A stretch of 64,000 bases of DNA from Candidatus Chisholmbacteria bacterium RIFCSPHIGHO2_01_FULL_52_32 (GTDB lineage Bacteria; Patescibacteriota; Microgenomatia; UBA1400; Chisholmbacteraceae): assembly GCA_001816585.1 (NCBI GenBank), contig MHCJ01000003.1:714681-778680 (forward strand). Direction: 5' to 3'. Under the pieces are notes generated by a model. The model did no database searches. It saw only the letters and a program-made list of their open reading frames with translations, and was not told where the DNA came from. Positions 1 to 64,000 of this stretch are shown piece by piece. The stretch's first letter is position 1. Every line of letters starts with the position of its first letter. The position numbers and the translations under genes are program-made.

Positions 1-932
1 CTATTGTCCGCGGTGGCTGGCTTCCCCGGGGGTATTTGACGCATGTTTGTTATGGTTCTTTTCACCTTCTCAAGCGGCCAGTCATAACGAAATGCGCCTT
101 GAATGACAAGCGTATGCACCCCCTGATATTCCTCCCGGAATTCGCCCAAGGTTTCCGGGGTTAAATGCCCGCGAAACGGAAGGGCCCCCGGACCGATAAT
201 CGGGTAGACCGGGACGCCCGTTTTCTCCTCCACCTCCCGATATTGTGTCAGGGCTGCTTTGTTTGCCAATGTTGCCGGGATCATTCCCGAGTTTAAGGCA
301 GGATCGGACCGTGCGGAAAAGGGCCGGAGGTAGTCCGGGAACTTTCCGTATCGTTTTTTGTATTCGTAAAGGTAGCTTTGGAGAATGGTCCGGACACGGA
401 AGAGCGTTTCCACTTTTTCAAAGATGGGAATGACACCGACCTGCGGCATTCCGCGCAGGCGGAATTTAAACAGCGTGTGGTCGAGGTTTTCCAATTGGGT
501 ATAGGCTTCATGGATCGTTAATAAATCTTTCGGAGACTGTACCAATGGGATAATCACTTCCGTCAGCGGAGGGCTGTTGAGCCCGATTTCATAGGCAAGA
601 CTTTGTGCGGTTTTTAACGCGAACAGCGCCCGACCGATGCGGTAATCCCGCTTCGTATTGAGGTGCGGCAACCTGAAGGTGAGAAAGACGTCCCTCCCGA
701 GCTGTTTTTTGCGGAAGAACCTGAAATACTTCTGATATAACCGTTCGATGACCGCCTCGTCAACAAATTTTCCTTCCCAATCCCAGAGATATTCGTCCGC
801 TTGAAGCTCCGCAAACGAGCGATAGCACTCCTCTATTTCGCTTCTGGTTGAGATGAAGGCTGTTTTTTTCCAGTAGGGCACGCCGGCATGATCCGGATGC
901 TGAGCAATCATTACTTTCGGAGGCGTTTTCAT
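1..932 (-). CDS. ppcA: archaeal-type phosphoenolpyruvate carboxylase (PepcA family), N-terminal ~310 aa; the gene continues past the window start
   Basis: My hand translation of the minus strand from the ATG at ~932 (MKTPPKVMIAQHPDHAGVPYWKK...) stays open to position 1. The QHPD(N/H) N-terminal motif is typical of archaeal-type PEPC. The ORF track omits it because no stop lies in the window. Its start codon overlaps the stop of the upstream aminotransferase (ATGA). Confidence 0.5.
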   Translation of the reverse strand, partial: MKTPPKVMIAQHPDHAGVPYWKKTAFISTRSEIEECYRSFAELQADEYLWDWEGKFVDEAVIERLYQKYFRFFRKKQLGRDVFLTFRLPHLNTKRDYRIGRALFALKTAQSLAYEIGLNSPPLTEVIIPLVQSPKDLLTIHEAYTQLENLDHTLFKFRLRGMPQVGVIPIFEKVETLFRVRTILQSYLYEYKKRYGKFPDYLRPFSARSDPALNSGMIPATLANKAALTQYREVEEKTGVPVYPIIGPGALPFRGHLTPETLGEFREEYQGVHTLVIQGAFRYDWPLEKVKRTITNMRQIPPGKPATADN

Positions 933-2110
933 TCTTCCCTGAGAAACTCCCGTATTCTTTGTAATCCTTTGCGGAGCTGTCCCCTGTTTGCCGCAAAGCT
1001 TATCCTCATGAAGCCCGGAAAGGCGAAGGCTTCGCCGGGGACGACCGCGACCCCCTTTTTTTCAAGTAAGCGGGCGCACCACTGCGCGGATGTTTCTTTC
1101 CCGTTCAGCGCTTTTTTGATGTTTATAAAGACATAGAAAGCCCCTTTCGGCGGGACCGCCGAGAGAAGCGAGATCTTTCCCAGTTGTTCCAGAACCAGGT
1201 TTCTTCGCTTCTCATATTGTTTTGTCATCCGCTCAAGTTCCTTAGGCGTCCTGGTTATGGCTTCGAGCGCGCCGTATTGTGCTATTGAACATGTTCCCGA
1301 GGTCGTCAGGCTATTTAAGGCGGAAAGCTTTTGGGCCAGCAGCGGTGTCGTGTGGGCGTAGCCCACGCGCCAGCCGGTCATCGCATAGGTTTTGGAGAAA
1401 CTATTCACTGTGATCGTCTGCTGTCGGGTTTCCTTTGAAAGCGAGGCGATCGAGGTGTGCGACAGCTCATCGTAAATGAACTGCTCATAGACTTCATCGG
1501 CAAGTATATGAATCGGTCTACCGCGGAGGATCCCGGCGATGGCTTTGAGCTCTTCGCTCGGAATAACAGAACCGGTCGGATTGGATGGGGTGTTGACGAT
1601 AAGGATTTTTGTCCGATTAGTCAGATTCCGATGAACCGTTTCTGCATCAAGAACAAACGGCTGTTTGAGCGGCATGAGAACCGGTGTTGCGTCTGCCAAC
1701 CGGGCCTGCTCAATGAATGTTCCCCAAGCGGGGGTGGGGATGAGCACTTCATCCCCCGGTTCGCAGAGAAGCTGGAAGACAGCTGACAATACTTGTTTGG
1801 CACCCACACCGACAACCACTTCTTCCCAGGCCGCCGGTATGTGATTGACCCGCCGCAGTTTCCCGGCAATTGCTTTGCGGAGTTCTTTTACTCCTCCCGG
1901 CGGGGTGTAGTGTGTTAAGCCAAGATCCAAGGCCGCTTTGGCCGCTTTCCCAATCGACCACGGAGTTCTTCCGTCCGGCTCTCCGGCCGTCAGATTCACA
2001 ATGTCAACCCCTTGTTCTTTCAGCTGCTTTGCCTTGTCATTGAGGCTTAACATCGGCGATGGTTCCAAAAACTTTGCTCTATAACTTAATAATTCTTCCT
2101 GATTTTTCAT
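929..2110 (-). CDS. class I/II pyridoxal-phosphate aminotransferase, aspartate aminotransferase-like
   Basis: ORF 929..2155 contains SFSKTYAMTGWRVGY (PLP-lysine motif) and LTAGEPD, both AspC-like. The likely true start is the ATG at 2110 (MKNQEEL), since the track start at 2155 is a GTG. Confidence 0.85.
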   Translation of the reverse strand: MKNQEELLSYRAKFLEPSPMLSLNDKAKQLKEQGVDIVNLTAGEPDGRTPWSIGKAAKAALDLGLTHYTPPGGVKELRKAIAGKLRRVNHIPAAWEEVVVGVGAKQVLSAVFQLLCEPGDEVLIPTPAWGTFIEQARLADATPVLMPLKQPFVLDAETVHRNLTNRTKILIVNTPSNPTGSVIPSEELKAIAGILRGRPIHILADEVYEQFIYDELSHTSIASLSKETRQQTITVNSFSKTYAMTGWRVGYAHTTPLLAQKLSALNSLTTSGTCSIAQYGALEAITRTPKELERMTKQYEKRRNLVLEQLGKISLLSAVPPKGAFYVFINIKKALNGKETSAQWCARLLEKKGVAVVPGEAFAFPGFMRISFAANRGQLRKGLQRIREFLREE

Positions 2111-2322
2111 AAAAAAACCGTCGCTTCTTAAAGGGTCCAAGAAGGACGGTGCCACCTTTTGTTTATCTCGTTTCAGCTGTCACGGGCTCACCCGGCGTCT
2201 TACTTTCCTGCGCAGCGTTCCCACTTATTTTTTTGGGATTGTCTGTTGTCAGCAGACTCAAACGCTTTTTTACAAATTTTATGCACTATATTCTTTATTT
2301 CTTACGATGTCAACAGTCCCAC

Positions 2323-2352
2323 TTGACAAGGCGGGGTGGGTTCGCTTATTAT
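2323..2352 (+). promoter_or_regulatory. sigma-70-like promoter (TTGACA, 17-18 nt spacer, TATTAT)
   Basis: TTGACAaggcggggtgggttcgcTTATTAT was read directly from the sequence. It points toward the small ORF at 2392 and is antisense to the recJ 3' end. Confidence 0.45.
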
Positions 2353-2391
2353 GTGTAGCTGTTGTGTATTCGCTTTTTATAAATATTTGCA

Positions 2392-2571
2392 ATGGCTAAA
2401 TCACAAGAAACAGCGGAACGCACGGACAGAGATTTTGAGCCGATCACCGATGGATCCGCGGAAGACTTGGCACGCGTTCGCTTCATCCATTTGGCATGGT
2501 TAGAACACGCGCTGTCCGCGGCGGCTAACGAGGAAGCTTTGAATAATCCTTCCGAAGATACGGATTCGTAA
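2392..2571 (+). CDS. hypothetical acidic small protein, 59 aa (just below the ORF-track cutoff)
   Basis: ATG at 2392 to TAA at 2571 encodes MAKSQETAERTDRDFEPITDGSAEDLARVRFIHLAWLEHALSAAANEEALNNPSEDTDS. It sits downstream of a strong promoter, has no clear SD, and could instead mark a small RNA. Confidence 0.25.
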   Translation: MAKSQETAERTDRDFEPITDGSAEDLARVRFIHLAWLEHALSAAANEEALNNPSEDTDS

Positions 2572-2605
2572 CCTTCGTCATAGTGCTCGACTTTGACTCT
2601 CCCCG

Positions 2606-4318
2606 TTATTCTTCGCTCGGTTTGACGTCTTTCAGCTTTACCTGCAGAGTACTTTCTCCGTTCCACTCATTCGTCTCGATCGTAAAGGCAATGTCAATGG
2701 TCCTTTTGCCTTCGAGCGCCCGTATTTGCTCTCCCATGCCAAAACCGATTGCGGAAAGCCAGTGATCTGCCGAGGGCTGATTTCCGCGATCGGGCCCGAC
2801 CACCAATTTCAAGTGTTTTCCGTCGGCACCTACCTGACGCAGTGAGCGGGGGAAAACGCCTTTTGTTACAAACACCGGGACAGGATTGGCCATCCCGAAC
2901 GGTTCAAAGGCTTGGATTTTTTTGTACAATCCGTCTGTGATGTCGGAAAATGCGAGTTCACTGTCGACCTTCAGTGTTTTTTCCTGACGTTTCTTCCCTA
3001 AATGTTTACGGGCGGCCTGATGCATCCTCCGGGCAAAGACCTGGATGTGTTTTGTTTCAATGGTAAATCCCGCCGCCATCGGGTGGCCGCCAACATCAAC
3101 CAGGAGATCCTCGAACTGGCGGATCCTGTCGATGATATTAAATCCCGGAACGGAGCGGGCCGATGCCTTGGAAAGCTGTTGTCCGCGGGAAACGATAATC
3201 GTCGGCTTTGCGAATTCCTCTACCATTTTTCCGGCTATAAGCCCGATAATCCCTTCATGAAATTCCTCATGGTCAATGAAGATGAGTTGTTCTTCGCTTT
3301 TTCCGATGTTCGCGTACAGGGTTTTGGCTATCAATAGTGTTTCTTCCAAAAGCTTTCGGCGCTTCCTGTTCGTGTCTCCGATTCTTTCGGTCAGTTCTTT
3401 GGCACGCTGTTTGTTATGCGTGCATATAAGGCGTAATGCGTCCGTAGCTCTCTCGAGTCTTCCCATGGCGTTGAGGCGCGGGGCAATCATGAAGTTTATA
3501 TGGAAAGTGTTGATTTCTCCCGGGGAAATCTGCGCTTCCAAAAAAAGTTCCCGGAGGCCAATCCGTTTCGTTTCGCGTAATTCTTTTAGCCCCTCTTTGA
3601 CGATGGCGCGGTTTGCGCCAAGAAGCGGCACCATGTCTGCCACCGTGCCGATCGTTGCAAGGTCCAAGGAACTCCGGTGCGGCAATTTGGGAGTGAGCTC
3701 GGTTAAAAGCTCTCTAGCAAAAATCCAACTCACCCCTGAGCCTGCCAGCTTCGTGGTATGAATGATCGCTAAGGCTTTGGGAAGGTGTTTTGATTTCTCA
3801 TGGTGGTCACAAATCACCACATCAATGCCTTTTTTCTTGGCGTAGTCGACCCCGCTTTCGGCTACTATCCCGTTGTCAACGGTCATGATGAGAGTGGGCG
3901 TAGAGCGAAGGGCATAGAGCGAAGGGTTCTTGAGGATAGCATCGATACCTTTGATAGACAATCCGTAGCCGTGTGTTTCCCGATCGGGGATGAAGGGCAG
4001 TACGTTGGCGCCCGCTGAAAAGAGCGCTTCCCAGAGGATGGCTGCGGCACAGACGCCATCGGCGTCGTAGTCCCCATAAACTATGATCAGTTCTTTTGCT
4101 TTGATTGCCTTTCGTATTCGCGTAATTGCTTTTTTCAGTTCCCGTTTGTTTATGCCAACTTCCGTCAAGGTGATGGCTTGCGGATGCCGGGGTTTTAGAA
4201 ATTCCCGTACGTTTTTTGGGGACTTCAGCCCGCGGTTGCGAAGGAGGATTTTTATCACTTCCTCTTTTCGCTCACTTGGTGATTTTTTGGTAAGCTGTGA
4301 TTGGATTTGCCACTGCAT
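2606..4318 (-). CDS. recJ: single-stranded-DNA-specific exonuclease RecJ
   Basis: DHH motifs (VYGDYDADGV, VICDHH) and a DHHA1-like C-terminus, 570 aa. Confidence 0.9.
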   Translation of the reverse strand: MQWQIQSQLTKKSPSERKEEVIKILLRNRGLKSPKNVREFLKPRHPQAITLTEVGINKRELKKAITRIRKAIKAKELIIVYGDYDADGVCAAAILWEALFSAGANVLPFIPDRETHGYGLSIKGIDAILKNPSLYALRSTPTLIMTVDNGIVAESGVDYAKKKGIDVVICDHHEKSKHLPKALAIIHTTKLAGSGVSWIFARELLTELTPKLPHRSSLDLATIGTVADMVPLLGANRAIVKEGLKELRETKRIGLRELFLEAQISPGEINTFHINFMIAPRLNAMGRLERATDALRLICTHNKQRAKELTERIGDTNRKRRKLLEETLLIAKTLYANIGKSEEQLIFIDHEEFHEGIIGLIAGKMVEEFAKPTIIVSRGQQLSKASARSVPGFNIIDRIRQFEDLLVDVGGHPMAAGFTIETKHIQVFARRMHQAARKHLGKKRQEKTLKVDSELAFSDITDGLYKKIQAFEPFGMANPVPVFVTKGVFPRSLRQVGADGKHLKLVVGPDRGNQPSADHWLSAIGFGMGEQIRALEGKRTIDIAFTIETNEWNGESTLQVKLKDVKPSEE

Positions 4319-4376
4319 CTTCGCCCCCTTCGGGAATGAGTCTCGTTTCAGATGAGTTTATAATGGTGTTACACCG

Positions 4377-5810
4377 ATGATCGCTTTCTCTTTACCCTCG
4401 TTGGTCGTTCGCATTCTTTCTACACTGCACGAAGCTGGCTTTCAAGCCTACGTTGTCGGCGGTGCAATCCGTGACCTTATCCAGCAAAAGGAGGTCTATG
4501 ATTGGGATTTCACCACCGATGCGGTGCCTGATGAAATCATGAAACTGTTTTGGGAAAGTTTTTACGATAATACGTTCGGAACCGTACGCGTTTCCGGCAA
4601 GCATCTTGCCATTCAATTTGAGCAACCATCGTTGGGATCGGAGGATATGCTGTTTGATATCACCACCTTCCGAACCGAACACGGGTACAGCGACCGACGC
4701 CGGCCCGACCGGGTGGTGTGGGGGAAAAACCTTGAGGAAGATCTGTCCAGACGGGATTTTACGATCAACGCACTTGCGCTTAAACCCCAGTCGGACGAAG
4801 CGCTGGCGAAAGCCTTGAAAATGGTGAGGGTCTCTCCTGAAGTTTCCCTCGATACCGAGATTATTGATCTGTTTCAGGGTCAAGCAGACCTGGCACGGAA
4901 ACTCATACGGACCGTCGGCGATCCGAACATGCGTTTTAATGAGGATGCCCTGCGGATGATACGGGCAATCCGCATCGGTTCCCAGCTCGCCTTTTTCATC
5001 GAGGAAAAGACACTCACCGCCATTCAGCAGAATGCAAAGCTTCTGACGCATATCAGCTGGGAGAGAATCCGGGACGAGCTCCTGAAACTTTTCGCCTCAC
5101 CTTTTCCCGCGGACGGCGTGATGCTCCTTCATTCTTCCGGTCTTCTTCAATACATCTTGCCTGAGCTTATGGCGGGGCAGAAGATTCCCCAGGCCGGACA
5201 CCACATCTATGACGTTTGGACCCATTCCATTGAAAGCCTGCGCGGATGCCCCTCCACTGACCCAATTGTCCGGCTGGCAACCTTGCTTCACGATATCGGG
5301 AAGCCCCGGACTTTCCGACAGACGAACGGAAAGATTACCTTTTACAACCATGAGGTTGCCGGCGCGACGATCGCTCGGACAATTGCCCTGCGCTTGCGGC
5401 TTTCCAAAGCCCAGACGGAGAAGCTCGTGACGTTGGTGCGCTGGCATATGTTTGCCTACGCTCCGACAATGACCGATGCGGCAATCAGGCGGTTTATCCG
5501 AAGGGTCGGTATTGTCAATATCAACGATATGATGCTGCTTCGGGTGGGAGACAGAAAGGGCGGAGGGAGTAAGGCAACCTCGTGGAGACTGACGGAACTG
5601 CAGCGCCGGGTCGGTGAGCAACTCTATGAACCCCTGACCGTGAGGGATCTTAAGATTGACGGGCATGATGTGATGGAAGTCCTGAAAATCGGGCCGGGAC
5701 CAAAGGTCGGAGAAATCCTCAGCGTACTGTTTGAGGAAATCATGGAAGAAACGAAAAAGAACACGCGGGAGTATCTTTTGGAGAGAATTAAGGAGTTGGG
5801 TCAAAAATAA
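4377..5810 (+). CDS. cca: CCA-adding tRNA nucleotidyltransferase with HD domain
   Basis: PolyA-polymerase head domain (VVGGAIRDLI) and an HD motif (LLHDIGKP), 477 aa. A TATAAT -10 lies at ~4352. Confidence 0.85.
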   Translation: MIAFSLPSLVVRILSTLHEAGFQAYVVGGAIRDLIQQKEVYDWDFTTDAVPDEIMKLFWESFYDNTFGTVRVSGKHLAIQFEQPSLGSEDMLFDITTFRTEHGYSDRRRPDRVVWGKNLEEDLSRRDFTINALALKPQSDEALAKALKMVRVSPEVSLDTEIIDLFQGQADLARKLIRTVGDPNMRFNEDALRMIRAIRIGSQLAFFIEEKTLTAIQQNAKLLTHISWERIRDELLKLFASPFPADGVMLLHSSGLLQYILPELMAGQKIPQAGHHIYDVWTHSIESLRGCPSTDPIVRLATLLHDIGKPRTFRQTNGKITFYNHEVAGATIARTIALRLRLSKAQTEKLVTLVRWHMFAYAPTMTDAAIRRFIRRVGIVNINDMMLLRVGDRKGGGSKATSWRLTELQRRVGEQLYEPLTVRDLKIDGHDVMEVLKIGPGPKVGEILSVLFEEIMEETKKNTREYLLERIKELGQK

Positions 5811-5830
5811 TTTTTTCCTCTGCAGTTGAC

Positions 5831-5965
5831 TTAAGGGCCAAGGGTTTAGGGCGCAGGGTATGGGGAGAGGAAGTTAGAGGAGGTTAGAGGGGATTAGGGC
5901 CCCAGTGAGATAGGGCGGAGCCCATCTCACGGGGTCAGGGAGAAGTAAAGGGTGGTTAAGGGGGG
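5831..5965 (+). repeat. intergenic G-rich octamer array (TTAGGGC, TTAGAGG units) plus conserved hairpin module, copy 1
   Basis: gggtttagggcgcagggtatgggg...gaagttagaggaggttagaggggattaggg is followed by the hairpin CCCCAGTGAGATAG-GGCGGAGCC-CATCTCACGGGGTCAGGGAGAAG at ~5901-5945. The region is the convergent junction of cca and secF. Confidence 0.8.
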
Positions 5966-6847
5966 TTAGGATTTTCTGCGCTTGAAATTCTCCCAAATCA
6001 CGAGTAAGGGCGCAGCGGTAAAAGTAGAACTATAGGTGCCGGTTACGGTTCCGATCAGGAGGGCCGTGGCGAACCAGCGGATGGTCACGCCGCCAAACAA
6101 TAGGAGAGCGGTAAGCATAAAGATAATGGTTAACGAGTTATTGAGGCTTCTTCCCAAGGTTTCGGCCACCGCTAAGTTCACAATCTCTTCATAGTGTGCC
6201 TGCGGATGACGTTTCCGGGATTCACGGATCCGATCATAGACCACAATCGTGTCATGCACGGAAAACGAGAGGATGGTTAAGACCGCCGTGACAAAAAGGG
6301 TATCCACCTCAACACCCAGAAAATGTCCGAGGAGACTGAAGGATCCTAAAATCACGAGCGTGTCATGGAACATTGCAAGGATCGCGCAGATGCCGTACTT
6401 CAGTTCTTTGAATCGGTACGCCACATAGATGAGTATCAGCAAAGCTGCTATGACTACCGCCATGACTGTTTTTTGTAAAAGCTCCCTGCCTATGGTCGGT
6501 CCCACCGATTCAAATCGCCTTTCCACGACTCCTCCAAGCTGTTCTTTTACTCTATCGGTGAAGGCGAGCTTTTGGTCTTCGGAGATCGGTTTGGTGCGCA
6601 ACATCACCGTTCCTTCGCCGGTCTGTTGAACCGCGTAAACCTCGACGTCTTGGCCCACCAGATCCCGGAGTGCCGATTCTGTGACCTGTTTACCTTCGTG
6701 CGGCTGAATTTCAAGCTCAATGAGGGCTCCGCCGGTAAAATCAATTGCAGGCCGTAATCCGAATCGAACCAGAGACCAGGCGCCCGGAAGAATCACCGCG
6801 AGAGAGAGTGCGAAGTAAAGCAGTTTAAAACGCATGAATCGTATCAT
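5966..6847 (-). CDS. secF: protein translocase subunit SecF
   Basis: SecF-like polytopic sequence. The start MIRFMRF overlaps the secD stop (ATGA) at ~6847, so the track ORF 5966..6895 extends into secD. Confidence 0.85.
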   Translation of the reverse strand: MIRFMRFKLLYFALSLAVILPGAWSLVRFGLRPAIDFTGGALIELEIQPHEGKQVTESALRDLVGQDVEVYAVQQTGEGTVMLRTKPISEDQKLAFTDRVKEQLGGVVERRFESVGPTIGRELLQKTVMAVVIAALLILIYVAYRFKELKYGICAILAMFHDTLVILGSFSLLGHFLGVEVDTLFVTAVLTILSFSVHDTIVVYDRIRESRKRHPQAHYEEIVNLAVAETLGRSLNNSLTIIFMLTALLLFGGVTIRWFATALLIGTVTGTYSSTFTAAPLLVIWENFKRRKS

Positions 6848-8301
6848 CGCCCACCCCGAATCTTTGCCAATATACGTCCGATTTTTGCACTCCATTGAAT
6901 TCCCCGGGGTTCGCCGCCTTGCTTTGTCTCATCTCTTTCATAGAGGACCCGCAAAAATGTCCGGGTCACCACGATACCGGTAAACAAGCTTATCAGTACC
7001 CCAATCCCCAGGGTCAGCGCGAAACCGCGCGCCATCCCGCTGGTGGGAAGAAATGTCCATTCGAAGGGATTGAGAAGAACGAAACAAGTGAGCAGGGTTG
7101 CCGTATTCGCGTCCTTGATGCTGTCCCAAGCCCGACCAAACCCCAATTCCATTGCCGCCCGCCACTTTTTTCCGCTCCTCTCCTCCTCTTTCATGCGTTC
7201 GAAGATTAAAATGTTTGCGTCAACCGCCATTCCGACCGATAAAATAAATCCCGTCAGTCCAGGGAGTGTGACGGTGATCGGGACGAGTTTATAAATTGCC
7301 AGGGTAATAATTCCGTAGACCAGGAGCGCAGCATCCGCTATTACCCCCAACCATCCATACGTTGCAGCCATAAAGAAGATGACGATGGTCAGCCCGATTG
7401 CACCCGCTTCGAGACTCTTGACTACCGAATCTTGTCCAAGCGTTGCGCCCACGCTTCGCTGTTCAATCACTTTGATGGGTACCGGCAGGGCTCCGGCGTT
7501 GAGCTGTATCGCAAGGTTCTTGGCTTCCTCGAGCGTGAAATCTCCGGTAATGACCGCATTCCCGGATGTGATTTCTTCTTGGACCGTGGGGGCGGTCAAC
7601 GGACTCTCATCGAGAAAGATTGCCAGTCGTTTTCCCACGTTTCTCGACGTAATTTGCGAAAATTTGTCCTTTCCTTCAGCGGTAAACGACAGCGCCACCA
7701 CAGGCTTTCCGGTTTGACTTTGATCAAACTGCACCTGAGCTCTGGCAAGATCTTTCCCCGTGAGGTTCGTCGGTTGGTATTTGATAATCGATGTTTCCGC
7801 TTCAAGAGACTCGGTTGCGCTTGGTTGGTTATTCTCTCCCGGTTCTTCCCGGAAGTCGAGCTGGGCAGTTTTCCCGATAAGGTCAATTGCCTGCTTCGTA
7901 TTTGCAACACCGGCCAGTTCCACGATAATCCGATATTGATCCTTATTGTTGGCGGTCTGGATGAGCGGTTCCGCAATTCCGTAGAGATCAACCCTCCTTG
8001 AGATGATTTCTTCGGAACTTCGGAGCGCATCTTCCCGATCTTTTTCCTCAATCCCCGACATGTCGGCTTCAAATACTAAGTGGGTTCCCCCTTTGAGGTC
8101 CAGGCCCTGATGAATTGTTAAGTCCCTTCGGAATCTTAGCTGTCCGACGCCGAGGTTAAGAAGAGGGCGGCGGATCACCGTATCGATCCTGAGAGGTCCA
8201 ATACCACCCCTGATCGGAAGCTCACCCGGAAGATCAATGATCAGCGCAACCAGGGCCAAGCCAATCAGGCTTAAGAACAGCTTCCGTGGTTTCTTATACA
8301 T
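6844..8301 (-). CDS. secD: protein translocase subunit SecD
   Basis: LDLKGGTHLVFEAD and a periplasmic domain followed by a C-terminal TM bundle, 485 aa. Confidence 0.9.
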   Translation of the reverse strand: MYKKPRKLFLSLIGLALVALIIDLPGELPIRGGIGPLRIDTVIRRPLLNLGVGQLRFRRDLTIHQGLDLKGGTHLVFEADMSGIEEKDREDALRSSEEIISRRVDLYGIAEPLIQTANNKDQYRIIVELAGVANTKQAIDLIGKTAQLDFREEPGENNQPSATESLEAETSIIKYQPTNLTGKDLARAQVQFDQSQTGKPVVALSFTAEGKDKFSQITSRNVGKRLAIFLDESPLTAPTVQEEITSGNAVITGDFTLEEAKNLAIQLNAGALPVPIKVIEQRSVGATLGQDSVVKSLEAGAIGLTIVIFFMAATYGWLGVIADAALLVYGIITLAIYKLVPITVTLPGLTGFILSVGMAVDANILIFERMKEEERSGKKWRAAMELGFGRAWDSIKDANTATLLTCFVLLNPFEWTFLPTSGMARGFALTLGIGVLISLFTGIVVTRTFLRVLYERDETKQGGEPRGIQWSAKIGRILAKIRGGR

Positions 8302-8414
8302 ACCTCTTTTTTATTTTACATCTCCACTCTTTTGTGCAAAGGAAAGATTTCTTTCTATGATTATAGCGTGTCAAACGTGACTGTTCCTTGTGATTTGACG
8401 GGAGAGAAGGTTTT

Positions 8415-8627
8415 TTACGGTTTCTTTGTGACTGATGGCTTTTCCCTAAAGAGCCGAGTTTCAAGGGTGAGCTGTCTGGCTCCGGAGAAGGTATAGATTA
8501 CCCGTCCTTTTTCGGGAGCGGTCCGTACGTCCACCATATCCCCAACTTTCACCCCAACGCTTTTGACGAACTCCGCAGGTACGGTAACGGCGGTTGAATT
8601 TCCGGCTCGTATTACCTTTTTAAGCAT
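8415..8627 (-). CDS. SpoVT/AbrB-domain small DNA-binding protein (antitoxin-like)
   Basis: AGNSTAVTVPAEFVKSVGVKVGDMV is a swapped-hairpin AbrB/MazE-like motif, 70 aa. It starts 11 nt downstream of the preceding gene. Confidence 0.6.
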   Translation of the reverse strand: MLKKVIRAGNSTAVTVPAEFVKSVGVKVGDMVDVRTAPEKGRVIYTFSGARQLTLETRLFREKPSVTKKP

Positions 8628-8638
8628 ATCCTGGTCCC

Positions 8639-9241
8639 CTATCCTTGGCCAACGAGCTCATCCTCGTTTCCGACAATCATGATTCTTGACCCGCCCAAAA
8701 TGCCCAAGAGGAAGGGATCGCGACGACTACGACGGAATTCAAATTCTTCCGTAGTCATGGCCGTGTAGTTTATTTCCTGACCCCTTCTTGCTTCCTCCTC
8801 CCGGATGAGTGCAGCAAGTTGGGGAAGTACGACGCTCCCGACAATCAACACATCCACTTCATTTTGCTGTCTTTCCTTCCTGCGGACGAACCTCCCTGAG
8901 AACATCACCAACTTCAATTTCCCCAGCTTATTTCGGTTTTTACGGATGGCGCCACCGAGACCTGAGGTTTTTGCAACCAATTGGAGAAGTTCCTGATAAA
9001 AGGAATAGTTTTTCCGCACGAAGTAATACAATCTGTTGCCCCGAGGTTCGCTCTTTATCAAGCCCCTCCGCTGCATGCGCTCGAGTTCTCTTCGAACCGC
9101 GTTGATTTCTTCTCCCACTTTCCGGGTGAGCTCCCTGACGTAGAACATGTCTTGCGGGTCCTGGAGAAATACCTTGAGAAGTTTTGCCCTTACCCTTGAA
9201 ACCATGAAGTCAGAAAGTTTTGCCATCGGTGTTCTCCTCAA
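8639..9241 (-). CDS. winged-helix DNA-binding domain fused to a minimal-nucleotidyltransferase-like (MNT) domain
   Basis: The N-terminus is wHTH-like (YVRELTRKVGEEINAVRRELERMQRRGLI). The C-terminus reads FSGRF-x12-EVDVLIV, which fits the Pol-beta/MNT hG[GS]...[DE]h[DE]h pattern. A TACAAT -10 lies upstream at ~9325. Confidence 0.4.
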   Translation of the reverse strand: MRRTPMAKLSDFMVSRVRAKLLKVFLQDPQDMFYVRELTRKVGEEINAVRRELERMQRRGLIKSEPRGNRLYYFVRKNYSFYQELLQLVAKTSGLGGAIRKNRNKLGKLKLVMFSGRFVRRKERQQNEVDVLIVGSVVLPQLAALIREEEARRGQEINYTAMTTEEFEFRRSRRDPFLLGILGGSRIMIVGNEDELVGQG

Positions 9242-9343
9242 TGTCGGGCAGAAGCTTCGTATGGCGAGGCCGCTTGTTGACTTTATTTCCTCAATATTGC
9301 GATGCGGCTCTTATCCGATCGGTTGAAGCAAGGGTATTGTACA

Positions 9344-10516
9344 CTAATAGTCTACAGTATTTCCAGTGGGAAGAATTTCTATCCAGATTTTCCCCGGAGC
9401 GAAGGTCAGTTCCTTTCCGTTCTTGCCGGTAAAGACAGTTCTTGCCTTTCTTGATATTTTCTGCCAATTGGCTTCGGTCATCTTTCCGTCTTGGAAAACG
9501 AGGGCTTTCCCGGAACTTATTGTTTTGTACAGGATATGTTTTAACTCATCGATCGGCCCATTTTCGTTTAGGAACTGGACGATGACTACCCGACTTTTGA
9601 TTTGCTCTCCGTTGTTGAGGTCCGTGTGGGCTTGCCCATTATTGAGGCGGGCATAGTCTTTGGACTGTGAATTATATTCCCAGGTAACCGCATATTCCTC
9701 CCCGCCTTGCCAGAACTCGAAGCTTACCTTGTTTGCCTCAGGGCCTTCGGTTTCCTTCTCCTCGAGTTTCCACGATTGGAACTGATCCTGCCAGTCAATA
9801 CCTTTGAGATCTTTATTTGTCCATCCGCGACGTTTTCCTTCACCCCAAAGCTTTTCCGTGGTTGTGTACATCGTGTGTTCGGTTGCCACCGTATGGCCAA
9901 TCCGCTCGTAATCCCGCCAAAATGTGGGGTAGCCGATCGCGAATTGATTGAGGTCATTTCCGTTTCTCCCTCCCCAGCCATATTCTTGGATTTGCCCTAA
10001 GGCATTGGCCGGTCCAGGCAGATTGGCTCCTCCGACATGAACGTAGAGCGGGGTAAGCCCGTATTCGGATGCCCAATCGAGAAAGTAGGTCCTGGCACTT
10101 CGCACCGGACCGAGCATGGTATCGCGAGCGACGGCATCACAAAGATAGACTGCCAGGAAGCGGGTGATTCCACCCTCGGCGACTGCCTCATAGACGATAT
10201 CAGCCTTCGTTATCCCTGATTGCGGTCTGGCTTCCGAGTGGTTTTCAATCATCACGACCAAAGGGCGGCGGGTCTCCCAGGCTTTCTTCTCGGTTTTGGT
10301 GTAGAGCTTTCCGTTTAAGGGACAGCTTTCCGTCTTTGGCTCTCCGGGATCGATGGCGAGACCGCCTCCTTCTCCCGGCAGAGGGTTCGCAAATTCAGAC
10401 TGAGGCTCGGTCCGCAAAAAATTAAACGCCGCGAAGGCAATACCGGTTGTTAAAAGGTATAACCCCAGACCAGCAACGAGAAGGAAAAGTTTCGGTCGAA
10501 GAGCGGCAGGAAGCAT
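9344..10516 (-). CDS. DUF3048 (YerB-like) secreted or lipoprotein
   Basis: N-terminal signal/TM segment followed by RPLVVMIENHSEARPQSGITKADIVYEAVAEGGITRFLAVY, the DUF3048 signature. Confidence 0.7.
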   Translation of the reverse strand: MLPAALRPKLFLLVAGLGLYLLTTGIAFAAFNFLRTEPQSEFANPLPGEGGGLAIDPGEPKTESCPLNGKLYTKTEKKAWETRRPLVVMIENHSEARPQSGITKADIVYEAVAEGGITRFLAVYLCDAVARDTMLGPVRSARTYFLDWASEYGLTPLYVHVGGANLPGPANALGQIQEYGWGGRNGNDLNQFAIGYPTFWRDYERIGHTVATEHTMYTTTEKLWGEGKRRGWTNKDLKGIDWQDQFQSWKLEEKETEGPEANKVSFEFWQGGEEYAVTWEYNSQSKDYARLNNGQAHTDLNNGEQIKSRVVIVQFLNENGPIDELKHILYKTISSGKALVFQDGKMTEANWQKISRKARTVFTGKNGKELTFAPGKIWIEILPTGNTVDY

Positions 10517-10519
10517 ATC

Positions 10520-10680
10520 AGTTAAAAAGTGAAAAGTCCCTCCTTCGCATTTACGGCTTCAAGCAGACTGCTTATTCAGCCGTTTCCTGAGCCGAATGCT
10601 TCGGCGGGCAAGTAAAAGTTAAAAGTCAAGAAATAGAATCTCAAAGTTAATAGTCAAAAGTTCAAGGATCTTTGTTGTTG
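10520..10680 (+). repeat. A-rich octamer repeat array (GTTAAAAGT, GTGAAAAGT, GTCAAAAGT units) with an embedded GCCGAA-TGC-TTCGGC hairpin
   Basis: gttaaaaagtgaaaagtcc ... gtaaaagttaaaagtcaagaaatagaatctcaaagttaatagtcaaaagttcaagg. This is the same unit family seen at 27062-27160 and 58412-58465. Confidence 0.7.
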
Positions 10681-10687
10681 AAAAAAG

Positions 10688-11164
10688 CTACCCTTTTGCC
10701 ATTTCTTGGGCTGTTTGAATAGCCTCCTTTTCGTCCCGGGAAAGCTGTTGACCCTCGGTTTTACCTTGGGTTATGGCTTTGGCGTAGACGCGTGTCTGAT
10801 CACGACTATGGAGTGAGCTTATCACAATCCCGTTATCGTGTCCATCAAGAAGTGCAAGACAGAAGCTCTGATTTCCTCCTGTATCCGAAAATGGATTGAA
10901 CCTGATAAATCCTACTTTCTTGAGATCAAACTTTTCCTCCTCTTCAAGGGATTTCAGCCACTGCCTAAGCTCTTTGGTTTCCCGTTTATTTTCTTTCAAT
11001 TGGGAGAGGAGGTGTTCCAAGATTTCGCGCAGTTCCTGCTTCTTTACCCCCCCCGCGAGTCGGTTGTAGTGGCGTATGTTTTGCCACAAAAGTATGGAGA
11101 CTATCAGTAACCACAAAACGAGGAATGTGAAGAGGAAGTTAAGGAGTGTTGGGTTATTTACCAT
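10688..11164 (-). CDS. DUF4446-like protein (N-terminal TM, coiled coil, FIRFNPFSDTGGNQSF motif)
   Basis: 158 aa. The domain layout and the conserved RFNPF..GG..SF segment are what I recall of DUF4446, so the family assignment is from memory. Confidence 0.45.
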   Translation of the reverse strand: MVNNPTLLNFLFTFLVLWLLIVSILLWQNIRHYNRLAGGVKKQELREILEHLLSQLKENKRETKELRQWLKSLEEEEKFDLKKVGFIRFNPFSDTGGNQSFCLALLDGHDNGIVISSLHSRDQTRVYAKAITQGKTEGQQLSRDEKEAIQTAQEMAKG

Positions 11165-11290
11165 CGGTACTTTAAGGGGGTGTTTTTTTCTTTTTTCTTC
11201 CCCTATTATAGCGCAGCGGTTCCCCAGGTGTCATTGCACGGGTTTCCTTAGCCATGTCTTTCTTCTTTCCGTGATACAATAGGGATTGCA

Positions 11291-11578
11291 ATGGCAGGCA
11301 GACGAACGAAAAAGGATAAGATTATCGCGCAATTGAGGCGACAGGTTCAGCACACCGAGCCTCCTTCGGAGGCAGAGTATTCTCTGCCCGGTGTTTCTCA
11401 GAAGGTTTCCCCTCCGCTTGTTTCGCCATCCCTTCCCGTTTCATCGGGTGTCTCCGGTGATTTTTTGTCACTTTTTTCTTATGACCCGGCCTTTATCCGA
11501 AAAGACCTTGTCCGCACTTCAATCCTAACACTCCTCGCTTTTTCAACAGAATTTGGGCTTTATTTTTGGTTACGGTAA
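11291..11578 (+). CDS. hypothetical small protein with C-terminal TM segment
   Basis: 95 aa with a basic N-terminus, a Pro/Ser-rich middle and a hydrophobic C-terminus. A TGATACAAT extended -10 lies 12 nt upstream of the ATG. Confidence 0.4.
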   Translation: MAGRRTKKDKIIAQLRRQVQHTEPPSEAEYSLPGVSQKVSPPLVSPSLPVSSGVSGDFLSLFSYDPAFIRKDLVRTSILTLLAFSTEFGLYFWLR

Positions 11579-11597
11579 TTGTTCGTTTGGAAACGCC

Positions 11598-11762
11598 ATG
11601 ACATTTTATTGCGTTCAGTGCAAAGCCGAGCGGGAAGTTGAAACCTTTGAGGAATTCCGTACGAAACACAATCTCCGGATGGCAAAGGCTACCTGCCCGG
11701 TGTGCGGGTTTCCCCTGTACCGTAAACTCGATACCCAGCCGGAACAGGAAAAGAAAGCGTAA
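11598..11762 (+). CDS. zinc-ribbon small protein (CxxC...CxxC)
   Basis: MTFYCVQCKAEREVETFEEFRTKHNLRMAKATCPVCGFPLYRK. The internal Met of track ORF 11553..11762 is the likely start. Confidence 0.45.
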   Translation: MTFYCVQCKAEREVETFEEFRTKHNLRMAKATCPVCGFPLYRKLDTQPEQEKKA

Positions 11763-11791
11763 GGCCCTCGAGCACGGCTGTTTTTTGTGCC

Positions 11792-13483
11792 TTGAAACTT
11801 CATATCCTATCTGGTACCTTCCATACGCATATGCGTTCAACTTTACCCCAGCACCAGACCAGTCTGACTGGTCGGGGCGGGGTTTCGCCTCATATAATTG
11901 ATAAGAAGCCACGGGCATCAGCCCGTGGAGGCTTACATATCACCAGTCTTGACTCCATTCGTCCACTGGTGGCCCAGGCCCCCAGTGAAGCAAAACGGAA
12001 GCGCTCGATTAAGTACGTTGATGTTCGAGTTCAAATCACTGAAGGGGTCGGTAGCTGGTCGGAAGACGGGGCCCCAAAAGCATCGAGCCAGGACTGGGGA
12101 TTTTCGTTGGGTGTCCGTGTGATTGCCGCCAAGGGTATTGCCGCTTCCGGGTATTACGGACGTCTTTTAGGTGTTTCCGACTTTTTGCACTTTCCCCAAG
12201 TTCTTTTATCCGCCATTGACGCGGCATCCCAGCGTGCATTGGCAAATTCCCTGCACAAAGAACGTTTCGCACAGTTGATGCCCCTCGGCCAATCGGTTAC
12301 GCCTACGGAGCTTGCCAGAATCGATATTCATCAAGCTATCGTTGAAGCAGTTTTTGCTATTGACCCGAGAAACATCACGCCGGATTTTTTTTCGAATTTT
12401 GTCTGTGAAGCCGGCTTGAGGGCCAAACGTTCTCATCCCTCCATCAAAAAGGTTGAAGTTTCCGCTTCTAGTGTTATTTCCCGTCAGCTCTTTTCTTCCT
12501 CGGAAGGTGCTTTTATTGACCAATCCTCCTGTTCTACCGGTGGTACGGTTTTCGTTTTGGCACAAAACGCTTCCGGGAACAGACCGGTTGATCTCTACCA
12601 CCATACGGGGAATCAACTTGGTTTTGAGGCGCTGTCTTTGGGAAAAAACGCCCACAAAATGACCTTGAGTCAGTTTGCCCGCCAGATAGCCGACGAGGCG
12701 AACACGCTTTCCGAGGCCAAGCCGGCTCCGAGCAAAGATAAACCGGTGGTTGTGGTTCTCGATCCGGATTTGGTGGCTCTGTTTGCCCATGAGATCATCG
12801 GACACCCAGCGGAGCTTGACCGTGCAATCAAGATGGAGACCGGCTATGCCGGTCGTTCGTGGTTTTTCACAGACCTTCAGAAAAGCATGGTCGGGAAAAA
12901 GATCGGCTCTCCGCTTTTGACGGCTTTTTCGGATCCGACCTTGCGCGGGGGATACGGGCACTATCTCTACGATGATGAGGGAACTCCCGCCAAGCGTGTC
13001 TATCACATTAACAAAGGCATCTTCCAAGATTTCTTAAATAGTCGGCAGACTGCGGCGATTGTGGGTGCGGCCCCAAACGGACATTACAAAGCCAATGATG
13101 CTTCCGTCGTTCCCCTCATCCGGATGTCCGTCTCAGCGATTGCTCCGGGAAAAAGCAATCCAGCCTCGATTATTTCCGATGTGGAGCATGGCTACTACTG
13201 CGTCGGTCACCGTATCCCTTCTATCTCGGAATCCCGGGAGAATTTTCAGATCGCCCCCCGACTCATTTACGAAATTCGCCACGGTCGGTTGGGACGGGTT
13301 TTTCGCGACGGGCGGGTGACCGCCAATTCCAAGGATTTCTTCAACTCCATCGATGCCGTCGGATCGGATTTCACCATTTTTCCCATTCCAAACTGCGGCA
13401 AAGGCCAACCCATGCAAGCCAAACAGGTCGGTAACGGCGGCCCGACTATCCGAGCACAAGCAATGATCGCCCGAGGAGTGTGA
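11792..13483 (+). CDS. tldD: TldD-family metallopeptidase; the N-terminus is uncertain and the true start is probably downstream of the track start
   Basis: HEIIGHPAELD is the HExxxH motif and a TldD/PmbA fold is evident. The track start is a TTG and about 60 extra N-terminal aa overlap the hairpin CCACGGGC-ATCA-GCCCGTGG at ~11908-11927. Confidence 0.75.
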   Translation: MKLHILSGTFHTHMRSTLPQHQTSLTGRGGVSPHIIDKKPRASARGGLHITSLDSIRPLVAQAPSEAKRKRSIKYVDVRVQITEGVGSWSEDGAPKASSQDWGFSLGVRVIAAKGIAASGYYGRLLGVSDFLHFPQVLLSAIDAASQRALANSLHKERFAQLMPLGQSVTPTELARIDIHQAIVEAVFAIDPRNITPDFFSNFVCEAGLRAKRSHPSIKKVEVSASSVISRQLFSSSEGAFIDQSSCSTGGTVFVLAQNASGNRPVDLYHHTGNQLGFEALSLGKNAHKMTLSQFARQIADEANTLSEAKPAPSKDKPVVVVLDPDLVALFAHEIIGHPAELDRAIKMETGYAGRSWFFTDLQKSMVGKKIGSPLLTAFSDPTLRGGYGHYLYDDEGTPAKRVYHINKGIFQDFLNSRQTAAIVGAAPNGHYKANDASVVPLIRMSVSAIAPGKSNPASIISDVEHGYYCVGHRIPSISESRENFQIAPRLIYEIRHGRLGRVFRDGRVTANSKDFFNSIDAVGSDFTIFPIPNCGKGQPMQAKQVGNGGPTIRAQAMIARGV

Positions 13484-13486
13484 TAA

Positions 13487-15040
13487 ATGAAAAGCATTAC
13501 CCACCTAACACGCACCGTCAAACAGGGTCTTTCGATCCTTAAAGCCGATTCCAAGGTTACTCAAGGCCTCGTCTATGCGTCTGAAAACAGGCGGACCGTT
13601 GGGAGACTCGTCTATACCTCCCATATTCCGTGCAATGGGCTTGAGGAGCTGAAGTCCGACGAGGACTTGGGGGTCTGTGTTGAAGTGTGGTTTCGGAAAG
13701 GGGGAAAGCAGTTGGTCGGGATGGGACATGAGTCAAGCGAACTCTCTCCTGATGCCGTCAGGCAGGCTTTGAAAAAAGCCAAACGGGATGCCGTTCCCGA
13801 TCCGGATTTTCATGGCTTATACCAACCGGAAAAGGGTTATGCTCAAGGCAGGCGGCGGTTAAGCTTTCACGACCGACGACTCTTCTCCCTTTCCGATCGG
13901 GCGGAGGCAAAATTTCTTTCCCGGGCTGCCTGGGAAACGATCAGGGGAACGGTCCATGGGATTGCCCCCTACGCCAGAAAACACCGTCTGTCTCCAAAAC
14001 AGCTGGCGTTTATTCTGAATGGAGACCACTTCATCGTCCGGGAGTCCATGGCCCTGGCTTCAACTAACGGGGTTGTCGATTCCGAATGTTCCACCATTGT
14101 CCTATCGTTTCTGACCGCAATGCTCGAGAAGGAACGATCCAAAGGCTCTGCTTGGTCCGCCCGCTCTTCTTTGTCTGGGTTTTCCCCTTACGTCCTCGGC
14201 AAGCAGGCCGCACGCTCAGCCATCCAAGGTGTCGGAGGGCTGCGTGTGGGAGGGGGAACGTACCCGGTCGTTTTCGGTCCACAGGCAGTAGCCGAGCTGT
14301 TCGGCGGTTTATTGCTTTCACACTTCACTCTGAGTTTGATTGATTTCGGAGCGTCTCTGTTTGCCGGACAGTACGGGAAACCGGTCGCTTCCCCTCTGCT
14401 TTCCCTGTCTGATGACCCGACCATCCGGGGAGGCGCAGGAAGTAAACGGGTAAGCTGTGAAGGCGCGCCAACGGCAAGAAAGGTGCTTTTAAACAAGGGG
14501 GTTCTGACCGGCTATCTGTCTGACTCCCGAACGACCAATAAGATGCTTGGGAGAGTGACGGAGGCAACTGCGAAACTGGGTGTTAGCCCGACAACCATTG
14601 CCCGAGCGATACGGCCTTCAAATGGCTTTCGGTTCTCCGACGGCGGCGGCCGGGCCGCCAGCAGCCCGGTAGGGACCCATGCGACAAACCTTGTCATTGA
14701 CAGCCCAACGCCTTTGTCTATGGAGCGACTGCTGCGCAAAGTCCAAAACGGTCTCTACATCGGACGACTTTGGTATACCTACCCCGTCGGAGGCTATGCA
14801 ACCGGTATTATTTCGGGGACGGCAGTTGCGGATTCCTACCTCATTCGGAACGGAAAGCTCGCTTCGCCCATCCTTCCCAACACGCTCCGCCTGGAAGACA
14901 ATTTAGCGAGAATGGTCCGCGACATCATTGGTGTCGGCAAAGCGAAGGTACCCACCATCCTTTGGGCCTCCGATGAAATTACCTATGCGCCATGTGTGGC
15001 TGTTGACGGTGTGCGTTTCGTTTCAATCGGGCAAGAATAG
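13487..15040 (+). CDS. pmbA: TldE/PmbA-family metallopeptidase partner
   Basis: 517 aa, TldD/PmbA family. The ATG lies 3 nt after the tldD stop, with a GGAG Shine-Dalgarno. Confidence 0.75.
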   Translation: MKSITHLTRTVKQGLSILKADSKVTQGLVYASENRRTVGRLVYTSHIPCNGLEELKSDEDLGVCVEVWFRKGGKQLVGMGHESSELSPDAVRQALKKAKRDAVPDPDFHGLYQPEKGYAQGRRRLSFHDRRLFSLSDRAEAKFLSRAAWETIRGTVHGIAPYARKHRLSPKQLAFILNGDHFIVRESMALASTNGVVDSECSTIVLSFLTAMLEKERSKGSAWSARSSLSGFSPYVLGKQAARSAIQGVGGLRVGGGTYPVVFGPQAVAELFGGLLLSHFTLSLIDFGASLFAGQYGKPVASPLLSLSDDPTIRGGAGSKRVSCEGAPTARKVLLNKGVLTGYLSDSRTTNKMLGRVTEATAKLGVSPTTIARAIRPSNGFRFSDGGGRAASSPVGTHATNLVIDSPTPLSMERLLRKVQNGLYIGRLWYTYPVGGYATGIISGTAVADSYLIRNGKLASPILPNTLRLEDNLARMVRDIIGVGKAKVPTILWASDEITYAPCVAVDGVRFVSIGQE

Positions 15041-15316
15041 CGGTTACCCTCACACCCTCCGTATTTCTCCTTCTTCTTTCATACCTTCGGTTTGTTTTTC
15101 GTTTTTATGGTTGTCGTTTGATTGTGCGTGAAGATATTTGATCGGTTCGGATCGTGTTTGTCTATTTCGTATTAATCCTGTAGCTTCGCGAACTTTTCCT
15201 GCTACTTTTACCTACTGAATTTTTCCCCTTACGCGACGCGGTTTGTCCTACTCTAAGATAGTTTGCGGCTTTAAGCTGCTGTTGACGTAATCGAGCCCAA
15301 AACATACGATTGAACC

Positions 15317-15349
15317 AAACTGCCCGGGCAGCATGGGGGCAGTTTTTTT
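15317..15349 (+). terminator. intrinsic terminator-like hairpin with T-run
   Basis: AAACTGCCC-gggcagcatgg-GGGCAGTTT followed by TTTTTTT. It is preceded by a TTGACG-17-TACGAT promoter-like element at 15282-15310. Confidence 0.5.
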
Positions 15350-15380
15350 CTGCCTCAACGCTGTCCGAACTGCCTCTTTC

Positions 15381-15427
15381 GCCCCCCTGCCCTTCCAGGG
15401 GGCGGACTCATTTTTTGTTTTTTTGTA
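15381..15427 (+). terminator. second GC-rich hairpin followed by T-rich tract
   Basis: GCCCCCCTG-cccttc-CAGGGGGC, then gactca, then ttttttgttttttt. Confidence 0.35.
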
Positions 15428-15433
15428 CAATCC

Positions 15434-15844
15434 ATGTCCAGCGAAAACGCGATCAGCGTTCCTTACCGCGAAGCTATTTCCACACGTGGAAGTTTGGTAA
15501 ATGGGCTTGCCTATTTGGCCGGAGCTTTTCTTCTCTTCGCGCCTGTTATTCCACGAGTTGCGTTATTCATGGCTGTCGTTTCTCTCGCCTACTTTTTCGT
15601 GGTTTTCTTTTCCCTTCTGGCGCGTGATGGCTGGCGTTTCGCCAGACGGCTGGCGATGGGGTTCGTCCGCAAATCGCCATTGTCTTCCCTTTCATGGAAT
15701 CCCGCGCCGGTGGCGGTGCTTTCTTCCCTGACGAGCTTGCGGAGAAAGGCTTTTACCTTGCGGAGGGCCTTGCCTCTGTGGGAGACACGATTCTTTTCCT
15801 CAAGCTCTGCCTCTCCGAACGTTTTATTTAGCTCGCTTGAATAG
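15434..15844 (+). CDS. hypothetical membrane protein ORF that overlaps, antisense, the 3' extension of rdgB
   Basis: 136 aa with a hydrophobic N-terminal half. A GTACAAT -10-like element ends 2 nt before the ATG. It conflicts with the rdgB C-terminal extension, and one of the two is probably not real. Confidence 0.2.
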   Translation: MSSENAISVPYREAISTRGSLVNGLAYLAGAFLLFAPVIPRVALFMAVVSLAYFFVVFFSLLARDGWRFARRLAMGFVRKSPLSSLSWNPAPVAVLSSLTSLRRKAFTLRRALPLWETRFFSSSSASPNVLFSSLE

Positions 15845-16344
15845 AAGATGGGATCGTAGCCAAATCCGGATGTACCTTGGGGCTTTGTCGTAATCCAGCC
15901 TTCGGTTTCTCCCTCAAAAATATATGTTCTTCCTGTCCGTGGGTCGTGGACGGCCACGGCCGTTTTGAACCGGGCTGTCCGTTTGGCGGGCGGGACGCCT
16001 TGTAGCAATTCAAGGACGCGTGTGTACCGCAATTCATCGGGGCCTTCAACGAATCTGGCACTCTGAATACCCGGTTTCCCTCCCAGGGCATCTACCTCAA
16101 GGCCCGAATCATCGGCAAGGGTAAGAAGGTCCGTTTGTTTTGCCAAGGTCTCCGCTTTGATTGCGGCGTTCTCGGCAAAGGTTGTCCCGGTTTCCTCTAT
16201 CACTCCGGAGGGGCGTATACCACTTACCTCATCGATGGTCGTCAGTTCAAAATGAAGACCGGAAAGGATACTTTTTATCTCCCGTATCTTTCCAAAGTTT
16301 CTGGTTGAAAGGAGGAGTTTACGCATCGGCCGGGGAGACATCAT
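15589..16344 (-). CDS. rdgB: dITP/XTP pyrophosphatase (Ham1/RdgB) with ~50-aa basic C-terminal extension
   Basis: FGYDPIF and the SHRGKA end are typical of RdgB at ~200 aa. The ORF then continues with RKLVREESTATGAGFHEREDNGDLRTNPIASRLAKRQPSRARREKKTTKK. Confidence 0.8.
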   Translation of the reverse strand: MMSPRPMRKLLLSTRNFGKIREIKSILSGLHFELTTIDEVSGIRPSGVIEETGTTFAENAAIKAETLAKQTDLLTLADDSGLEVDALGGKPGIQSARFVEGPDELRYTRVLELLQGVPPAKRTARFKTAVAVHDPRTGRTYIFEGETEGWITTKPQGTSGFGYDPIFYSSELNKTFGEAELEEKNRVSHRGKALRKVKAFLRKLVREESTATGAGFHEREDNGDLRTNPIASRLAKRQPSRARREKKTTKK

Positions 16345-16769
16345 TGATTTGAGGATGCTGGTTGGGATGCTTCGGATGCTTCTTCGTCAAGCATACTGCC
16401 GAAGCTGCCTGATGGCGAGGATTCTGCTGAAGGAGAAGCTCCTTCATCTTGGTTGTCTTCTTCCGGTTCCAAGGAAACGGTTGGTTGGATAGTCACCATC
16501 GGTGCATTTTGGCTTTCTTCCGCTCCCTTCATGCCTCTTTGGGTCAGTTTGCCGATGGCGACAGCCAAGCCGATGCCGCCGGCGATAGTGAAGATGACCG
16601 TAAGGAGTGCCACCAGGAATGAAGGATGCGGTTTCGGAAGCGATGGGAAGGCGGCTCTGGTTTTACCCCCTTTTGGCGGGATTTTCGGCTGATCGTTCGG
16701 TGCCGGAGGAGGAGGCGTGGCTTGGGGTGTTACAGGCCCGGGCTGGGGAGGGTTGTTTTGCTCTGCCAT
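16341..16769 (-). CDS. proline-rich single-pass membrane protein, hypothetical
   Basis: 142 aa with a PQPGPVTPQATPPPPAP N-terminus, one TM helix and an acidic S/E-rich tail. It overlaps the rdgB start by 4 nt. Confidence 0.45.
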   Translation of the reverse strand: MAEQNNPPQPGPVTPQATPPPPAPNDQPKIPPKGGKTRAAFPSLPKPHPSFLVALLTVIFTIAGGIGLAVAIGKLTQRGMKGAEESQNAPMVTIQPTVSLEPEEDNQDEGASPSAESSPSGSFGSMLDEEASEASQPASSNQ

Positions 16770-16812
16770 AGTTCTACGATATCACGTTGGTCTCTCTTGA
16801 TACAATACCGAT

Positions 16813-17442
16813 ATGGAAATCTCCTTTGTCCTGACAACCCTTGACCGCATTTACCCCGAGCTTCCACTCCACAGGCTGGCAACAACCCCATTTCGTACGC
16901 TTATCGCAACCATGCTTTCTCAACGGGCACGGGATGAGCAGATTATTCCGGTGGCAAAGCGGCTGTTTACGGCGGCTGAGACTCCGAAAGCGTTCCTTTC
17001 CCTTTCCGACCGAAAGCTTCAGATAATCATCAGACCGGCGGGGAAATATCGGCAAAATGCCAAACGCATCAAGGAGATTTGCAGGATTCTTCTTGAGAAG
17101 TACGGGGGTGAGGTTCCTGACAGCGAAGAGGCATTGCTTTCACTACCCGGCGTTGGGCGGAAGACTGCGAATATTGTCCTTTCCCATTCGTTTGGGCGCG
17201 ATGCGATCGCGGTTGATATCCATGTCCACAGAATTACGAATCGTCTCGGGTGGGTGCGGACGAAGACTCCCGAAGAAACCGAGCGGGCCCTTCAGAAAAT
17301 TATCCCGAAGCGGTATTGGCGAATGGTCAACCGGGTGTTCGTCCGGCACGGACAAACCATTTGTACCCCCCAATCGCCCTTTTGTTTGCGATGTCCGGTT
17401 TTCCGATCCTGCCGACGGGTTGGGGTGAGGAAACAGCGGTAA
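16813..17442 (+). CDS. nth: endonuclease III (HhH-GPD, 4Fe-4S)
   Basis: LPGVGRKTANIVL helix-hairpin-helix and a C-x6-C-x2-C-x5-C cluster at the C-terminus. A TGATACAAT extended -10 lies 6 nt upstream of the ATG, so the mRNA is probably leaderless. Confidence 0.85.
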   Translation: MEISFVLTTLDRIYPELPLHRLATTPFRTLIATMLSQRARDEQIIPVAKRLFTAAETPKAFLSLSDRKLQIIIRPAGKYRQNAKRIKEICRILLEKYGGEVPDSEEALLSLPGVGRKTANIVLSHSFGRDAIAVDIHVHRITNRLGWVRTKTPEETERALQKIIPKRYWRMVNRVFVRHGQTICTPQSPFCLRCPVFRSCRRVGVRKQR

Positions 17443-17470
17443 TCAAGGAAGAACTCGCATAACGTCCGAT

Positions 17471-17514
17471 CTAAATGTTTATTGACTTCCATTTAGTTTA
17501 ATGATAATCTAAAT
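17471..17514 (+). promoter_or_regulatory. vapBC promoter with overlapping inverted repeats (CTAAATG / CATTTAG / CTAAAT)
   Basis: CTAAATGtttaTTGACTtcCATTTAGtttaatGATAATCTAAAT. A palindromic operator straddling -35 and -10 is the usual TA autoregulation architecture. Confidence 0.5.
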
Positions 17515-17519
17515 TCACT

Positions 17520-17762
17520 ATGACTTATACTTTAACTTTATCCTCACAAGGACAGGTGGTAATACCGAGTGAAGTGAGGAAAAAGCTGCGGCTCAAGCCT
17601 GGCAGTAGGCTGGTGATGTCGCTCAAGATAAAAGGGGTGAGTCCAAAGGCGATTCTTGAGCCCGAGCCGGAAAGCTGGGTTGCACATATTACCGGGCTCG
17701 GTAAAGGAATCTGGGGTAAAGGAGAAGAGTACATCGAAAAAGAGCGGAAAGGCTGGAAGTGA
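17520..17762 (+). CDS. vapB: AbrB/MazE-type antitoxin
   Basis: GQVVIPSEVRKKLRLKPGSRL is a SpoVT/AbrB motif, 80 aa. It lies directly upstream of a PIN toxin. Confidence 0.7.
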   Translation: MTYTLTLSSQGQVVIPSEVRKKLRLKPGSRLVMSLKIKGVSPKAILEPEPESWVAHITGLGKGIWGKGEEYIEKERKGWK

Positions 17763-17765
17763 GCG

Positions 17766-18236
17766 ATGCGAAAGATTTCCTCAGTAACCCTCGATTCAAT
17801 GATCTTCGTTTACCTGTTCGAAGAAGATAAACGTTTTATCAAAAAGATAAAACCGCTTTTTGAGAATATTGAGAACGGCCGTCTCAAGGCACTAACCTCG
17901 ATCATTTCTCCGCTTGAAGTTCTCTCCGCGCCGAAACTGGAGAAGGTACCTGAGAAGAGAACCGCTTTTAGGCGCTTTTTCCAAAAGACGCCAAATCTTG
18001 TCGTTCAGGCTTTATCGTGGGAAGTGATGGAGAAAGCAGCCGAGATGAGAAGAAGACACTTCTCCCTTCGGACTCCGGATAGTATCCAGCTTGCAACTGC
18101 GGTCGTTACGAAGAGTCAGCTTTTTATCACCAATGATGAAAAGCTGAAAAAGCTCAGAATCATGAATCTGACTATCTCACTTGTGAATGAACTGAACATC
18201 CAGAAATACTCAAAGATCTCTCGTAGTTCTTCCTGA
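17766..18236 (+). CDS. vapC: PIN-domain ribonuclease toxin VapC
   Basis: PIN acidic residues (LDSMIFVY...TPDSIQLATA...FITND), 156 aa. It starts 4 nt after the vapB stop. Confidence 0.7.
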   Translation: MRKISSVTLDSMIFVYLFEEDKRFIKKIKPLFENIENGRLKALTSIISPLEVLSAPKLEKVPEKRTAFRRFFQKTPNLVVQALSWEVMEKAAEMRRRHFSLRTPDSIQLATAVVTKSQLFITNDEKLKKLRIMNLTISLVNELNIQKYSKISRSSS

Positions 18237-18329
18237 GGTCTTCATTTGAGGGTTTTCCTTCGACTTCGCTCCCTCCGATTTCACTCAGGGTAAACTTCTC
18301 ATCCCTGCCAATCCATCGTCAATCCCAGC

Positions 18330-18405
18330 GCTTAAGCATTGAGCTTGCCGAATGGCTGTCCCGGTGGGACGCACCGCCCCGCATCGAATGGTGCTGGGGA
18401 TTTTC
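18330..18405 (+). other. 76-nt GC-rich structured segment bounded by the inverted repeat CCCAGCG...TGCTGGG
   Basis: cccagcgcttaagcattgagcttgccgaatggctgtcccggtgggacgcaccgccccgcatcgaatggtgctgggg contains internal hairpins (GTCCC-GGTG-GGGAC; GCACC..GGTGC). The minus strand ends CCCCAGCACCA, which resembles a tRNA 3' end, but no canonical cloverleaf folds. It sits at the boundary of a low-GC islet. Confidence 0.2.
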
Positions 18406-18546
18406 GAACTGTTCAGTGCGCTACTCTACTAAATAACCCAGAGGATTTCGATCAACAAACACATCATTTTCTTAAGATTTCGTGACTTATCTTACCCCTC
18501 AACTAACGATGTATTGATAATGATCTGATGAAAGTATAATAGACTC

Positions 18547-19077
18547 ATGAAACTCGTGATCGTATACGGACCTCCGGCAGTCGGAAAGTTGACAGTAGCA
18601 AAGGAATTAGCCGCTTTAACCGGTTACAAACTCTTCCACAATCACCTCACGGTTGACGTAGTAGCATCGCTTTTTGAATTTGGATCTCCTGTGTTTTGGG
18701 ATCAAGTCCGTCTAATGAGGGAACTTCTCTTTGAAGCAGCAGCCAAGAATAACGTGAACATGATTTTTACCTTTGTGTATGCTGCCGGCGAGGACGATAA
18801 AATCATTAACAATTATATCAACATCATTGAAAAGCATAGCGGCGAAGTGTGCTTAGTACAATTGAAAGCCTCAATGGAAGTACTTAAGAAGCGAATAATC
18901 AAGAGGAACAGGACACAATACGAGAAAATGACCAAAACTAACGAACTTGAGAAGTGGGTTGATAAATATAACCTTTTTTCACAAATTCCTGATCGCGAGA
19001 GTTTAATTATTGACAATAGCAGTCTCTCTCCTTCAGAAGTAGCACGACAGATCATCGCGCATTTTCAACTAAAGTAA
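18547..19077 (+). CDS. AAA_33-family P-loop kinase (polynucleotide-kinase / zeta-toxin superfamily-like)
   Basis: Walker A GPPAVGKLT, an acidic residue soon after, and the lid motif KRIIKRNRT (compare RNSKRG in T4 Pnk). 176 aa in a low-GC islet of ~35-40% GC. Confidence 0.5.
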   Translation: MKLVIVYGPPAVGKLTVAKELAALTGYKLFHNHLTVDVVASLFEFGSPVFWDQVRLMRELLFEAAAKNNVNMIFTFVYAAGEDDKIINNYINIIEKHSGEVCLVQLKASMEVLKKRIIKRNRTQYEKMTKTNELEKWVDKYNLFSQIPDRESLIIDNSSLSPSEVARQIIAHFQLK

Positions 19078-19139
19078 CCGTAAAGGGGGATGATTCTTTA
19101 ATACTCTGAAGATTGAGCAAGTGTTGTTGAGAAGGCGAG

Positions 19140-19544
19140 TCAAGGACTTTCCAGATACTTCTTTATTATCTTGCTATGTTCAAAAGCTAAATTTTCAAAC
19201 TCCTCTTTCTTATCTGGAAACACCCATTTGTAACCTAAGGAAAAATTCGGGTTAGGCAGTAATTCATTTTCATTAACTTTTCCCAGAAATACCATGGCTT
19301 CGTCAGTCATTTGGTCACCCTCTATTGGTATGGAAAAAATATATTCTCCTCGAAAAGAATTTGTTGAAAGATCACACCTAACTTCTTCAACTATCCCTAT
19401 TTCCGGCATAATTCCTTTTTTCGATTCTCCAATCCCACTGATTATTGCCCATCTTCCTTTAAAAGGTTCTCTTGCTCTTTTGGTTAAAAGAATTGCTCCT
19501 GCATCATTGATAATAATTGCGCATGCGGTTTTATATTTTTTCAT
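19140..19544 (-). CDS. NUDIX hydrolase
   Basis: Nudix box GIGESKKGIMPEIGIVEEVRCDL. The likely start is MKKYKTACAIII. It is low-GC and convergent with the kinase. Confidence 0.65.
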   Translation of the reverse strand: MKKYKTACAIIINDAGAILLTKRAREPFKGRWAIISGIGESKKGIMPEIGIVEEVRCDLSTNSFRGEYIFSIPIEGDQMTDEAMVFLGKVNENELLPNPNFSLGYKWVFPDKKEEFENLAFEHSKIIKKYLESP

Positions 19545-19620
19545 ATTGCTGGGAGGCGGGATTCCCTTCGGCCCATTCGATGAACTCAGGGCAAGCAAGG
19601 TCAGGGTAAACAATCATCAT

Positions 19621-21150
19621 TTATACTATTTCTTCCTGCGGCCGATACTGCAGGGCCTCCGCTAAATGTGACATTTTTATCTCTTCTTCACCCTCAAGGT
19701 CGGCGATGGTGCGGGAGATTTTGATGACCTTGAAGTAGGAGCGTGCGGTAAGGCCCATTTGGGCGGTGGCGGAGGTCAGAAGCGATTTACACTGGGGAGT
19801 AAGCGGGCAATAGTCCCTTACCTGTCTTGAGTTCATCTCGCCGTTGGTGACAAGGGTTGTTCCTTTGAGGCGCTTCGCTTGGTATTTCCTGGCTTTTTCT
19901 ATCCGTTTCCGGACCGAGTACGATTTCTCACCTTCTGCTACTTCCCCGGTGAGCTTTTTTAGTTCCACTTCCGGAACTTCCACATGGAGATCAATCCGAT
20001 CCAGGATGGGACCGGAGAGCTTTCGTCGGTAACGATTGATTTCTCCGGGCATGCAGGTGCACGGTTTTTTCTTACTTCCCAGATACCCGCAGGGACAGGG
20101 GTTTGCGGCTGCCACCATGATGAACTTTGCGGGGTAGCGCATCGTACCCAGGGCGCGGGAGATCTGCACAACACCATCCTCCATCGGTTGGCGCAGGGCT
20201 TCCAACACATGGCGGGGAAATTCGGGAAACTCATCCAAGAAGAGCACGCCACGGTGAGCAAGAGAAATCTCGCCCGGCTGCGGCCTACTGCCGCCACCAA
20301 TAAGGCCATTTCTTGAGATGGTGTGGTGGGGACTTCTGAATGGCCGGTGTTTGATCAGCGATTCTCCCGGAGGGATTTTGCCGGTGATCGAGTAAATCTT
20401 GGTTACCTCCAAGGCTTCCTGTTCGGTGAGATCCGGAAGGATTGAGGCGAGCGCTTGGGCAAGCATGGTCTTTCCTGCGCCCGGAACACCGCGCATGAGT
20501 GCGTTGTGCCCGCCGGCGGCGGCAATCTCAAGTGCCCGTTTCGCATGCTCCTGTCCTGCGACATCAGAAATGTCGAAGATGTAGGTTGATTCAGACTTTA
20601 ATTCATTAAAGTGGATGTGTTTTTCCCGCTTAATTTCAGAAATTCCTAAAAGGTGAAGGGTAAGCTGTTTGATTGTCTCTACAGGGAAAATTGTTACTCC
20701 GCTAACCACCGCCGCTTCTTTGGCGTTCACGGACGGGAGAAAAACCGATTCGAAGCGGTGCGTTTTCGCCAAGAGGACCAGCGGAAGAATCCCGTTCGTA
20801 TGGCGGAGCGTTCCGTCCAGAGACAGTTCTCCGAAGACAAGGGATTTCCTCACATCTGCTCTGATTTGGTTTGATGCGACCAACAATCCGAGGGCGATAG
20901 GTGCGTCATACGCCGGGCCTTCCTTCGGAAGATCTGCCGGAGCCAGGTTGACAATGATCTTGGTGTCCGGAAAATGCGCTCCCGAATTCTTCAGGGCGCT
21001 TCTGACCCGCTCTTTGGATTCTTCGACGGCTTTATCGGGAAGTCCGACAATGGTAAATGAGGGAAGACCGGTTTCGGAGACATCAACTTCTACCTCAACC
21101 GGAATGGAATCAAGCCCTACCGTTGCACCCGAGAAGACCTTGGCGAGCAT
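19621..21150 (-). CDS. comM: YifB/ComM family Mg-chelatase-like AAA+ ATPase
   Basis: N-terminal ChlI-like domain, Walker A GVPGAGKT and the Mg_chelatase C-terminus, 509 aa. Confidence 0.9.
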   Translation of the reverse strand: MLAKVFSGATVGLDSIPVEVEVDVSETGLPSFTIVGLPDKAVEESKERVRSALKNSGAHFPDTKIIVNLAPADLPKEGPAYDAPIALGLLVASNQIRADVRKSLVFGELSLDGTLRHTNGILPLVLLAKTHRFESVFLPSVNAKEAAVVSGVTIFPVETIKQLTLHLLGISEIKREKHIHFNELKSESTYIFDISDVAGQEHAKRALEIAAAGGHNALMRGVPGAGKTMLAQALASILPDLTEQEALEVTKIYSITGKIPPGESLIKHRPFRSPHHTISRNGLIGGGSRPQPGEISLAHRGVLFLDEFPEFPRHVLEALRQPMEDGVVQISRALGTMRYPAKFIMVAAANPCPCGYLGSKKKPCTCMPGEINRYRRKLSGPILDRIDLHVEVPEVELKKLTGEVAEGEKSYSVRKRIEKARKYQAKRLKGTTLVTNGEMNSRQVRDYCPLTPQCKSLLTSATAQMGLTARSYFKVIKISRTIADLEGEEEIKMSHLAEALQYRPQEEIV

Positions 21151-21204
21151 GAAAACAGCATAGAAGGTTTATCTTTCCCAAGCAAGGCTGTGAAGATCAG
21201 GAAG

Positions 21205-21270
21205 AGAATGTTAGAGGATTATAGAGGAGATTAGAGGACAGTAGAGGAAATTACCGGAAGGGATGTTAAG
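21205..21270 (+). repeat. octamer array (GTTAGAGG, TTATAGAGG, GATTAGAGG, CAGTAGAGG), copy 2
   Basis: gaatgttagaggattatagaggagattagaggacagtagaggaaattaccggaagggatgttaag, immediately upstream of the comM start. Confidence 0.75.
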
Positions 21271-21286
21271 TGTGATTGGGGGTACA

Positions 21287-21976
21287 TTATTCCAGCGGAG
21301 CTTCTCCGAAGATCCGGACTTCGGTGCCGGGGTTGTCCGCGGAAGCGAACATGCTCCGTTTGCCTTTGAGATCCGGTTTTGCCCATTCATAGATCAAGCC
21401 CGCCTCTTCGATCTTCATGTTGATACAGCCGTGGGACATGGGATGACCGAAGTTTGAGTGCCAGTACGTACCATGAATGCCAAATCCCCGCCAAGAAGGA
21501 ATTTCGGCATTGGAAAAATACATCACGAAGGGAACATTGGGAAGGTAGTAATAGGTCCGGAGGGCCTTTGAACCGCCCTCCATCTTCGTATAGCGAAGTT
21601 TTACCCAGATCCGGAAGATGCCGGTCGGGGTGCGGGCCCATTTTCCTGAAGAGATTAAGAAACTATAGATTAGGCGATCACCCTCATATGCAGAGAGCCG
21701 TTGATTGGTTAAATCCACCTCTATCCGTTTTGGTTCGTCGCTTTCCCCTAATACGGTTGGTTTTGGTTTGATTTCTGCAAGGAGTAAAGGGAGCGGTAAT
21801 GATTGGTTGTTGAATACCGCGGTGGTTTCCTTCGGATCAAATTCTCCGCTTACATCCCTCGGATCAACCGTTGCTTGCGGAGAAAATCGTGCGGAGAGCC
21901 AGTCTGAGGAAAGCAACACTTTCACCAGCAGTAAAACCGTTGTCGCTATCGGGAAAATCCACAATATTCGTTTCAT
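21287..21976 (-). CDS. L,D-transpeptidase (YkuD domain)
   Basis: HGTYWHSNFGHPMSHGCINM catalytic His/Cys motif with an N-terminal TM/signal, 229 aa. Confidence 0.8.
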   Translation of the reverse strand: MKRILWIFPIATTVLLLVKVLLSSDWLSARFSPQATVDPRDVSGEFDPKETTAVFNNQSLPLPLLLAEIKPKPTVLGESDEPKRIEVDLTNQRLSAYEGDRLIYSFLISSGKWARTPTGIFRIWVKLRYTKMEGGSKALRTYYYLPNVPFVMYFSNAEIPSWRGFGIHGTYWHSNFGHPMSHGCINMKIEEAGLIYEWAKPDLKGKRSMFASADNPGTEVRIFGEAPLE

Positions 21977-22009
21977 CGCTTTTAGTGTACTAAAAAAATG
22001 GTTGGAATT

Positions 22010-22435
22010 TTAGCGGGTGATCGTGAGGGGTACGTTTATTTCCGCGCTTGAGGCAGAGGCGGTCAGCCTCCCGGATGTTTCCCTGGCCAGTACATAGTCA
22101 GTGACGCCGGTCTGTTGGTTTCCGGTTGAGGGGTCAAACGGAATGGCGGGAATGTAGGTCGGGACGAGATCCGCCTGCAGTGCAAGACATCCGCCGCAGT
22201 TTCCGATGTCAAGCCAGTTGTTGGTCTGGATCTGGGTCGGATAGGTCCCATTGTTGTCGACAGCGAACTGATAGATGGCGTTGAGGATTTGGTACATGTC
22301 GTTTCGGCGGGTCGTATCCCGTGCCTGAGCAAACTGCCTGGCGGGATTGATCGCCACCAGGACTATAGTGGCAAGGATGGTGATGATTCCGATCACCACC
22401 AATAGCTCAATCAGCGTAAAGCCTTTGTTTTTCAT
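22010..22435 (-). CDS. type IV pilin-like protein (prepilin N-terminal methylation motif), paralog A
   Basis: MKNKGFTLIELLVVIGIITILA is a class III signal. The C-terminal half is ~75% identical to the next gene. The track start at 22486 adds 17 aa that typical pilins lack. Confidence 0.8.
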   Translation of the reverse strand: MKNKGFTLIELLVVIGIITILATIVLVAINPARQFAQARDTTRRNDMYQILNAIYQFAVDNNGTYPTQIQTNNWLDIGNCGGCLALQADLVPTYIPAIPFDPSTGNQQTGVTDYVLARETSGRLTASASSAEINVPLTITR

Positions 22436-22570
22436 TTCGATTCCACCTTCCGCCAAGAAGTCTTCCTCTTTTTTCCTTACCAACATACCACCATTCCCAT
22501 CATGCAGCGTTCACAACAACGTTTGAGTGAAAAATCTGTTCCCTTGTGAAATCCACTCCCTTTTCTCTTA

Positions 22571-23020
22571 TTACCTGGTGATGGTTAACGGGATTGTCAC
22601 CTCGGCACTTGAGGCACTTGCTGTCAGTCTGCCGCTTGTTTCCTGCGCCAATACGTAATTCGTCGTTCCCCCGGTGATGTCTCCGGTTAAGGGATCGAAT
22701 GGAATGGCAGGAATGTAGGTTGGGACGAGATCCGCCTGTAAATTGAGACATCCGCCGCAGTTCCCGATGTCAAGCCAGCTGTTCGTTTGGATGGCGACCG
22801 GGAAGTTGCCGTTGTTGTCCACCGAGTATTGATAGATTGCATTCAATACCTGGTAGATATCGTTTCTTCTGGTGGTGTCCCGTGCGATGGCAAATTGTCT
22901 GGCTGGGTTTACCGCAACCAGAACGATTGCTGCCAAGATTGCGATTATTCCGATGACAACCAAAAGTTCAATGAGCGTGAAACCCTTTATCATATTCTTT
23001 CTCATGGTATCTTTCCTCAC
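22571..23020 (-). CDS. type IV pilin-like protein, paralog B (tandem duplicate)
   Basis: KGFTLIELLVVIGIIAILA, with a C-terminus ...WLDIGNCGGCLNLQADLVPTYIPAIPFDP...GRLTASASSAE almost identical to paralog A. The start is GTG at 23020 or the internal MIKGF. Confidence 0.8.
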   Translation of the reverse strand: MRKDTMRKNMIKGFTLIELLVVIGIIAILAAIVLVAVNPARQFAIARDTTRRNDIYQVLNAIYQYSVDNNGNFPVAIQTNSWLDIGNCGGCLNLQADLVPTYIPAIPFDPLTGDITGGTTNYVLAQETSGRLTASASSAEVTIPLTITR

Positions 23021-23158
23021 CCCCCTTCAGCGTTTTGTCTTTTTTATACCCCTTTCACTCCAGAATGTGCGCTTTTTAGGCTTATTCAGCCATATCGCAC
23101 TTCTGGTGTTTTGGGGTATTGCACACTATAGGTATTAGTGAATTTAAGTATAAGGTGT

Positions 23159-23713
23159 TTATTTTTTCCCGAGTGCAATACGAATGTCGGATGTCTGGTT
23201 TTGATCCGGTTCAACGAGGCCAACGATCCACTGCTGATTCTCAAGAATTTGTTTCACCTCTTGCGCTTCTCTCTCTAGGCCGACCTTATAGACTACCGTG
23301 GTTTTCTCAAGTAATGAGGGGGCAGTGGAGATCGCGCTAACTTGGTATCCTTTCGTTTCAAGTACTTCCGCCAGGCTTGCAGCCGCTCCGGTGATGCCGC
23401 TGGCGTTTTCGATTTCTACTTTCGCTCTTATTTCCGGTGTTTCAGAGCCCTCTTGTTCTAATGTAGCAGAGGGGAAAATTGCTGTCAAATCGCCACTCTG
23501 AGAACTCTCGAGAACATCTGCGGCTTCTTCCAGCAACTTTCGGTTGAGTCTCGGGTTGGCTGCCGAGACAATGCGTTCGTCGATGTCTTTTGACTTAAGG
23601 ATATTTTCCAAGATTATCCTGGCATTCCCTGCCACAAGGAGCAGTAAGCCAACTAAGGCCAGGCCCTTGACCAGAAATTTCGGACTAATCTTTGACAAAT
23701 GATTCGTTAACAT
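23159..23713 (-). CDS. LytR_C-domain-like membrane-anchored protein within the pilus locus
   Basis: N-terminal TM, then VEIENASGITGAAASLAEVLETKGYQV...TTVVY, which resembles the LytR C-terminal domain. The family call is from memory. Confidence 0.4.
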   Translation of the reverse strand: MLTNHLSKISPKFLVKGLALVGLLLLVAGNARIILENILKSKDIDERIVSAANPRLNRKLLEEAADVLESSQSGDLTAIFPSATLEQEGSETPEIRAKVEIENASGITGAAASLAEVLETKGYQVSAISTAPSLLEKTTVVYKVGLEREAQEVKQILENQQWIVGLVEPDQNQTSDIRIALGKK

Positions 23714-24266
23714 AAAGCCTCAAGTTTACTTGAATTGACGTTCCTTCCGAGATACCGCTTGGGCTTTCCAGCCTTGCGGAATCAACGGTAAAAAGGTACG
23801 GAGAATTTTCAAGCCTGGTGAGGGCAGCCATTGCCTGCGGCAGAGATCCTTCGAATGCCAAGGCGAGGGGTAAGAAATTGAAACCTCCTGCATCCTTTAT
23901 CGGGGTATCGCTGACGAAGTTAAAGCTCCTTACCTGGCTTATGTCTTTTAACCCTTCCAGGAATTGGATTACTTCAAGAAGCCGAGATTGATCGGGAAGG
24001 GCCTTCTGAATTTTTTCTGCTTGGGTTTTTGTCGCTTGTAAATCCGCGATGAGTTTTTGCGCGCTTTGCTCCTGGAGTTTTTGAGCCAGGATTTCGCTTC
24101 TTAACACCACGATTGCTTTGGTCCTCTGCGGCAAAAGTATGAGCAGTATCACATCGACGGCGATGAAAAGTCCGTTTAGGAAGAGGATTGCCGGTGTCAT
24201 ATACGAACGGTACCCGCCCCTCTTTCCTGAATCCTCTTTTTTGGACTTGTCTTTTTTCGCAGGCAT
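23685..24266 (-). CDS. pilO: type IV pilus assembly protein PilO-like
   Basis: 193 aa, single TM, coiled coil and a periplasmic domain, in the expected position after pilMN. Confidence 0.6.
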   Translation of the reverse strand: MPAKKDKSKKEDSGKRGGYRSYMTPAILFLNGLFIAVDVILLILLPQRTKAIVVLRSEILAQKLQEQSAQKLIADLQATKTQAEKIQKALPDQSRLLEVIQFLEGLKDISQVRSFNFVSDTPIKDAGGFNFLPLALAFEGSLPQAMAALTRLENSPYLFTVDSARLESPSGISEGTSIQVNLRLYVNESFVKD

Positions 24267-24267
24267 C

Positions 24268-25728
24268 TTAGTTCATTTTTATGTTCATGATAAAGTCGAT
24301 GTTTTCCGCTTGCTCGATGCTTGAGAGCGGCAGGGTTGCCTCGCTGAACATATCTGTTCCCTCTATGTTTTCCCGAAACTTGAGGAGTACCGTACGGGTC
24401 CGGGCTTTTCCTACCAGCTTCAATTTCTTCTGGTTTTCGTCAAGAGTAAGACTTACGACGGCTACTCCTTCCGGAATGTTCGGCAGGAGCACGGCGAGAC
24501 GGGTTTGGGGGAATGTCCGACCGCTTCCAACCTCGACAATTGTCCTTCCATTCCGGTTAAGGCGCTCTGTTTCCTTTATTGCTTCCCCTGTCTCCTGAGG
24601 AAGCGGGGCCAAGGTTAGTTTCTCGGACTCAAGCTTTGCTGCGACACCTCCGAGGAAGACCTGCGTTCCCAGTGCCGCTATGGCAACGGTCGCGGTTACT
24701 CCGGTTGCAATGGCGAAAAGATATTTATTTATCCATTGGTTTTGTTTTACATCAAACGCTTCCTGAAGCTTGGGGGGAAGGAGATTGATCGTGCGGACGT
24801 TTTTGGGCTCTTCTATTTCTTTTTGCGCAAGCGATGATGCCACCGCAAAGCTTAATTCTCTCCCTTTCGGTAAGTTTTCAATCGGGAGCGGACACGGTTT
24901 TACCTCTCGCCCGGATCCTTTCCCTATTTCATCGATAGCTTCTTGGGATGCTCCTTCTCCGCAAACGTAGATCGTCTGGACTTTTTCTTCATCTTGATGT
25001 TTTGTTTCGTAAAAGGCGAGCATTTTTTGGATTGTCTGGATAAGGTACGGCAATCCCGCTTCTCCCTCCTCCCCTGCCAGAGAGACAATTGAACTTGCTT
25101 CAATGAGTTTGCCTTTCGTCAAGGTCAGGACAGCGTGCTCCCGTTGTAACTCGAGAATAACGGCCCGTTTCCCTTCCTTTTCAATCAGACGGACCAATGA
25201 GAGGGCAGTGGTTTCGAATGCAACCGGAGTCAAGTGAGCGGCCTCAAGGGCTGCGGTATATCCGTCAATGATCTCTTTCGCTACCGCAATTAAAAGGATG
25301 TTGATATGGTTTTTCTCCTCGCTTATGATCTTCCAATCCATATACACCTGGTCTGCAGGAACGGGGAGGTAGGTTTCCGCTTCCCACTCCACCGCCTCCG
25401 TCAGTTCATCTATCCGTAATAGCGGCATGGAGAGAATCTTCGTGTAGCATTTGTTCTCCGGGATACCGACGACGACTTCACGCTTATCGATTTTGGCTGC
25501 CTGGAACAATCTGAGAAGGGATTGGGAGAGTTTTTCCCCGTTTTTCACCTCTCCCCCTGTGATGACGGAAGGCTCGAGTCTTTCTTCAGCCAAGCGGGAA
25601 GCCCTCTTCCCCGTTTTATCTAAAAGGAGAATTTGAATTTTTTCTTCTGAGATAATGAGGCTTGGGTAGGTTTTGTGCTTAAGAGCAATCATGGCAGGCA
25701 AAGTTTCCCTTTTGCAAGGGTTCTTCAT
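24268..25728 (-). CDS. pilM: PilM (actin-like ATPase) fused to a PilN-like TM/coiled-coil C-terminal region
   Basis: The N-terminal ~340 aa are a PilM/FtsA-like fold. The C-terminal ~140 aa hold a TM helix (LFAIATGVTATVAIAALGTQVFLGGV) plus a periplasmic segment typical of PilN. Confidence 0.7.
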   Translation of the reverse strand: MKNPCKRETLPAMIALKHKTYPSLIISEEKIQILLLDKTGKRASRLAEERLEPSVITGGEVKNGEKLSQSLLRLFQAAKIDKREVVVGIPENKCYTKILSMPLLRIDELTEAVEWEAETYLPVPADQVYMDWKIISEEKNHINILLIAVAKEIIDGYTAALEAAHLTPVAFETTALSLVRLIEKEGKRAVILELQREHAVLTLTKGKLIEASSIVSLAGEEGEAGLPYLIQTIQKMLAFYETKHQDEEKVQTIYVCGEGASQEAIDEIGKGSGREVKPCPLPIENLPKGRELSFAVASSLAQKEIEEPKNVRTINLLPPKLQEAFDVKQNQWINKYLFAIATGVTATVAIAALGTQVFLGGVAAKLESEKLTLAPLPQETGEAIKETERLNRNGRTIVEVGSGRTFPQTRLAVLLPNIPEGVAVVSLTLDENQKKLKLVGKARTRTVLLKFRENIEGTDMFSEATLPLSSIEQAENIDFIMNIKMN

Positions 25729-25782
25729 TAATTATAGCGTCTTGGGACCGCGTGTATACCCCATTGCGGGAAGCGAGATTTA

Positions 25783-25812
25783 TGAATTATGAATCATGAA
25801 TTATGAATCACG
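25783..25812 (+). repeat. tandem 14-mer (ATGAATTATGAATC, two copies plus a partial) in the pilC-pilM intergenic region
   Basis: tgaattatgaatcatgaattatgaatcacg, read directly from the sequence. Confidence 0.7.
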
Positions 25813-25832
25813 GGAAGTTAGGGAAAACAAGA

Positions 25833-27059
25833 CTAGCGGGCGGTGGGTTGCTGGGGTTGAAGGTTTCCAATCACGCTATAGATCGGCCCGATGATTGAGA
25901 TGACCATGGCTCCGACGGCGACGCCGATGATAAGCATGAGGACCGGTTCAAGGATCGAGGTAAAGTTCTTGAGGGAAAAATCCACTTCTTGTTCGTAGAA
26001 ATCTGCCAGTTCTGACAGGACTACTTCGAGGCTTCCGCTTTTTTCTCCAGCGCGGATGGATTGGGTCATCAGGGCCGGGAAAATGCCTTCTCCGGTTGCG
26101 ATTGCATCGGAAAGCGAACTGCCCTTTTTTATTTCCTCTTCAAAAGTTTTCCCGAGCTTTACAAATTTTGTTTGTGTCAAGGCCGCAACAGACACCTTGA
26201 CGGAATCCAAGATGGGCACACCGCTTTTTAAAAGGGTACTTAAGGTACGACTGAACCGAGCCATATCGAGTTGATCGAAGAGCTTTCCTAAAACAGGAAG
26301 TTTACTGGCAATCTTCATCAAGAAAACCCTGGTTTTTGGCAGACGAACGAGAAGGATCAGTCCTACCACTGCCGTTACGGAGGCGGCGATTACCCACAGG
26401 TAGTTTTTCCCAAGAAAGCTTGAAATCGACAAGAGGATTCGCGTTGCCAGGGGGAGTTTGATATTGAGCTTGAGGAATACGGAGCTAATCCTCGGCAACA
26501 CGAACGTCACCATGAGTACCCCGACACCGATCATCGCTGAAATAATCACCGCTGGGTAAAGCAAGGCTCCTTTGACCTTCTGAGACAGTTCGTAGTTCTT
26601 CATGAGCTGGCTTGCAAGGTATTCGAAGGACTGCTCAAGCGTTCCCGATTCCTCACCGGCACGGGTTAGGGTGAGAAAGACAACGTCGAAGACTTCTGGA
26701 TAGCGGGCAAAAACCGTTGAAAGTTTCTGTCCCCTCTGGATGCTGTACTCCAAATCCTGAAGGATTCGGTGCATTTTCCTGTTTGAGGTTTCCTTGGCGA
26801 TGATATCAACCGCTTCTGAGAGGGGAAGACCGGCCTTCATCATCGTCGAAAGGTATCTGCAGAAGACCGCTTTCTCAATCACCGGGACTGCCTGCAGCCG
26901 TTCCCGAAACGACTGGGCTCGCTGAATTTCACGCACCGTTAATACTTGTATGCCTTGGTCTCTTAAGATTGCTCCGGCTTCTTTGCGGGACGGTGCTTCT
27001 ATGGCGTCCTGAAGGATTGTTCCTTGCTTGTCTTTGGCTTTATAGGAAAAGATGGCCAT
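25833..27059 (-). CDS. pilC: type IV pilus platform protein PilC (GspF family)
   Basis: 408 aa with two T2SSF repeats and three TM segments. Confidence 0.85.
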   Translation of the reverse strand: MAIFSYKAKDKQGTILQDAIEAPSRKEAGAILRDQGIQVLTVREIQRAQSFRERLQAVPVIEKAVFCRYLSTMMKAGLPLSEAVDIIAKETSNRKMHRILQDLEYSIQRGQKLSTVFARYPEVFDVVFLTLTRAGEESGTLEQSFEYLASQLMKNYELSQKVKGALLYPAVIISAMIGVGVLMVTFVLPRISSVFLKLNIKLPLATRILLSISSFLGKNYLWVIAASVTAVVGLILLVRLPKTRVFLMKIASKLPVLGKLFDQLDMARFSRTLSTLLKSGVPILDSVKVSVAALTQTKFVKLGKTFEEEIKKGSSLSDAIATGEGIFPALMTQSIRAGEKSGSLEVVLSELADFYEQEVDFSLKNFTSILEPVLMLIIGVAVGAMVISIIGPIYSVIGNLQPQQPTAR

Positions 27060-27061
27060 GG

Positions 27062-27160
27062 GAATAAAAAGTTAAAAGTTAAGAGTTAAAAGTCTAAAGT
27101 TATTAAATACGAATCAAATAGTTAAAAGTGAAAAGTGAAAAGTAAGATATCAACGTCTCC
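27062..27160 (+). repeat. A-rich octamer array (GTTAAAAGT, TAAGAGT, GTGAAAAGT units), pilB-pilC intergenic
   Basis: aaaaagttaaaagttaagagttaaaagtctaaagttattaaatacgaatcaaatagttaaaagtgaaaagtgaaaagtaag. Confidence 0.75.
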
Positions 27161-27167
27161 TTTGCGT

Positions 27168-28847
27168 TTATTCCCGCACGGCGCGCCGGATCTCTTCGAT
27201 GGTGGTAATACCGGCTGCGACTTTGTTCAGGCCATCCTGAAGCATGGTCACCATTCCTTGTTTGAGGGCTGACTGTTTGATCTCTTCTGCGGAGGGACGC
27301 TTGGTTGTTTTCTCGCGGATCTCATCATTCACCTCAAAGACCTCAAAGATGCCCACCCTCGCTTTGTATCCGGAACCACCGCATTCATCGCAGCCTTTCC
27401 CTCTGAAAAATTTCGTTTTTCTCATTGCGACTCCGAATTGTGCGACCAGAAGCTTCATTTCGGTTTCGTTTGGTTCGTACTCAGACACACATGACTGACA
27501 AATCCGGCGAACCAGGCGCTGCGCGATGATCATAATGATGGTTGATGCTACAAGGTACCCCTCAACGCCCATGTCAAGGAGACGCGGAATAGCACCCGGA
27601 GCATCGTTGGTATGCAAGGTTGAAAGCACGAGGTGACCGGTCAGGGCAGCATGGATGGCGATGTTGGCCGTTTCTTCATCACGGATCTCGCCAACCATGA
27701 TAATGTTTGGGTCGTGGCGAATGATCGACCGCAAGCCTTTCGCAAACGTCAGTCCTGCCTTCGGATTAATTTGTGTTTGATTGACACGCCGAACACTGTA
27801 TTCAACCGGATCCTCGACGGTAACGATGTTTACGGCGGTGGTGTTTAAGATCGTTAAAACACTGTAGAGCGTGGTCGTTTTTCCCGAGCCGGTGGGGCCG
27901 GTGACAAGGATCATTCCGTGCGGCTGGTGGATCGCCCGCTGCACCACCTCGAGTCCTTCCTTGGCCAGGCCGAGTTCTTCGAGGCTTAACGGCCGTTCCG
28001 TTTCCGGGAGGAGTCTTAGGACGATGTTTTCTCCGAAATACGTGGGCATGACGGAAACCCTGAGGGCAATAATTTCTTCTTGTGCCTGAAACTTGAACCG
28101 TCCATCTTGAGGAATTCGGTGCTCATCAAGCTTGAGGGAAGAGAGAATCTTGATTCTCGCGATAATTGCGGGCTGTATCTCTTTTGGCAGAATGATGATG
28201 TCGCGCAAGATGCCGTCTACGCGAAACCGTATCAGGAGCGCTTCCTGCATTGTTTCGATGTGGATGTCGGATGCCCTTTCCGCCATGGCATACTCAAGGA
28301 TCGTATTGAAGATTTTAATGACCGGGAGTTCCTCGGCTGCCCTAACGATATCCTTTCCCAGTTTTGCGGCTTTCCTGATGTTATCCTGGATGATTTTCTC
28401 GAACTCCAACTTAATGTTCTTTTTGTATTGTCCAAGAGCTCTGGTGAGATCGGCCGGAGTAATGTAATACGGGATAATCTTGAGTCCCGTTTTTCTTTTC
28501 GTGAATTCCATTGCCTCAAAGTCCGAGGGGTTTTCCATACCTAAATGGAGTTCATTCCCCTTCTTTTCAAACGGTATTATCCTGTAGGAGTGGGCGGTCT
28601 TTTCGGGAACAAGTTCCAACACTTGGGAAGGAATTACTTTGTTGTGAATGGCTAGGAAGGGAACGCTCAACTCCCGAGCAATTTGTTTCCCTAAGAGATC
28701 CTCGGTGATCAGACCACGAAAAATAAGGATGTCAATGACATCCTTATCAAAATCTTTTGCGTCCTTCTCTGCGGCCGTGAATTCTTGATCAGTGACAAAA
28801 CCTGAATCTACGAGGATTTTCTTTAAAGTAGCTTGGTTAAGCTCCAT
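27168..28847 (-). CDS. pilB: type IV pilus assembly ATPase PilB (GspE family)
   Basis: Walker A GPTGSGKTTTLYS, Asp/His boxes, a C-terminal tetracysteine and N-terminal T2SSE_N repeats, 559 aa. Confidence 0.9.
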   Translation of the reverse strand: MELNQATLKKILVDSGFVTDQEFTAAEKDAKDFDKDVIDILIFRGLITEDLLGKQIARELSVPFLAIHNKVIPSQVLELVPEKTAHSYRIIPFEKKGNELHLGMENPSDFEAMEFTKRKTGLKIIPYYITPADLTRALGQYKKNIKLEFEKIIQDNIRKAAKLGKDIVRAAEELPVIKIFNTILEYAMAERASDIHIETMQEALLIRFRVDGILRDIIILPKEIQPAIIARIKILSSLKLDEHRIPQDGRFKFQAQEEIIALRVSVMPTYFGENIVLRLLPETERPLSLEELGLAKEGLEVVQRAIHQPHGMILVTGPTGSGKTTTLYSVLTILNTTAVNIVTVEDPVEYSVRRVNQTQINPKAGLTFAKGLRSIIRHDPNIIMVGEIRDEETANIAIHAALTGHLVLSTLHTNDAPGAIPRLLDMGVEGYLVASTIIMIIAQRLVRRICQSCVSEYEPNETEMKLLVAQFGVAMRKTKFFRGKGCDECGGSGYKARVGIFEVFEVNDEIREKTTKRPSAEEIKQSALKQGMVTMLQDGLNKVAAGITTIEEIRRAVRE

Positions 28848-28883
28848 TTGAGCAGGTTTCCCGGAAGGCAGGACTTAAGCACC

Positions 28884-29291
28884 TTATCCCTTGTGTTGAT
28901 CTTTAAGATACCCTTGGATGCGCTGCACGAGCTGGTCCGGAACAACCGTGCTTTTTATGATTGCTCCGGCTGCACCGAGTGCCTTGCACTTTTCTATAAC
29001 CTCCACTTGATCCGAATTGGTTAGCATGACAATGGGGCCATTCGCTTTTTGAGGAGGATTTTCTTTCAGCTCTTTCAGGATCTGTGTTCCTTCCAATCCC
29101 GGGAGAAGGAAATCTAAAAGCACAAGATCATATCCTCCTTGTTTGGCTTTTTCCAATCCTTCTTTGCCTTCGACCGCCTGGTCAACTTGTAATCCTTCCC
29201 GCTCAAGTACATCTACGTAAAGCGCGCGAAGGGTGCCGTCATCATCCACGAGCAGCACTTTTCCCTTTCCCTTTGGCATAGCAAGATTCAT
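28884..29291 (-). CDS. single-domain response regulator (CheY-like receiver), first gene of the pil operon
   Basis: VLLVDDD...DLVLLDFLLPGLEG...KSTV are receiver motifs. The likely start is MNLAMPKG, with a TATACA -10 abutting the ATG. Confidence 0.75.
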   Translation of the reverse strand: MNLAMPKGKGKVLLVDDDGTLRALYVDVLEREGLQVDQAVEGKEGLEKAKQGGYDLVLLDFLLPGLEGTQILKELKENPPQKANGPIVMLTNSDQVEVIEKCKALGAAGAIIKSTVVPDQLVQRIQGYLKDQHKG

Positions 29292-29306
29292 TGTATACCC
29301 CTTTTG

Positions 29307-29360
29307 CACCAGATTTCAAACTTTTTAGGCCTATCCGGCCAGATTTTGAATCTGGTGCAT
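29307..29360. promoter_or_regulatory. 13-bp inverted repeat (CACCAGATTtCAAA ... TTTTGAATCTGGTG) with internal GGCC-tatcc-GGCC palindrome, overlapping the -35 of the pil operon promoter
   Basis: caccagatttcaaactttttaggcctatccggccagattttgaatctggtg was read directly. On the minus strand, TTGAAA-16-TATACA followed by ATG lies within or adjacent to it. Confidence 0.5.
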
Positions 29361-29555
29361 CGTGGTATTTCACATTATCCGCTTTTTATATTTTAGATAA
29401 GAGGAGTTTATATGATGGGATCCAATTTTCAAGCAAGGTGAGCACTGGCAAGAAGGAAAGTACAGCCAGACAGGCCATGAAATCTTCAGGCTTCACGCGA
29501 GGAGAAATTCTTCAAAAGCCCCTGCTCCAAGCCCAGCATGGATGCCTGGAGCGTG

Positions 29556-30305
29556 TTACTCAATATCCTTGCGGAAGCGTTCGTACCAATCCGTCAGGAA
29601 ACGCGAAACAAGGTCTTTTGCCCCAAGTCCTAATGCAAGACCAAAGCCTAAAGCAAGCATGGCGATTACCCCTGTAAAGATCGTGTTGATGAACGCTTGG
29701 GCAATCTTTAACTCCGAAATTGCGGCGAGTGCCGTAAACACCACAATTGTGTAGCTGGCTATCTTCCCAAGCAGTCTGCCCGCTTTGACGTCAACGCTTC
29801 CGACTGCCCCTTTCACCAGGCTTTCAACAACTCCTGAAATCAGCACCCCGATTGTCAGAATGAGTGCTGCTGAAATGACATTGGGGATATACCCTAAAAT
29901 GCTTTCCAAAACTTGAGAAACGGTGGAAAGTCCAAGAATATTGACCGAAGCGATGAAAAAGACCAAGATGATCAACCATTTGATAATGGCTCCGATCGTT
30001 TCCTCGATCCTCACCGTAATGTCTGCTTTTTTGAGAAATTGTTGGATCCCCGTGTCTTTGATGAGGTTTGACAGCCTGAGCGAATCAAGGATTTTGATTA
30101 TTATCGCCCTTGCCCATCCGGCCACAATCCACCCTACAAGAAAAACGGCAATTGCGGCGATGAGGTTCGGGAAAAACGATAACAGCCTTGTCGTTACATC
30201 CGTCCAGGCTGCAACCAGGGTTCCGCTATAGGTTTGGTTTACGCTCGTTGGCATGTTGTGTTTTTCACCTCCGTCTCTTTGGGCGCGGTGTTCATCATAA
30301 GCCAA
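29556..30305 (-). CDS. membrane protein with conserved TM-helix repeats (MscS-associated TM_helix type)
   Basis: 249 aa with repeated amphipathic/TM segments (LIAAIAVFLVGWIVAGWARAII ... IKWLIILVFFIASVNILGLS ...). Confidence 0.4.
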   Translation of the reverse strand: MAYDEHRAQRDGGEKHNMPTSVNQTYSGTLVAAWTDVTTRLLSFFPNLIAAIAVFLVGWIVAGWARAIIIKILDSLRLSNLIKDTGIQQFLKKADITVRIEETIGAIIKWLIILVFFIASVNILGLSTVSQVLESILGYIPNVISAALILTIGVLISGVVESLVKGAVGSVDVKAGRLLGKIASYTIVVFTALAAISELKIAQAFINTIFTGVIAMLALGFGLALGLGAKDLVSRFLTDWYERFRKDIE

Positions 30306-30568
30306 TCGATCATCTCAGGGATCTTGTTTTTACGACTTGATCTCTATTATCGGATCATCTGAATGATTTGTCAATGAATTTTGCTTTATTCCATAGGTAT
30401 TTTATAATATCCACAGTGAACATCGGCGTACACGGTCATAATGACCTCGGCTGCTTTGCGTGGAAATGATGTTACGGATGAACAAGTTTTTAGTATTCCT
30501 GAACGGGCTAAGGAATTTCAGCCTACACTCACTGATCTTGTAATTCTTTAACTTATTGAATAGGTACT

Positions 30569-31519
30569 ATGGGAGAAAAGCCATCTCATTCATCTGAACA
30601 GTTCCCAGAAACGGATCACGAAATTTTATTCGAAGAAGTTCGTCCTCCTTTGTCATTTCATATGGCAAACCCCGCGCACCGTGAAGAAGTGGCCTTTCGT
30701 GTTGCTCAAGGAGAACCGATAGGAATCTTTGTGGTTCAGTATGGGGTCGTCTTCTCCGCAGAAGATGAGGCCACGACCAACAAGCTTCTTACCCAAGTTA
30801 AGGGTCCTCATCGCACCTCCCCCATTCCGATTTGGATCCAACATCCACGAGAAATCGTTGCTGCGGATATCGTGGATTTTACGAGAATTCATCCCGATTT
30901 ACACTATCTTTTTCAGGATCCATCCGAACTTGCCGATAGAACACAAGGTCTCTGCATGGTTAAATTTCCTATCAAGCCAGACTCAGCGCTTAACGGGACT
31001 CCACTCCATTCCCTCGTTTCCGACGAAGACGAAACTGGCAAATGGCTTCTTTTTTTCCATGCGGGACGGGCTTTCCCTCATGCCCAGAAATTCATTGAGA
31101 GGATCTATGATGGCGGAATTCAACTGGTTGGGATAAGCTCCCTCAATGTGCATGGAGGAGTATCGCCCACATCCCTTGAAGAGGCCATAGCGTTCTGTGA
31201 AGTGAGGAATGTTTCTTCTTTTATTGTTGATCGTGGTTCCCGGTTCACCGAAAGAAGGGGTTCCTATCCCATCATTCAAATAACGCATGAGGGGGCTATG
31301 CTTCGGCGTCTTGGAAATGTGCCGGTTCGATATCTTGAGGCGGCGGGGTGGAGGATAACCGGTGATGATAGTGCCGTTCCTCAGCCAACTATTCCTCCTT
31401 CCGAAAGGAGAGACTTTGAAACCGAGATGCGCACCTTCTCACTGATCTGGGAAGAATTCCCTGAGCTTTCAAACCTCATTATCCAGACCGACCACTCCTC
31501 TTCCCAACTGAAGAAATGA
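30569..31519 (+). CDS. hypothetical protein with weak YrdC/Sua5-like features
   Basis: 316 aa. GIFVVQYGVVFSAEDEATTNKLLTQVKGPHRTSPIPIWI and GISSLNVHGGVSPTSLEEAI loosely parallel the YrdC motifs (KxR..P, STSANxSG). The assignment is tentative. Confidence 0.25.
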   Translation: MGEKPSHSSEQFPETDHEILFEEVRPPLSFHMANPAHREEVAFRVAQGEPIGIFVVQYGVVFSAEDEATTNKLLTQVKGPHRTSPIPIWIQHPREIVAADIVDFTRIHPDLHYLFQDPSELADRTQGLCMVKFPIKPDSALNGTPLHSLVSDEDETGKWLLFFHAGRAFPHAQKFIERIYDGGIQLVGISSLNVHGGVSPTSLEEAIAFCEVRNVSSFIVDRGSRFTERRGSYPIIQITHEGAMLRRLGNVPVRYLEAAGWRITGDDSAVPQPTIPPSERRDFETEMRTFSLIWEEFPELSNLIIQTDHSSSQLKK

Positions 31520-31561
31520 TGTTTATTACCTTAAGAAAAAAAGCGGGACTTTTCTTTCCTT

Positions 31562-31966
31562 CTATTCACTCAAAACAGCTGCCGCCGCTTTTGCGCATTC
31601 CACATCTTGAGAAATATCTGGAGAGCCTCCGACACCAATTGCTCCGATCAGGGTTTTCCCTTGTAAAATTGGTATACCTCCGGCCATAGTCGTTAATTCT
31701 CCACCAAATAGTGTGTTAATCCCAAAGTACGGCATTCCTTCTTTTGCGAACTGCGCTAATCCTTCGCTTGGTACTGCAAGGGCGGCTGATGTCCATGCTT
31801 TTGTCTGGGCAATCCGAGGGCTTATGGGTAGTGCTCCATCCATTCGACTCGCAGCGATGGTTGATCCGTGGTTGTCCACGATAACCGTACTGACTGCGAT
31901 TCCTAGGGATTCTGCTTTCTTCTCGGATGACTGAAGGGCCTTTTTTGCCTGGCTTAACGTCATCAT
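31562..31966 (-). CDS. GlcG/HbpS-family (DUF336) heme-binding-like protein
   Basis: TIAASRMDGALPISPRIAQTKAWTSAA...GGIPI..GKTLIGAIGVGGSPDISQDVECA is typical of DUF336. Confidence 0.65.
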   Translation of the reverse strand: MMTLSQAKKALQSSEKKAESLGIAVSTVIVDNHGSTIAASRMDGALPISPRIAQTKAWTSAALAVPSEGLAQFAKEGMPYFGINTLFGGELTTMAGGIPILQGKTLIGAIGVGGSPDISQDVECAKAAAAVLSE

Positions 31967-32093
31967 GTCTTCACCTCCTTTCAATTCCAGTTTTCATGTT
32001 ATTCTCGGTTTCATACTGATCTTCTGTCTCATCCATCATTCCATAAACTGGTATGCTACTTTTCCCTCGTTTCGGACGCCCTCTCTTTTCACC

Positions 32094-34025
32094 TTAAGCG
32101 ATCAAAGTTGCCAGATGCTTTCCTTGGACAATATATTGTTTATTGTCGTACAAGTCTTCAAGTGTCGGTATCCTGCCCAATTTTGCGGTTAGCGCAGCAA
32201 CTGGGGCGGAGGAAAGATATACTTCTGCTTCCCGATCACCCATTCTTCCTGGGTAATTCCGGTTGTTTGTCGATAATACCCTCTCACCTTTATTCACCCT
32301 TGCTCCTAAACCAAGACAAGGGCCGCATGATCGCTCTCTGGCGATTCTTGCCCCTGATCTAGTTAAAGAGGATAAGATGCCGATTCCTTGAGCATGTTTC
32401 CTGGTGAGGGGATCAGCCAAATGAATATCTATCGGAATTCGGGTCCGTTCTCCCTGCAGAACGCTCGCGAGGATTGCAATATCCTGAAGCGTTGAACCTG
32501 CGCAGGAATTGAATATCAACCGATCAAACGTCATCTGATCGCGCAATTCTGCAAGAGGAGTGACCTCCTTGTGTGAATGTGGCCCAACAACGGCAGGTTC
32601 GGTCTCTGCAAGATTCACACGGATCTTGGCGGCATACTCGGCTCCTGGATCCGGCTGCAGATGTTCAAAGATACGCCCAATTTCTTGGTCAGAAATATCT
32701 TCAAGATTTTTCCCGTAGGCTCTTAAGTAATCTATGACTTGTGGATTTGGCGTTGTGCCGATAGATCCTATTCCACCATACTCCGTGACGGCATTAAAAT
32801 GTTTGGCGGCTTCACTGTAGGGTAAACGCGCAAATCCCTCTCCCCCAATCTCAAACATCATTCCATTTCCCATTGACCCACGAAAGTACCGATGAACTAA
32901 TTGCCAAATTGTGTCCTTCGTGTCACAGATCTCTGGTAAATCTCCGATAAACTCGAGTTTGATCGTTGGTGGTAGCGTGTATGGAATTAAGCCTTCATTG
33001 GCAATGGCACAAGCTGCTGCGGTATATCCGATAGGAATAACCAATGCGCCTGGGATAATTCCCAACTCTGGCGAATGCGAATCCATTCCTACAATCACCG
33101 ATCCTACCGGCAACCTTAGGGGAAGGACTTTGTTGTAGATCCCATCATCCCCTCTAAAGGCTTCTGAGTATTTTTCCCAATACCGTTTGACGGTTTCGAT
33201 AGCCCTAATGGCATTTGGGTCGTCCGAACCGCTGAAATGGTCTGCGAACAGCCAGAAATGATTTGTAGGGAAAGAGATCTTTCCATTGAAGTATCTGTTG
33301 AGTACCCTTTCCATGTGGGCTATAAAAACGTCATATCCGACTAACTCTTGGGTTTGTATAACCATCGAGTCGCCAGCCCTATATCGGTCTTCCCCAGAAG
33401 CTCTTTTGACTTTTCCTGCTACCGTCCCACCAATTACGGAGCACACTTTTTCCACCGCAGTTTGAGGAAATGGTGCACGCTCTGGAATTTCATCTTGAGG
33501 AAATGCTTCTTCACTTTCGTAAATTGCTCGTATGTATCTCGGCAATCCTCCGTAGTGAAGAATTCTCCTCTGAACAAAAGATAGCCCTCTTGTGAATTCT
33601 TCAAGCTGTGGTTCCTTTCCTTCCATAATTTTCTGAAGAAGAAAAAAATCCGTAGAAGGAACTACACCCTGATTAATCAAATTTTCAAAGAATATCGGTC
33701 CAAAAGACTCTGCAAATACTGCGCCGAACCCGTTTAATCGAACCGCTTCTGCTGCGTTTTCTCTTGAGGAACCGATCCCGAAGTTGCGGCCTCCCACTAA
33801 AATTCGGGACCGATCTTCTTGCCGATTACCATAATCCCAATTTGGGAAAATCCTCAGGAGTGCCTGCCGTAATCCTTCCTCCTCCAGAATTAAAGCATCT
33901 TTCCCCGTAATAAGGTGGTCGGTTGTGATGTCCGGGAGAAGATCTTCTGGGAGCCTATTGCCGCCTCTTCTCTCTGGGTGTTCAATTGCTGATTTGGATA
34001 AAAAAACGATTCCTTCAGGACTCAT
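32094..34025 (-). CDS. aconitase-family dehydratase with circularly permuted domain order (LeuD-like swivel domain at the N-terminus, LeuC-like catalytic domains after)
   Basis: The N-terminus has GGRNFGIGSSRENAAEAV...SFGPIFFENLINQGVVP (small-subunit motif). Then come GMDSHS, NSCAGSTLQDIAIL, SCGPCLGLG and STNNRNYPGRMG, the large-subunit Fe-S ligand motifs. 643 aa. Confidence 0.7.
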   Translation of the reverse strand: MSPEGIVFLSKSAIEHPERRGGNRLPEDLLPDITTDHLITGKDALILEEEGLRQALLRIFPNWDYGNRQEDRSRILVGGRNFGIGSSRENAAEAVRLNGFGAVFAESFGPIFFENLINQGVVPSTDFFLLQKIMEGKEPQLEEFTRGLSFVQRRILHYGGLPRYIRAIYESEEAFPQDEIPERAPFPQTAVEKVCSVIGGTVAGKVKRASGEDRYRAGDSMVIQTQELVGYDVFIAHMERVLNRYFNGKISFPTNHFWLFADHFSGSDDPNAIRAIETVKRYWEKYSEAFRGDDGIYNKVLPLRLPVGSVIVGMDSHSPELGIIPGALVIPIGYTAAACAIANEGLIPYTLPPTIKLEFIGDLPEICDTKDTIWQLVHRYFRGSMGNGMMFEIGGEGFARLPYSEAAKHFNAVTEYGGIGSIGTTPNPQVIDYLRAYGKNLEDISDQEIGRIFEHLQPDPGAEYAAKIRVNLAETEPAVVGPHSHKEVTPLAELRDQMTFDRLIFNSCAGSTLQDIAILASVLQGERTRIPIDIHLADPLTRKHAQGIGILSSLTRSGARIARERSCGPCLGLGARVNKGERVLSTNNRNYPGRMGDREAEVYLSSAPVAALTAKLGRIPTLEDLYDNKQYIVQGKHLATLIA

Positions 34026-34231
34026 CGTTCTGTGTCTATTGCTGACATTCTGCCTACCTCTCTCTCTTCCCTTCTACGTTTCATTCTCTGGGCTTGATCG
34101 CTTTTTTCCAATCTTGTATAACTTAGATAGTTTTATTCCAGATACATGATTATTCTTCCTTGAAGAATTATATCAGGCCTGAATTCTGTCACCAATCGGA
34201 TGCCTGTCATGTTGTTTAAGAGCATTCCTTT

Positions 34232-35551
34232 ATGACATATCAGACTACTCCTCAATCCAAAAAAACCATTGAAGCTCTTTGGCGTTTGGAAAAAATCATC
34301 CTCAATTCTCTTGACTTTAATCAGGTTGTCAGAGAAATTGTCGATAGCGTTCTTCTGGAATTAGGATATTTGCAGTTGGGTTATGAAATCGTTGTGCTTT
34401 GTTTGATTGATCCGAAGGAACATGTTCTGCGGCGGATTTCTATCTCGCAAACTTCAAAGGCCCAGCAGGCTCTTGCGGAAAGCCCAGTACCATTCTCTGA
34501 TATTGTTATCCCTCTTTCCTACACAAAGAATTTGCTTATTCAGTCAGTCAAACAAAAATCCCCTCAAACAACTACGTCTTGGGCAGATGTCCTCACCCCG
34601 GCTCTGCCGCCTGATGAATGCATACGCATTCAAGCGCTTGTCGGTATTAAGGCAAGTTTGATTCTGCCTGTTCTTTCCCGAAATAAAGCGATTGGGGCTC
34701 TCATTTTTAGCATGAGTAAACCCTTATCGCGTGTTACTCCAGATGAGCGGGATCTCATACGAAGCTTCTCGGACATCGTCGGTCTCGCTGTCCAAAATGC
34801 TTCCCTCTACTCTCAGACAGAACGGGCAAATTTGAAACTCAAACGCGCAAACCGCAAACTCGTTCACCTAGACAAACTTAAGGATGAATTTGTGTTCATT
34901 GCCACCCATGAGCTGAAAAATCCAGTCACTGCGATGCGCGGATATCTCTCAATGGTCGAGGGCGGTGTCTATGGTTCAACTCCTCCAAAACTCAAGAAAG
35001 TTCTGGAACAACTTAATGCGAGTAATCAACAGCTCGTCCAGCTCGTCAACGACCTCCTGCAAATTGCACGCGCGGAAGCCAAGACCATTAAAATCAAGAC
35101 GCAGCCAACTGACCTTTCTCAATCCGTTACTGAAACCCTGGAATCGCTGAAGCCTTTAGCTGATCAGAAAAAGCTGGCGCTTGTTCACGACAGTACAATC
35201 AACATAAAAGTGATGGCTGATGACTCCCGACTGAAAGAAATCCTTAACAATCTCGTCAGCAATGCCATTAAATACTCCAACCGCGGGACGATCACCGTTT
35301 CGCATCGTCTCGAGGATTCCACCGTTACCACCCAAGTTTCCGATCGGGGCGTTGGTATTTCTGAAGCTGATCAAAAACGGCTGTTTACGCGCTTCTTCCG
35401 ATCTGAAGAAAAAACCGTCCGTGATATCCCGGGAACCGGCCTGGGACTATTCATCGTGAAACAGATTGTGGAGAAAATGGGTGGCAAGATCTGGTTTGAG
35501 TCTCAATTGGGCAAGGGTTCGACCTTCAGCTTTTCTCTTCCTTCCGCTTAA
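34232..35551 (+). CDS. sensor histidine kinase with GAF domain
   Basis: GAF-like N-terminus, HisKA (HELKNPVTAMRGYLSM) and HATPase_c (GTGLGLFIVKQIVEKMGG), 439 aa, no TM. Confidence 0.8.
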   Translation: MTYQTTPQSKKTIEALWRLEKIILNSLDFNQVVREIVDSVLLELGYLQLGYEIVVLCLIDPKEHVLRRISISQTSKAQQALAESPVPFSDIVIPLSYTKNLLIQSVKQKSPQTTTSWADVLTPALPPDECIRIQALVGIKASLILPVLSRNKAIGALIFSMSKPLSRVTPDERDLIRSFSDIVGLAVQNASLYSQTERANLKLKRANRKLVHLDKLKDEFVFIATHELKNPVTAMRGYLSMVEGGVYGSTPPKLKKVLEQLNASNQQLVQLVNDLLQIARAEAKTIKIKTQPTDLSQSVTETLESLKPLADQKKLALVHDSTINIKVMADDSRLKEILNNLVSNAIKYSNRGTITVSHRLEDSTVTTQVSDRGVGISEADQKRLFTRFFRSEEKTVRDIPGTGLGLFIVKQIVEKMGGKIWFESQLGKGSTFSFSLPSA

Positions 35552-35569
35552 GTAGCTTCCGTGTGGAAA

Positions 35570-35971
35570 CTATTTTTCTTGACCGGAAATCCCGCTATGG
35601 CCGTTTTCCTGCAGTATTTTCCTGATGATTTCAACAATTTGTTTTGGATCGGATTCGCTCTTATGAATAATCTTTACAGCTCCTTTTGCACTCGCCAGGT
35701 CCGTTTCATGCTGGTCTGATAAATTTGTCAGAATCACCACAGGGATTTTTTTTGTTTTTGGTTCTGCTTTCAACTGGTCCAGGACTTCTAGACCGCTCAT
35801 CTTCGGCAGCATCAGGTCTAAAAGAATAAGGGAAGGATTACCTGATTTTGCCTTCTCCAAACCTTCTTCACCATTTGAAGCAGTATCTACATCGAACTTC
35901 TCGAATGCGAAAATCTTTTGATGCATTCTTGAGACAAGCGGATCGTCTTCGATAATCAGTATTTTTGCCAT
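35570..35971 (-). CDS. single-domain response regulator
   Basis: MAKILIIEDDPLVSRMHQ..LILLDLMLPKMSG. I place the start at the internal Met because the track start at 36061 would overlap rnpB. Confidence 0.75.
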   Translation of the reverse strand: MAKILIIEDDPLVSRMHQKIFAFEKFDVDTASNGEEGLEKAKSGNPSLILLDLMLPKMSGLEVLDQLKAEPKTKKIPVVILTNLSDQHETDLASAKGAVKIIHKSESDPKQIVEIIRKILQENGHSGISGQEK

Positions 35972-36057
35972 GTTTCCTCTTTTTCTATTGTACGTTTCTC
36001 GCCTCCTCCTTGCAATAGAGTTGTTTTTGCGGCAAAATTTTGGTATATTTTCGGGTG

Positions 36058-36410
36058 CCAAGGAATCGAGGATGATGGGGTCCGACGTTAAGTCGGACTC
36101 AGGAAAGTCCAGACAGCGGAAAGCAAGGTGTTTCCCGCAAGGGGATGTCTCCCGACCTATGTCGGGGGGCCAGTTCGAGCAACAGAGACGAGTCCCCGTG
36201 AAGAATAAAACACTTCATGGGGGGTGAAACGGGCAATCCTCCCTGCTGCAACCTCCGACTGTCCCGCCTTTCGAGTTTAACTCGGAAACAAGATGCTTTC
36301 TCGATACCCCGGTTTTTATCGGGGGGCGGGACGAAGTTCGAGGGCAAAGAGAGATATCATCAGTCCGCCAACCGGCGGATCACAGAATCTGGCTTATCAT
36401 TCCTTGGTAT
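36058..36410 (+). ncRNA. rnpB: RNase P RNA, bacterial type A
   Basis: P4 strands AGGAAAGTCCAGAC and CACAGAATCTGGCTTATC, a P3 hairpin GGTCCGAC-GTTAA-GTCGGACT, AGCAACAGAGA, GGGTGAAACGGG and a P1 pair CCAAGGAAT/ATTCCTTGG. A TGGTATATT extended -10 lies ~8 nt upstream. Confidence 0.8.
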
Positions 36411-36417
36411 TGACTGG

Positions 36418-36445
36418 CCATTTCTTTGCTTGTCCAAAGAAATGG
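36418..36445 (+). other. perfect 11-bp hairpin immediately 3' of rnpB (CCATTTCTTTG-cttgtc-CAAAGAAATGG)
   Basis: Read directly from the sequence. No U-tract follows, so it may be a processing or termination structure. Confidence 0.4.
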
Positions 36446-36678
36446 TCGAAAGAAAAGACACGCTTGGAACTTTTCTTCAGGCCTCGGTTCGCTCAGAGTT
36501 ATGTCATCCAACTCCTTCGGGATAAACCCTCGTCAAGCAGTCGATGACCTTTCAATGGAATTCGCTCACCTTCGTCTTGAGTAAAAGTTCCAAAGCGATT
36601 TCAGAGAGTTTTATGAGGTGTGTTCACGTAGTTTGTTCTTGACCAAGTCTGACTTGGTTCTTGACTATATCGGGAGTT

Positions 36679-37677
36679 TCACGTTTTTCGGAAGCGGTCT
36701 GAAGTATATATCTCTTCGACAATAATCCGCAGGATAAGGTACCCGGGTACTGCCAAAATAGCTCCTAAAACGCCCGCGAGTTTTACTCCAGTCATCAGGG
36801 CAATAATGGTCACCAGCGGTTTCACTCCTACGGCTTTCTGCATGACCTTCGGGACAATAATATTGTTCTCAAACTGTTGGACTAAGAAGAAGAGGGCGAC
36901 GGTTGCGAGGGCAGTTATCGGGGAGGCTGCAAGGGCAACCAACACGGCAGGAATCATAGAAACCGTGGGACCAATATTGGGTATAATCTCAAGAATCCCG
37001 GCAAGAATTGATAGCGGAAGAGCATAGTTGACCCCGAGTATCCGGAGGCCGACATAGGTGAAAAGCCCGATTAAGGCCATCAGTGTTAATTGCCCGCGCA
37101 CCCAGCTTCCGATTCCGTGTTCAAGCTTGTTTACGAATTCTTCCGCCTTTTCCTCCGTCCCGTCGTTTCCGAAGAGAAAGATCAAGTATCGATGGAGGTT
37201 TGCCCGTTCGGACAAAAGGTAGAAGGTCACCACCAAAAGCGTAAATACTGCAATAATGTTTGAGAACGCCCCGATGATAATGCGGGCGATATTTTTCGGA
37301 ATGGGCCCAAGTTGGTCGCTTAATACCCGCTGGTCAATCTTTAAGCCGCCTAGACTCTGGACGATCGCGGGGAATTGATCGATGAGGCTTTTCGTCTGAT
37401 CGACCAGTGGAGGGATAATCGCGGCGATAACCCCTGATAGGCCGATGACTATAATGATGAAAAGAAGCAAAATCGCCACCGGCCGCGGCAACCTTCTTTT
37501 TTCTAAAAAGGTCACTAAGGGGTTAAGCGCGAACATCAGGATTGAAGCAATGAGGATTGCTAAGAGGACTGCCCGAATGGAATACAGAAACCAGAGAAAC
37601 AACAGGAAGACAACCGTGAAGACTATCGTCCGATGGGAAACCTCAACCCGTGTTGGTATTATTGTCGGAGTTTTCAT
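36679..37677 (-). CDS. AI-2E family transporter (PerM/UPF0118)
   Basis: 332 aa, ~8 TM segments, AI-2E-like topology and motifs. Confidence 0.7.
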   Translation of the reverse strand: MKTPTIIPTRVEVSHRTIVFTVVFLLFLWFLYSIRAVLLAILIASILMFALNPLVTFLEKRRLPRPVAILLLFIIIVIGLSGVIAAIIPPLVDQTKSLIDQFPAIVQSLGGLKIDQRVLSDQLGPIPKNIARIIIGAFSNIIAVFTLLVVTFYLLSERANLHRYLIFLFGNDGTEEKAEEFVNKLEHGIGSWVRGQLTLMALIGLFTYVGLRILGVNYALPLSILAGILEIIPNIGPTVSMIPAVLVALAASPITALATVALFFLVQQFENNIIVPKVMQKAVGVKPLVTIIALMTGVKLAGVLGAILAVPGYLILRIIVEEIYTSDRFRKT

Positions 37678-38672
37678 CGTATTATGAGTTTACTATACCA
37701 TTCCCGTACCAGGCCCACAACTCTCTTTTGCCAATTCGTTTCGGTGATGTCATACCATCTGACCGCTTGATCTTTTTTAAACCAGGTAAGCTGCCGGCGT
37801 GCATAATCATGTTCATCGAATTTCCAGCGTCTGGCTACTTCTTCCCTTGTTGTCGTGCCCTCGAAATATGGTTTCCAGTGCCGGTATCCCATCCCCGACA
37901 TGGAGATCAAATCGAATGTATAGCCCTGTTTAATTAATTGTCTTACCTCATTTTTTGCGCCTTGTTTTATTCTTACGTCCACCCGTTCGCCGATTCGTTT
38001 ATCAAGAAGCGGCTTTGGGGCTTTCAATCCGATTTTGAGGATTGAGGTTTCCGCAAGCAGCGTTTCTTTCTCACCTCCCGCAAGCGTCTTGTTTACTTTT
38101 GTGTTGTTTCGCGCCAATTCTATAGCCCTGACGAGACGCCTTTTGTTCTGTTTGTCCGAATTGTTCATTCTATTAAAGTGTTCTTTGTCGAGATTTATCA
38201 GTCTGTGTTGAAGTTCAGTGACCGATTCTTGCTCCACCGACCTCCTCAACTTTTTATCCGGAGGAATATGGAGTGTTATCAAGGGTTCTGTGACTGCCTT
38301 CAGGTACAGGCCGGTCCCGCCGACCAAGACCGGGAGTTTGCCCTGCCTCCAAGTATTTTTTATCACCATCCAGGCAATCTCTTCAAAAAACGCTGCATTG
38401 AATACTTCATCCGGTTTTACGAGATCATAACCCCAAATTCTCACCCCACCGACTGAATAGTACCTGATCGGTTTCCCTCTCCACATGAGTTTTGAGGTTT
38501 GGGGTTTCAGATTTTTTGGGAGATCTTTCCCGGTACCAAGATCCATGCCGATATATACCTGCCTGGAGTCTGCCGAAATAAGTTCCCCATTGAATTTGTT
38601 TGCCAGGGTTAGAGCCAGGGAGGTTTTTCCGGTTGCGGTGGGACCGGCGATGATAAGAAGCTTACGGTTCAT
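37674..38672 (-). CDS. miaA: tRNA dimethylallyltransferase
   Basis: P-loop GPTATGKTSLALTLA, SADSRQVY and LVGGTGLY, 332 aa. It overlaps the miaB stop (ATGA). Confidence 0.85.
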   Translation of the reverse strand: MNRKLLIIAGPTATGKTSLALTLANKFNGELISADSRQVYIGMDLGTGKDLPKNLKPQTSKLMWRGKPIRYYSVGGVRIWGYDLVKPDEVFNAAFFEEIAWMVIKNTWRQGKLPVLVGGTGLYLKAVTEPLITLHIPPDKKLRRSVEQESVTELQHRLINLDKEHFNRMNNSDKQNKRRLVRAIELARNNTKVNKTLAGGEKETLLAETSILKIGLKAPKPLLDKRIGERVDVRIKQGAKNEVRQLIKQGYTFDLISMSGMGYRHWKPYFEGTTTREEVARRWKFDEHDYARRQLTWFKKDQAVRWYDITETNWQKRVVGLVREWYSKLIIR

Positions 38673-39835
38673 TTCACTATTTTGGGCCTGATGTTGAGGT
38701 TTTTCTTATTGATGATCTCATCCAAGATATTCCAGCGGCGGTCTTTCTCTTTGAGGGAAATACCGTCATGGTAAATCCTAAAGGATGCGGTGCCGGGGCG
38801 GGGAGAGTACCGGGCAACGAACGCGATTTTCCAACCCATCGTATTGGCAAGGCTGACTGTTTCTTGGAAATCTGTTTCTGTTTCACCCGGAAAGCCAACG
38901 ATGATATCGGTGCCAATGGCTACATCGGGAACCTTTTTGCGTAATTTTTGTACCAGATTAATATAATCTTCCTTGGTATATCCGCGATTCATTAACTTGA
39001 GTATCTTATTGCTTCCGGATTGGATTGGTAGATGGATGTATCGGTCTATTTTATTATTTCGAGCTATTTCGGCAATAAGCTCATCGTGGAAGTCCCAGGG
39101 GTTACTGGTCAGGAAACGAATCTTCTCAATACCTTTTATTTTTGCGATTCTCCGGATGAGTTTGACGAACGGCGGGGTGCCGTTGGGACGGAGATACTGG
39201 CTTTGGTTGGAGGGAAGGTCTTCTCTTTTGAACTTCTTATCCTTATCCATGAGAAGTTTTCGGAAGCCGATACCGACCTTCTCAAGACCCCAGGAGTTAA
39301 CATTCATCCCGAGGAGTGTCACTTCCCGATATCCCTCTCGAGCCAATTTTTTCACTTCACTGATAATCTCATGCATCGGTCGAGACTTTTCACGTCCCCG
39401 AGAATAGGGCACGATGCAGAAGGTGCAGAACGAATTACATCCGGTGGAAATCGGCACCCAGGCGTGGTATGTGTCCCGACGAACCGCTTGAGAATTGAAC
39501 CCTACTTCTCCGATTGGCAAAATCTCATCGATCATCGGAAACATCTCATAGATTTTACGGTCTCCGTGGTGCGTCATGCAACCCGTTAGGATAAGTTTCG
39601 CATGAGGTAACTTTAATTCGCTAAAGTATGTTTTGACATTCAAAAGAAAACCATTGGCCCGATCTTCAGCACTCTGGCGGACGGCACAGGTGTTCACCAC
39701 GATTTCATGGGCTTCCTTCCAGGAATGTGCTTCTTTATAGCCCCGTGCCTGGTAGTCTCCGGCAATCCGTTCAGAGTCGGATTTATTCATTTGACATCCA
39801 AATGTCTTAATAAAATAAGTCTTGTGGTATTTCAT
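38669..39835 (-). CDS. miaB: radical-SAM methylthiotransferase (MiaB-like), apparently lacking the C-terminal TRAM domain
   Basis: MTTase N-domain cysteines (FGCQMN, NTCAVR, LTGC) and radical SAM CNSFCTFC. The protein ends ~36 aa after the YSPRPGT motif at 388 aa. Confidence 0.75.
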   Translation of the reverse strand: MKYHKTYFIKTFGCQMNKSDSERIAGDYQARGYKEAHSWKEAHEIVVNTCAVRQSAEDRANGFLLNVKTYFSELKLPHAKLILTGCMTHHGDRKIYEMFPMIDEILPIGEVGFNSQAVRRDTYHAWVPISTGCNSFCTFCIVPYSRGREKSRPMHEIISEVKKLAREGYREVTLLGMNVNSWGLEKVGIGFRKLLMDKDKKFKREDLPSNQSQYLRPNGTPPFVKLIRRIAKIKGIEKIRFLTSNPWDFHDELIAEIARNNKIDRYIHLPIQSGSNKILKLMNRGYTKEDYINLVQKLRKKVPDVAIGTDIIVGFPGETETDFQETVSLANTMGWKIAFVARYSPRPGTASFRIYHDGISLKEKDRRWNILDEIINKKNLNIRPKIVK

Positions 39836-40017
39836 ACATTTAAATCTGCCTGCCCGTCCGAAGCTTACGATTTGCGAAACGGCTGAAAAAGCAGTCTGCG
39901 CAAAGTCGATAAGCGTAGGCGGGGCAGCCGAAGGTTTTGATGAAGTATGTTTTCACTCCGATTTTCATTGGCGCTGCGTTGTTAGTCTGCATTCGAGTCT
40001 ATTTTACCAGATCAGGA

Positions 40018-40812
40018 TCAACTCGAGGCGGAGGAATATTGGGTTAAGGCATAGTGCCAGAGTTTGAGGGAAAGCCAGAAGATAACCAGTGAGAAGATGA
40101 TGGAGAAGAGAATCCATTTCAAGGATAAGAGGGCAAGCAATGCTTTCGCCGGAAAGGTAAAAACAAGGGCTATGGGAATGACGAAGGTGAGGATGGCGCG
40201 GATGGCATCGGTGTAAATGTCGATGGGGAACCTGGCCATAGTGGTAAGATCCCGATAAATCATGATTGTATGATCGACTTCTGTGGTGATAACACCTAAG
40301 GCTGCCACAAAAATATGGAAGGCTGTTACTAAGATTATCCCGCTGATACTTACCACTGCAAAGGCGAAGAGGTTTATGAGCGGAAGAGCAACGATATACT
40401 TTCCCAACACTGCAATGACAATAAAAAACAGCGGGAGATCGAGAAAATCGGTATGGACTGTGAGGATTTGGACCAGTGGGTTTATCGGTTTTATCAAATT
40501 AAAGTCGAAATTTCCGGAAACCACGTCCTCCCTAAACCAGTAGATTCCTCGGAAGAATAATTGGCCGAAGAGATCAAAAACATTGAACACCAAGAAGAAA
40601 AGTATTAATTGGCTGAGGGTGTATCCGGCAACCTTTTCAATTCGATCTTCCAGGATGATCAAAAACCAGATGAAGAAGAAAAAACGTATCAGCTTCCCGG
40701 CGATGAATATTGCCGATGCCCCACGGGTTGAGATGACCGCTTGAAAGGAAAGGCCTGATGTTTTAAACCAAAAAATGAGATACTTTTTCCAGTTCATTGA
40801 TCGTTCCTTCAA
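40018..40812 (-). CDS. ABC-2 family transporter permease
   Basis: 264 aa polytopic, downstream of the ATPase and a paralogous permease. Confidence 0.6.
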   Translation of the reverse strand: MKERSMNWKKYLIFWFKTSGLSFQAVISTRGASAIFIAGKLIRFFFFIWFLIILEDRIEKVAGYTLSQLILFFLVFNVFDLFGQLFFRGIYWFREDVVSGNFDFNLIKPINPLVQILTVHTDFLDLPLFFIVIAVLGKYIVALPLINLFAFAVVSISGIILVTAFHIFVAALGVITTEVDHTIMIYRDLTTMARFPIDIYTDAIRAILTFVIPIALVFTFPAKALLALLSLKWILFSIIFSLVIFWLSLKLWHYALTQYSSASS

Positions 40813-40815
40813 TGG

Positions 40816-41622
40816 TCATCTTCCATACGCGCCGTACACCTTCAAACCCTTCCGCCAGACAAACTGAGAAAGTTCAGCAAGAATGAGTACCCATACCACC
40901 ATGATTGCCAATGTGCCTGCCGTCTGTTGAGCATTCAAACGGCCCAGATAGATTTGCATCGGGTAAAAGAGGAAGTACGCCGGAGGCAGCAGGCGAACTA
41001 CGTTGTAGGCAGCGGGAGGAAGGATGTCAAGCGGGAACAAACCGCCCGAGAAGAATTCTATTATTACCATGGAGAGAAATCTCAAGGGCCAGCCGGAATA
41101 CTCCACATACCAGAACGTGACTGAACTTACCAGAAAGCTCAGGAAAAAATAGATCAGCATTGCCAGAATGCCGGCAATAGTAAACGCCAATACCTGCATC
41201 GGTTGATTTTGTATGAATACTGTCGGTTTGAGCAGATAAAAAAGCACGATCAGCTCCCCTATCACGAAGATGAGATTCAATGCCTTATCAGCCAGATCAC
41301 GAGATAACCAGTTGGCAAAATAGTTCACCGGTTTCACCAGGTAGTTATTGAGATCTCCCTTGGCGATTTCGGAAGCAGCATCCACGCTTCGTGATCCAAG
41401 AACAAAGGATCGCAGGATTGACGTCCCTAAAATATAGGTTAAGATCATCGGCTGGTCATAGCCAAACGCCGTTCCCCCTCTTTTGAAGATTGCCACCCAG
41501 AGAAAGTAGACGGCCAAAAGCTGCAGCACCGAGCGCACGCGCCACATGATGAAGTTTAAGCGGTAGACGAAGCTGTCCATCCAGCTTATTTTGGCAATGG
41601 CTATGTACTTCTTCAGCCTCAT
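40816..41622 (-). CDS. ABC-2 family transporter permease
   Basis: 268 aa polytopic. It overlaps the ATPase stop. Confidence 0.6.
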   Translation of the reverse strand: MRLKKYIAIAKISWMDSFVYRLNFIMWRVRSVLQLLAVYFLWVAIFKRGGTAFGYDQPMILTYILGTSILRSFVLGSRSVDAASEIAKGDLNNYLVKPVNYFANWLSRDLADKALNLIFVIGELIVLFYLLKPTVFIQNQPMQVLAFTIAGILAMLIYFFLSFLVSSVTFWYVEYSGWPLRFLSMVIIEFFSGGLFPLDILPPAAYNVVRLLPPAYFLFYPMQIYLGRLNAQQTAGTLAIMVVWVLILAELSQFVWRKGLKVYGAYGR

Positions 41623-42623
41623 TTCGGTTTTTGGAAAGGTTTCATCCTACCGGTGAAGACCTCGCGGATGATCGCTTCAATCGGTGGCTCTTCGATCACT
41701 ACGTCTGCAACAGGGAATTCTTCGAGAAGTTTCGCAGCCTTTTTGGCGGCCTCCGTTCTCGGAACTGTCAACTGTGCTTTCGGAAACTCGTACTCGCGAA
41801 TGTTTCCGAATTCCGCCAATTTCCTCTGATCGATGCTGCTTGAAAATACCACGGTGATGATTTTCTCGCGCGCAAATCGGTTGACAACTTCCTGCAGCTT
41901 CCCGTCATAGAGGATGGTCCCTTCATTGATGATAATGACCCGCTCACACAGCTCCCGTACATCATCCATGTAGTGGCTTGTCAAGATGATGGTCGCCTTG
42001 AATTCCCGATTGTATTCCTTAATGAAATCGCGCATCACCTTTTGCATGACGACATCGAGTCCGATAGTTGGCTCATCCAGGAAGAGGACTTTGGGACTAT
42101 GGAGGAGGGCTGCGATAAGTTCGCATTTCATCCGTTGTCCCAACGATAGTTTTCTTACTTGCGTTTTTAAAATGCCGCCCACATCGAGAAGTCTGACCAA
42201 ACGCTTGAGCGTCTGTTGAAATTGTCCATCGGGGACCTCATAGATTTCCTTATTCAAGGTGAATGTTTCCATCGGCGGCAAGTCCCACCACAGCTGATTC
42301 TTCTGGCCCATGACCAGTCCGAATTGTTTTTGAAATTCCGGCCGCCTCTCCCATGGAATGAACCCGAGCACCCTGGCTTCACCGGAAGTCGGATAGAGAA
42401 GTCCTGACAGGCATTTCAGCGTCGTTGTCTTTCCGGCCCCGTTCGGGCCGATAAAACCCACGAGTTCCCCTTCTCTAATCGTGAAGTCAATATTATTTAT
42501 TGCCTGTACCTCTTCGTATTTCCGTGCGATGAGGGATTTGAAAGACCCGACGAGGCCCGTTTCCTTCTGCAAAACTTTGAAGTACTTTTTCAAATGGCGC
42601 ACTTCAATCGCGTTTTTCCCCAT
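41619..42623 (-). CDS. ABC transporter ATP-binding protein
   Basis: Walker A GPNGAGKTTT, signature LSLGQRMKC and Walker B LFLDEPT, 334 aa. Confidence 0.85.
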   Translation of the reverse strand: MGKNAIEVRHLKKYFKVLQKETGLVGSFKSLIARKYEEVQAINNIDFTIREGELVGFIGPNGAGKTTTLKCLSGLLYPTSGEARVLGFIPWERRPEFQKQFGLVMGQKNQLWWDLPPMETFTLNKEIYEVPDGQFQQTLKRLVRLLDVGGILKTQVRKLSLGQRMKCELIAALLHSPKVLFLDEPTIGLDVVMQKVMRDFIKEYNREFKATIILTSHYMDDVRELCERVIIINEGTILYDGKLQEVVNRFAREKIITVVFSSSIDQRKLAEFGNIREYEFPKAQLTVPRTEAAKKAAKLLEEFPVADVVIEEPPIEAIIREVFTGRMKPFQKPK

Positions 42624-42671
42624 GAAGTTTATTCTACCATGAAGCTTGACGGACTTTGGGGATGCAGGGAG

Positions 42672-42830
42672 AGACAGAAAGGAGGGTTAGAGGAGCTTTG
42701 AAGGTTTGGGGGGGTTCCCCAGTGAGATAGGCAAGCCATCTCACGGGGTCAGAGAGAAGTTAAGGGTGATTAAGGGTAGTTAAGGGTCAATAAGGGTGAC
42801 TAAGGGTGTGGAGGAAGGATTCCACAAAGG
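42672..42830 (+). repeat. repeat element copy 3: partial octamer units, conserved hairpin (42717-42751), then five phased TAAGGGT units
   Basis: ccccagtgagatag-gcaagc-catctcacggggtcagagagaag, then ttaagggtgattaagggtagttaagggtcaataagggtgactaagggtgtggaggaagg. The unit spacing is ~10-11 bp. Confidence 0.85.
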
Positions 42831-42836
42831 GGGGGC

Positions 42837-43112
42837 TCACCACACGGCTTTTCTGAGTGGTTTTCCCGGACGGAAGTTGACGACGCGGTGGGATTTAATG
42901 GTTGTCCGGCGCTCCTCTTGGCCGAAGGGAACAATTGTTTTGTCCGCAACTTTTGAGAGGTAAAACGTGCCGAATCCCGAAAGCACCACTCGTTCCCCTT
43001 TCTTGATCGCTTTGGACATTTCCTCAAGCAATACATCAATTGACTCAGCCGCAGCTTTCTTTGTCAAATGGCCTTTCTTGGAAACGATGTCGACGAACTC
43101 TTTTTTCGTCAT
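42837..43112 (-). CDS. hup: DNA-binding protein HU
   Basis: 91 aa with the HU fold signature (GFGTF...R..R.GRNP-like arm region). Confidence 0.85.
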   Translation of the reverse strand: MTKKEFVDIVSKKGHLTKKAAAESIDVLLEEMSKAIKKGERVVLSGFGTFYLSKVADKTIVPFGQEERRTTIKSHRVVNFRPGKPLRKAVW

Positions 43113-43261
43113 GGCGCTCCTGACAGATTAGTAATAAAAAACTAAAAGAATACGGAGAACAGTAATAATTTTCTCAAACAGAAATCATGAGTATAGTATT
43201 CACTTTTAACCTATACATCAAGCTAAACTGCAAGTCAATGGGGGAATGGGAAGAGCATTAG

Positions 43262-43400
43262 CGTTTAGCGTCTAGGGTTTAGGGTATAGGGTATAGAGAG
43301 AGGAGGAGAGAGGGGGAGGTTAGAGGATATTAGAGGAGGGAGGTTAAGGGTCGATAAGGGTGACTAAGGGTGTGGAGAGAAGGGTTCCGCAAAACGGGGT
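43262..43400 (+). repeat. repeat element copy 4: GGGTTTAGGGTATAGGGTATAG, then TTAGAGG units, then a ~75-nt block homologous to 42760-42836
   Basis: ...ttaagggtcgataagggtgactaagggtgtggagagaagggttccgcaaaacgggg closely matches ttaagggtcaataagggtgactaagggtgtggaggaaggattccacaaaggggggg in copy 3. Confidence 0.85.
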
Positions 43401-43406
43401 CGCGGC

Positions 43407-44939
43407 TCACTTTGCAACGTCGGTGGCTCTGATTTCGCGGATCACCGTGACTTTTACTGTTCCCGGATATGTCATCTCTTTTTCAATTTTCTCCCGCAGG
43501 TCATGGGCAAGTTTTTCGACTGCTGCGTCTGATATTTGCTCCGGATTGACGATAACCCGCACTTCGCGACCCGCTTGAATGGCGTAGGCTTCCGTGACCC
43601 CCGGGAAAGAGGTCGCAAATTCTTCAAGCTTCTTTAAGCGTTTTACGTATTCTTCGTAGTCCTCGTAGCGTGCGCCCGGTCGACTTCCTGAGATGGCATC
43701 TGCAATATAGACGAGGGCGGCCTCTTTCGTTGAAATTGGCTGATCTTCGTGGTGTTGGGCGACACAATCCAACACACCTTGGGGGATTTGAAATCGAGTA
43801 AGGAATTTGACCCCGAGTTCAACATGGCTGCCTTCTTCGTCCGTGATCACCTTTCCAATATCGTGGAGGAGGCAACCCAAGCGAACCGTATCAACGTTTG
43901 CTCCTACTTCATGGGCAAGGGCTATGCCCAGTTTCGTCTCTTCTAATGTATGAACAATCATGTTTTGTCCATATGAGAAGCGGTACTTGAAACGGCCTAA
44001 CATCTGCATGATTTCCCTGGGAAGATTGAAGACGCTGACGGCATGGCAAAGTTGTTTTCCTGCCTCAAATGTTTCGCGTTCGATCTCGCTCTTGGCTTTG
44101 GCAACGAACTCTTCAATTCTTGATGGCTGAATTCGGCCGTCGACAATGAGATGCCTCAAGGAAACTTTTGCGACTTCTCTTCTTATGGGGTCAAAACTCG
44201 AAAGTCGAACTTCTCCCGGAGTTTCATCAAGATCAACATCAACTCCGGTTGCATGTTCAAAGGCTCGGATGTTGCGCCCCTCTTTCCCGATGATTCTGCC
44301 TTTCATCTCTTCATCGGGCAGTTTGACTGTCGAAACGGTATACTCTGCAACATAGTCTGTTGCGGCATGCCGCATGGCATCTACCAGAATCTCCCGTGCT
44401 TTTTCTACCGCTTCTTCTTTCGCTTTCTCTTCGGATTCTCTGATGAGTTTGGCTGATTCTTCCGCGAGCTCTTTCTGAAGTTCGTCAAGTAATTCCTGCC
44501 TGGCTTTGTCCTTTGGTAACCTTGCGATTTCTTCAAGTTTAATAAGCTTCTGTTCTTTTATGCGTTCAAGTTCCTGCAACCGGTCTTGGATCTTTGTTTT
44601 TGCCAGTTCGGCTTCCGCTTGTTGTTTTTGGATTACCGCCTGTCTTTCTTCGAGGGACGCTTCTGTTCGTGTCAGATGTTCTTGGAGCTTTGCCAATTCT
44701 TCCCGAAGAACCCTGGCTTTCTCTTCCGCTTCGTGGCGGATCCGCAATGCCTCATCTTTCGCGTCAATGATAATCTCTCTGGCCCTTGCCTCTGCCAACG
44801 AAAGTTCCCGTCTATCTTCCCGTTTCTCTCTTGGAAGCTCCGGTTTTACCTCCGGCTTTACTCTTTGCGCTTGTGGCACTTTGGGACTGAAGACCTTACT
44901 AAATGTCGTAAAAAGATCCATAGATTCCTCCACATTCAA
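43407..44939 (-). CDS. rny: ribonuclease Y
   Basis: N-terminal TM, coiled coil, KH domain and HD domain (LLHDIGK), 510 aa. Confidence 0.9.
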   Translation of the reverse strand: MNVEESMDLFTTFSKVFSPKVPQAQRVKPEVKPELPREKREDRRELSLAEARAREIIIDAKDEALRIRHEAEEKARVLREELAKLQEHLTRTEASLEERQAVIQKQQAEAELAKTKIQDRLQELERIKEQKLIKLEEIARLPKDKARQELLDELQKELAEESAKLIRESEEKAKEEAVEKAREILVDAMRHAATDYVAEYTVSTVKLPDEEMKGRIIGKEGRNIRAFEHATGVDVDLDETPGEVRLSSFDPIRREVAKVSLRHLIVDGRIQPSRIEEFVAKAKSEIERETFEAGKQLCHAVSVFNLPREIMQMLGRFKYRFSYGQNMIVHTLEETKLGIALAHEVGANVDTVRLGCLLHDIGKVITDEEGSHVELGVKFLTRFQIPQGVLDCVAQHHEDQPISTKEAALVYIADAISGSRPGARYEDYEEYVKRLKKLEEFATSFPGVTEAYAIQAGREVRVIVNPEQISDAAVEKLAHDLREKIEKEMTYPGTVKVTVIREIRATDVAK

Positions 44940-45109
44940 AATCTGTAAACATCACACGAATCGCATTGGTGGAATTTAGCCTAAGAAAGTTATCTCGGGC
45001 CTTTGGTCGGAGAAAGCAGAAGTCTTGGCTTCATTCTGATTCGGCTTTGCATCTTACCTTCAATCGTTATTATTCCACGCACATCGTTTCGTGTGAGGCT
45101 ATTTTACTC

Positions 45110-45742
45110 CTACGGGAGAAGTTCGTCAACGACGGCGCGGATTGTTTCCCAGTTAAATCCCCGCCTGCCTAAGAAATTTCCCAGTTTTAGCCTGGCCTTG
45201 GTGCGATTTTCCTGTCTTAAACTTTTTACCTTTTTCTCTGCGATGAGACGGACGTTCTCCACATCGCTTGTTTCGGAGAGTACTTCCTGGATTATCTCTT
45301 CCTCAATTCCTTTTCGCCTTAGTTCTGAGGCGATTGCCCGTTTGCTTTTCTGACGAAATTCACGTCTTTGATCCACCCACCAGACTGCGAAGTCGTGGTC
45401 ATTAAGTAGGTTTTTTTCTTTGAGCTTGGTTATCAGTTCGTTTATTATCTTTGTTCGCTCCGGGGTCTCGGACACCCTTTTCCAAAACCTCTGGAAATGG
45501 TCCCGTACTTCTTTTGCCGATCGTGGTCTAAAGGAGAGAAAATGGAGCGCCCGATTAAAGAGCTTGGCTGATTCACTTTCCTTCTTTAATTTTGTAAGCA
45601 AAGGTCCGGAAACGTCGGTTCCCACTTTGAGTCCAAGCTTCGTCACTACCACAAGATCCAGACTCGTTTCGAAGTGTCCGTCAACAAAGATATTTACATA
45701 GTTTGGATTTCTTTGGGCCTTTAGCTTCGTGATCCGCGGCAT
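45110..45742 (-). CDS. recX: recombination regulator RecX
   Basis: Three-helix repeats of the RecX family, located directly after recA. I prefer the internal start MPRITKL because it avoids overlap with recA. Confidence 0.8.
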   Translation of the reverse strand: MPRITKLKAQRNPNYVNIFVDGHFETSLDLVVVTKLGLKVGTDVSGPLLTKLKKESESAKLFNRALHFLSFRPRSAKEVRDHFQRFWKRVSETPERTKIINELITKLKEKNLLNDHDFAVWWVDQRREFRQKSKRAIASELRRKGIEEEIIQEVLSETSDVENVRLIAEKKVKSLRQENRTKARLKLGNFLGRRGFNWETIRAVVDELLP

Positions 45743-45749
45743 GCTCGAG

Positions 45750-46811
45750 TTAGGAGGGGAGTTCTTCTTTTGGCGGGCGGCCACGCTTGGGGGTTTCCGT
45801 TCGTTTTCGCTCTACAGCTTTGAAGATTTCCGCTTCTATTTCTTTGGCAAGTTTGTGATTTTCTTCAAGCATTTGTTTAGCCGCTTCACGGCCTTGCGCG
45901 AGCACCTCTCCTTTAAAGCGCAGGAAACTCCCTGATTTTTCGATCACCCCAAGCTCGAGGCCTACGTCGATCAGGCTCCCCGAATAAGAGATTCCCGCGT
46001 CATTCATGATGTCAAACTCCGAGAAGCGGAAGGGAGGCGCTACCTTGTTCTTCACCACTTTCACCCGATGTCGCGATCCAACCACCTGTTCGCCCTCCGT
46101 GATATTCCCGATCTTTCGCATGTCAATCCGTATGGAGGAGTAAAACTTCAGTGCCTGTCCTCCGGTGGTTGTCTCGGGATTTCCGAACATGATTCCGATC
46201 TTCATGCGGAGTTGATTGGTAAAAATCATCACGGTCTTTGAACGGGCGATCGCCCCGGCAAGTTTTCGCATCGCCTGACTCATGAGTCGCGCCTGGAGTC
46301 CCATCATGGCATCCCCCATTTCCCCTTCAATCTCGGCTTTTGGGACAAGGGCGGCAACGGAATCCACACAGATCACATCTACTCCGCCGGAACGGATGAG
46401 GGTTTCCGCAATTTCCAAGGCTTGTTCACCGGTATCGGGTTGTGAAACTAGAAGCTCATCGAGGTTTACCCCGATTGCTTGAGCGCGTTGCGGGTCAAGG
46501 GCGTGTTCAGCATCGATGAAGGCCGCGGTGCCGCCCATCCTTTGCGCTTGGGCAATGACATGAAGACAGAGGGTCGTCTTTCCGCTTGCCTCGGGACCAA
46601 AGATTTCAACAATTCTTCCGCGGGGCAACCCTCCAACCCCAAGGGCAAGATCCAAACCAATTGCTCCTGTCGGAATCGTTGAAAGATGGGTATCACGGGT
46701 TGGGGCAGAACCAAGTTTCATAATCGAACCTTTCCCGTATTGCTTTTCTATCTGCTCCATCGCGATTCTGACTGCTTGGAGTCTTTGTGACTGCTCGCCG
46801 TTCTTTGACAT
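45750..46811 (-). CDS. recA: recombinase RecA
   Basis: GPEASGKTT Walker A and canonical RecA L1/L2 regions, 353 aa. Confidence 0.95.
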
Positions 46812-46821
46812 ATTAAACTTT

Positions 46822-47571
46822 TCAAATGATAGTCGGAGCTTCTTGGGGTTCTATTGTAGCAGGGGCCTTACCATTTTCAAGTAGTGATTCTTTAATTATT
46901 TCCATAATTTGTTGAGCATCATTTTGAAGAACGCTGTTCTCTTTTATTGATTGAACTGCCTTTATACCGAGCATGACATTGACCATTACTAACAGAAAGA
47001 AGAGTACTGCACCGAAGAGCCATTGCTTTTTTTGCTTTACGACCACAACTGTGCCGCTGACATGGTCGTGCCAGCCTTGTTTTTGCGGATCACGAAGGAT
47101 CCAGAGGAATCCTAATCCAAATAACATTCCGGAAACGAAATAGCCCACCACGTAGCGGAATATGGCCTGCCTAAACCTCAGCAATTTTCCATCCTCATCC
47201 GTGACTGCGAGACCGCAAACAAGCTTCCCTATGCCACCGCCGAACTTCACCGTCAGGAGTACTTTGTTGAGGAAGAATTCAAGCACCGGTACGATGAAGA
47301 TGACGCAATAGAGCAGTAAGCCCGTGGCGGGGATGAGTTCTCCCAGGTTAGGTTTTCCTCTTACCACTAACCAAATTGGGATAAGTATGATGGCGAGGCA
47401 TATGAGGAGGTCGAGCAGGTAGGCAAGGAGTCTGACCGCAAATCCCGCTTTTTCCGTCGGACCCGTACCCTTCTTTGCAAGAGCGCTTTCTTTCCCCGGT
47501 TTTTTGGTGGTATTTGATGTGGCCGGCGGTTCAGTTTCCATCTTCAGTCCCGTTTTTCTCCCTTGTCTCAA
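46822..47571 (-). CDS. RDD-family membrane protein
   Basis: RDD topology (R..YLLD ... GWHD...V) with an N-terminal basic extension. Confidence 0.6.
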
Positions 47572-48529
47572 TCTCTCTTTCCACTAAAGTCCAGGTCGCG
47601 GTGTTAAACACTGTGTATATCCCCCGTAAAAGCAATGAAAAGAGGACGAGGGTGAGGATAGGAACGGCAATGATCGCTGAAACGATGAGCCCTGCGGTTT
47701 TGCTGATTGCAAATGCGACTATTACCGAAACAACGAACAGCATGATCAAAAGGACCGTCAGGCAACCGAAGCCACAACCTATCCCCATGTTGATAATCCC
47801 CATTCCAAGCAGGCTTGCAAAGTATTTCTTGGTCAATCTGAAGCCTTTTTTTAATGCCTGGTTTGCGGAAAGATTCTCCCGAATTATCAGCTGTTCTCCG
47901 AGAATGATTGAAAGGTTGAGCAAGAGTCCCGTGGCAACAAGCCCGAATACCCAAACGAGGATACTGATGGCTATGATTGTTATCTTCAGTGCTTCTGATC
48001 CAAGGTTTGCTGTTATTATCACACTCCCGATAGCAAAGATTGTTAACACGACCGCGAGTGCAACCCAAATGAGCCAAGGGCCTACGTGAAGAATGATAAA
48101 CCGCTTGACGACCGAAACACCTGACTTTGAGCCACTTTTCAGGCTGGGGGGTGTCTGATCTTCCAGGTTGTGGATGGAGGCGATGAGGGCTCCCTTACCC
48201 CAGTTGCGGATATACAGGGCCACTCCTATCGCAATGAGTACGGCGAGAAGGATTGTTCCGCCGAGGATGAGCCAGACCCAAATGGGAATGGAGCCAATCA
48301 TTTGTGAAATGGCTGTCGTGGCCTGACCCAGGACTTGGCTTGTTTGGTGAGGCACATCCTGCGGAGGGGATGTTTTCGGTAATGTAAACTTTTCTCCTTC
48401 ACTCCAACTATTGCCGCCGAAATTTGCACTGCCTCCCGAGAGGGCCGCGACGACCATCCCAAAAACCCAAAGTACCTTTGAAGTTTTGGCAATTTCCCAC
48501 GAACGACGAAGGATGCGTTTGTATTCCAA
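47531..48529 (-). CDS. polytopic membrane protein, hypothetical
   Basis: 332 aa with ~6-7 TM helices and no recognisable motif. It is sandwiched between two RDD genes. Confidence 0.4.
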   Translation of the reverse strand: MEYKRILRRSWEIAKTSKVLWVFGMVVAALSGGSANFGGNSWSEGEKFTLPKTSPPQDVPHQTSQVLGQATTAISQMIGSIPIWVWLILGGTILLAVLIAIGVALYIRNWGKGALIASIHNLEDQTPPSLKSGSKSGVSVVKRFIILHVGPWLIWVALAVVLTIFAIGSVIITANLGSEALKITIIAISILVWVFGLVATGLLLNLSIILGEQLIIRENLSANQALKKGFRLTKKYFASLLGMGIINMGIGCGFGCLTVLLIMLFVVSVIVAFAISKTAGLIVSAIIAVPILTLVLFSLLLRGIYTVFNTATWTLVEREIETREKNGTEDGN

Positions 48530-48532
48530 GTG

Positions 48533-49183
48533 TCAGCTCCCGGTTGGTAACGATTTCTTGTATACCACTACCGTTCCGGCAATTTTATCGTGCCACCCTT
48601 GCTTCTTCCCATCCCAAATTACCCAAAGATACCCGAGTCCCAACACGATTCCGGACACGAACTTGCCGATTGCTTCGCGCTTGACCGCTTTTCCGACGGT
48701 AATCTTTCCGAGGTTGGTGTCCACCACCTTCAAGCCGAGGGCCATCTTTCCCGGGGTCGCTCCCTGTATTGCAAGGAAGCCGATCCCATAGCCGAGATTG
48801 ATGATTGCCATTACGATCTGTTTTGCCGCTCCGATTGCCGAGAAGGCCAGGGCATTGGATTCCGGGCTTGAAACCGACTGGGTTACCGTTAAAGGCGCCT
48901 GGAAGACGGCAAATACCAGGTTGATCGGTACGGCGATGACCACGAGGATGAGGCCGTCGATGAGAGTGGCGAGAGAGCGCTTGGTGAAACCGGCATATGC
49001 AACCTGCGGAACCGGGGAGGCCGGCTGCTGCGGGGATGTTTGCTTACTTATGGGTGGTGTCTGAGCTGTTTGAGGCTGCGTTTCTTGCGGCAGTGCGATT
49101 GGTACTTGCGGTAAGGGCTGACTCGGTGTTGGCTGCGATTGAACAGGCGTGGTTACGGTCGGGACGCCTTGTGGCATATCCAT
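48533..49183 (-). CDS. RDD-family membrane protein with Pro/Gln-rich N-terminal region
   Basis: The C-terminus reads WVIWDGKKQGWHDKIAGTVVV (RDD end motif). The N-terminal 60 aa are PQ-rich. Confidence 0.6.
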   Translation of the reverse strand: MDMPQGVPTVTTPVQSQPTPSQPLPQVPIALPQETQPQTAQTPPISKQTSPQQPASPVPQVAYAGFTKRSLATLIDGLILVVIAVPINLVFAVFQAPLTVTQSVSSPESNALAFSAIGAAKQIVMAIINLGYGIGFLAIQGATPGKMALGLKVVDTNLGKITVGKAVKREAIGKFVSGIVLGLGYLWVIWDGKKQGWHDKIAGTVVVYKKSLPTGS

Positions 49184-49370
49184 TTTTTCCTCCTTTCTTC
49201 ATTAAATCACAGAAGGAAGTCATGGTACAATTGCAAGACGACGGGGAGTAGTATACCGGCAGTACACGCGCATGGGGTGCGCGTAGAGGGAGTTCAATTC
49301 TCCCCTCCCCGACATAGGTAGACATACGCCCGAAAAGACTGCGTGCTTAAGAAGTATAGAAGGTGTTTTT

Positions 49371-50114
49371 ATGAGCGTCAGACGATCCCGATACCTGTAC
49401 TCTCCCTCTTCAGCCTCTCCCTTTAAGATCAGCCGATCGAAGATTGATTTATACCTTACATGTCCCAAATGCTTCTATCTTGACCGGAGACTTGGGATTT
49501 CACGCCCCTCATTTCCAACGTTCAGCCTCAACTTGGCGGTGGATGTGCTGCTCAAAAAAGAGTTTGACCTGCTTCGGCAGACGAGACAGCCGCATACGCT
49601 CATGAAACAATACCGGATTAACGCCATACCTTTTGCGCATCCGGAGCTTGAGGTTTGGCGCAACAATTTTCGGGGAAAACAATACCATCATCGGGGTACG
49701 AATCTCGTTATCACCGGCTCGGTTGATGATATTTGGGTCAACCCGGAAGGTGAGCTTCTGATTGTTGATTACAAATCGACAAGCACGGAGAAGGAAATTT
49801 CTTTAGACGATGAATACAAACAGGGGTACAAAAGGCAGCTTGAGGTTTACCAATGGATTTTTCGGCAAAGCGGATTTCCGGTTTCCGATACCGGGTACTT
49901 CGTGTTTGCCAATGCCGGGAAAAACCGGCCGTCGTTTGACGGGAGATTGGAATTTGAACTTTCGATTGTTTCTCACCGCGGCAATGATACCTGGGTTGAG
50001 CCGACTGTTGAAGCCATCAAAAAGTGTTTGGATTCAGATGAGTTGCCCGCCTCGGGAAAAGAGTGCGAGTATTGCCAATACCGGGAAGCTGTGGGTGGAG
50101 AGTTGAGGGAGTAG
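49371..50114 (+). CDS. PD-(D/E)XK nuclease, Cas4/RecB-nuclease-domain-like, standalone
   Basis: D...ELLIVDYKS is the PD-(D/E)XK motif II/III. An N-terminal Cys (CPKC) plus C-terminal CEYCQY give a Cas4-like Fe-S cysteine arrangement. 247 aa. Confidence 0.55.
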   Translation: MSVRRSRYLYSPSSASPFKISRSKIDLYLTCPKCFYLDRRLGISRPSFPTFSLNLAVDVLLKKEFDLLRQTRQPHTLMKQYRINAIPFAHPELEVWRNNFRGKQYHHRGTNLVITGSVDDIWVNPEGELLIVDYKSTSTEKEISLDDEYKQGYKRQLEVYQWIFRQSGFPVSDTGYFVFANAGKNRPSFDGRLEFELSIVSHRGNDTWVEPTVEAIKKCLDSDELPASGKECEYCQYREAVGGELRE

Positions 50115-50220
50115 AGGGAAGAAAATTAGAGGATATTAAAGGATATTAGAGGAACTTGGAGGAAGTTAGAGCCCCAGTGAGATAGTACTTCGTACATCTC
50201 ACGGGGTCAGAGAGAAGATA
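50115..50220 (+). repeat. repeat element copy 5: TTAGAGG-type units plus conserved hairpin (50171-50207)
   Basis: agggaagaaaattagaggatattaaaggatattagaggaacttggaggaagttagag, then ccccagtgagatag-tacttcgta-catctcacggggtcagagagaag. The region is a convergent junction. Confidence 0.85.
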
Positions 50221-51942
50221 TCAGAACGGCGAGAGGAGTCTTAAGCTTTGTTGCGGATAGCGGAAGAAGGAAACGATATCTCTTAAGGTGAGCGTCCCGT
50301 CACTGTTGAAATCCAAGGGGAGCAGACGCTTGAACTCAACCGTTGTCGTTTCTTGGGAAAGATACGCGTACATTTGGCGAGGAAGATAGTACGGTTTCGT
50401 AAGGACGAAGCGATAGACTTTTTCCGGGATGACATCGTGGAGCTCCGAAACCGTGCCGACTCCGTTTTTTATTGAAAATGGTTCAATCTTTTTAACAAGT
50501 TTTCCCTCGTCGTAGATCAAAAGCGTGAAATCGCCGGCGCTGGTTTTGGGCTTTATCCAGAGATCGGCTTTGAGGATTATGCTGGGGGGCGGGAGAATAG
50601 TGATCTTATGCTCCCGGGTCTCTCCGAACGGTTTTCCTTTATGGAGAAGTTCGATTGTCAGAGTCAAATTGCCAGTTTCCTTGGGCGTTCTTATCCTCAC
50701 CTCTACTTCTCCTATGCGGAAGGGGTCGGTTTCCGGAATGTGCCCGACGAATATGTTTGCGGTCTTTTGGGAATTTTCTACCTTGAGTGAAAAATCATCC
50801 CTGTTCCAGATCGATTGGCCGATGTTTTTCAGCCTGATGGTAAATGTGTAATCTGAATCGACGACCAACTCTTCCGGAAGCGATGGCGGGAGAAAGATCC
50901 CCGAATGAACTTGCGGAGGTTCACCGTTCGTTTTGGGAATCGCTTTTACTTCGTCGTATTGTTGGTATTTCTCACTATCTTCCTTCATCCAGGAAAAATG
51001 ATCAAAGGGTTCCTCCGGGTATCGGAGAACAAAGGGGGTAACGGCGATAATTTGGGAGTCCAACCAGATTGATTGATAAGCCTGTTTGAACAAGGCTGCC
51101 ACGGTGTCTGCGGAATGGGCGGAGGGGTCTTTAACCTTTCCTTCCCGGTGGATCCAGCCTGTTTCCGTGATAATAACCGGTATATCGCTCTTTAGTCCGT
51201 ATCTTTTCAGCCATCCGATTTCCCATCTATACCCTTGGAGGCTGGTTTTTCCCTTCTGATTGAGCGAGCCTGAAAAGTTCGGATTGGGATAGGCATGGGA
51301 AGTCCATCCGTCAAACAAGGAAAAGACTGTTGGATCTTCCTGCCGCATCTTCAGCCAATATGCCTCCGGTGTCATGGTTTCCGGTCCGTTTGTGGCGGCG
51401 GCATCAAAGCCAGCCGGAAGAACGAAGAAATCTTCCGAGCGTTTTTTCAGAGCATCGTGAAAGAAGCGAGTGAAGCGGGCGTATTCTTCCGGATCAAGAC
51501 TTCCGCCCCACTCTTTTGCATGGTTCGGTTCATTGAACAGGATCACATAACGGTTTTTTACGACCCAATTGAGGGAGGAAAGAAAACTTACCCAACTGTC
51601 AATATCTTCTTCCCTTGGTTTTGCCCAGCCGCCGTCTTGAGCCTTGGTTGCAAGCCTCAGAAGCGGGATAAGTTTTAATTCCCGCATCCGATCGAAAATC
51701 CTCTGCCATTTTTCAACATTCCTGTCGTCTTCACGAATAACAATGGTCACATAGCCCCAGCCTCCGCCCGCACTGTTGACAAGGGCGGCGGCATCTTCCA
51801 GATCCTCCTCACTGATGATGTGAATGCCGAAGCGGTTGTTCGGAGTTGACCTTGGGTCAACGATGCCTAACACAGGCCTGACCGTCGCAGCGAAGCAGGC
51901 CGCGGTGAAGAGGGCACAGAGCAGAGATTTCATCGGACTCAT
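50221..51942 (-). CDS. secreted glycoside hydrolase, clan GH-A TIM-barrel type, with C-terminal beta-rich domains
   Basis: Signal peptide, FNEPNH (acid/base) and IITETGW (nucleophile) motifs, 573 aa. Confidence 0.5.
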   Translation of the reverse strand: MSPMKSLLCALFTAACFAATVRPVLGIVDPRSTPNNRFGIHIISEEDLEDAAALVNSAGGGWGYVTIVIREDDRNVEKWQRIFDRMRELKLIPLLRLATKAQDGGWAKPREEDIDSWVSFLSSLNWVVKNRYVILFNEPNHAKEWGGSLDPEEYARFTRFFHDALKKRSEDFFVLPAGFDAAATNGPETMTPEAYWLKMRQEDPTVFSLFDGWTSHAYPNPNFSGSLNQKGKTSLQGYRWEIGWLKRYGLKSDIPVIITETGWIHREGKVKDPSAHSADTVAALFKQAYQSIWLDSQIIAVTPFVLRYPEEPFDHFSWMKEDSEKYQQYDEVKAIPKTNGEPPQVHSGIFLPPSLPEELVVDSDYTFTIRLKNIGQSIWNRDDFSLKVENSQKTANIFVGHIPETDPFRIGEVEVRIRTPKETGNLTLTIELLHKGKPFGETREHKITILPPPSIILKADLWIKPKTSAGDFTLLIYDEGKLVKKIEPFSIKNGVGTVSELHDVIPEKVYRFVLTKPYYLPRQMYAYLSQETTTVEFKRLLPLDFNSDGTLTLRDIVSFFRYPQQSLRLLSPF

Positions 51943-51959
51943 CCGATCATTGTAACACT

Positions 51960-52070
51960 AGAAGAGAAAGGGTTGTGGGTAGAGGGTAGAGAGGGGAGGT
52001 TAGAGGATATTAGAGGAAGCTAAGGGTAAATTAAGGGTGAGTAAAGGGAGGAGAAATAGGGTAGAGGCGG
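51960..52070 (+). repeat. repeat element copy 6 (GGTAGAGG, GTTAGAGG, TAAGGGT units)
   Basis: gggtagagggtagagaggggaggttagaggatattagaggaagctaagggtaaattaagggtgagtaaagggaggagaaatagggtagagg. Confidence 0.8.
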
Positions 52071-52075
52071 TTTAT

Positions 52076-52534
52076 TCAGACAAGCGTTTGGCTGAGGCCT
52101 TCGGTCCAGGACCTTATCAGCTCGGTGTTTTTCTCCTGATTGAAGTAAAATCCATCGATCTTTAGCGATTCTCCTGACTTTGTGCCTTTGACGCTGGTTA
52201 CAAATTCCTCAAGATGATTGACGGCGCCGCAGAAATGGGTATAGGAGGAGTCTCCGAGCCCGAAAACGGCAAACTTTTTCCCCTCAAACGTTGTTCCCTG
52301 GCACTTCTTGATCAGATCAATGAAGTCAGCGTGCGGGAGTCCTTCCTGACCTTCATAATCCCAGCTTGGGGAACCAAGGATTACCAGATCGTACTGACCC
52401 AATTCCGGGGGGGAAGTTTGGGCAGCTTGTTTTACCACGACGGTATGGGTCTTCCCTGTCAGGACCTCCTGAATACTTTGGCTTGCGATCTGCGTGCCTC
52501 CGGAGTTGGTGGCGTAGACGATGAGGATATTCAT
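52076..52534 (-). CDS. flavodoxin
   Basis: ILIVYATNSGGTQ FMN-binding loop, 152 aa. Confidence 0.75.
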   Translation of the reverse strand: MNILIVYATNSGGTQIASQSIQEVLTGKTHTVVVKQAAQTSPPELGQYDLVILGSPSWDYEGQEGLPHADFIDLIKKCQGTTFEGKKFAVFGLGDSSYTHFCGAVNHLEEFVTSVKGTKSGESLKIDGFYFNQEKNTELIRSWTEGLSQTLV

Positions 52535-52576
52535 GTTTCTTCAGTATAGCGAAAACTTTTTATGGCAACCAGGGTC

Positions 52577-53374
52577 TCATTCTTCCGTCTTCTCCGGACC
52601 TTGATTTTCGAAGGCGCTTGTAAATGCCCGGATTTGCGCAAGGTCTATCTTTTCCATTGTCTCAATTCTGCCCCAGGCGGTAACGGCGATGGTTGTTTCC
52701 ATGTCCGTCCGGGGAACAATAATAAGACGTTCGTAGTCCTTCAGAAGACCCGTGAGTTCACTTTTTTCCTGACTGCATTCTTCTGTTGTAAACGCCGGAC
52801 TTAGCTCCCTTTCCTTGGGAGGCGGATTGTCCGGAGTATACCAGCTGACTTTGTCGTCCCCTGTCGGGGTCATCCGGCTCAACACCGAACTTATTGCCGA
52901 TGGTGTTGCCGGTGGTTCTTCATGGGGCACCTCGTCTTCGTGGGCAAGGATTTGCGCTACTACCGGAGCCCGACCTACCATGTTCTTTTCGCAGTTGTAG
53001 GAAATGATGACGTATCCGTGTTCAAGCGAGTGGAGAAGGTATCCATCAGAAATCTCCCAATCGTAGACACCCTGCTTGACCCAGACGGGAAAATGCGGTC
53101 CCGAAGTCGGGGGGTTGGAATTGTAGATTACATTTGAAATATCCGTCACATGCTCCCTGCCTAATTCCGCCACTTCCTCGCCCGGTAAAGGCCGTGTGGC
53201 TGACTGCCAGAGCCAGCCACCGATACCCAAAACGAGCGCCGCTGTAACCCCGATGACAAGGAGATTTTTTATCTTTCCTGACCTCTGTTGTCGGTCTTGT
53301 TTTTCTAACCGCAGCTTTCTCGCTAACGCTTTTCTTTCTTTTTTGGTGAGCTGTCTTCCCTCTGCTACTATCAT
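52577..53374 (-). CDS. DUF3105-domain membrane-anchored protein
   Basis: N-terminal TM, then PPTSGPHFPVW...HSLEHGYVIISY, which I recall as the DUF3105 signature. Confidence 0.45.
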   Translation of the reverse strand: MIVAEGRQLTKKERKALARKLRLEKQDRQQRSGKIKNLLVIGVTAALVLGIGGWLWQSATRPLPGEEVAELGREHVTDISNVIYNSNPPTSGPHFPVWVKQGVYDWEISDGYLLHSLEHGYVIISYNCEKNMVGRAPVVAQILAHEDEVPHEEPPATPSAISSVLSRMTPTGDDKVSWYTPDNPPPKERELSPAFTTEECSQEKSELTGLLKDYERLIIVPRTDMETTIAVTAWGRIETMEKIDLAQIRAFTSAFENQGPEKTEE

Positions 53375-54447
53375 TTCGTCCGTTCCATCATAAGCATAAT
53401 GAGGGATTCGAGTAAAGCCTTTGTTTCCGGGTCACCGGAGACTTCCGGAATAACCTTTTTTCCCTGATCAACGTAGTCCCAGCCGAGATCGGTGACGTAC
53501 TTGAGGGTGCCACTGTCTTTAAGCAGTTTTTTCATCTGTCGGACATCTTCTTTTGTGAGCGCTCTTTTTCCAAGAAGATTACGTGTGATTGCCCGCTGTT
53601 TGCCCGTACCGTAGCGGAAAAGATGGTACACCAGCATGGTTTGTTTACCTTCGCGAAGATCAGAACCGACGGGCTTGCCTATTTCCTTTTCCTTCCCATA
53701 GATTCCGAGAATGTCGTCCCGAAGCTGCATCGCCATTCCCAGTGACAGGCCATATTTTTCGAGCGCTTTTTTCTTTCTTTGGTCTTTTAAGCCTGCGAGG
53801 GTTGCGCCTATTAGGAGCGGCATAACTCCAGTGTATTCTGCGGTTTTATGGCGGATGGTTTTTAAGATGGCTGACTTTGGGTTGATTGTGTTTTTCCTCT
53901 TGGTGATATCGAGTGATTGGCCATAGATCAGGCGTGTGACGAACTTGACGTAGAGGCTGCCTGCTTTTATCAGATCCTTGGCGGGGAAATTGCCCTGCAT
54001 GAGTTTTTCCCAGGACAAATAGAATGCCAGGTTTCCGACATTCATCGCCATCGATCTGCCGTACAAAGCGGAAGATGAGCGGATTTTCCATTTTCTCCCC
54101 TCTGCCTCGAATTGTTTGTGTATTGAGGGGAGACCCCGGCGCGTTTCATCTTGGTCCATGAGGTCGTCAAGAACCAGTGCCCCCGTGTGGAACAATTCAA
54201 CAAAAAGGCTTGTGTCAAGAATAGCCCTAATGTCTTTGCCACCGGACGACTGATATCCCAAAACAACCAGGGCTCCACGGAGCCTTTTCCCCAGTTTCGT
54301 CATTTTTTCGAATTTTTGAACCAGGGTTTTTGAAAGACCATCAATTGCTGCAGCTTGGTTGATTTTTTTTCTGAGGAAGTTTGTCAGCAGTGGGTCCGTC
54401 TTTATTCGATATGAGGCGAGGTACTGGGCTCCGAGTTCTCCATTCAT
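53371..54447 (-). CDS. polyprenyl diphosphate synthase (trans-isoprenyl diphosphate synthase)
   Basis: First and second aspartate-rich motifs LVLDDLMDQDETRRG and QLRDDILG, 358 aa. Confidence 0.8.
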   Translation of the reverse strand: MNGELGAQYLASYRIKTDPLLTNFLRKKINQAAAIDGLSKTLVQKFEKMTKLGKRLRGALVVLGYQSSGGKDIRAILDTSLFVELFHTGALVLDDLMDQDETRRGLPSIHKQFEAEGRKWKIRSSSALYGRSMAMNVGNLAFYLSWEKLMQGNFPAKDLIKAGSLYVKFVTRLIYGQSLDITKRKNTINPKSAILKTIRHKTAEYTGVMPLLIGATLAGLKDQRKKKALEKYGLSLGMAMQLRDDILGIYGKEKEIGKPVGSDLREGKQTMLVYHLFRYGTGKQRAITRNLLGKRALTKEDVRQMKKLLKDSGTLKYVTDLGWDYVDQGKKVIPEVSGDPETKALLESLIMLMMERTK

Positions 54448-54465
54448 CGGGATATTTGAGAGGAT

Positions 54466-54933
54466 TTATCGCTTTGGTGATTGTTTTTTGGCTCTGGCTT
54501 TGTGAGCGAGCCCGAACTTCCTTCGTTCTTTCATGCGCTGGTCTCTTGTGAGAAACGAGTATTTCTTCAGTTGCGGCCTGAATTTTTCCCGATCGGCAAA
54601 GGCAAGGGCTCGCGCGAGACCATGGACAACAGCTCCAAGCTGGCCTGTTTTTCCAGAGCCATTCACTCTGATGTTGGCTGAATATTTTTCCAGCGTATCC
54701 GTAATCCGAAACGGAGCAAAGTACGTCCGCTTTTGTGTTTCTAAGGGGAAATACTGTTCAATTGGTTTATCATTGACCACGATTGGCCCTGGCTTGAGGT
54801 AGAGGCGGACCCTGGCCGTGGCGGTTTTCCTCCTCCCGACCGCGTAAAAATAGTCCACTTTCTTTCCGGTCTTTTTCAGTTCCGGTTGATCCTCAACCAT
54901 TCCGTCTTCCTTCTTGATATTCTTTTTTTTCAT
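54466..54933 (-). CDS. rpsI: 30S ribosomal protein S9 with ~25-aa N-terminal extension
   Basis: GRRKTATARV ... the KR-rich C-terminus ending KR is S9-typical. Confidence 0.9.
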   Translation of the reverse strand: MKKKNIKKEDGMVEDQPELKKTGKKVDYFYAVGRRKTATARVRLYLKPGPIVVNDKPIEQYFPLETQKRTYFAPFRITDTLEKYSANIRVNGSGKTGQLGAVVHGLARALAFADREKFRPQLKKYSFLTRDQRMKERRKFGLAHKARAKKQSPKR

Positions 54934-55364
54934 TGGCTTGTATTTCCTTGTACCTGCTGATCGTACGGATGCTTGTTATCAATAAAAATTTTTAATCTTT
55001 TCATTCGCTGGTCGCGGAGCTTGTTCTTCGGAAGCATATTCCGTACAGCGAGCTCGATGACCCTCTTTGTGTCTCTTTTCATCATTTCCTCCAAGGTAAA
55101 CTGTCGAAAACCCCCGGGATAGCCGGAATGATGGGAGTATAATTTTTGTTTCATCTTCTTCCCTGTCACCCTGATCTTTCCGGCATTTATGACAATCACA
55201 TAATCCCCGCAATCGAGATTCGGGGTAAAGTACGGTTTTTCTTTCCCAATGAGGAGTTGGGCAATCCTTGAAGCCTCTCTGCCTAATACTTGTTGCGCCA
55301 GATCAACGAGATGCCAATCTCTTTTAATATCGCTCGCTTTCGTGATGTAGGTTTTTTGATTCAT
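54930..55364 (-). CDS. rplM: 50S ribosomal protein L13
   Basis: WHLVDLAQQVLGREAS...GDYVIVINA L13 motifs. Confidence 0.9.
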   Translation of the reverse strand: MNQKTYITKASDIKRDWHLVDLAQQVLGREASRIAQLLIGKEKPYFTPNLDCGDYVIVINAGKIRVTGKKMKQKLYSHHSGYPGGFRQFTLEEMMKRDTKRVIELAVRNMLPKNKLRDQRMKRLKIFIDNKHPYDQQVQGNTSQ

Positions 55365-55370
55365 ACTGCC

Positions 55371-55883
55371 TTAAATCTTTCTTTCCTCTTTTATCACCGG
55401 TGGATTGGGTGCAGGGTTCTTTAGGTTTTCTTTCTTTCCCTTGTCCTGTTTCGCCGGAGCTTCGGAGGATAAATCTTTTTTCGAGTCCGGCTTTGATTCT
55501 TTGTCTTTCCTGGCTTGTTCTTGTCTTTTCTTCTCGATCAGCTCTATTCGTACCAGCATGGCATTGTCTCCCCGCCGTTCTCCAACACGGATGATTCTTG
55601 TAAAGCCGCTCACCCTGTCCCTGAACCTTGGCCCAAGTTCATCGACGATTTTATTCACTGCCTTTTTATTCTGTAGAAATGCGGCAATGGTGCGGCGGAC
55701 ATGGAGTGTCCCTTTCTTTCCGCTGGCAATGAGACTATCGGCCAAGCCTTTGATTGCCTTGGCTTTGCTTTCCGTTGTTTGAATTTCCTCCTTCATCACT
55801 AAGCTTGTGATGAGGTTTTTAAACAACGATTTTCTCTGTTTTATATCGCGGCTGAATTTCTTTCCGAATACTCTATGGCGCAT
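55371..55883 (-). CDS. rplQ: 50S ribosomal protein L17 with ~55-aa K/E-rich C-terminal extension
   Basis: The true start is MRHRVFGKKFSRD. The track start at 55916 reads through the upstream octamer repeat (MPKPYTLNPIP is encoded by ggaatagggtttagggtatagggtttaggcat). Confidence 0.85.
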   Translation of the reverse strand: MRHRVFGKKFSRDIKQRKSLFKNLITSLVMKEEIQTTESKAKAIKGLADSLIASGKKGTLHVRRTIAAFLQNKKAVNKIVDELGPRFRDRVSGFTRIIRVGERRGDNAMLVRIELIEKKRQEQARKDKESKPDSKKDLSSEAPAKQDKGKKENLKNPAPNPPVIKEERKI

Positions 55884-55925
55884 AGGAATAGGGTTTAGGG
55901 TATAGGGTTTAGGCATTAGGGGGGA
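55884..55925 (+). repeat. repeat element copy 7 (GGGTTTAGGGTATAGGGTTTAGG) directly abutting the rplQ start codon
   Basis: ggaatagggtttagggtatagggtttaggcattagggggg. No Shine-Dalgarno lies between the repeat and the ATG. Confidence 0.8.
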
Positions 55926-55953
55926 GAGGTTTTCCCTCGAATCCTGTCTTCCC

Positions 55954-56868
55954 TTACTCCCTCAATGAAACATCCTTCTTCTTTAAGGCTTTTCGGATGA
56001 TCTCTACCGATTTCTCGCCCAGATTTTTTACCTTTGCGATGTCTTTCTCCGGAGCCTCAACCAGGTCAGCCACCGTTCTGTATCCTCCTTTTCGCAGGGC
56101 GTTTGCAATCCGGGTTGACAAGTCAAGCTCTTCAACCGTCAATTTGTATATTTCACTAGCGGCGACGTCTTCAACTTGCGGTTTTTCTGCTTTAACTTTG
56201 GGTTCGTAGACTTGCCGGAAGTAGGCCTCCAATAACTTTGCGGTCTGGTGGAGCGCTTCGGTCGGCTTCAGTGTCCCGTCCGTTATGACCTTTAAAATCA
56301 ACCTGTCTAAATCCGTGCGTCCGCCTACACGGGTCGCTTCCACGTGATATGACACTTGGAGAACCGGCGTGAACGTTGCATCGATCGGAATCACACCGAT
56401 TTGGTTTGATTTCCTTTCTTCTGCGGACGAATATCCCGTGCCCCGCTCCACTTGGAGCTCGGCTTCGAGACCTACCTTTTTGTTTGCCAAGGTTCCCAAT
56501 ATTTGATCTTTATTGATAATGCTCACCATTGGCGGTGCTTTGATTTGTGAGGCTTTGATTTCTCCCGGACCCTGCGCTTCCAGACGGAGGGTTTGGGGTT
56601 CGTCCCCGTCGTAGCGAACGCGAATCCTCTTGAGATTGAGGATGAATTCCACCACGTCCTCGCTCATCCCTTTCAGTGTGGAGAATTGATGACGAATACC
56701 TTTGATTTTGACCTGTGTGATAGCGGCCCCGGTAAGGCTATCTAACATGGCCCGGCGAAGGGCATTTCCTAACGTATGTCCATATCCTTGCTCCAATGGT
56801 TCGAATATGAATGTGGCGGTATTTTCTTCTTTCTCTTCTTGGGTAATGGTGAAGGATGGCATGATCAT
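55954..56868 (-). CDS. rpoA: DNA-directed RNA polymerase subunit alpha
   Basis: 304 aa with N-terminal dimerisation and C-terminal alphaCTD HhH domains. An AAGGAG SD lies 7 nt upstream. Confidence 0.9.
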   Translation of the reverse strand: MIMPSFTITQEEKEENTATFIFEPLEQGYGHTLGNALRRAMLDSLTGAAITQVKIKGIRHQFSTLKGMSEDVVEFILNLKRIRVRYDGDEPQTLRLEAQGPGEIKASQIKAPPMVSIINKDQILGTLANKKVGLEAELQVERGTGYSSAEERKSNQIGVIPIDATFTPVLQVSYHVEATRVGGRTDLDRLILKVITDGTLKPTEALHQTAKLLEAYFRQVYEPKVKAEKPQVEDVAASEIYKLTVEELDLSTRIANALRKGGYRTVADLVEAPEKDIAKVKNLGEKSVEIIRKALKKKDVSLRE

Positions 56869-56921
56869 TTGTCTCCTTTTTTTATAAACGTACTAATAAT
56901 GTTCATTTTTCTGATTTTTTC

Positions 56922-57530
56922 CTACTTTGAATATAACTCGACAATATACTGTTCATTAATATCCGCAGCAATGTCATCTCTCTTCGGCAGACGTTCGACC
57001 TTCCCAACCACCGCCTGTCTCGAAAGCCAGTCCGGCAGGGTCGGTTTTTTTTCCTTTGCAAGAAGCTCAACTTGTGGGATTTTGAGCGCCCTTGCAGAGA
57101 GAGTGATGATATCTCCAGTTTTTGTCATATAGGATGGAATCGTGACTTTATTTCCGTTTACTTGGGCATGACCATGGGTGATGAGTTGACGTGCCATGCC
57201 TCTTGTCGGCGTGAGACCGAGGCGGTAGAGTACATTATCCAATCGGCGCTCAAGAAGGCGCAAAAGCTCCTCGCCTGTGGCGCCTCTAGTCTTGAGGGCT
57301 CTTCGGTAGTAACGGTGAAATTGGCGTTCCAATATCCCATACGTCCACTTCACCCGTTGCTTTTCGGAAAGTTGCTTGGCGTAGTCTGATATCCTTCGTC
57401 TGCCCCGATGGCCATGTTGTCCCGGAGGAACACCAAGTCTTCGCTGGAGCTTTGCGGCAGATGTGGTCAGCTCCAGATCTTTGCCGACTTTCCTTGCAAG
57501 CTTGTTTTTTGGGCCGATATATCTTGCCAT
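56922..57530 (-). CDS. rpsD: 30S ribosomal protein S4
   Basis: MARYIGPKNKLARKVG, 202 aa. Confidence 0.9.
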   Translation of the reverse strand: MARYIGPKNKLARKVGKDLELTTSAAKLQRRLGVPPGQHGHRGRRRISDYAKQLSEKQRVKWTYGILERQFHRYYRRALKTRGATGEELLRLLERRLDNVLYRLGLTPTRGMARQLITHGHAQVNGNKVTIPSYMTKTGDIITLSARALKIPQVELLAKEKKPTLPDWLSRQAVVGKVERLPKRDDIAADINEQYIVELYSK

Positions 57531-57554
57531 TCCGGTCCTCCCTGTTGTTTTTCG

Positions 57555-57953
57555 TTATCTGTTATGCTTCTTTTTTCGAGGGCGGGATCCATTATGCGGA
57601 AGCGGGGTCACATCGGCAATCAGGGTCAACTTCATCCCTGAGCCTCTCAGCACTCTAAGCGCCGCATCCCTTCCTGGGCCCGGCCCTTTGATATATACCT
57701 CGAGCTCTCTTGCCCCATGCTGTTTGGCTTGTTCGACCACCCTTGAAATTGCGACGGTTGCAGCAAACGGGGTTGACTTCTTCGACCCGGAAAAGCCAAC
57801 GGTGCCCGTGGAGCCCCAACTCACCGCATTTCCTTCTGTATCGGTGAAGGTGGCTATCGTATTGTTGAAGGTCGCAATGATATATATCCTTCCTTTCGGA
57901 ACGATTTTTACGGCCTTTTTTGCTGTCTTTTTTTGTTGTGTTTCTTGGGGCAT
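57555..57953 (-). CDS. rpsK: 30S ribosomal protein S11
   Basis: GRIYIIATFNNTIATFTD ... GMKLTLIADVTPLPHNGSRPRKKK. Confidence 0.9.
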   Translation of the reverse strand: MPQETQQKKTAKKAVKIVPKGRIYIIATFNNTIATFTDTEGNAVSWGSTGTVGFSGSKKSTPFAATVAISRVVEQAKQHGARELEVYIKGPGPGRDAALRVLRGSGMKLTLIADVTPLPHNGSRPRKKKHNR

Positions 57954-57992
57954 CCTTTCTCCTTCTTTTACTCCCCTTTTAATGGCTCTTCA

Positions 57993-58409
57993 TTATTCCT
58001 TGGTCGGTGTCTCATGTTTCGTCAGTTCTTCTTTCTTCATTGCGCCGATGGTTTTCCTCTTCCCCCGTTTGGTTCTTGCATTGGTACGGGTTCGCTGGCC
58101 ATGGACAGGCAGACCCATGGCATGACGCAATCCGCGGTACGTCCCGATTCTCTTTAATCGTTCAATATTCTCTCGAATTTGTTTGCGTAGGTTTCCTTCC
58201 GTGTTTATCTTGTCTATCGCCCGTTGCAACCGAGCCACTTCTTCCGTAGCCAGATCTTTCGCCCGTTTATCCGCATTGACGTTGGCTTCCGCAAGAATTT
58301 GCTTCACATTCCGCCGTCCCACTCCGAAAATGTACGTAAGTGCGACTTCGGTTCGCTTCTGTTCCGGTATATCGATTCCTGCAATGCGTGGCATATTCCC
58401 TTCGGTCAA
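57993..58409 (-). CDS. rpsM: 30S ribosomal protein S13
   Basis: [25 protein letters not shown]. Confidence 0.9.
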
Positions 58410-58411
58410 GT

Positions 58412-58465
58412 TACAAATTTAAAGTTTAAAGTTAAAAGTTTTGAATTTTGTATTTTAAACTTTGA
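58412..58465 (+). repeat. A-rich octamer array (TTTAAAGTTTAAAGTTAAAAGT) between rpmJ and rpsM
   Basis: gttacaaatttaaagtttaaagttaaaagttttgaattttgtattttaaac. Confidence 0.7.
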
Positions 58466-58579
58466 TTATCCCTGGCGCTGTTTATGGCGCGGGTTTTCAC
58501 AAACCACATACACTTTTCCGTGACGGCGAATGATCTTACATTTATTACATCTGATTTTCACGCTTGACTTTACTTTCAT
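58466..58579 (-). CDS. rpmJ: 50S ribosomal protein L36 (below ORF-track length cutoff)
   Basis: Hand translation gives [37 protein letters not shown], the canonical Zn-ribbon L36, in the expected infA-rpmJ-rpsM order. Confidence 0.85.
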
Positions 58580-58596
58580 CTTTTTCCCTATTCTAC

Positions 58597-58836
58597 CTAC
58601 TTGTAGCGGAAGATTATTCTTCCGCGTGTTTCATCGTATGGTGTCAGTTCGACCTTCACCCTATCGCCGGGCATGACCCGAATCCTGTATATTCTCATTT
58701 TTCCTGAAAGCGTACACAGGATCACCTTTTCCGGTTGTTCTTCTTCGGTTGCATCGAGTTGCACTCGAAACATCGTATTGGGTAAGGCCCGGATAATCGT
58801 GCCTTCTACCTCAATTGTTTCCTCCCTTTTCACCAT
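58597..58836 (-). CDS. infA: translation initiation factor IF-1
   Basis: [20 protein letters not shown]...[35 protein letters not shown]. Confidence 0.9.
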
Positions 58837-58929
58837 ACGTTCAATTCTTTCACAAGAAGTGTTATTTTAACACACTTCAGGCTACTTTTGTTTCCTCATT
58901 TCGTATTTTATTTGTACTTCTCATGTTTA

Positions 58930-59688
58930 CTATGCTTCTTTGGTAAGGATAATCGGATGGCTTTTGGTTATCATTACTGTTTCTTCAAAGAGCGCCGCTT
59001 TCTTCCCATCTTCGGTGACTAATGTCCATCCATCTTCCTTTAAATGAAGCTTTGATGTTCCCTTCGCATAGATCACCTCAATGGCAAGCGTCTGACCTTC
59101 ATTGAGCAGCGGAGTTTGTTCAATCGGTTCAGCCAGGAAGCAAGGGATGGGTGGGTCTTCGTGCAACTCCTTCCCGACCCCGTGGCCCGTTAGCGACCGG
59201 ATACAGGTGTATCCTCCTCCTTCAACTGTCCCTTGGATTGCTTCGGAAATATGACCTATATGGTTTCCCGATACCGCTTTGGTCATCGCTTCCCTGAGTG
59301 CTTTTTTCCCGGCATCAAGGAACCGGACGTTTTCCGCGTCAATTGTCCCTGCAATTGTTGTGGTTGCAGCGTCGGTATGAAATCCATGGTAGTACATCCC
59401 AATATCTATCTTGACCAAATCCCCATTTTGAATTTTTCGCTTAGTCGGTATCCCGTGAACAACTCCGTCATTCAGGTTAATACATGTTGCATGCTTATAT
59501 CCCGGAACCAACATAAACGAGGGTTTCCCTCCGGCCTTCCGGATTGATGTTTCGGCAAGACCGTTCAGGGCCAGAAGCGTTGTTCCCGGGCGGGCGGCTT
59601 CGACCAACTCCTTCCGAATGCGGGCAAGGATCGCCCCTCCCTCCTGCATTGCTTTTTTTCTATTTCCTTTCAAGGTTCTTCTGATCAC
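58930..59688 (-). CDS. map: methionine aminopeptidase type I
   Basis: Metal-ligand motifs (DIGMYYHGFHTD, HGVG, AIEV), 252 aa. Confidence 0.9.
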   Translation of the reverse strand: MIRRTLKGNRKKAMQEGGAILARIRKELVEAARPGTTLLALNGLAETSIRKAGGKPSFMLVPGYKHATCINLNDGVVHGIPTKRKIQNGDLVKIDIGMYYHGFHTDAATTTIAGTIDAENVRFLDAGKKALREAMTKAVSGNHIGHISEAIQGTVEGGGYTCIRSLTGHGVGKELHEDPPIPCFLAEPIEQTPLLNEGQTLAIEVIYAKGTSKLHLKEDGWTLVTEDGKKAALFEETVMITKSHPIILTKEA

Positions 59689-60284
59689 TGTGGTTCTGTT
59701 TCCTTCAATTCTTTAATCGTTTTCATGATTTCTGCGTGGATTTTTTCAATGGGACGTTCCCCGTCAATGTGGATTAAGAGGTTTCTTTTTTTGTAGTACC
59801 TGAGCACCGCTTTATTCCCCTTTGCGTAATACTTGAGTCGCTCTTTGATTCTTTCCGGCGAATCATGGACTGAACCGTCGGGATTCTTCCTTCCTCTGGC
59901 TAGCAAGCGCCGAATTGACTCCCTCTCTGTAACATCCAAGAAAAAGACCGCGTCAATATCTTGTCCGTACTTTTCTACCTTTCGCTCCAGGAACATCGCT
60001 TGGGTGAGGTTACGCGGAAACCCGTCTAGGACCCAACCTTTTTTCGTATCATCTTCCTTGAATCGTTGTTTCCAGAGGACGTACATTTCAGAATCGGCGA
60101 CGTAATAACCTTTCTCAAGGGCCTCCTGGCAAACCCTTCCCATGATTCCGTGATCCTCCTCTGCGTATTTGCGAACCAAATCCCCGGAAACCAGATGCGG
60201 TATGCCGAGTTTTTCCGCAACTAGTTTTGCCTGTGTTCCTTTTCCCGATCCTTCCGGTCCGTAAAAGACAATATTCAGTCTCAT
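59685..60284 (-). CDS. adk: adenylate kinase
   Basis: GPEGSGKGTQA P-loop, 199 aa, no Zn-lid cysteines. Confidence 0.9.
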   Translation of the reverse strand: MRLNIVFYGPEGSGKGTQAKLVAEKLGIPHLVSGDLVRKYAEEDHGIMGRVCQEALEKGYYVADSEMYVLWKQRFKEDDTKKGWVLDGFPRNLTQAMFLERKVEKYGQDIDAVFFLDVTERESIRRLLARGRKNPDGSVHDSPERIKERLKYYAKGNKAVLRYYKKRNLLIHIDGERPIEKIHAEIMKTIKELKETEPQ

Positions 60285-60299
60285 CGATTTCTCCTTCGT

Positions 60300-61589
60300 C
60301 TATCTTTCTAAAAACCCTTCGTAGCTTCGCATCACCAGCATCGCTTCGAGCTGTTTGGTGGTCTCCAAAATCACCGAAACGACAATAAGAATTCCTGCGC
60401 CTCCGATTGAAAGGGTCACGATGTTCGTCATCTTTTGGACGATTGCGGGGAGAACGGCAATCGTTCCTAAAAACAGCGCTCCCGCGGTCGTGATTCTGGT
60501 TAGAATGTAGTTTAGGTAATCCGCGGTTGGTTTGCCCGGCCGGATTCCGGGAATAAATCCTCCATACTTTTTGATTTCATCGGCGATTTTTATGGGGTTG
60601 AAGATAACCGCTGTATAGAAATAGGTAAATCCGATAACCAGGAGAAAGTAAATGAGATCATAAATCGTACTTCCCGGTGTGAACGTCCTCGATACCAGAA
60701 CGGCAATGCGGGAGATGGTGGGGTTGGGTAGTGCTTCCAGGTACCTACCTACGAGCGAAGGCAAGAGAACTAAGGAAACGGCAAAGATAATGGGAATCAT
60801 TCCCGCTTGATTCACCCGTAAAGGGAGGTGAGTTGTTTGCCCTCCGTACATCCGGCTGCCCTGGATCCTTTTTGCGTATTGCACCGCCACTTTCCGTACG
60901 GCCTCGTTGATAAAAACGACACTCGCAATGACAACTATCGCAAGCATCGTGAACGTTGCCAGATTGAACACGTTCGTGTTCTGGGAAATTGCCGCAGTCT
61001 GTGCGAGCGCTATGGGTAGGCGGCCGACTATCCCAGCAAAGATGATCATTGAGATACCGTTGCCTATTCCATACTCGCTCGTCAGCTCCCCAAACCACAT
61101 AAGAAGTATCGTGCCCGTTGCCATGGTAATCGTCAGGCTTATCAGGGGGAGCGGATCTAAAGAATCGATGATCTGCTGGTTTCTTAAGAGCATGTACATC
61201 CCGAATGCCTGAAGAAGCGATAAGGGAACGGTAAGCATCCGTGTATACTGGTTGATTCTTTCCCTTCCTGCTTCTCCTTCCTTAGAAAGCTCCTCGAGAC
61301 GCGGAAATACCATCGTTAAGAGTTGAAAGATGATTGAGGCGTTGATGTAGGGGTTTAAACCGAGCGCCATGACCGAAAAGTTTGCCAGTGTCCCTCCGGA
61401 AAAAATATCCAGCAAGCTTAAGAGTTCATTCTGGCTGAAAAGTTGCTTTAAGCGCTGGAAATCCACCGCCGGCACGGGGATATGGGCAAACAGCCTAAAA
61501 ATTGCAAACATGAGTAGTGTAAAGAGGATTTTTCTCTTGAGATCCGGTGTTTTCCAAGCTTGGAGGATGGGGAGGATGATCTTATTCAA
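60300..61589 (-). CDS. secY: preprotein translocase subunit SecY
   Basis: 429 aa with 10 TM segments, in the canonical position after rplO. Confidence 0.95.
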
Positions 61590-62022
61590 CTTTTCCTCCC
61601 GCTTTGACGATTTTCTCCTTTGCCCGGTTTGAGATCGGGACTTTGACTAATAGAGGAACCTTAACCTCTCCCTCACCAAGAACCTTGACTCCGAACGTGG
61701 TTACCTGATCCTGTTTTACTATTCCGGCTTTTGCCAGTGTTTCGAGGGTCACCGTTGTCCCTTTCGGAAAGCCGGAAAGATCCTTTAGGTTAACGATAAC
61801 CGGTAAGGACTTCAATTTCCTGAAGCGCCCTTTTCCTCTAATTTTCGGGAGTCTTCTGACTAAGGCTAACTGTCCTCCCTCAAACCAAATGTTTATCTTT
61901 CCGCGGGCCCGTTGGCCTTTCGTTCCTCTTCCTGAGGTATGTCCTCCCTTTCCGGAACCGTATCCGCGGCCGACCCGTTTCTTTTTTCTGTCTACGATCT
62001 TCGGAAGTTTCTCTTGTTTCAT
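61582..62022 (-). CDS. rplO: 50S ribosomal protein L15
   Basis: [27 protein letters not shown]. Confidence 0.9.
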
Positions 62023-62044
62023 GGTTTCTCCTCTTTCTTGTGCT

Positions 62045-62725
62045 TTAGCTCCTTTTCTTCTTATTAATCGACTTTTTCTTATTTGGTTTTTCTGTTCGTT
62101 TCTTTTCTTTCTTTTCTGGAAGTATCGCCGCCTTATTTGTCTTTCTCTTTTCTTGTTCTGCCAATGTTTCCTCTGGTTTAGGTTCTGCTTTTGGTTGTAT
62201 CACGGCCTCTCCAATACCCTTTCTTCTGGCGATCCTCTGCATTTGCGTCAGGGCCTCAAATGTGGCGTAGACATTTGAAGCCTGGTTCGCCGAGCCTAAG
62301 ATCTTGGCTACAACATCGTGAATACCCGCTGCTTCGACCACGGCGCGCACTGCCCCTCCCGCGATGACGCCTGTTCCGGGGGGCGCGGGTTTCAACAACA
62401 CTTCCGCCGCACCGTGCTTCACCCGTATCGGGAAGGGGATCGTTGTCCCCCTCATCGGTACTTTGATAAGCTCTTTTCTTGCCCGGCGAGCGGCCTTCTT
62501 GATCGCCGATAAGGTGTCCGGTGCTTTTCCGAGCGCAACACCGACTCTTCCCTTCCGGTCGCCGACAACCATCAACACCGCGAATCCTATTTTATTGCCG
62601 CCTTTTGTCTTTTTTGAGACTCGGTTTATTCTGACGACCTTCTCTTCAAATTCTGCACTTTCCTGCCGTTGTCTGTACGGTTGTCCTGTCATCGGTCTCA
62701 TTGTACTTCGTTTGCCCCTTTCCAT
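62045..62725 (-). CDS. rpsE: 30S ribosomal protein S5 with ~60-aa Lys-rich C-terminal tail
   Basis: [27 protein letters not shown] is the S5 core. The tail reads ...[35 protein letters not shown]. No L30 gene lies between S5 and L15. Confidence 0.9.
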
Positions 62726-62731
62726 TCTTTC

Positions 62732-63088
62732 TTAAAACTTCAATCCTTCTTTTCTGGCTGACTCCGCAAGCCTTTTTATCCTCCCATGATACCGGTACGG
62801 ACCCCGGTCAAAAACAACCGCTTTGATACCTTTTTTTATTGCCTTTTTTGCTACGGCCTGTCCGATAAGATCCGCTTTGGCCGTTTTTTGCTGTTTACTA
62901 TCCGTTGGCTTTACATCCGTTTCGTTTGCCGAAACAAGAGTGATCCCTTGTTCATCGTCGATGATTTGGGCATACGTATGTTTGTTCGAACGGAACACCG
63001 AAAGGCGGGGTCTTACCTTCGTCCCAAATACCTTGGCTCTTATCCTTTTTTTCCGCCCCCTGGTTGGTGATCTATTGATGTGGCTCAT
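62732..63088 (-). CDS. rplR: 50S ribosomal protein L18
   Basis: RPRLSVFRSNKHTYAQIIDD. Confidence 0.9.
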   Translation of the reverse strand: MSHINRSPTRGRKKRIRAKVFGTKVRPRLSVFRSNKHTYAQIIDDEQGITLVSANETDVKPTDSKQQKTAKADLIGQAVAKKAIKKGIKAVVFDRGPYRYHGRIKRLAESARKEGLKF

Positions 63089-63648
63089 GCTCCTCCGGTT
63101 GCTGCAGTACCTACTTTGGCTACCTTTCCTGGTTTTCGACGGACAATTTCGTTCTTATATCTCACTCCCTTTCCTTTGTATGGTTCGGGCTTTTTCAAGC
63201 TCCTCAACTTGGCTGCGGCAAGACCAACTGCCTCTTTATCTATTCCCTTTACTATGACATCCCGTTCGCCTTCAACCTCAAATTCTATCCCTACTTCGGG
63301 TTCAACAACGATCGGGTGGGAGAATCCCAAATTTAAGGTAAGGCGGTTACCTTCTTTCTTCACTCGGTAGCCCGTGCCGACAAGCTCCAGCCGCTTCTCA
63401 TATCCTTCTACTACTCCTTTGACAGCATTCGCCAGGAGGGCGCGGGTGAGGCCGTGGAGGGCTTTCGTCTTATCATCATTGCGGGTTCTCTTGACCTCAA
63501 TCATCCCCTTTGTTACCTCCACTTTAATATGCGAAAATGTCGGTGAGCGAAGTTCGCCTTTCGGTCCTTTTATTACCACCGCATCATTCCCGACTGCGGC
63601 GGTGACATCTTCTGGGATTTGGATTGGCTGTTTTCCTATTCTAGACAT
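63085..63648 (-). CDS. rplF: 50S ribosomal protein L6
   Basis: MSRIGKQPIQIPEDV ... two L6 repeats, 187 aa. Confidence 0.9.
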   Translation of the reverse strand: MSRIGKQPIQIPEDVTAAVGNDAVVIKGPKGELRSPTFSHIKVEVTKGMIEVKRTRNDDKTKALHGLTRALLANAVKGVVEGYEKRLELVGTGYRVKKEGNRLTLNLGFSHPIVVEPEVGIEFEVEGERDVIVKGIDKEAVGLAAAKLRSLKKPEPYKGKGVRYKNEIVRRKPGKVAKVGTAATGGA

Positions 63649-63679
63649 AGAGAGATAGGGTATAGGGTATAGGAAATAG
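63649..63679 (+). repeat. repeat element copy 8 (AGAGAGATAGGGTATAGGGTATAGG) filling the whole rpsH-rplF spacer
   Basis: It lies between the rpsH stop (63680) and the rplF ATG (63648), and no Shine-Dalgarno is present. Confidence 0.8.
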
Positions 63680-64000
63680 TTACCATACGCGCAATAGCAT
63701 TTCTCCCCCTAACTTTTTGCTTCTGGCGTCCTTATCCGTCATGATCCCGCGGCTGGTTGAGATGATTGTTATCCCATATCCGCCGAGGGTTTTGGGAATA
63801 TTTTTTGCCTTGACGTATATTTTTCTTCCCGGTGTTGAGACGTATTCAATCCGATCAATCGCGGCCTGACCGTTCGTATAGAGGAGGTTTAGGACGATCA
63901 TTTTCCGTGGTTTACGATTCTCCACTCCCAGGTGCCCAACGTATGCCTCTTTCTCTAAGATTTTCCCCAATGTCTCTCCTATACGGGAATGGGGAATTTC
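63680..64000 (-). CDS. rpsH: 30S ribosomal protein S8, C-terminal part; the start lies beyond the window end
   Basis: ...GGYGITIISTSRGIMTDKDARSKKLGGEMLLRVW is the S8 C-terminus. A full-length S8 (~130 aa) needs a start upstream of position 64000. Confidence 0.85.
   Translation of the reverse strand, partial: EIPHSRIGETLGKILEKEAYVGHLGVENRKPRKMIVLNLLYTNGQAAIDRIEYVSTPGRKIYVKAKNIPKTLGGYGITIISTSRGIMTDKDARSKKLGGEMLLRVW

Follow-up and report, generated by a model that had tools for sequence, protein, structure and literature searches.

The window, the 64,000-nt stretch of DNA analysed here, comes from Candidatus Chisholmbacteria (CPR), an uncultured groundwater bacterium. On its minus strand rplQ follows rpoA and rplF follows rpsH, and the leaders of both rplQ and rplF contain tandem repeats that reach almost to the start codon. 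The features of the two junctions are as follows.

55371 to 55883, minus strand: rplQ (L17), the true coding sequence of 170 aa, from translation and from homologues that share its ATG
55884 to 55888, minus strand: pyrimidine linker of 5 nt, UUCCU, joining the final CCCUA to the rplQ AUG
55884 to 55916, minus strand: spurious 11-codon extension of rplQ through the repeat, translated as MPKPYTLNPIP
55889 to 55921, minus strand: heptamer array of the rplQ leader (TRF period 7, score 45, about 4.7 copies)
55922 to 55953, minus strand: distal part of the rpoA-rplQ spacer, non-repeat, G-rich and, by alignment, unconserved between species
55954 to 56868, minus strand: rpoA, with the 3' end ...UUGAGGGAGUAA
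63085 to 63648, minus strand: rplF (L6), from translation, beginning MSRIGKQPI at 63648
63649 to 63679, minus strand: full rpsH-rplF spacer of 31 nt, without G on the mRNA, made up of the array and a CUCUCU linker
63655 to 63673, minus strand: heptamer array of the rplF leader (TRF period 7, 2.7 copies, 100% matches)
63680 to 64000, minus strand: 3' part of rpsH (S8), ending ...RVW-stop

An earlier note on this DNA had placed octamer repeats before both genes. Repeats were indeed found there, and arrays of this kind exceed chance, but the period given by TRF is 7. In both leaders the mRNA unit is (CCCUAWA)n, corresponding to TAGGGTW on the plus strand. The rplQ array (CCCUAAU GCCUAAA CCCUAUA CCCUAAA CCCUA on the mRNA) ends 5 nt before the ATG, the sense (minus) strand running ...cccccctaatgCCTAAACCCTATACCCTAAACCCTAttcct-ATG, and the rplF array (CCUAUA CCCUAUA CCCUAU) ends 7 nt before its own. 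The 31 nt before rplF, array and linker together, read ctatttCCTATACCCTATACCCTATctctct-ATG; at rplQ the array occupies only the ATG-proximal ~38 nt of a 70-nt spacer. The mRNA string quoted in the earlier note is the rplF leader, except that its first unit reads CCU, not CCC. Translation and homologues place the true rplQ start at the ATG at 55883, the protein beginning MRHRVFGKKF, and the open reading frame of 55371-55916 does, as had been remarked, extend the gene by 11 codons through the repeat. Public gene calls carry this extended version (181 aa), and no in-frame upstream ATG precedes rplQ in either the sister species L001 or the related genome L142. Such arrays lead to the systematic misplacement of start codons in public annotations, in this case an L17 with a false 11-residue N-terminus.

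All 12 other assemblies of the species, which match the window at 99.5-100% identity, have an unchanged rplQ spacer, and the three of them that extend to rplF have an unchanged rplF spacer as well. These are independent assemblies, and an assembly artefact was rejected on this ground. In the eight that are not identical to the window, the differences (SNPs, one single-base indel, one scaffold gap) all lie outside the arrays, and no copy-number polymorphism was seen among the 12 assemblies at rplQ or the three at rplF, which led to the rejection of phase variation.

The repeats are far more frequent than expected. The pattern TAGGGTWTAGGG, with at most one mismatch, had nine matches in the window, all on the plus strand, against 0.33 expected, and none of 100 shuffles reached nine. 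Tandem arrays numbered 23 against about 2.6 expected from Markov-1 random sequence, from which the expectations for period-7/14 arrays (seven against 0.13) and period-10/20 arrays (five against 0.43) were also drawn; all but one of the 23 are intergenic. More than ten intergenic spacers hold arrays, including spacers of the type IV pilus operon, the surroundings of hup and spacers between convergent genes, and further arrays occur in the 7.4 kb past the window edge. Those most relevant here, together with hup, are listed below.

10613 to 10662, minus strand: degenerate TAAAAGT heptamers in a further intergenic spacer
25780 to 25810, minus strand: TTATGAA heptamers in the pilC-pilM/N spacer
27060 to 27153, minus strand: AAAAGTT heptamers (about 11 copies) that occupy the pilB-pilC spacer and stop ~7 nt short of the pilC ATG
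42837 to 43112, minus strand: hup, with the Shine-Dalgarno (SD) sequence gtcaggagcgccATG
43258 to 43296, minus strand: TAGGGTW-family heptamers downstream of the RNase Y gene and ~150 nt 5' of the hup ATG
51969 to 52006, minus strand: related AGGGTAG heptamers upstream of gene 50221-51942
58410 to 58465, minus strand: TTTAAAG / TTTTGAA heptamers in the rpmJ-rpsM spacer, conserved in the related genomes L136 and L139

The TAGGGTW family recurs near hup (directly 5' of a TTGACT -35-like hexamer), upstream of gene 50221-51942, a non-ribosomal gene without a Pfam match, and in a convergent 3' region, and heptamers and decamers of other sequence occupy the pil spacers. This distribution does not support a role specific to the ribosomal operon. 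In the rpmJ-rpsM spacer, TTTTGAA itself lies at 58439-58465, and the array is followed by an SD-like GAAGGGA and then by the rpsM ATG at 58394. Being tandem, of 7-nt unit, in excess over chance and dispersed through non-coding DNA, the arrays belong to the heptanucleotide class of long simple-sequence repeats (SSRs).

Neither leader carries an SD sequence: no core of at least 4 nt of AGGAGGT was found 4-13 nt before the start of rplQ or rplF, and positions -30 to -1 contain no G in either, a property shared by only one more of the 68 genes of the window, pilC. This agrees with the earlier reading, as do the SDs of rpoA (aaaaggagacaaATG) and hup; the contrast drawn there with normal genes does not stand, since an SD core precedes only 15 of the 68. 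At rplF an SD was absent from every relative examined (L001, L003, L005 and L138), with or without repeats. Loss of the anti-SD has been reported only for a subgroup of Parcubacteria, and most CPR bacteria possess bS1 (PMC9297842). In this organism the anti-SD is presumably standard, as neighbouring genes use canonical GGAG or AGGAG. It is extremely unlikely that the repeat is an alternative ribosome-binding site pairing with another segment of 16S rRNA: while its distance from the AUG at several genes (5-7 nt) is SD-like, the canonical sites at neighbouring genes and the unrelated heptamers that occupy the same positions in relatives both oppose this.

Predicted folding gave little sign of a structured regulatory element. 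The minimum free energies of the two leaders were no better than those of shuffled sequences (z = +0.40 and +1.03), and Rfam returned no match at gathering score and, with E-values up to 5 admitted, nothing at rplQ or rplF. These model-based results do not support an interpretation of the leaders as autoregulatory ribosomal-protein (r-leader) RNAs, and the analysis as a whole lends no support to a dedicated regulatory role. The sole Rfam match in E-value mode was a weak Alpha_RBS in the rpmJ-rpsM spacer. For an 'unstructured landing pad' the picture was mixed. By predicted opening energies for positions -20 to +12, the rank among the 68 genes was 5-6 for pilC, 15-23 for rplQ and 36-45 for rplF; pairing is possible between the C-rich units and G-rich coding sequence on either side, and the rplF AUG lies inside a small predicted hairpin. 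With accessibility unexceptional and such pairing available, a landing pad of this kind is not demonstrated, the rplF values giving it no support.

Consensus scans for promoters and terminators gave no more matches than shuffles and none at either site, and an internal promoter or terminator in these spacers was rejected accordingly. The same scan bears on the idea that the arrays determine transcript fate, as Rho-utilisation-like C-rich, G-poor tracts or as RNase E/Y processing sites that uncouple the cistrons. Composition would suit this, being C-rich and G-free over 32-33 nt, as would the conserved hairpins at gene 3' ends that are flanked by arrays and the RNase Y gene within the window; many arrays, however, are almost devoid of C, and a terminator upstream of rplQ or rplF in an essential operon would be costly. 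Overall this explanation is very unlikely.

Comparison with relatives revealed a mixture of conservation and change. At rplQ, the ATG-proximal unit and linker (CCTAAACCCTATT-x-T-ATG, that is, CCTAAACCCTATTxT-ATG) are kept in two further species, and a fourth species has a similar heptamer leader. Outside this block the spacers of these two species cannot be aligned with that of the window, and coding DNA, as measured for L001, is only ~72% identical. In L001, rpsH, rpsM and rplQ all have CCCTA at a distance of exactly 5 nt from the ATG, and the same spacing at rplQ in L142 brings the number of such sites to five. A sequence-specific ligand could also account for the conservation of the rplQ unit in three species and for the 5-nt spacing at the five sites. 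The rplQ leader of the window equals that of L142 plus exactly 14 nt (ATACCCTAAACCCT, two heptamers), so that its length has changed by whole units; at this point L001 carries a hairpin-containing insertion. Slippage can be inferred only from differences between species of this kind, as the assemblies that are 99.5-100% identical show no polymorphism.

At rplF the array is species-specific and absent from the nearest other species, so that the comparison of orthologous upstream regions, recommended in the earlier note, found the repeat kept by the nearest relatives at rplQ but not at rplF. Relatives carry other, G-poor heptamers at these junctions (AACATCA, AATCTTA, AAATTTT, TAAATCT); in a Saccharibacteria genome, rpsH and rplF are preceded by TAAATCT-type arrays and rplP by CCCTAAA. 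Ribosomal-protein clusters, taken from the window and from five related genomes, contain 13 period-7 arrays; these differ in unit, and together their sense strands contain 10 G against 60 C. What is conserved in them is period and composition and not the sequence itself. The suggestion of an initiation element survives to the extent that the arrays lie within the initiation regions of two genuine SD-less cistrons, with the rplQ unit conserved; sequence specificity does not, given the differing heptamers of relatives. Ordinary SD sequences in repeat-free relatives, proposed earlier as evidence against a translational role, were lacking in the close ones (rpoA 70-73% identical), which have neither the CCCTAWA repeat nor an SD. 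In distant Microgenomates (L17 61-67% identical), the rplQ ATG and the rpoA stop overlap as ...GGGGAGAAAA-ATGA, and an SD-like GGGGAG stands 7-8 nt upstream of this start codon. In the window, an SD-like GAGGGAG in the 3' end of rpoA is now ~70 nt from the rplQ AUG.

The bias in orientation extends well beyond this lineage. In a pattern scan of genome contigs from several phyla, at least 120 CCCTAWA arrays were listed; among these matches, a long ORF starts within 40 nt with the C-rich strand as sense in 35 cases and with the G-rich strand as sense in 9, and 14 of the 35 starts lie within 6 nt. For all heptamer arrays of asymmetric composition that adjoin gene starts, again among the matches listed, the C-rich strand is sense in 42 cases versus 6. 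The genes downstream are real, SecY, L16, S5, MutL, DnaX and KdsA being among them, and of the 20 listed genes that stand immediately downstream of an array, 3 are members of the ribosomal-protein/secY cluster.

These data allow a cis-regulatory explanation to be weighed, according to which a putative trans-acting factor, either a protein (bS1, one of the cold-shock or KH-domain type, or a free ribosomal protein) or a small RNA, binds CCCUAWA on the mRNA and co-ordinates translation of a set of genes. A model of this type was put forward for the TAACTGA repeats of Beggiatoaceae. It would account for the CCTAAACCCTATT block before rplQ, shared by three species whose spacers have otherwise diverged, and for the exact 5-nt placement of CCCTA at rplQ in those species and at rpsM and rpsH in L001. 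The 3 of 20 share of the ribosomal-protein/secY cluster among the listed genes is in keeping with it, and COG J was over-represented in a study of similar repeats (MacGregor 2015, PMC4679880). Yet the motif is also found 5' of a probable promoter and in the 3' regions of convergent genes, unrelated heptamers occupy the equivalent junctions in relatives, the nearest other species has no rplF array, the downstream genes across phyla are functionally miscellaneous, and no candidate factor was identified. On this evidence, co-ordinated control through CCCUAWA is unlikely.

The arrays might instead function, or simply take their orientation, at the level of DNA, through an antisense G-quadruplex or i-motif, avoidance of R-loops or a replication-linked strand preference, with proximity to start codons incidental to short spacers. 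The plus strand at rplQ has four G runs, namely GGG at 55891, 55898 and 55905 and G6 at 55919. The geometry is like that described by Rehm et al. (2015, PMC4692102) for G-rich heptamer SSRs, GGGNATC and GGGGAYT, in Xanthomonas and Nostoc, which likewise have a G3 tract per heptamer, are strongly non-coding and mostly between aligned ORFs, and lie no more than 50 bp upstream of an ORF with the G-rich strand as antisense. Those repeats prefer four units and have been demonstrated to fold as G-quadruplexes; in the window, the fourth G tract at rplQ could be included only with a loop of 11 nt, the rplF array offers just two GGG tracts, and AACTTTA and AAATTTT heptamers, incapable of forming a quadruplex, fill equivalent positions. 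All arrays over ~71 kb (the window plus the 7.4 kb) share one chromosomal orientation, unchanged even for a CCCTAAA array in a divergent spacer, 68 nt from the start of an opposite-strand gene, so orientation could follow replication and not transcription; a 7.4-kb extension is too small to separate the two. The ratio of 42 to 6 among the matches listed exceeds ordinary gene-strand bias, however, and we consider a DNA-level cause improbable, to about the same degree as a dedicated binding factor.

The explanation that we favour, with moderate confidence, is that the rplQ and rplF sites are local instances of lineage-wide, slippage-born heptamer SSRs, retained in the orientation that leaves the mRNA poor in G, at genes whose translation starts independently of an SD, and are not regulators specific to ribosomal proteins. 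Period-7 and period-10 arrays would expand in intergenic spacers, most likely by replication slippage of whole units, and would be retained almost solely where the G-rich strand is antisense; the mRNA segment then consists only of C, U and A. An array so oriented could reach the start codon without introducing SD-like motifs, G-quadruplexes or stable G-containing helices into the transcript. Like most genes of the genome, rplQ and rplF would be translated without an SD, the pyrimidine/A-rich leader probably serving as a standby or bS1-type landing site, and initiation would be helped by ribosomes that finish translating the preceding cistron, 31 or 70 nt away. At rplQ, a repeat-containing insertion may have parted the gene from an ancestral ATGA overlap with rpoA and its GGGGAG-type SD, the ATG-proximal unit having since been drawn into the constrained initiation region. 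A more ambitious version, in which G-free heptamer arrays form a convergent, SD-independent recruitment or standby module, read by bS1 or another single-strand RNA-binding protein and recurring at uncoupled ribosomal-protein/secY superoperon junctions (rpsH, rplF, rpsM, rplP, rplQ, secY, rpsE) in CPR phyla, Acidobacteriota and Beggiatoaceae, is distinctly doubtful, a shade more so than the two alternatives just discussed.

No new regulatory system is revealed by these leaders. Similar repeats have been described since 2015, and the two arrays here are local examples of a class of repeats that occupies spaces between genes throughout this genome and in other bacterial groups. According to Mrazek et al. 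(2007), as cited in PMC4679880, 7-nt units are the commonest class of long SSR and have a sporadic phylogenetic distribution, and slippage has been put forward as the origin of heptanucleotide long SSRs. In the literature searched, heptamer or SSR arrays in CPR/Patescibacteria were not found, nor were CCCTAWA arrays common to several phyla. The closest parallel is with the TAACTGA direct repeats of marine Beggiatoaceae, for which translational control was suggested (MacGregor 2015, PMC4679880). These too are forward tandem heptamers that overlap the ribosome-binding-site position a few nt upstream of start codons, as do the arrays of the window (5 nt at rplQ, 7 nt at rplF, ~7 nt at pilC); an SD is mostly absent there (~25% of the genes of that genome have one), and sites lie inside ribosomal-protein operons (S1, L3, S4, S21, fusA). 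The present repeats differ in unit and phylum, CCCTAWA in a CPR bacterium, none of the units of the window (CCCTAWA, AACTTTW, TTCATAA and others) being TAACTGA. Many heptamers and decamers coexist here, while in the Beggiatoaceae genome (BOGUAY) related heptamers are rarely repeated, and the trait common to the present arrays is the G-poverty of the sense strand.

The findings are of some general interest, as they indicate that in essential, highly expressed ribosomal-protein cistrons of a CPR bacterium the entire ribosome-binding region can be replaced by a telomere-like simple-sequence repeat. With conservation of the unit next to the ATG between species, recurrence of heptamers of differing sequence at these junctions in other phyla and the 42 to 6 bias among the matches listed, the arrays offer a tractable natural system in which to examine SD-independent initiation and the constraints on repeats within transcripts. 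Tandem repeats between upstream signals and the start codon are familiar from phase-variable 5'-UTRs, such as the AGAT repeats of Moraxella uspA2 and the contingency loci of Haemophilus; here, in contrast, copy number is invariant in 12 assemblies and the genes are housekeeping genes, not surface antigens. The STRR heptamers of cyanobacteria are a related repeat class. In Nostoc, TTTTGAA repeats lie near start codons or promoters (preprint 10.1101/2022.06.06.494920), and the same unit occurs in the rpmJ-rpsM spacer of the window.

The G-free, pyrimidine/A-rich leaders, with initiation that would depend little or not at all on an SD, may be compared by analogy with translational enhancers. Ribosomal protein S1 binds A/U-rich, G-poor enhancers such as the 'epsilon' element of T7 gene 10, UUAACUUUAA. 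Such enhancers normally work alongside an SD and are not tandem arrays, and the likeness proposed here is one of base composition and sequence. The AACTTTA arrays of this genome do contain UUAACUUUAA.

The gene cluster at 52-64 kb lies wholly on the minus strand (rpsH-rplF-rplR-rpsE-rplO-secY-adk-map-infA-rpmJ-rpsM-rpsK-rpsD-rpoA-rplQ). Repeats directly before the rplQ (L17) and rplF (L6) ATGs, as described in the earlier note, are present and non-random, but the unit is not the octamer proposed there, the TRF period being 7 at both sites. On the sense strand, the rplQ leader reads ...cccccctaatgCCTAAACCCTATACCCTAAACCCTAttcct-ATG, and all 31 nt of the rpsH-rplF spacer read ctatttCCTATACCCTATACCCTATctctct-ATG. 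With at most one mismatch allowed, TAGGGTWTAGGG matches the + strand of the window 9 times and the minus strand never, where 0.33 matches would be expected. rplQ truly starts at ATG 55883 (MRHRVFGKKF...) and rplF at ATG 63648 (MSRIGKQPI...). The ORF at 55371-55916 does read 11 codons through the repeat (55884-55916), as had been pointed out, and public gene calls for other assemblies of the species (L006-L016) give an L17 of 181 aa with its ATG inside the repeat, a false N-terminal extension; this start is 11 codons too early, because homologues begin downstream. The C-terminal tail of L17 (about 50 residues) is K/E/P-rich. At both sites the start codon lies inside a degenerate repeat unit (55881-55890, CCTATGC against CCTATAC, at rplQ; 63644-63652, CTATGTC against CTATACC, at rplF), with the register shifted by 1 nt in both cases. 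This hints at array growth through duplication of start-proximal sequence, two cases being too few for statistics.

The window contains 23 non-redundant tandem arrays (TRF score at least 36), compared with about 2.6 in Markov-1 random sequence; 7 arrays have period 7 or 14 (0.13 expected) and 5 have period 10 or 20 (0.43 expected). All except one are intergenic, and the G-rich strand of every array is the + strand.

Repeats in the window and just outside it (W = A or T)
55889-55921, rplQ array, TAGGGTT x4.7, TRF period 7
63655-63673, rplF array, ATAGGGT x2.7, TRF period 7
43258-43296, TAGGGTW heptamer, 3' of the RNase Y gene, with hup about 150 nt downstream
51969-52006, related form of the TAGGGTW heptamer
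about 5840, TAGGGTW heptamer between convergent genes
pilB-pilC spacer, AAAAGTT x11, reaching to about 7 nt from the pilC ATG
pilC-pilM/N spacer, TTATGAA x4
rpmJ-rpsM spacer, AACTTTA/TTCAAAA heptamers, conserved in loci L136 and L139
21211-21253, 42760-42808, 43320-43372, 50119-50171, 52000-52048 and 5866-5897, period-10 arrays, units TTAGAGGANN and TTAAGGGTNN
5900-5938, 42717-42752 and 50172-50210, hairpin CCCCAGTGAGAT-(loop)-ATCTCACGGGGTCAG; fourth copy just outside the window, at about 21560-21600 of L198 (same genome)

Exact TTAGAGGANN cores number 11, compared with 2.0 expected, and 10 lie on the + strand. Read along the sense strand of the genes, the decamer arrays give UCCUCUAA, which is anti-SD-like, the antisense strand being SD-like. 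The conserved hairpin, with three copies in the window against none expected, is found at gene 3' ends in all four cases, always between TTAGAGGANN decamers and TTAAGGGTNN decamers. The whole resembles a composite intergenic element some 100-130 bp long, or else a terminator that lacks a T-run. The 7.4 kb past the left edge add further heptamers and decamers, the fourth hairpin element included, while just past the other edge the rpsZ-rpsH spacer of the same species reads AACCCTATACCC-[hairpin]-CTATATCCTATTCTTATCTT-ATG. With heptamers or decamers also at hup, the pil genes and convergent spacers, the idea of an element that controls the ribosomal operon in particular is not borne out; the rplQ and rplF arrays are real and non-random, yet they are not such an element. 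In the rplE-rpsZ spacer of L007 (2468-2560; same species, just beyond position 64000), about three copies of a GAGTCGAAGGA motif (gcagagtcgaagga ... gcggagtcgaaggaatcgaaggagtc) stand 5' of rpsZ; unlike the other arrays, this repeat is purine-rich and SD-like in sense orientation.

On balance we favour a joint reading: heptamer simple-sequence repeats of the spacers of this lineage, born by slippage and leaving transcripts G-poor, together with SD-less translation of rplQ and rplF. The arrays change by whole units between species and are stable within the species of the window; in this reading they would colonise intergenic spacers throughout the lineage, and would persist in the orientation that leaves the transcript G-poor, presumably avoiding SD-like motifs, G-quadruplexes and R-loops. 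Both genes would be translated without an SD, like most genes in the window. The weak points of this reading are the accessibility ranks, the fixed 5-nt spacing and the uniform chromosomal orientation, including that of an array in L198.

As the earlier note stated, rpoA and hup have SD sequences, and none was found before rplQ or rplF, whose leaders both have 0 G in -30..-1. SD absence is, however, the rule in this window and not an anomaly, because only 15 of the 68 genes carry an SD core (at least 4 nt of AGGAGGT, with its end 4-13 nt before the start codon), these being denser in the ribosomal-protein cluster than elsewhere. What distinguishes rplQ, rplF and pilC is a G-free leader, the mean across all genes being 6.8 G per 30 nt. 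Pairing with rRNA of a non-SD kind is the least credible alternative. Since most CPR bacteria are reported to have bS1, and to have lost the anti-SD solely in a Parcubacteria subgroup (PMC9297842), bS1-aided initiation would be a plausible route for rplQ and rplF, as would reinitiation by ribosomes that terminate 31 or 70 nt upstream. In several genes (start regions of 24268-25728, 18547-19077, 50221-51942, 41619-42623 and 52076-52534) a TATAAT-like hexamer lies just 2-8 nt 5' of the annotated ATG, e.g. cgcTATAATtaATG, which suggests leaderless or very-short-leader mRNAs, or mis-set starts.

Folding of the 120-nt leaders was no better than that of shuffles (z = +0.40 and +1.03). By opening energy for -20..+12, pilC ranked 5-6, rplQ 15-23 and rplF 36-45 among 68 genes; despite its G-free leader the rplF start is not unusually accessible, because its C-rich units are able to base-pair with flanking coding sequence that is rich in G. 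Consensus promoter and terminator scans gave no more matches than in shuffles, and that the C-rich arrays serve as Rho or RNase signals is very unlikely. No Rfam family matched at the rplQ or rplF site. The rpmJ-rpsM spacer (58362-58467, minus strand), positionally the correct one for the alpha-operon leader bound by S4, matched that family (RF00140 Alpha_RBS) over its full length but weakly, at 18.6 bits where the gathering score is 38 (E = 0.81).

A DNA-level or replication-linked explanation, G-quadruplexes included, would fit the single chromosomal orientation. In a divergent spacer of L198 (18665-18765), with TCAATGT/TTAATAT heptamers, one CCCTAAA array is oriented like all the others though the gene that starts closest to it, at a distance of 68 nt, lies on the opposite strand; this bears on whether replication or transcription sets the orientation. 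At rplQ the antisense strand carries three GGG tracts and, beyond an 11-nt loop, a G6 run; at rplF it carries only two GGG tracts. We regard this explanation as unlikely.

Within the species, the rplQ spacer was unchanged in 12 other assemblies (99.5-100% identical) and the rplF spacer in all three that reach rplF; eight non-identical assemblies differ by SNPs, one single-base indel and one scaffold gap, none inside any array. No phase-variation-like instability is seen.

Repeat-bearing leaders in related genomes
L001 (= L141; RpoA 81%, about 72% at the DNA level), rplQ, ...GGCTAAACCCTATTCAT-ATG
L142 (L17 85%), rplQ, CCCTAGTGCCTAAACCCTATTTGT-ATG
L139 (RpoA 70%), rplQ, CTAAACCCTAATACCCTAGTAT-ATG
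L138, AACATNA up to the rplP ATG, AATCTTA up to the rpsM ATG, degenerate array before rplQ

The comparison of relatives bore out a translational role only in part: the repeat is kept at rplQ in L001 and L142, but there is none 5' of L001 rplF, and the rplQ leaders of L003, L005 and L137 (RpoA 70-73%), like the rplF leaders of L003 and L005 (L137 ends short of that junction), have neither repeats nor an SD. The sole block common to the aligned rplQ leaders is CCTAAACCCTATT-x-T-ATG, and its conservation suggests that the rplQ-proximal unit is now part of a constrained initiation region. The window leader equals that of L142 plus exactly two heptamers (14 nt), where L001 carries a hairpin-containing insertion. 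In L001, CTAAACCCTAAACCCTA + 5 nt + ATG recurs at rpsM and rpsH. That fixed spacing would also suit a ligand, here a sequence-specific RNA-binding regulator recognising the arrays, which we consider improbable; the 13 period-7 arrays in ribosomal-protein clusters of the window and five related genomes are all intergenic and have unlike units, and counted along the sense strand they total 10 G but 60 C.

In most Microgenomates whose L17 is 61-67% identical, the rplQ ATG and the rpoA stop overlap (ATGA), and the overlap follows a GGGGAG (7-8 nt before the ATG) or a GGAGAG. The rpoA 3' end in the window (55954-55965, ...UUGAGGGAGUAA) has an SD-like GAGGGAG at the stop, 70 nt from the rplQ ATG. 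The repeat-bearing Chisholmbacteria spacer would therefore seem to have been inserted into a junction that was ancestrally coupled and helped by an SD, displacing that SD.

The arrays are of the same kind as the TAACTGA heptamers found directly upstream of start codons, overlapping the RBS position where SDs are rare, and partly internal to ribosomal-protein operons, with bS1, Csp and CsrA put forward as possible binding proteins (MacGregor 2015, PMC4679880), and as the GGGNATC-type heptamers on the antisense strand at most 50 bp before an ORF (Rehm et al. 2015, PMC4692102); phylum and unit are new. TTTTGAA heptamers lie close to start codons in Nostoc (preprint 10.1101/2022.06.06.494920), and among long SSRs the class with heptanucleotide units is the commonest (Mrazek 2007, cited by PMC4679880). 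New beyond these are the ATG-proximal unit kept between species, the same operon junctions hit again with different units, and a cross-phylum strand bias given in numbers.

A CTAWACCCTAWACCCTA pattern scan of species-representative genomes gave at least 118 stretches, with Bacteroidota, many Patescibacteria, Acidobacteriota, Omnitrophota and others among the matches listed. For the 120 internal arrays listed, an ORF of at least 80 aa starts within 40 nt downstream in 35 with the C-rich strand as sense (within 6 nt in 14) and in only 9 with the G-rich strand as sense; compositionally asymmetric arrays of any heptamer adjoining gene starts in the genomes listed have a C-rich sense strand in 42 cases and a G-rich one in 6. 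The ORFs 3' of the listed arrays are real genes, for SecY (Liptonbacteria), L16 (Saccharibacteria), S5 (Acidobacteriota), MutL, DnaX, KdsA, CutC, GS-III and others, and some listed arrays form hairpin arms followed by T-runs. In 840 kb of the array-bearing genomes listed there are 268 period-7 and 59 period-14 arrays, any other period reaching at most 55. Heptamer-array-rich genomes seem to be a cross-phylum phenomenon. In a Saccharibacteria ribosomal-protein cluster (L063; array regions 198-230, 2918-2945 and 3355-3464), CCCTAAA x4.7 stops 5 nt short of rplP, TAAATCT/TTAAATC-type heptamers stand 5' of rpsH, and in the rpsH-rplF spacer an inverted array pair forms a hairpin whose 3' arm stops 5 nt from the rplF ATG. 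Loci of Acidobacteriota (L082), Levyibacteria (L029) and Parcubacteria (L019) each hold 5-10 period-7 arrays per 8 kb, with many units and often in inverted pairs, i.e. hairpins (e.g. TGAGGAC... / ...CTCAGTC).
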